Source of the DNA: Candidatus Saccharimonadota bacterium
GTDB taxonomy: Bacteria; Pseudomonadota; Gammaproteobacteria; Enterobacterales; Enterobacteriaceae
Direction of reading: 5' to 3'
Assembly (NCBI GenBank): GCA_002688505.1
Contig: CP024013.1
Span: 265,550 to 271,175, forward strand
DNA length: 5,626 nt
Shown: piece after piece, positions 1 to 5,626 of the stretch
Layout of the letters: the number at the start of each line of letters is the position of its first letter
How positions within the stretch are numbered: position 1 is the stretch's first letter
Notes under the pieces: generated by a model
The model's database searches: none
The model's input: only the letters and a program-made list of their open reading frames with translations
Told to the model about the DNA's origin: nothing
Position numbers and translations under genes: made by a program

Positions 1-77
1 AATATAAATATTTTAACACTTAAATTACTAAGTGGATCTTTTATGTATGATACAATAAATTATTTATATGAATAAAA
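1..77. repeat. Terminal direct repeat, copy 1 (circular-assembly overlap). It also holds a duplicate image of the last 25 codons of the rhamnogalacturonan lyase gene.
   Basis: Read directly: 1..77 (aatataaatattttaacacttaaattactaagtggatcttttatgtatgatacaataaattatttatatgaataaaa) is identical to 5550..5626. An exact repeat flush with both window ends marks a circular contig; 77 is a common de Bruijn k-mer size. Confidence 0.93.
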
Positions 78-1247
78 TTTTTTTTCTTTAAATAAATATA
101 TAAATATAATATTAAATATTATTGAACAAAATAAAGATAAAGATATTTTATAAATATTATTAAAATTTAAAATATATACTATTAATGAAATAATTATAAT
201 TAATATATCTTTTATGTTTATATTTTTAATTAATATATTAAAACATGATAATAATATATTTATATATATATATAAATATATTCCATATATAAAAGAAATT
301 GGTATAATATATTTTATATAAAAAATTCTGTTAATAAAAGATAGAATTATAAATAATATAGATAAAAATATTTGTGTTATTTTAATTGTTTTATTATTAT
401 ATAATATTTTATTATTAATATTATTTTCACTAAGTGTATTAGGAATTGATCCAAATAATGATGAAATAATAATTATAATGCTATTAGAAAAAAATGATTT
501 TTTTAATTGTTCAATAAATTTAATATAATTATTTTTATTTAAATTTAATATTGTTATATATGAAATATGTTCTATTAATAATATAATTATAATTGGAAAA
601 ATAAATATTATAGATTTTATATTAAAATTATACTTATATATAAAAGGTAATTTAAATATTTGTAATCTTTTATTATCAAATATATTAATTTTAAAAGATT
701 TAGATATTATATAATTTATTAAAATACTAAAAATAGTAAATATTTCTATTTTTATATTTTTAAATAAATATTTAAATATTATTAAAATTAAAGTTGTTAG
801 TATAATAATAATATTTAATAAATTATTATTATTTTTAATATTTAAAAAAAATATTTTATATAGAATTTTAAAAAATTCAAATATTATTAAAATAATATTT
901 GTAATAATAATTGATTTAGGAAAAATTAAATTAATTTTAATTAAATTTATATTATTTAAATATATACTAAATAAATAAAATGCTATACCTAAAAACATAA
1001 ATCCACTAAATATAAAATTATATTTATAATTAAAATTATATAACATTAATATTATTGGTATAAATAATATATTTTTTTCTAAATATATAGGCAATATATT
1101 ATTATTATTTAATATTAAATATATTAACATACTTATTCCATTAAATAATATTAAATTTGATATTTCTATATTTAATATAGATGATAACATAATATTATTT
1201 ATAAAATTAATAATTATTTGTTCTAATATATATAAAACTAATTTCAT
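60..1247 (-). CDS. uraA: NCS2-family nucleobase:cation symporter, uracil permease (UraA/PyrP)-like polytopic membrane protein, 395 aa
   Basis: A 395-codon open frame in DNA that is over 90% AT in sampled stretches, where TAA/TAG should occur every few codons by chance. The protein is almost entirely I/L/F/N/K/Y with many hydrophobic segments. Blocks match E. coli UraA as I recall it: ILFNGISMLIYL...ILPIYL vs LLFNGIGTLLYL...IPAYL; IFPK vs LFPP; LLIEHISY vs VIAEHVGH; KSFFSNS....SSLFGSIPNTLSENN vs RSMFANG....SGFFGSTPNTTYGENIG. The spacing between the EH and G-S-x-P-N-T blocks is the same (40 residues). An in-frame TAA lies 4 codons upstream of the ATG at 1247, so that is the first possible Met. 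Stop TAA at 60..62. No Trp codons. Confidence 0.75.
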   Translation of the reverse strand: MKLVLYILEQIIINFINNIMLSSILNIEISNLILFNGISMLIYLILNNNNILPIYLEKNILFIPIILMLYNFNYKYNFIFSGFMFLGIAFYLFSIYLNNINLIKINLIFPKSIIITNIILIIFEFFKILYKIFFLNIKNNNNLLNIIIILTTLILIIFKYLFKNIKIEIFTIFSILINYIISKSFKINIFDNKRLQIFKLPFIYKYNFNIKSIIFIFPIIIILLIEHISYITILNLNKNNYIKFIEQLKKSFFSNSIIIIISSLFGSIPNTLSENNINNKILYNNKTIKITQIFLSILFIILSFINRIFYIKYIIPISFIYGIYLYIYINILLSCFNILIKNINIKDILIIIISLIVYILNFNNIYKISLSLFCSIIFNIIFIYLFKEKKFYSYK

Positions 1248-1375
1248 ATTTAAATTATTTTAATAAAAATTAAGTTAAATTTTTTTAAACATTAAAACTT
1301 TTAATATTTATTTAATTTAATATTATATAATTAATAAAATTTAAAATCATTTTAATTATTTAAATTATATATATT
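1248..1375. promoter_or_regulatory. Divergent intergenic region that presumably holds the permease and repA promoters
   Basis: A 128-bp spacer between divergently oriented start codons (1247 minus, 1376 plus). TATAAT at 1326..1331 sits about 45 nt upstream of repA, but such hexamers are common here. No Shine-Dalgarno sequence precedes either gene. Confidence 0.3.
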
Positions 1376-2245
1376 ATGACATTAAATAAATTGAATATCA
1401 AATTTTTAAAAAAAAAAATAAATGCTAAAAAAAATATTGATTCTATGAGTGCTTTAGAAAGTAATTCTATAGGATATATTACTAGTATTTTAGCTTGCGC
1501 TTCAATACCTCATTCTAAAATAGAAAAAAGTTATTTTAAAAGAAGTAATGGAAAAACATCTTTAAAAATTATTTCAGATCCTGAATATGGTTTACCATAT
1601 GGTGTTGTGCCTAGAATATTAATGATTTGATTATGTACAGAAGTAAAGTTTAAAAAATCAAATATTATATATTTAGGAAAAAATCAAAATGAATTTATTA
1701 AAAAATTAGGAATCATACCTACAGGCGGAGTTAATGGATCTATAGCTAGAATAAAAAAACAAGTTACAAGATTATTTCATTCTACTATATCTCTTAGTGA
1801 CAATAGAAAAAATTCACATAAATTTATAAATTTAACAATAGTAGATAATGGTATTATTTGAAATAATCAAAAAAAAAGAATAGATTGAAATAATAAAATT
1901 ATTTTATCAAAAAAATTCTTTAGTAAAATTAATTCTACTTCTCTTCCTATTGATCTTAGAGTTATACGTGTACTTAGATCCCCATTGGCTATAGATATAT
2001 ATATATGATTAACTTGAAGATCAAGAATGGTTAAAAAAGGAGATAGTGTTTTAATTTCTTGAGAGAAATTAAAATTACAATTTGGTTCTAATTATTGTAA
2101 TTCTATTAAAGGTCTTCATAATTTCAAAAGAGAATTTTTGAAACAATTGAAAATTGTTTGTTTCCTTTATTCGCAAATAAATATTGAAGTACTTAATTGT
2201 GGTTTAAAAATAAATTATAGTAATTCTCATATTCCTTCATATTAA
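1376..2245 (+). CDS. repA: Plasmid replication initiator, RepA_C family (plasmid-encoded RepA), 289 aa under code 4
   Basis: The frame is continuous from ATG 1376 to TAA 2243..2245 if six in-frame TGA codons (1628, 1859, 1886, 2006, 2015, 2060) are read as Trp. No TAA/TAG occurs in frame (checked codon by codon). The translation carries the family-typical string GLPYGVVPRILMIWLCTEV..S..I.LG.NQNEFIKKLGI.PTGG.NGSI.R.K.Q..RLF...I plus LPIDLRVIRVLR-SPLAIDIYIWLTWR and ISWEKLKLQFG.NY. The recoded TGAs fall where this family has conserved Trp (IYxWLxxR). Confidence 0.9.
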
Positions 2246-2258
2246 TTTTAGTTTTTTA

Positions 2259-2271
2259 TTTTTTTTTTTTT
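2259..2271. repeat. Homopolymer T13 tract just downstream of the repA stop
   Basis: Read directly: gttttttaTTTTTTTTTTTTTattag. It is the longest homopolymer I noted in the window. Confidence 0.9.
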
Positions 2272-2293
2272 ATTAGAAAAAATTTCTTTTGTT

Positions 2294-2355
2294 TTATTAT
2301 ATATATATGTTATTATATATATGTGTATTATTATATACATGTATATTATACATGT
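2294..2355 (+). repeat. Four imperfect tandem direct repeats (core TATTATATA[T/C]ATGT), iteron-like; candidate RepA-binding or origin element
   Basis: Read directly: TTATTATATATATATGT (2294..2310), TATTATATATATGT (2311..2324), TATTATATACATGT (2329..2342), TATATTATACATGT (2342..2355). Period is about 13-18 bp. It includes the 10-bp palindrome ATACATGTAT (2336..2345). It lies in the largest non-coding stretch, directly after repA. Confidence 0.45.
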
Positions 2356-2506
2356 TTAAAACAATATTTTTATTAAATATAATAAATAAATAAAAGGCTA
2401 ATATGTTAGGGAGATTGTAATTATTTATTAATTAGTCAATAGTTTATTCATTTTGATATAGTATTTATTTGTACATATCTATAATTTATTTATTATTAAA
2501 TTATTG

Positions 2507-2535
2507 AATTTAAATTAATAAATTTAATTTAAATT
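2507..2535. repeat. 12-bp perfect inverted repeat (aatttaaattaa / ttaatttaaatt) with a 5-nt spacer
   Basis: Read directly: 2507..2518 is the reverse complement of 2524..2535. It is all A/T, so its statistical weight is modest. Confidence 0.3.
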
Positions 2536-2629
2536 GTATTTAATTTTTGTATAATTTTTTTAAGATTTTAAATATATTTTTAAAATTATTTTTAATCTAA
2601 AATTTTAGTTAACATAAAAGTTAATTTAT

Positions 2630-2634
2630 AGGTG
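2630..2634 (+). promoter_or_regulatory. Shine-Dalgarno-like ribosome-binding site (AGGTG) for the polygalacturonase gene
   Basis: AGGTG lies 4 nt upstream of ATG 2639 and matches the 3' half of the canonical AAGGAGGTG. G-rich pentamers are rare in this sequence, and none of the other three genes has one. Confidence 0.6.
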
Positions 2635-2638
2635 TTTT

Positions 2639-2719
2639 ATGATAAAAAATGTTCGTTTATATATAACAAATTTATTTTGTATATTAAGTTTAGTTTTAGG
2701 TTTAAATACATCTTTTGCT
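2639..2719 (+). other. Sec-type signal peptide of the polygalacturonase (predicted cleavage after SFA, before SGDT)
   Basis: MIKNVRLYITNLFCILSLVLGLNTSFA|SG has a basic n-region (K3, R6), a hydrophobic core, and a small-x-small (S-F-A) cleavage motif. It aligns with the PehA signal peptide end (SAWA|SDS) from memory. The four Cys positions corresponding to the two PehA disulfides are retained (ESC...DYC, KKC...NGC). Confidence 0.75.
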
Positions 2720-3904
2720 TCAGGAGATACAAGAAATGTAAAAGAACCTTCTATACCTGAAAGTTGTGTAACTTTAAAAGCTAATAATAAGAATTTGACT
2801 ACAACTATACAAAATCAATTAGATTATTGTGCATCTTTTAAAAAAGTTGTAAAATTAGATTTATCTAATAATAAAAATTTTCATTTTTATTCAGGGCCAT
2901 TAAATATTCCATCACACGGTGGATTATTAATTAGTAAAGGTGTTGTTTTATCAGCTATACCTGATCCTTTATTGTATGATACAGGTAATAAAAAATGTGG
3001 TACTATAGATAATAATGGAAATGGATGTAAACCTTTTATAAATGTTAAAAATACTGAAAATAGTGGTATATATGGTGAAGGTACTATAGATGGACAAGGT
3101 AATTCTATTATAAAAGGAACTAAAAAAACTTGGTGAAATTTATCTAGTGAAGCTCAAAAATTAAATAAATCACAAAATGTACCTAGATTAATAGAAATTA
3201 GAAATTCAAAGAATTTTACTATTTATAAAATTTCTTTAAAAAATTCACCTAATTTTCATGTAGCTATGGGTAATGTTAATGGTTTTACTGCATGAAATGT
3301 AAAAATTAATACTCCTGCTGATGCTCGTAATACTGATGGAATAGATCCTGGATCTTCAACTAATATTACTATAGCTCATTCATATATAAGTACTGGAGAT
3401 GATAATATAGCTATTAAAGCTGGTAATGGTCCTACATCTCATGTATCTATATTAAATAACTTTTTTGGTAAAGGTCATGGAATGTCTATAGGTAGTGAAA
3501 CTTCAGGATCAGTAACAGATGTAATTGTAGATAATTTAACAATGGATGGTACTACTAATGGATTACATATAAAAAGTAGTAAAGCAAATGGTGGTTTAGT
3601 TAGTAATATTACATATAAAAATGTTTGTATAAAAAATGTACAATACCCAATTTTATTGGATATGTTCTATCAAAAAATTAATAAAGGAAATAAAATTCCT
3701 CAATTTAAAAATATACATTTTGATAATGTAAAAATATTAACTCCTGGTAAATTTATTTTTAAAGGTCTTAAAGATAATAATATACAAGTTACATTTAATA
3801 ATGTAAGTATTAAGAAAGGATCTGTAATAGAAGAAGAATATTTAACTAAGACAGGTTCAATGAATGAAAATTCTACAGGTAATATTTGTCCTAATTATCA
3901 ATAG
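2639..3904 (+). CDS. pehA: GH28 endo-polygalacturonase (pectinase), PehA-like, 421 aa under code 4
   Basis: The ORF-track fragments 2639..3136 and 3482..3904 share one frame. They join into a continuous frame when TGA 3134 and TGA 3293 are read as Trp, with no in-frame TAA/TAG until TAG 3902..3904. All four GH28 signature motifs are present in order: ARNTDGIDPG, STGDDNIAIK, GKGHGMSIGSE, and NGLHIKS (RIK motif with R>H). The sequence is collinear with Pectobacterium PehA as I recall it: SGDTRNVKEPSIPESCVTLKA vs SDSRTVSEPKTPSSCTTLKA; TWWNL vs SWWEL; NVPRLIEIRNSKNFTIYKISLKNSPNFHV vs NTPRLIQINKSKNFTLYNVSLINSPNFHV; GFTAWN vs GFTAWK. Both recoded TGAs align to PehA Trp residues. Confidence 0.95.
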
Positions 3905-3910
3905 TTTTTT

Positions 3911-3950
3911 AATTATAATTTAACCTATATATATAGGTTAAATTATAATT
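3911..3950. terminator. Perfect 40-bp palindrome (20+20) between the two pectinase genes; hairpin that is a candidate intrinsic terminator, attenuator or RNA-processing site
   Basis: Read directly: aattataatttaacctatat (3911..3930) is the exact reverse complement of atataggttaaattataatt (3931..3950). It begins 7 nt after the polygalacturonase stop and is followed by ttatatattt. It ends 21 nt before the lyase ATG. Confidence 0.55.
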
Positions 3951-3971
3951 TTATATATTTATGTTATTATT

Positions 3972-5624
3972 ATGAATAAACAAGATATTAAATTAGAAAT
4001 TAATGGTTTAAATTTAATTATTAAAAATAAATTTTTTAAAGTTTATATATATAATTCATATGTTATTAAAATTTTAGTAGATAATGTAAACTTAATAAAT
4101 AATTTAAATGGTAAAAAAACATTTTATTTAGATTGAAATGGCGGTAAATTTATATTTAAACCTAAAAATTTATTTGTATTAAAATATTCAAATAATATTA
4201 TACATGTAATGTATAATATGTTTTTATATGATAAATGTGAGATACAATATCACTATATTTTTAAAAATAATTTATTTGGAATATATAATTATGTAGTTAT
4301 TAATAATTTAAATATAAATATTTCATATAAATTTAGTGAAATAAGAACTGTATATCGCTTTGATTATGAAATAATGAATATGTTATATAATGGTTTATTA
4401 ATACATAAATCATATCTTTATAATTTTTTAAATAAACAAATATTAGTTCAAGATGAAACATGACAATTAAAAGATGGAACTTATTATTCTAAATATGACT
4501 TAGCTGGTTATATAAGAGATACTAATTTTTATGGTATTTATGGTAATAAATATGGTGCTTGAATTATGAATTTTAGTAATGAATATTTTTCAGGAGGTCC
4601 TTTAAAACAAGATTTATTAGTACATCAAGATTCTTTAATTTTAAATTACTTAAATAGTACTCATTTTGGTACTAAAGAATTAATTATACCTAAATATAAA
4701 TGATCTAAAATGTACGGTCCTTGATTAATTTATTTTAATAAAGGTAAAGATATTAATTTAATTTCAGATGCAAATATGTTTTTTAATATCGAAAAAAATA
4801 ATTGACCTTTTAATTGAATAAATGATAAAAATTATCCAATTATAAGATCTACATTAAAAGGTAAATTAAAAAATGTAAAAAATTTATATAAAATTGTTTT
4901 ATGTTCTTCTATTAATGAAGAATTCGATTTTCAAACTTTAGGTTATTTATACAATACAAATTCATTAAATGATGGAACTTTTATAATAAAAAATATTAGA
5001 CCTAATATTTATAATTTATATATATATCCTATAAATGGATATGACTGTAATTTTTTATTTAAAAAAAAAATAAATATTAAATATAATTTGAATTTAGGAA
5101 TATTAGATATAAATGAAAATTTACTAAATAAAAAATTAATTTGAAATATTGGAGAAACAAATCGTAAATCAGATAAATTTAAATATAGTAGTAAAAATAG
5201 AAATTATATTTGACATACATTAGTACCTTCAAATATAAATTTTTATATTTATAAAAAAAATAATATTAAAAAAAATTGATATTATGCTCAAACTAAAAGA
5301 GGTAAATGAAATATATATTTTTACGATAAAATAGATAATAAAAATAGAATACTAAATATAGGTATATCAGGAGTTAGTTCTAATATTTTAGAAAAAAATA
5401 TTAATAAACCTAAATTAGAAATATATTTAAATAATATTTTATTAAATGTACTTTCATATGAAAATGATAAATCAATATATAGAGGTGCTTTAAATAGTGG
5501 TAATTTTTATAGTAAAAAAATATTTATATCAAAAAAATTAATAATAAATAATATAAATATTTTAACACTTAAATTACTAAGTGGATCTTTTATGTATGAT
5601 ACAATAAATTATTTATATGAATAA
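3972..5624 (+). CDS. PL4-family rhamnogalacturonan lyase (RG-I endolyase, RhiE-like), 550 aa under code 4, no signal peptide
   Basis: I checked all 551 codons from ATG 3972 to TAA 5622..5624. There are 11 in-frame TGA codons (4134, 4461, 4560, 4701, 4722, 4803, 4815, 5142, 5211, 5277, 5307) and no TAA/TAG. The ORF-track fragment 4209..4463 is an internal piece. The translation shows PL4-like blocks: YFSGGPLKQDL (cf. SSGGPFHRDI in Aspergillus RGL4), LNYLNSTHFGT, WSKMYGPWLIYFNKG, a mid-domain FIIKNIRPNIYNLYIY (fn3-like), and WNIGETNRKSDKF (cf. IGEWDG). The C-terminal jelly-roll ends SIYRGALNSG...LLSGSFMYDTINYLYE (cf. ...MYDY.RLE). Confidence 0.88.
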
Positions 5625-5626
5625 AA
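5550..5626. repeat. Terminal direct repeat, copy 2 (circular-assembly overlap)
   Basis: Identical to 1..77. Removing one copy gives a 5549-bp circle. Confidence 0.93.

Follow-up and report, generated by a model that had tools for sequence, protein, structure and literature searches.

The window, a stretch of 5,626 nt, is the plasmid of Candidatus Stammera capleta, a tortoise-beetle symbiont, and is read with genetic code 4. Because window positions 1–77 recur exactly at the far end of the contig, the true circle measures 5,549 bp. The final codons of the rhamnogalacturonan lyase gene (RGL) fall inside this terminal repeat, and its stop codon (73–75, forward strand) is reached across the circle junction, beyond the stop of the convergent permease ORF (60–62, reverse strand; Table 1). 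The possibility that rep, the polygalacturonase gene (PG) and RGL are pseudogenes was considered and rejected: they are fragmented under translation table 11 and intact under code 4, the use of which in Stammera is confirmed by the ‘Paleocene origin’ preprint. The first-pass annotation had singled out the permease as the sole gene concerned with neither replication nor pectinases, and this holds only under code 4, in which TGA encodes Trp. The spacer between the divergent permease and repA genes presumably contains the promoters of both. A promoter scan returned 31 sites, against 32.2 expected from shuffled sequences, and no site stood out from this background. A terminator scan, which is uninformative at such a base composition, found none.

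Table 1. Features of the 5,626-nt window; transmembrane motifs are given with their E. coli UraA counterparts
Feature	Position	Strand	Details and basis
UraA-like (NCS2/NAT) permease ORF	60..1247	-	395 aa, ATG start, TAA stop, 8.2% GC
Convergent 3'-end overlap, permease ORF/RGL, 16 bp	60..75		Sequence and code-4 ORFs
PNTLSENNIN = UraA TM10 P284-N-T-T-Y-G-E-N-I-G293, codons 269–278	414..443	-	Alignments
IEHISY = UraA TM8 A240-E-H-V-G-H245, codons 225–230	558..575	-	Alignments
EKNILF = UraA TM3 G70-S-S-F-A-F75, codons 57–62	1062..1079	-	Alignments
Glu-Gln at TMS1 Gln-His position (UraA Q23-H24), codons 9–10	1218..1223	-	Alignments
Spacer between divergent permease and repA genes, 128 bp, 3.1% GC	1248..1375		
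repA	1376..2245	+	289 aa with TGA=Trp; Pfam RepA_C PF04796, E=3.4e-24
GH28 polygalacturonase (PG)	2639..3904	+	421 aa, code-4 ORF; Pfam PF00295, E=5e-65
PL4 rhamnogalacturonan lyase (RGL)	3972..5624	+	550 aa, code-4 ORF; Pfam PF14683 and PF14686
Terminal redundancy, circular contig	5550..5626		Exact 77-bp match to window 1–77

ORF calling recovered the 395-codon permease frame from ATG to TAA as it had been annotated, and the low G+C counts reported for its interior were reproduced (3/60 at 781..840 and 2/60 at 841..900); the 60-mers starting at positions 801–803 consist entirely of A and T. The permease is indeed the most AT-rich gene of the plasmid (8.2% GC, compared with 21.6% for rep, 24.6% for PG and 15.6% for RGL), with the permease–repA spacer lower still. 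Third codon positions are 2.5% GC, and seven amino acids (I, L, N, F, K, S and Y) make up 88% of the residues, Ile alone accounting for 28%. The non-coding spacers span 3–10% GC, a range that takes in the value of the gene, and we counted this overlap against a working permease. An open frame arising by chance was rejected both by shuffling of the region, in which the longest open frame averaged 50 codons and never exceeded 103 (observed 399), and by the neutral simulations described below; the remaining five frames over the permease region contain 7–65 stops.

The assignment to the NCS2 family was confirmed by a match to PF00860 (Xan_ur_permease; 52.6 bits against a cutoff of 27, E=3.9e-14) spanning profile positions 39–379 of 389. 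The structure of E. coli UraA (PDB 3QE7) was matched colinearly (query 8–361, UraA 22–376) with E=1.3e-25, and two further UraA entries, 5XLS and 8OMZ, were also matched colinearly at E ~1e-25; E. coli UraA was the only member of the family in the PDB that the window protein matched on its own. When a combined Stammera and UraA profile was used, the top non-Stammera matches were all Enterobacterales ‘uracil permease’ proteins, E. coli UraA itself having been part of the query profile. Scores against the uracil-permease equivalog model NCBIfam NF007995 (89.4 bits, cutoff 477) and the ncs2 model TIGR00801 (56.5 bits versus 291.8) fell well short of the cutoffs. The 7+7 fold expected for this family was borne out by an AF2 model (pLDDT 75.6, pTM 0.73) whose best Foldseek match was UraA (TM-score 0.76), followed by SLC26, SLC4, UapA and SVCT1, bearing in mind that the model leans towards the UraA fold because its MSA consisted mostly of UraA sequences. 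Thirteen helices are clear and TM10 is unresolved; model confidence is lowest at TM3 and TM10, with pLDDT <50 for residues 273–283. Homology of the permease to E. coli UraA is established, along with its fold and plasmid context, and it may have descended by vertical inheritance as an orthologue of the enterobacterial uracil:H+ symporter UraA.

Canonical NATs are defined by a Gln-His pair in TMS1, by ExxG[DHG] in TMS8 and by [QEP]NxGxxxxT[GRK] in TMS10 (PMC5972032), and the window protein departs from all three. At the first position it carries Glu9-Gln10; among Stammera copies only those of plasmids L006 and L008 retain QH. The TMS8 motif reads E-H-I-S-Y, which keeps the Glu, has Ser in place of the Gly and ends in Tyr. 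In register, the TMS10 motif reads N-N-I-N-N-K-I-L-Y-N, of which only the Asn matches, and a shift by one residue that brings Glu274 into the motif still leaves it without the Gly and the Thr. Since all three functional motifs are broken in the window strain, the substrate of the permease is uncertain.

In UraA, uracil coordination and proton coupling are assigned to Glu241, His245 and Glu290, and additionally to Ser72 and the main chain at Phe73 and Gly289 (PMC5539350). The claim that the substrate-binding segments have diverged is upheld by the alignments. In TM8, the equivalents of Glu241 (Glu226) and His242 (His227) are kept, Gly244 is Ser, and the His of EHVGH has become Tyr, as had been described. 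In TM3, both HMMER and MAFFT alignments place EKNILF on GSSFAF, again as proposed, with Asn59 replacing Ser72; this Asn is shared by every one of the 16 intact Stammera copies. The statement that both uracil-coordinating glutamates are retained stands for one of them only: the Glu241 equivalent is in register, and Glu274 of LSENN falls on Gly289, with Asn275 on Glu290. This register was returned by HMMER, by MAFFT with either 11 or 16 Stammera orthologues and by a 38-sequence family alignment. Within the UraA residue set Glu241 is kept, while His245 is replaced by Tyr, Glu290 by Asn, Ser72 by Asn and Gly289 by Glu. Glu290 and His245 have been described as functionally essential in UraA (PMC5539350), and their replacement was likewise weighed against a working permease.

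Several lines of evidence support the purifying selection that the first-pass annotation had read from the open frame. Firstly, when neutral change was simulated with 120 substitutions, roughly half as many as the 250 that separate the permease from its nearest orthologue, a mean of nine stops arose and none of 400 runs remained open; indels between orthologues total multiples of three. Secondly, 5/5 Gly and 6/7 Pro of the permease fall on columns where UraA Gly or Pro is 100% conserved (permutation p<5e-5), and its single His is the equivalent of His242. Thirdly, NG86 dN/dS within the window's clade was 0.39–0.64, below every one of 60 stop-free neutral simulations with the same A<->T spectrum (1.09 ± 0.21, minimum 0.66). 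Selection therefore holds the frame open and preserves the Gly/Pro structural skeleton. It is relaxed relative to the neighbouring genes, however, permease dN being ~2–5 times that of rep, PG and RGL. Conservation did not differ significantly between the core and gate domains (0.40 vs 0.35, p=0.08).

Whole plasmids (the window and 27 relatives, 28 in total) were scanned with unfiltered HMMER. Intact permease orthologues were found on 16 of them, the window's own included, with amino-acid identities of 20–66% except for two near-identical pairs, which likewise speaks for selection. No copy was present on 10 plasmids, one (L009) carries only a 146-aa remnant left by a deletion, and another has a frameshifted copy. 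Not every Stammera lineage appears to need the permease. The ~400-aa ORFs of plasmids L013, L017 and L018 were examined as potentially missed UraA copies and rejected: that of L018 is a CE8 pectinesterase, and the other two encode a polytopic membrane protein that is unrelated to these copies and matched no family.

This distribution bears on the proposal that the permease is essential to a symbiont putatively unable to make pyrimidines and hence guards the pectinase plasmid against loss. As the only cargo gene able to benefit the bacterium and not the host, the permease could tie the bacterium's own fitness to a plasmid that feeds the host; the gene is under selection, and the substitution of another membrane protein on L013 and L017 means that an arrangement of one membrane protein plus enzymes recurs. 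However, all 12 plasmids without an intact permease persist and still carry rep and PG, selection on the permease is weaker than on PG and RGL, and the ‘Paleocene origin’ preprint, which reports plasmid copy number climbing from egg to larva to adult, credits plasmid persistence to host-beneficial factors. The retention idea of the first-pass annotation is weakened by these counts, and we regard it as very improbable. Neither the permease, nor uraA, nor pyrimidine is mentioned in that preprint or its supplement, and the further Stammera papers searched are likewise silent; none of the literature searched names Stammera together with a uracil permease.

Among the intact copies, residues of the binding site vary in a graded manner. 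Glu241 is kept in 15/16, almost every Stammera copy carries Tyr or Phe in place of His245, Gly293 is replaced by Lys in most (by Asn in the window), and Ile in place of Ala240 is a Stammera-specific invariant. The copies of L006 and L008 (omega 0.16) retain QH, Glu241 and Glu290-Asn291, and that of L006 His245 as well. On the PG+Rep tree, Glu289 arises first, L005 having Glu-Glu at these positions, and Glu290 is lost only later; Glu289 (GAA) is retained in all five members despite AT pressure. At the other extreme, the copies of L004 and L007 are shorter, lack an acidic residue at both 289 and 290, and evolve at an omega of 0.83, within the neutral range.

Such a gradient invites the reading that the permease is on its way out, performing no useful transport in the window lineage, under very weak residual constraint and with loss ahead, as has already happened on other Stammera plasmids. 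The window protein has none of the three motifs intact and lacks both Glu290 and His245, its dN is elevated and its GC content spacer-like, and the sister lineage displays a visible decay series, from the near-neutral L004 and L007 copies to the remnant of L009. Moreover, the gene is missing from the plasmid of a Cassida sp. symbiont (L010) that branches nearby on the PG+Rep tree. On the other hand, the four Cassida-clade copies are all intact, no neutral run stayed open, dN/dS lies below the entire simulated range, 11/12 Gly and Pro are kept at invariant family columns, and Glu226 (GAA) as well as Glu289 has been maintained against AT pressure. On balance, we consider ongoing loss unlikely.

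We instead favour, at a probability of roughly one in two, an eroded, vertically inherited UraA orthologue that may still be used as a remodelled nucleobase-type permease. Its product would still sit in the inner membrane and import a nucleobase-like solute, the simplest candidate being uracil or a different pyrimidine base obtained from the host. The binding site would have been rebuilt around the retained Glu241 and the Stammera-invariant Asn for Ser72, with the second carboxylate apparently moved from 290 to 289 in the window's clade. Coupling and affinity are probably altered, because Tyr or Phe has taken the place of His245, a candidate for proton coupling in UraA, almost throughout Stammera, and uptake might have drifted, for example, towards a low-affinity or facilitated mode. 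A shift in specificity, also proposed in the first-pass annotation, would be compatible with the three broken motifs. Overall, the first-pass observations largely hold and were partly confirmed, and their interpretation is partly supported.

Comparison with characterised relatives places this permease, diverged as it is, in a well-known family; it is not a new kind of system. UraA (3QE7, 5XLS, 8OMZ, 8OO1; NF007995) represents its best non-Stammera relatives, colinear over ~355 residues and with the same 14-TM 7+7 fold (predicted for the permease); the two share Glu241, His242 and Tyr342 as well as the F-G-S-x-P-N-T stretch that precedes TM10. The permease differs from UraA in being only 22% identical and ~34 residues shorter, in replacing 32/37 conserved Gly and 30/30 conserved Ala, and in being plasmid-borne with no adjacent upp. 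Its Stammera orthologues (e.g. CP043979, CP144844, CP043974, CP144783 and CP144847) share a backbone of repA, PG and usually RGL and an extreme composition (6.6–16.7% GC), at 60–64% identity inside the Cassida clade and 29–42% to others. Compared with L006 and L008, the window's clade has lost QH and Glu290, and the His245 kept in L006 is also gone.

Divergent NAT groups without the motifs exist (SVCT3, UapD-like proteins and prokaryotic branches), with functions that are unknown or non-nucleobase (PMC5972032). Like SVCT3 and the fungal UapD-like proteins, the Stammera permease keeps NAT homology and fold while the TMS1, TMS8 and TMS10 motifs have gone. This parallel raises the alternative of a changed job, in which the fold is kept and the substrate is something other than a nucleobase, or a different small solute passes through the protein as through an uncoupled channel or facilitator. 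The Stammera-specific invariants (Asn for Ser72, Ile for Ala240) and the Lys for Gly293 in most copies would fit such a change. The non-canonical NATs are old, separate clades, whereas the Stammera permease appears to be a recent derivative of canonical UraA that lost its motifs to AT mutation pressure and genome reduction, with intermediates visible in sister strains. The series running continuously from L006 and L008 to the window protein speaks for gradual erosion of one function and not a switch, and there is no positive pointer to any other substrate; a new role thus appears distinctly unlikely.

A remodelled nucleobase-type permease that still works would show how little sequence a 7+7 elevator transporter needs, and that residues termed ‘essential’ in E. 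coli UraA (Glu290, His245, QH and the signature motifs) can be replaced or moved, with a bearing on transporters of the SLC23, SLC4 and SLC26 type and on protein evolution under extreme AT bias. It would also constitute a route for nutrients from host to symbiont, in a bacterium whose genome measures 0.27 Mb, encoded on the same plasmid as the pectinases of its host. The combination in its strictest form, namely a working 14-TM elevator transporter composed to 88% of seven amino acids, encoded at 8% GC, devoid of the three motifs and operating through an Asn72/Glu241/Glu289 site with no His245 relay, would amount to a natural minimal, re-engineered NCS2 transporter and strikes us as rather doubtful. 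If the permease does not work, the Stammera plasmids would instead document the stepwise decay of a transporter gene in real lineages, from an intact gene through motif loss and near-neutral evolution to a deletion remnant and, finally, absence.

As a separate observation, a scan with a degenerate DNA pattern for F-G-S-I-P-N-T returned ~120 unrelated AT-rich genomes and one Stammera plasmid that was already known.

Candidatus Stammera capleta is the pectinolytic symbiont of tortoise beetles, and in Megablast searches the window (16.2% GC) grouped with 33 plasmids of this symbiont, the closest match being the plasmid of the Cassida vibex symbiont (87.6% across the rep-PG-RGL part). Sequence comparison revealed an exact 77-bp terminal redundancy, indicating a circular contig with a real circle of 5,549 bp. 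With translation table 11 the permease ORF alone looked intact, and the replication (rep), polygalacturonase (PG) and rhamnogalacturonan lyase (RGL) genes each lay in 2–4 pseudogene-like pieces. With code 4 (TGA = Trp), reported to be in use in Stammera (Stammera preprint), these pieces merged into three full genes; the permease ORF contains no TGA. As the code-4 gene set comprises repA, GH28 and PL4 genes, the permease is the only non-replication, non-pectinase gene, as the first-pass annotation had proposed.

Features of the plasmid window, with GC content and supporting observations
Feature	Coordinates	Strand	Size	GC	Basis or remark
Terminal repeat	1-77 and 5550-5626		77 bp		exact
UraA-like permease	60..1247	-	395 aa	8.2%	Pfam PF00860
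Permease/RGL 3' overlap	60-75		16 bp		convergent genes; stops 60-62 (-) and 73-75 (+)
Permease-repA spacer	1248-1375		128 bp	3.1%	between divergent genes; 4 G/C, below permease gene
repA	1376..2245		289 aa	21.6%	code-4 ORF, Pfam PF04796
Direct repeats	2298-2352			10.4% (rep-PG spacer)	overlapping, imperfect, downstream of repA
GH28 polygalacturonase	2639..3904		421 aa	24.6%	code-4 ORF, Pfam
PL4 rhamnogalacturonan lyase	3972..5624	+	550 aa	15.6%	code-4 ORF, Pfam; 3' end inside terminal repeat, reads across circle junction

The direct repeats, spaced 18 bp apart, are built from units resembling TATATATGT(G)TATTATTAT and could be iterons or an origin, or merely low-complexity AT/TG sequence. No terminator-like structure was found anywhere across window positions 1-1500. 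A public protein collection places P0001, an entry identical to the permease protein, on a 271,175-bp contig, a whole-Stammera-genome rather than plasmid scale; this could reflect an assembly that fused the plasmid with the chromosome, a genuine integration or an effect of record bookkeeping. Plasmids are integrated in some strains according to the Stammera preprint.

The permease adds an extremely eroded new member to a well-known family and does not represent a new kind of system. The NCS2 assignment suggested earlier was borne out by a PF00860 match at 52.6 bits (gathering score 27), with which the database entry is already tagged, although the records examined give no protein name; the NCBIfam uracil-permease equivalog cutoff was missed widely (89 vs 477 bits). 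Sequence matches in the PDB were E. coli UraA entries only (3QE7, 5XLS, 8OMZ; E ~1e-25), with colinear alignment of permease residues 8-361 to UraA 22-376. A profile built from Stammera copies and UraA had enterobacterial 'uracil permease' proteins as its best outside matches which, given the classification of Stammera in Enterobacteriaceae, would fit vertical descent of the gene. An AlphaFold2 model from a 38-sequence alignment (pLDDT 75.6, pTM 0.73) retrieved UraA structures as top Foldseek matches (TM-score of the predicted model 0.76 to 8OO1), as anticipated, followed by the other 7+7 transporters SLC26, Band 3, UapA and SVCT1. Model confidence was lowest at residues 51-70 and 273-283, corresponding to TM3 and TM10, substrate-site elements in UraA.

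The composition of the gene is extreme. Previously reported counts of three G+C in 781..840 and two in 841..900 were exact, and 60-mers starting at 801-803 contain none. Third codon positions have 2.5% GC, and the plasmid's non-coding spacers 3-10%. Ile makes up 28% of the protein, and I, L, N, F, K, S and Y together 88%; there are 5 Gly, 1 Ala, 1 His and no Trp. The observed open frame spans 399 codons, compared with a mean of 50 and a maximum of 103 after shuffling of the region, the other reading frames of which carry 7-65 stops each.

The permease is under selection, but this selection is relaxed. In neutral simulations starting from the window gene with an empirical substitution spectrum (72% A<->T), 120 substitutions introduced on average 9 in-frame stops, and the frame stayed open in 0/400 runs; 250 sites distinguish the gene from its nearest orthologue, and indels among orthologues sum to multiples of three. 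The first-pass claim of purifying selection held for the open frame. NG86 dN/dS in the Cassida clade (the window and L001-L003) was 0.39-0.64 against a minimum of 0.66 in stop-free neutral simulations with the same spectrum (1.09 +/- 0.21), indicating an amino-acid constraint that is real but weak. Among the neighbouring genes, rep gave 0.18-0.31, PG 0.11-0.22 and RGL 0.26-0.33, and permease dN was ~2-5x theirs. Residues with GC-rich codons persist only where the fold requires them: 5/5 Gly and 6/7 Pro fall in columns where enterobacterial UraA sequences have 100% Gly or Pro (permutation p<5e-5), and among the family's conserved residues 32/37 Gly, 30/30 Ala and 5/7 Glu are replaced.

In UraA, uracil is hydrogen-bonded by Glu241 and Glu290, both essential for function, and contacted by the Phe73 and Gly289 backbone amides; a bridging water is held by Ser72 and Glu241, the candidates for proton coupling are Glu241 and His245, and the gate domain contributes Tyr342 (PMC5539350). 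Three independent, concordant alignments (HMMER pairwise, MAFFT including 11 or 16 Stammera copies, and the family alignment of 38 sequences) showed that Glu241, His242 and Tyr342 are kept as Glu226, His227 and Tyr328, and that Ser72, Phe73 (the backbone contact), His245, Gly289 and Glu290 are replaced by Asn59, Ile60, Tyr230, Glu274 and Asn275, respectively. The His-to-Tyr change in EHVGH had been recognised from the sequence. Of the two glutamates then considered retained, Glu226 stood; Glu274 was one residue off register, aligning with Gly289. The register is settled by ungapped sister-strain sequences: E-N-N-I-N in the window corresponds to E-E-N-I-K (L005), S-E-N-V-K (L006), N-E-N-I-K (L008) and N-E-S-I-K (L016). 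Canonical NATs are defined by motifs in TMS1 (Gln-His), TMS8 (E-x-x-G-[D/H/G]) and TMS10 ([Q/E/P]-N-x-G-x-x-x-x-T-[G/R/K]) (PMC5972032); the window has E-Q, E-H-I-S-Y and N-N-I-N-N-K-I-L-Y-N instead, with 0/3 intact. A changed substrate or mode of action would agree with the loss of these motifs, and we regard it as improbable.

We favour, at a probability of roughly one half, a putative UraA-type permease that is still used, with a rebuilt binding site and probably altered coupling; the predicted substrate would most simply be a pyrimidine base from the host. Its notable aspects are extreme composition with demonstrable selection, absence of any canonical NAT motif and the apparent one-residue relocation of a putative binding-site carboxylate. 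No mention of the gene was found in the literature searched.

Among 28 plasmids surveyed, including the window, 16 carry an intact copy, one (L009, CP043981, Parachirida sp. symbiont) a 146-aa in-frame deletion remnant, one (L146, CP144806) a copy interrupted by a frameshift around codon 110 (pseudogene or homopolymer error), and ten no detectable copy. The L009 remnant (4407-4844, doubled coordinates) joins HMM positions 1-94 to 348-388, a clear large internal deletion. On a neighbour-joining tree of PG+Rep, plasmids without the gene are scattered at several separate places, indicating repeated loss; on one nearby branch, L010 (Japanese Cassida sp.) has no copy. Loss of His245 in 15/16 intact copies and Asn at Ser72 in 16/16 mark both changes as old and reconcilable with the gene having been kept over the long term. 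Glu289 originated in the ancestor shared by L005 and the Cassida clade, and the Cassida clade lost Glu290 only afterwards (Lys in L002 and L003; Asn in L001 and the window); all five plasmids of this group encode Glu289 by GAA in spite of AT pressure. Omega was 0.16 for the L006/L008 pair (QH and Glu290 kept) and 0.83, within the neutral range, for L004/L007, in which neither 289 nor 290 is acidic; L004, L007 and L009 together make up a decay series. That the window's gene is in slow decay seems unlikely, if less so than a changed substrate. The earlier proposal that the permease secures plasmid retention, compatible with the other readings, is weakened by the many sister plasmids persisting without it, and is the least probable.

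In L141 (CP144857) the first ~128 permease codons are duplicated in frame across the record ends, which is probably an artefact of circularisation. L003 (CP043974, Cassida viridis) has its polygalacturonase divided between ORFs of 289 aa and 160 aa. L013 (CP144781) and L017 (CP043988), without a UraA-like gene, encode a different polytopic membrane protein of ~400 aa (MKFNFLKDNKINFQYTVMFTALAESLSN...), which had no Pfam match at E<=1e-3 and no NCBIfam match at E<=1 and looks MFS-like by eye; a membrane protein beside digestive enzymes therefore recurs on Stammera plasmids. Cargo also varies (L011-L018, L020 and others): GH67 alpha-glucuronidase (~660 aa) often replaces or accompanies RGL, L018 carries a CE8 pectinesterase, and L015 and L016 carry GH67 and the UraA-like gene together.

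Follow-up and report, generated by a model that had tools for sequence, protein, structure and literature searches.

The gammaproteobacterium Stammera, an extracellular symbiont of cassidine leaf beetles, has a genome of ∼0.27 Mb. Its departure from the standard genetic code has been in print since 2017: its sequences are annotated with code 4 "as described by Salem et al" (Salem 2017), and UGA was later inferred as W for Stammera by Codetta (2021). A published survey lists prfB as absent from Stammera, with a trnW that reads UGG and with UGA in 62% of CDS. The Stammera tRNA-Trp(CCA) has a normal 5-bp anticodon stem, and tRNA-Trp(UCA), which is common but not universal in code 4 lineages, is reported absent from all Stammera genomes. 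According to a 2026 preprint (gTranslate), a basal Stammera clade uses code 11 and is reported to retain prfB; the same preprint describes prfB as lost in most Stammera strains, yet present in some code 4 assemblies. Because such assemblies still contain prfB, loss of RF2 may not be universal in Stammera. Stammera genomes reportedly do not pass GTDB quality control. Published work already covers the altered code, the absence of prfB, the CCA anticodon, and the basal clade with the standard code; the finding confirmed here is correct, not new.

Plasmid Identity and Gene Content

The DNA analyzed here (the window, 5,626 nt) is almost certainly the complete circular pectinase plasmid of a strain of the leaf-beetle symbiont Candidatus Stammera capleta, and this symbiont uses genetic code 4, with UGA read as tryptophan; the two statements are made jointly and with very high confidence. 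The final 77 nt of the window (5550 to 5626, unstranded) are an exact copy of positions 1 to 77. The window is thus circular, the overlap having been left by the assembly of a circle, and the plasmid measures 5,549 bp. All 33 plasmid records that match it by nucleotide sequence are from Candidatus Stammera capleta (Enterobacterales). The similarity spans the whole plasmid, with three Stammera records covering 99 to 100% of the window at 83.5 to 85.3% identity, and no record in the plasmid collection searched is at least 90% identical to it. Run SRR6147586 yielded a 2,013-nt contig that matches part of the window exactly. The related records are circular and 4.6 to 6.9 kb in size; PLSDB holds them without features, and their gene models were rebuilt from table 4 ORFs.

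The plasmid is a small circular replicon of the kind that carries RepA and a GH28 enzyme with or without a PL4 lyase. On the forward strand lie repA (1376 to 2245; 289 aa under table 4; Pfam RepA_C, E = 3.4e-24; stop TAA), a GH28 polygalacturonase gene (2639 to 3904; 421 aa; Pfam Glyco_hydro_28, E = 5e-65; stop TAG), and a PL4 rhamnogalacturonan lyase gene (3972 to 5624; 550 aa; stop TAA). The lyase assignment draws on PL4 domain III (E = 1.9e-14), with domain II scoring below the Pfam gathering cutoff (E = 3.3e-4). The catalytic motifs of the polygalacturonase (NTD, GDD, and GHG) are all intact. The fourth gene, on the reverse strand (60 to 1247; 395 aa; stop TAA), encodes a Xan_ur_permease-like membrane protein (PF00860, E = 3.9e-14), and its ORF is intact in seven related loci (L001 to L007). 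It has a GC content of 8.2%, within the 8 to 25% range of the plasmid's genes, and contains no Trp codon of either kind; it is therefore uninformative on the meaning of TGA, yet consistent with TGA not being a stop.

At the protein level, sequences identical to RepA and to the lyase are present in the database, while no exact match is listed for the polygalacturonase (best, 91%). The nearest named bacterial proteins outside Stammera come from Enterobacterales and other Proteobacteria (Acerihabitans, Donaciinae symbionts, Klebsiella, Dickeya, Pectobacterium, and a Xanthomonas RepA), and insect-encoded homologs are just as close. No Rfam family matched the window at E values of up to 1, and a search of the window for tRNA genes returned none. 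No direct-repeat family (iterons) was found 3' of repA. Tandem Repeats Finder reported a unit of 16 to 18 nt in ∼3.3 copies at 2294 to 2350, a weak lead, as such arrays are common in DNA this AT-rich.

In-Frame TGA Codons and Stop Usage

Of the 20 Trp codons in repA and the two pectinase genes under code 4, 19 are TGA. Six lie in repA (1628, 1859, 1886, 2006, 2015, and 2060), two in the polygalacturonase gene (3134 and 3293), and 11 in the lyase gene (4134, 4461, 4560, 4701, 4722, 4803, 4815, 5142, 5211, 5277, and 5307). The only TGG is at 3131 in the polygalacturonase gene; repA and the lyase gene have none. These counts are exactly those of the first-pass annotation, which had also stated that no TAA or TAG interrupts the three frames; indeed, none occurs upstream of the real stops in 1,260 codons. 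The other two frames of the same genes each contain 26 to 88 TAA/TAG codons, an off-frame frequency of 10 to 14%. Calculated from these off-frame frequencies, the log10 probability of a TAA/TAG-free frame is −13.6 for repA, −23.4 for the polygalacturonase gene, and −35.6 for the lyase gene.

UGA does not terminate any gene of the window or of a 21-kb piece of chromosome from a different Stammera strain, which surrounds an integrated polygalacturonase gene (locus L012). All four window genes end in TAA or TAG, as do all 17 genes of the chromosome piece, which include gyrA, gyrB, tyrS, eno, and rplS and together hold 41 in-frame TGA codons and 1 TGG. That piece carries tRNA-Asn, tRNA-Ser, tRNA-Met, and tRNA-Val; neither tRNA-Trp nor prfB was found in it. 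A practical consequence had been anticipated in the first-pass annotation, namely, that standard-code gene callers would shred the plasmid. Table 11 splits the three genes into ORFs of 84, 165, 140, 54, 84, and 45 aa. Annotation of this contig needs translation table 4; with the standard table, repA and both pectinase genes would be annotated as fragments or pseudogenes.

TGA Positions in Homologs and among Strains

Each of the three proteins was aligned with 81 to 88 homologs, all from outside the Stammera group, and the residues facing each TGA were tabulated. In-frame UGA aligns with the Trp of standard-code homologs: 16 of the 19 TGA columns are majority Trp, and the other 3 are aromatic (F/Y/W). 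Wherever at least 70% of the aligned residues are Trp, the query codon is TGA or TGG (hypergeometric P = 1.1e-29). In repA, the columns at 1859, 2006, and 2060 are Trp in 81/81 homologs, and the column at 1886 is Trp in 57/81. All three Trp codons of the polygalacturonase gene (3131, 3134, and 3293) fall in columns that are Trp in 88/88 homologs. The TGG-TGA pair at 3131 to 3136 (forward strand) therefore encodes the invariant WW of GH28, as had been proposed. In the lyase gene, 10 of the 11 TGA codons occupy columns that are 88 to 100% Trp (81 homologs).

The earlier claim that the TGAs sit at conserved Trp positions holds for the 16 majority-Trp columns and is to be qualified at 3 mixed aromatic ones. 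These are 1628 in repA (49 F and 29 W in 81 homologs), 2015 in repA (74 Y and 5 W of 81), and 4134 in the lyase gene (47 Y and 23 W of 81). The codon at 2015 encodes the second W of the IWLTW motif, a position that is mainly Tyr in homologs. From the alignments, these three TGAs taken alone would not discriminate Trp from another aromatic residue.

Comparison among Stammera strains gives the same reading of UGA. An initial comparison covered 10 Stammera plasmids, 9 of them with the lyase gene; of the 179 codons homologous to window TGAs, 176 are TGA or TGG, and the codon totals from 9 further Stammera loci agree. Across these 19 plasmids or loci, a given Trp codon may be TGA in one and TGG in another, as expected of synonyms, while full-length frames and catalytic motifs are conserved between strains. 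The homolog columns, the TGA/TGG interchange, and the lack of any gene ending in TGA together bear out the assignment of UGA to Trp made in the first-pass annotation, and no feature of the window speaks against it.

Alternative Explanations

The pectinase genes and repA could instead be pseudogenes on a decaying plasmid, their TGAs being real nonsense mutations. The short table 11 products (45 to 165 aa) and the extreme AT-richness, as in degrading symbiont DNA, are what such decay would leave. Decay would have produced TAA and TAG as well, however, and the three frames hold none, nor would it place TGAs on Trp columns (P about 1e-29) or conserve full-length frames and catalytic motifs across strains. 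The alignment results refute this explanation, whose probability we regard as negligible. UGA might also specify another amino acid, either selenocysteine through a SECIS element or glycine as in code 25, since UGA is the codon reassigned in both systems. All 19 columns are Trp or another aromatic residue, though; Gly is not among the six commonest residues of any TGA column, and Cys occurs in just one column, where 1 of 81 sequences has it. In addition, the window has no Rfam match and hence no known SECIS element, and between strains TGA swaps specifically with TGG. The alignments and the Rfam scan thus speak against selenocysteine recoding, and the columns against code 25, and we consider either fainter still in probability than decay. 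Mollicutes, the classic code 4 group, typically pair that code with very low GC, and the contig might instead come from Mycoplasmatales or Entomoplasmatales. This is the least probable of the explanations weighed here and is refuted by the nucleotide matches, all 33 of which are to Stammera; the nearest named proteins outside Stammera likewise point to Enterobacterales and other Proteobacteria, and neither the genes nor the DNA show affiliation with Mycoplasmatota. The first-pass annotation, which had favored a reduced proteobacterial symbiont over a mollicute, was right on this point.

A subtler alternative, very unlikely in our view although less so than those above, is a transitional state in which UGA is still a stop recognized by RF2 and is partially read through by tRNA-Trp(CCA), with full-length protein a minority product. 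A leaky state of this kind has reportedly been proposed for the leech symbiont Providencia siddallii. It would accord with the presence in Stammera of a CCA-anticodon tRNA-Trp alone, with the reported retention of prfB in some code 4 assemblies, and with the preferential keeping of the cognate TGG in the polygalacturonase gene, which suggests that decoding of UGA is costly. Against it, TGA makes up 95% of the Trp codons of the three genes, with 11 in a single 550-codon gene, and hardly any full-length product would remain if each were only partly read through. Moreover, no gene ends in TGA (4/4 in the window and 17/17 in the chromosome piece end otherwise), and prfB is reported absent from the reference Stammera genome and most strains. 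Full reassignment of UGA to Trp is accordingly the reading we retain.

Proposed Route of Reassignment and Retention of TGG

Reassignment could have proceeded as follows, taking the loss of prfB from the literature. A chromosome without prfB would no longer support termination at UGA, since RF1 is limited to UAA and UAG. UGA could then be read without competition by the near-cognate tRNA-Trp(CCA), presumably with C34 mismatched to the A in the third position of the codon, and strong AT-biased mutation would turn nearly all TGG codons into TGA. The first-pass annotation had suggested looking for a tRNA-Trp with a UCA anticodon; that search would come back negative, because Stammera reportedly keeps only tRNA-Trp(CCA).

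Conversion to TGA is uneven among the plasmid genes. Conserved Trp codons are kept as TGG at 54% in Stammera polygalacturonase genes versus ∼6% in repA and the lyase gene. Among 20 Stammera polygalacturonase genes, 19 have TGG as the first codon of the WW pair and 15 have TGA as the second. In the 21-kb chromosome piece, the lone TGG among 42 Trp codons is again the first WW codon of the polygalacturonase gene (window position 3131). This pattern of TGG retention may be new. We considered avoidance of tandem UGA-UGA as the cause of TGG at 3131 and rejected it; TGA-TGA pairs occur at other Stammera loci, in a GH67 gene and a 270-aa ORF, and also in the polygalacturonase gene of locus L020. Tentatively, and with appreciable doubt, we suggest that UGA is the costlier Trp codon where the only tRNA-Trp is CCA, and that selection keeps UGG at key sites of the polygalacturonase, which we take to be the only pectinase gene that every strain has. 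If so, UGG/UGA usage would report the efficiency with which CCA reads UGA, the unexplained step of the Stammera reassignment.

Comparison with Known Systems

The closest relatives of the window are the Stammera plasmids CP043979.1 (from Cassida vibex), CP144844.1, and CP043974.1 (from Cassida viridis). They share its set and order of genes (repA, GH28, PL4, and permease-like), its circular form and size of ∼5.5 kb, and TGA at the same Trp codons. The window represents a different strain, in which a few Trp codons have TGA in place of TGG or the reverse (e.g., at nt 1628 and 3293), and it adds a clean, fully verified example of code 4. A contrasting case is CP144772.1, a 6.6-kb plasmid with homologous repA, polygalacturonase, and lyase genes plus GH67. 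Its four genes use TGG for all 39 Trp codons and have no in-frame TGA. CP144772.1 probably belongs to the basal code 11 Stammera lineage, which represents the state before reassignment; an all-TGG related lineage fits a reassignment within the Stammera symbiont group.

Among symbionts outside this group, Candidatus Zinderia insecticola, a betaproteobacterial spittlebug symbiont, is alike in its tiny, extremely AT-rich genome, its use of UGA for Trp, its loss of prfB, and its tRNA-Trp(CCA). Zinderia belongs to a different class and arrived at this code independently; its example indicates that tRNA-Trp(UCA) is not required in code 4 lineages. The Zinderia tRNA-Trp(CCA) has a 4-bp anticodon stem, proposed to aid the reading of UGA. 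The corresponding stem in Stammera is the normal 5 bp, so this proposed aid would not account for decoding in Stammera. Candidatus Hodgkinia cicadicola and Candidatus Nasuia deltocephalinicola are also reduced insect symbionts that read UGA as Trp and are without prfB, but in both the tRNA-Trp anticodon has changed to UCA, whereas that of Stammera is unchanged. Stammera represents one of the small number of UGA-to-Trp reassignments that arose independently in Proteobacteria and is among the few that keep the CCA anticodon, which makes it useful for asking how UGA is decoded without RF2.

Gene content and layout of the plasmid

Under the standard bacterial code, positions 1376 to 5624 yielded only ORF fragments (84, 165, 140, 54, 84, and 45 amino acids). 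Under table 4, in which UGA is Trp, the same stretch held three long frames of 289, 421, and 550 amino acids, counted from ATG. All lie on the forward strand and were assigned by Pfam as repA (1376 to 2245; RepA_C, E = 3.4e-24), a glycosyl hydrolase family 28 (GH28) polygalacturonase (2639 to 3904; E = 5e-65), and a polysaccharide lyase family 4 (PL4) rhamnogalacturonan lyase (3972 to 5624; domain III, E = 1.9e-14). Lyase domain II scored below the Pfam gathering cutoff (E = 3.3e-4). Bases 1 to 77 exactly duplicate bases 5550 to 5626; thus, the window represents a 5,549-bp circle, and the duplicate is a circular-assembly artifact.

GC content ranged from 7 to 27% in 500-nt windows. On the reverse strand, positions 60 to 1247 encode a permease-like protein of 395 amino acids that matches nearly the full length of the xanthine/uracil permease family profile (PF00860; E = 3.9e-14). 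This gene has 8.2% GC and no Trp codons, and few recognizable genes are as AT rich; the ORF is intact in seven related plasmids (355 to 423 amino acids, 7 to 12% GC). Its end at position 60 overlaps the convergent lyase gene by 16 nt, the lyase stop (5622 to 5624) corresponding to 73 to 75 on the circle. The spacer separating the polygalacturonase gene (stop at 3904) from the lyase gene (start at 3972) contains a hairpin at 3911 to 3950 (-17.3 kcal/mol; z = -5.25 versus shuffles), with a perfect 18-bp stem and a 4-nt loop, followed by a U-rich stretch. The hairpin probably acts as an intrinsic terminator or stabilizes the mRNA. Directly 3' of repA, within the intergenic region at 2246 to 2638, approximately 3.3 tandem copies of a 16- to 18-nt unit (TTATTATATATATGTATA; 81 to 85% matches) occupy 2294 to 2350. 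The array is a candidate for iterons or an origin, but comparable low-complexity arrays are frequent in DNA this AT rich, and a repeat search of the window returned no direct-repeat family.

TGA is a sense codon at tryptophan positions

In-frame TGA codons number six in repA, two in the polygalacturonase gene, and 11 in the lyase gene. The only TGG is in the polygalacturonase gene (3131, with a TGA adjoining at 3134). A codon recount of the three genes reproduced the TGA and TGG totals of the first-pass annotation exactly, and TGA replaces TGG at 19/20 Trp sites. The genes end at TAA (repA and lyase) or TAG (polygalacturonase). Their 1,260 codons include no in-frame TAA or TAG, while the other two frames carry 26 to 88 apiece. 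Based on off-frame TAA/TAG frequencies of 10 to 14%, the chance of such open frames is 10^-13.6 for repA, 10^-23.4 for the polygalacturonase, and 10^-35.6 for the lyase. The TGA frequency in repA and the lyase gene is similar in frame and off frame (about 2%), so the codon is not depleted in the way expected of a stop. Across these genes, TGA acts as sense at Trp positions and ends none of them.

The encoded residue was assessed by aligning the table 4 proteins with homologs outside the Stammera group (polygalacturonase, n = 88; RepA, n = 81; lyase, n = 81). All three polygalacturonase Trp codons fell in columns with Trp in 88/88 homologs. Among RepA columns, those at nt 1859, 2006, and 2060 were Trp in 81/81 homologs and that at nt 1886 in 57/81; two were mixed (nt 1628, Phe 49 and Trp 29; nt 2015, Tyr 74 and Trp 5). 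Ten lyase TGAs occupied 88 to 100% Trp columns, and the remaining one (nt 4134) was mixed (Tyr 47 and Trp 23). Conversely, wherever at least 70% of homologs have Trp, the window has TGA or TGG. The first-pass annotation had placed the TGAs at conserved Trp positions; indeed, 16/19 lie in the 21 majority-Trp columns among the 1,260 positions (hypergeometric P = 1.1e-29). The motifs that it cited, TWW, FTAW, and IYIW, were borne out, except that the last W of IWLTW aligns with an aromatic column, not a Trp one.

Pseudogenization of the three genes is excluded by the absence of in-frame TAA/TAG, by the position of the TGAs on Trp columns, and by the intact polygalacturonase catalytic motifs (NTD, GDD, and GHG). 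A transitional state with UGA as a leaky stop, of the kind proposed for Providencia siddallii, is very unlikely given 11 TGAs in one gene alone and no TGA-terminated gene. Code 25 and selenocysteine were ruled out because none of the 19 TGA sites is a Gly or Cys column and an Rfam scan of the window returned no matches.

A mollicute origin, which the first-pass annotation had dismissed, is likewise excluded, as all 33 megablast matches to plasmid records were to Candidatus Stammera capleta (Enterobacterales). Three records covered 99 to 100% of the window at 83.5 to 85.3% identity: CP043979 (Cassida vibex), CP144844, and CP043974 (Cassida viridis). Run SRR6147586 yields an assembled 2,013-nt contig whose sequence is identical to a portion of the window. 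Taken together, these matches identify the window as a Stammera pectinase plasmid, from a strain whose nearest relatives are the Stammera of Cassida beetles. According to published accounts, the Stammera of Cassida rubiginosa is streamlined toward a polygalacturonase and a rhamnogalacturonan lyase, and plasmids of 2.5 to 9 kb carry these host-beneficial genes.

The code across Stammera

Table 4 gene models were rebuilt in the 10 plasmids fetched first, nine of which contain the lyase. Codons homologous to the window TGAs were TGA or TGG in 176/179 cases, with single sites switching between the two among strains. Codon totals in nine further loci (eight plasmids and one chromosome piece) agree with this interchange. 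Plasmid pStScsp1 (CP144772.1; 20% GC) has 0 TGA and 39 TGG codons in four genes (repA, polygalacturonase, rhamnogalacturonan lyase, and GH67), which represents the pre-reassignment state. The plasmid is probably a member of the basal clade reported to retain code 11 and prfB (release factor 2 [RF2]), whose discovery in 2026 refined the Stammera code picture (gTranslate preprint).

A 21-kb chromosome piece of another strain (CP144768.1) contains 41 in-frame TGAs and one TGG in 17 genes, including gyrA, gyrB, tyrS, eno, rplS, and rpsP, and all 17 stop at TAA or TAG. Thus, the code is organism-wide and not a plasmid peculiarity.

TGG retention in the polygalacturonase gene

Outside the polygalacturonase gene, cognate TGG has almost disappeared. 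Across 19 TGA-using Stammera strains, which are not phylogenetically independent, TGG occurs at 31/57 (54%) of the conserved Trp codons of this gene, compared with 7/106 in repA and 7/119 in the lyase gene (both ~6%). In 19/20 strains, TGG encodes the leading residue of the GH28 WW pair (3131 to 3133), and this site also holds the sole TGG among the 42 Trp codons of the 21-kb CP144768.1 piece. Avoidance of tandem UGA-UGA was rejected as the cause, as TGA-TGA pairs exist elsewhere. Given the CCA anticodon of the tRNA-Trp, selection may instead have favored the cognate codon in the polygalacturonase gene; with strains that share ancestry, this is no more than a lead. Separately, His (CAT) replaces Arg in the substrate-binding "RIK" motif (3560 to 3577; residues 308 to 313, GLHIKS). 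Arg occupies this position in 86/88 homologs; within Stammera, the 10 closest strains also have His, and nine others keep Arg.

Decoding and comparison with known reassignments

The window contains no tRNA genes; thus, the plasmid relies on the chromosome for decoding. In the literature, Stammera is listed without prfB, with a CCA anticodon in trnW (tRNA-Trp), and with UGA in 62% of coding sequences (table 2). tRNA-Trp(UCA) is reported in no Stammera genome, and prfB is still present in a few code 4 assemblies. The search for a UCA anticodon proposed by the first-pass annotation would therefore come out negative, leaving the code change unrefuted. With RF2 gone, UGA could be read by the near-cognate tRNA-Trp(CCA) without competition, and AT-biased mutation would next turn TGG into TGA.

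The UGA-to-Trp reading of the window is correct and already known: Salem et al. reported it for Stammera in 2017, code 4 is routine in Stammera annotation, and Codetta likewise infers UGA as Trp. In CP144768.1, the polygalacturonase and a GH67 alpha-glucuronidase (positions 10001 to 14135 of the piece) lie in the 268-kb chromosome, flanked by truA and eno, and not on a plasmid, in line with the account of plasmid integration given by the Paleocene-origin preprint. The reassignment itself has been compared in the literature with those of Hodgkinia, Zinderia, and Nasuia; the tRNA-Trp(CCA) of Stammera has a normal 5-bp anticodon stem, in contrast to the 4-bp variant of Zinderia.

Follow-up and report, generated by a model that had tools for sequence, protein, structure and literature searches.

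A small circular plasmid of Candidatus Stammera capleta carrying a polygalacturonase and a rhamnogalacturonan lyase

Gene content and organization

The window, by which we mean the whole stretch of 5,626 nt analysed here, holds four protein-coding genes (a permease, repA, a polygalacturonase and a rhamnogalacturonan lyase) and belongs to Candidatus Stammera capleta, an extracellular gut bacterium of reduced genome size that lives in symbiosis with cassidine (tortoise) leaf beetles. The following features were located:

1..77 and 5550..5626, no strand: terminal overlap of 77 nt, an exact repeat that closes a circle of 5,549 bp
60..1247, minus strand: NCS2-family nucleobase (uracil-type) permease, 395 aa, 8.2% GC (Xan_ur_permease profile, UraA alignment)
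1376..2245, plus strand: repA, replication initiator, 289 aa (RepA_C profile)
about 2290..2350, no strand: AT/TATATACATG-rich stretch before the iteron-like repeats (composition)
2418..2495, plus strand: iteron-like direct repeats, consensus about TAGTATTTATTYRT, with TTTATT cores at 2423, 2443, 2464 and 2485, spaced 20-21 bp
2528..2555, plus strand: promoter-like site TTTAAA-16-TATAAT upstream of the GH28 gene (10/12 in a consensus scan)
2630..2634, plus strand: Shine-Dalgarno-like AGGTG before the GH28 gene (sequence)
2639..3904, plus strand: GH28 endo-polygalacturonase, PehA-like, 421 aa (PF00295, alignment to 1BHE, motifs)
2639..2719, plus strand: predicted GH28 signal peptide, residues 1-27, cleavage after SFA (alignment to 1BHE)
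3335..3337, 3398..3403 and 3476..3478, plus strand: GH28 catalytic residues Asp233, Asp254/Asp255 and His280 (motif alignment)
3566..3574, plus strand: position of the GH28 RIK motif, reading His310-Ile-Lys312 (alignment)
3911..3950, plus strand: hairpin with a perfect stem of 18 bp, a loop of 4 nt and a T-rich tail (folding, shuffles, comparison of 10 plasmids)
3972..5624, plus strand: PL4 rhamnogalacturonan endolyase, 550 aa, without signal peptide (PF14683, hhalign, MAFFT, AF2/Foldseek)
4491..4493 and 4662..4664, plus strand: PL4 catalytic residues Lys174 and His231 (MAFFT alignment to K150/H210)

Circularity, genetic code and replication

The window is circular. Logan contigs of run SRR6147586 match it at 100% identity, and Logan contig L004, which equals window positions 3921..5549 followed by 1..257 at 100% identity, spans the circle junction, so that all adjacencies of the circle are covered by assembled reads. 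Complete circular Stammera plasmid records show a circular gene order equal to that of the window. The first-pass annotation had pictured a minimal RepA replicon of about 5.5 kb, more than half of it given over to pectinase genes; the terminal overlap and the junction-spanning contig agree with this picture, and the pectinase genes take up 52.6% of the circle.

One may ask whether the unit is instead integrated in the Stammera chromosome, its apparent circularity being an artefact that arose when a repeat or a tandem copy was assembled. Exact NCBI copies of its four proteins are indeed recorded on a contig of 271,175 bp and not on a 5.5-kb record, and plasmid loss followed by insertion into the chromosome has been published for some Stammera strains. 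We nevertheless consider integration unlikely, given that the terminal overlap is exact, that the junction is crossed by an independent Logan contig, that an intact repA under purifying selection is accompanied by an iteron-like array, and that the deposited records of the closest relatives are complete plasmid circles of 5,564-5,612 bp with the same gene order and the same convergent overlap of the PL4 and permease genes. The deposited assembly may show the plasmid unit inside a chromosome-sized sequence.

Genetic code 4 (UGA = Trp) is used by the plasmid, as had been proposed along with an extreme AT bias. The three Trp-containing genes hold 19 in-frame TGA codons against a single TGG; every Trp codon of the PL4 gene (11/11) is TGA, and TGA falls on invariant Trp columns of this protein (W164, W251, W436 and W446), while the GH28 'WW', written TGG TGA, is aligned to 'WW' of PehA. 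Under translation table 11 both pectinase ORFs fragment at TGA. The GC content lies between 8 and 25% per gene. Rfam (E<=1) and tRNA scans of the window came back empty, and a generic repeat finder applied to it returned mostly low-complexity AT matches.

The replication initiator matched the Pfam RepA_C profile with 86.5 bits (E=3.4e-24; cut-off 26), in line with the initiator type given in the first-pass annotation. Among the 42 listed Stammera plasmids its identity ranges from 52 to 81%, and its nearest relatives outside Stammera, among the matches listed, are Xanthomonas plasmid RepA proteins (43%). With dN/dS values of 0.18-0.29, RepA is under purifying selection. The iteron-like repeats downstream of repA include three strict same-strand matches at 21-bp spacing, which none of 2,000 dinucleotide shuffles equalled; chains of 4 lie at the corresponding place in the Stammera plasmids L002 and L003, and clusters were found in L001, L006, L007, L010 and L013. 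We infer from this arrangement that the repeats form a putative origin of replication.

Upstream of the GH28 gene, the -10 block and an AGGT block are conserved in a spacer alignment of 7 plasmids. A sigma-70 scan of the window showed no enrichment (74 sites versus 85.8 expected), and the promoter-like site is therefore weak evidence in DNA of such composition. The only terminator called by the scanner (2908..2923) lies inside the GH28 gene and was disregarded.

The polygalacturonase

Translation with table 4 gives 421 aa at exactly 2639..3904, and the product matched Pfam PF00295 (Glyco_hydro_28) with 220.1 bits (E=5.1e-65; cut-off 22.9). The PehA-like character and the GH28 membership ascribed to it earlier both held: the protein shares 51% identity with Pectobacterium PehA (1BHE; E=5e-104) in an alignment that starts at mature residue 2. 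The Asp triad and the His are retained on this alignment, D233, D254, D255 and H280 corresponding to D202, D223, D224 and H251 of PehA; they are invariant in 11 Stammera orthologues, and the NTD, DD and GHG motifs are intact. The conserved RIK substrate-binding motif is absent and reads HIK, with the Lys kept. This His occurs in 9 of the 11 orthologues, L012 and L013 having Arg, as does PehA, and judging from the alignment HIK is a derived substitution in an enzyme whose catalytic machinery is retained. The dN/dS values of 0.14-0.24 place the gene under purifying selection with its active site intact. Full-length collinearity with PehA, an endo-polygalacturonase, points to an endo-acting enzyme on polygalacturonate; exo-enzymes score far below PehA against it.

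The rhamnogalacturonan lyase and the intercistronic hairpin

The first-pass annotation had assigned the downstream gene to PL4 and expected the Rhamnogal_lyase, fn3_3 and CBM-like domains. The assignment stood, and the expected domains were recovered in part: translation with table 4 gives 550 aa that matched PF14683 (domain III) with 54.3 bits (E=1.9e-14; cut-off 27), while PF14686 (domain II, fn3_3) reached 20.8 bits, slightly below its cut-off of 24.4, and the expected Rhamnogal_lyase match was absent, the N-terminal catalytic domain matching no Pfam profile. A phmmer search of PDB sequences gave no match, and a profile of the lyase family reached 1NKG, the Aspergillus aculeatus RGL4 structure, through domains II and III only. 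The gap at the catalytic domain was closed by hhalign against 1NKG (97% probability, residues 120-539) and by an AlphaFold (AF2) model of the protein (pLDDT 89, pTM 0.87). The top three Foldseek matches of this model were 3NJX, 1NKG and 2XHN (E=2e-29, TMq 0.69, TMt 0.74), and the next match after the RGL4 entries had a TM of 0.32. The protein is thus predicted to have the three-domain fold of RGL4.

Three modes of MAFFT equate K174 with K150 and H231 with H210; hhalign agrees on the His but places Lys150 at an offset of 3 residues from Lys174, beside a gap. Both residues are invariant in 26 PL4 sequences, so that the Lys/His pair named earlier as catalytic is retained, and dN/dS ranges from 0.25 to 0.39 in five comparisons: the catalytic residues are intact and the gene is under purifying selection. 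In a neighbour-joining tree the Stammera lyases cluster with insect-encoded PL4s (100% bootstrap) and not with those of soft-rot Enterobacterales.

Several of these features could be read as signs that the lyase is a decaying, non-functional remnant and that the polygalacturonase alone matters to the host. The gene lacks a signal peptide and a Shine-Dalgarno sequence and is very low in GC, its dN/dS lies above the GH28 value, its catalytic domain is missed by Pfam, and GH67 is present in place of PL4 in other Stammera lineages. Decay is, however, very improbable for an ORF of 550 codons that has stayed intact in DNA of 15.5% GC, with dN/dS far below 1 in all five comparisons, with the Lys, the His and many further columns invariant, and with a confidently predicted three-domain fold; the published view is moreover that the RL of the C. 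rubiginosa symbiont is functional and benefits the host. The loss of the signal peptide is common to all Stammera PL4 orthologues (56-82% identity) and hence appears to be old and tolerated under continued selection.

The spacer between the two pectinase genes folds into the hairpin with a minimum free energy of -17.3 kcal/mol; the z score is -3.5 relative to shuffles that keep the dinucleotides and -6.3 when the spacer is shuffled by mononucleotide. A hairpin is found in this spacer in all 10 plasmids compared (z -3.2 to -6.6), and covariation is evident in L008, L009 and L013, whose stems differ in sequence with pairing kept. It is probably an intrinsic terminator or attenuator, or else an mRNA-stabilising stem. 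Both Logan contigs end within this hairpin.

The permease and the lack of pectin catabolism

The permease gene overlaps the 3' end of the PL4 gene convergently by 16 nt (60..75). Its product matched Pfam Xan_ur_permease with 52.6 bits (E=3.9e-14; cut-off 27) and the NCBIfam uracil permease profile at 2e-25, the latter score of 89 bits being far under the equivalog cut-off of 477 bits. In the alignment to UraA (3QE7; E=1.3e-25) Glu241 is kept, His245 is replaced by Tyr and 'GEN' by 'SEN'. The stop-free run of 395 codons compares with a mean of 54 and a maximum of 122 in shuffled sequences. The gene is under relaxed selection (dN/dS 0.46-0.82), and is truncated or missing in the Stammera plasmids L010, L011 and L013. 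A tblastn search of PLSDB with the permease gave no match, which we attribute to the BLAST low-complexity filter; unfiltered BLASTP against translated ORFs of the plasmids compared did match. The probable role of the permease is to bring in a nucleobase for the symbiont's own use, and the gene is probably decaying in some lineages.

Profile searches of the 5,549-bp circle found no genes for uptake or catabolism of pectin products, as the first-pass annotation had it: the sole transporter is this nucleobase-type NCS2 permease and not an oligogalacturonide or uronate carrier.

Identity and relatives of the plasmid

The resemblance to Ca. Stammera capleta, which the first-pass annotation had pointed out, was borne out. 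All 33 plasmid records matched by the window in megablast are from Ca. Stammera capleta, and all four proteins match NCBI entries residue for residue. Three of the matches are full-length, at 85.3% (CP043979.1, Cassida vibex), 84.5% (CP144844.1) and 83.5% (CP043974.1, C. viridis) identity, and the gene order permease-repA-GH28-PL4 is kept in the Stammera plasmids L001-L003 and L006-L009. Among the GTDB species-representative genomes, searched by exact 53-mer, there was no match, so this collection lacks the source assembly; contig searches returned short Logan contigs only for the PL4 and GH28 genes and none for the permease. Protein identities to the three full-length relatives are 91% for GH28, 80-82% for PL4, 81-84% for RepA and 61-63% for the permease, and such values mark the window as a distinct, host-specific strain that is not any PLSDB record. 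The strain is most probably the symbiont of a Cassida beetle, and its exact protein matches point to the C. rubiginosa-type genome already deposited.

The code and the extreme AT content are shared with other code-4 groups (Mollicutes, Hodgkinia/Zinderia-type symbionts, organelles), one of which might have acquired pectinases independently, but this origin, to which we give practically no credence, is refuted by megablast matches confined to Stammera plasmids, at 83-85% nucleotide identity across the whole circle, and RepA and GH28 have proteobacterial affinities. Our reading, held with a probability of about 0.93, is that the window represents a complete, small circular pectinase plasmid of Candidatus Stammera capleta, 5.5 kb in size, that serves the cassidine beetle host.

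Stammera strains are known to carry 1-2 plasmids of 2.5-9 kb that encode mostly host-beneficial factors, and to use code 4; the ancestral set consists of GH28 and PL4 (plus GH67), plasmid copy number is modulated and goes up while the host feeds, and the C. rubiginosa symbiont provides PG and RL. With the cargo, the code and the host-service role published, and the proteins in NCBI, the system is already known. As a discovery it has little weight; the value of the analysis is that both enzymes prove catalytically intact by sequence and that the first-pass identification is correct. In the Stammera literature searched we found no mention of a lyase without and a polygalacturonase with a signal peptide, of the HIK motif of the GH28 subclade, of the conserved, covarying GH28-PL4 hairpin, of 21-bp-spaced iteron-like repeats downstream of repA, of a permease of 8% GC under relaxed selection, or of the grouping of the lyase with insect-encoded PL4s. 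These secondary points bear on how enzymes reach the host from a bacterium nearly devoid of secretion machinery and on the maintenance of a 5.5-kb replicon.

Proposed mode of action and enzyme delivery

RepA and the iteron-like repeats would allow the circle to persist as a replicon of its own. The endo-polygalacturonase would hydrolyse homogalacturonan, and the PL4 lyase would cut the rhamnogalacturonan-I backbone by beta-elimination. Since the plasmid has no means to use the products, the enzymes would serve digestion by the beetle, a host-service role that matches published Stammera biology. Stammera lacks most secretion machinery except Sec, and release by 'leak and squeeze' has been proposed. 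The polygalacturonase would cross the inner membrane via Sec using its signal peptide. As no Stammera PL4 orthologue has one, the lyase probably reaches the gut by symbiont leakage or lysis, being released as the symbiotic organ is squeezed and symbiont cells leak or lyse. The hairpin would fix the relative amounts of the two enzymes, probably by termination or attenuation or by stabilising the GH28 message.

That two export routes are built into the plasmid, with PG leaving via Sec, the signal-less RL only by lysis or leakage, and the hairpin setting their ratio, is a tentative proposal to which we ourselves give somewhat less than even odds. As part of it, the signal peptide of the lyase may have been lost before the Stammera radiation, a loss that three AT-rich sister sequences share. 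Were the proposal true, RG-I digestion would depend on sacrificial turnover of symbiont cells, and 'leak and squeeze' delivery would gain support at the sequence level.

Comparison with known systems

The closest counterparts are the Stammera p1 / pSt..1 plasmids (CP043979.1, CP144844.1 and CP043974.1), which at 5.56-5.61 kb likewise use code 4, have the same four genes arranged and oriented as here, and are 83-85% identical to the window in nucleotide sequence over the full length; the core of the inter-cistronic hairpin and the iteron-like array are also held in common.

Among enzymes, Pectobacterium carotovorum PehA (1BHE) aligns with the whole mature Stammera GH28 without large insertions, has identical NTD, DD and GHG motifs and likewise possesses a Sec signal peptide. 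In contrast to PehA, the Stammera subclade has His for the Arg of RIK, the protein carries a C-terminal extension of about 27 residues past the aligned part of 1BHE, and its gene sits on a symbiont plasmid without type II secretion genes. The lyase resembles Aspergillus aculeatus RGL4 (1NKG; K150A, 2XHN; H210A, 3NJX) in its predicted three-domain fold and in its catalytic Lys and His, although sequence identity is only 13%. Identity to the PL4 lyases of Dickeya and Pectobacterium is 37%; a signal peptide is obvious in the Dickeya zeae (P0045) and bark-beetle (P0039) homologues inspected, whereas the Stammera PL4 has none.

The replicon as a whole recalls the pLeu/pTrp-type plasmids of Buchnera, which likewise are small, depend on Rep and let a tiny symbiont amplify genes that benefit its host, and the Stammera authors themselves have drawn this likeness. 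The cargo in Stammera, however, consists of secreted digestive enzymes and not of amino-acid biosynthesis genes, and the bacterium that carries it is extracellular and uses code 4.

Circular form, gene content and genetic code

The ends of the window share an exact 77-nt overlap and thus define a 5,549-bp circle, with a GC content of 7-29% (400-nt windows). Breaks in the long frames under the standard bacterial code all fall at TGA; under code 4, four long ORFs are found, which together occupy 90% of the circle:

60..1247, minus strand: permease ORF (code 4 translation)
1376..2245, plus strand: repA ORF (code 4 translation)
2639..3904, plus strand: ORF of the GH28 polygalacturonase (PG; code 4 translation)
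3972..5624, plus strand: ORF of the PL4 rhamnogalacturonan lyase (RL; code 4 translation)

The coordinates that the first-pass annotation had proposed for the GH28 and PL4 genes are exact, and the two pectinase genes indeed make up more than half of the replicon (52.6% of the 5,549-bp circle). The PL4 and permease genes are convergent, their 3' ends overlapping by 16 nt (60..75), and by 8 nt in the Stammera plasmid L001.

In the three genes containing Trp codons, in-frame TGA outnumbers TGG by 19 to 1, and all 11 Trp residues of the lyase are encoded by TGA. Four of these (W164, W251, W436 and W446) occupy columns where Trp is invariant among 26 bacterial, insect and fungal PL4 proteins, while a TGG-TGA codon pair in the GH28 gene aligns to 'WW' of Pectobacterium PehA. 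These counts, together with the location of TGA at conserved Trp positions, directly demonstrate that UGA encodes Trp, as the assignment to code 4 had implied; gene calling in Stammera also uses code 4 (10.1101/2023.12.12.571295).

A megablast search of 72,556 plasmid records with the circle returned 33 matches, all from Candidatus Stammera capleta, three of them full-length (85.3%, Cassida vibex; 84.5%; and 83.5%, Cassida viridis). All four window proteins are exact, full-length matches of existing NCBI sequences, and two Logan contigs of run SRR6147586 match the window at 100% identity. The resemblance to Stammera proposed in the first-pass annotation is therefore borne out. In NCBI, the four proteins (P0001, P0096, P0099 and P0100) are assigned to a contig of 271,175 bp and not to a 5.5-kb record, as would be the case if the unit were present solely as a chromosomal integration. 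We consider this improbable: the circular form is backed by the terminal overlap, its junction is read through by one of the Logan contigs (L004, from 3921 to 257), and complete deposited Stammera plasmids have the identical circular gene order, including the convergent PL4/permease 3' overlap. The 271,175-bp contig suggests that, in the deposited assembly, plasmid and chromosome may have been joined into one sequence.

The two pectinases

Assignment of the first enzyme to GH28 is unambiguous (Pfam Glyco_hydro_28, 220 bits, E=5e-65). Its top solved relative is the Pectobacterium endo-polygalacturonase PehA (1BHE; E=5e-104, the runner-up reaching 6e-29), to which it is 51% identical, the collinear stretch running from mature residue 2 up to residue 365. 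The catalytic residues Asp233 (NTD), Asp254/Asp255 (DD) and His280 (GHG) are intact, as well as invariant among 11 Stammera orthologues, and dN/dS against five relatives is 0.14-0.24. The fourth motif, RIK, reads HIK in the window (His310-Ile-Lys312; 3566..3574). Since this Arg-to-His replacement is fixed in 9 of the 11 Stammera orthologues, while Arg is retained in PehA and in both deeper-branching plasmids (L012, from the Chelymorpha alternans symbiont, and L013), HIK is a derived state kept under selection and not damage. A conserved Shine-Dalgarno-like AGGTG (2630..2634) lies 4 nt 5' of the GH28 ATG. In the plasmid of the Cassida viridis symbiont (L003, CP043974.1), the GH28 frame is split into ORFs 5155..5625 and 231..869, of 156 and 212 aa, which may mean that the gene is frameshifted or a pseudogene, or that the assembly is wrong there.

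The second enzyme is more divergent, and the Pfam domains anticipated for it were recovered in part: domain III matched at 54 bits, domain II fell just under the threshold and the catalytic domain was undetected. A phmmer comparison with PDB sequences yielded no match, and a search of 5.8 billion proteins gave 95 homologues. A 26-sequence alignment drawn from them matched the A. aculeatus lyase RGL4 (1NKG; sequence checked against the PDB, 309/309 positions agreeing) over residues 120-539 with 97% probability in hhalign. In three modes of MAFFT, Lys174 pairs with the catalytic Lys150 of RGL4 and His231 with His210; hhalign gives the same pairing for His and places the Lys three residues off, beside a gap. 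Lys174 and His231 are invariant in all 26 sequences, so that the expected catalytic Lys/His pair is intact. Furthermore, an AlphaFold2 model of the lyase (pLDDT 89, pTM 0.87) retrieved the three RGL4 entries as its best PDB matches (E=2e-29, TM 0.69/0.74; all others TM <=0.33), including those titled 'K150A active site mutant' and 'mutant H210A'. With dN/dS of 0.25-0.39, the lyase is a bona fide PL4 enzyme under constraint. No Shine-Dalgarno-like sequence was found upstream of the gene (3955..3971).

At 3911..3950, the GH28/PL4 spacer holds a hairpin whose 18-bp stem is perfectly paired and whose loop has 4 nt; a T-rich tail comes next. All ten plasmids compared have a strong hairpin here (z = -3.2 to -6.6); the stem core AACCTATA...TATAGGTT is common to seven of them, and in L008, L009 and L013 the sequence differs and the pairing is kept. 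Both Logan contigs of SRR6147586 end inside the hairpin. As a putative terminator/attenuator or mRNA-stabilising stem, it would tune the PG:RL ratio.

Asymmetric export signals

The GH28 protein opens with a Sec signal peptide of typical build (residues 1-27; basic n-region, hydrophobic core, SFA|S), which is found in every orthologue and ends at the start of mature PehA. In contrast, all ten Stammera lyases (window 3972..4000; P0002-P0014) begin directly at the mature domain, whereas the PL4 proteins of Dickeya zeae (P0045) and a bark beetle (P0039) carry an obvious signal peptide. In a global hhalign alignment, residue 5 of the window lyase aligns to residue 1 of mature RGL4, and a hidden leader is excluded, with just 10 codons between the ATG and the preceding in-frame stop. 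Sec aside, most secretion machinery is missing from Stammera, and its enzymes have been proposed to leak from degenerating symbiont cells before being squeezed into the gut (PMC11059521). A predicted Sec-targeted PG beside a leaderless RL fits such a release and makes it testable. No mention of this asymmetry was found in the literature searched.

Origin of the lyase

In a neighbour-joining tree of 45 PL4 sequences, the Stammera lyases and three Logan proteins form one clade (100% bootstrap), nested within a second 100% clade together with insect-encoded PL4s (among the homologues P0015-P0044) from the gall wasp Belonocnema and the weevils and bark beetles Hypothenemus, Dendroctonus, Anthonomus and Ceutorhynchus; the PL4s of Dickeya, Pectobacterium, Brenneria and Vibrio are not part of this second clade. 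We treat this insect affinity as a lead only, given a distance-based tree that does not model composition bias. The three Logan proteins are the closest non-Stammera PL4s:

L014, 228..1850: PL4 from run SRR27871536
L015, 237..1910: PL4 from run SRR20326211
L016, 148..1824: PL4 from run SRR33329850

Given that these contigs have 16-26% GC and that their PL4s use TGG, not TGA, for Trp and are also devoid of a signal peptide, their sources may be other genome-reduced pectinolytic symbionts. Separately, six PL4 paralogues (P0018, P0019, P0020, P0022, P0028 and P0032) reside on a single 58,851-bp ENA contig, in what looks like a tandem array of an insect genome; of these, P0018 and P0019 were placed in the tree, where they cluster with the gall-wasp genes.

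Permease and replication module

The permease ORF (395 aa, 8.2% GC, 28% Ile, no Trp codon) is a real gene: its frame stays open for 395 codons, against an average of 54 and no more than 122 in shuffled sequences, with 56 and 58 stops falling in the two remaining frames of its strand. Its homologues are NCS2/uracil permeases (Pfam, 3.9e-14), among them UraA (3QE7; 1.3e-25 over UraA residues 22-376); UraA Glu241 is retained and His245 is replaced by Tyr. Its dN/dS of 0.46-0.82 indicates relaxed constraint; L010 has a truncated copy of the gene, and L011 and L013 have none. By homology, the product is predicted to be a nucleobase-type carrier and not an importer of pectin products; being the sole carrier on the circle, it leaves standing the earlier claim that genes for uptake of such products are missing.

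RepA carries a RepA_C domain (Pfam) and is 52-81% identical among the 42 Stammera plasmids listed, the nearest non-Stammera RepA among the matches listed being from Xanthomonas plasmids (43%). On the repA strand, 3' of the gene, TTTATT-core repeats (consensus about TAGTATTTATTYRT; window 2418..2495) start at 2423, 2443, 2464 and 2485, i.e. 20-21 bp apart; not one of 2,000 dinucleotide shuffles produced a chain of three strict matches so spaced. L002 and L003 have four-copy chains at the corresponding position, and five further plasmids have looser clusters. The layout is as expected for iterons, to which RepA would bind. Together with the preceding AT stretch rich in TATATACATG (about 2290..2350), the repeats constitute a candidate origin.

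Comparison with known Stammera plasmids

Overall, the observations of the first-pass annotation are confirmed and its interpretation is supported; the secondary details of the plasmid may serve specialists. The one or two plasmids of Stammera (2.5-9 kb) encode mostly host-beneficial enzymes, their copy number increases after larval eclosion, and the ancestral enzyme set comprised GH28, PL4 and GH67 (10.1101/2023.12.12.571295). Cassida rubiginosa and Aspidimorpha quinquefasciata receive PG and RL from their symbionts, and other Stammera symbionts supply PG and alpha-glucuronidase (PMC12905250). The four-gene order of the window is common to the Stammera plasmids L001-L003 and L006-L009, and the window is an already described PG and RL plasmid of Stammera capleta.
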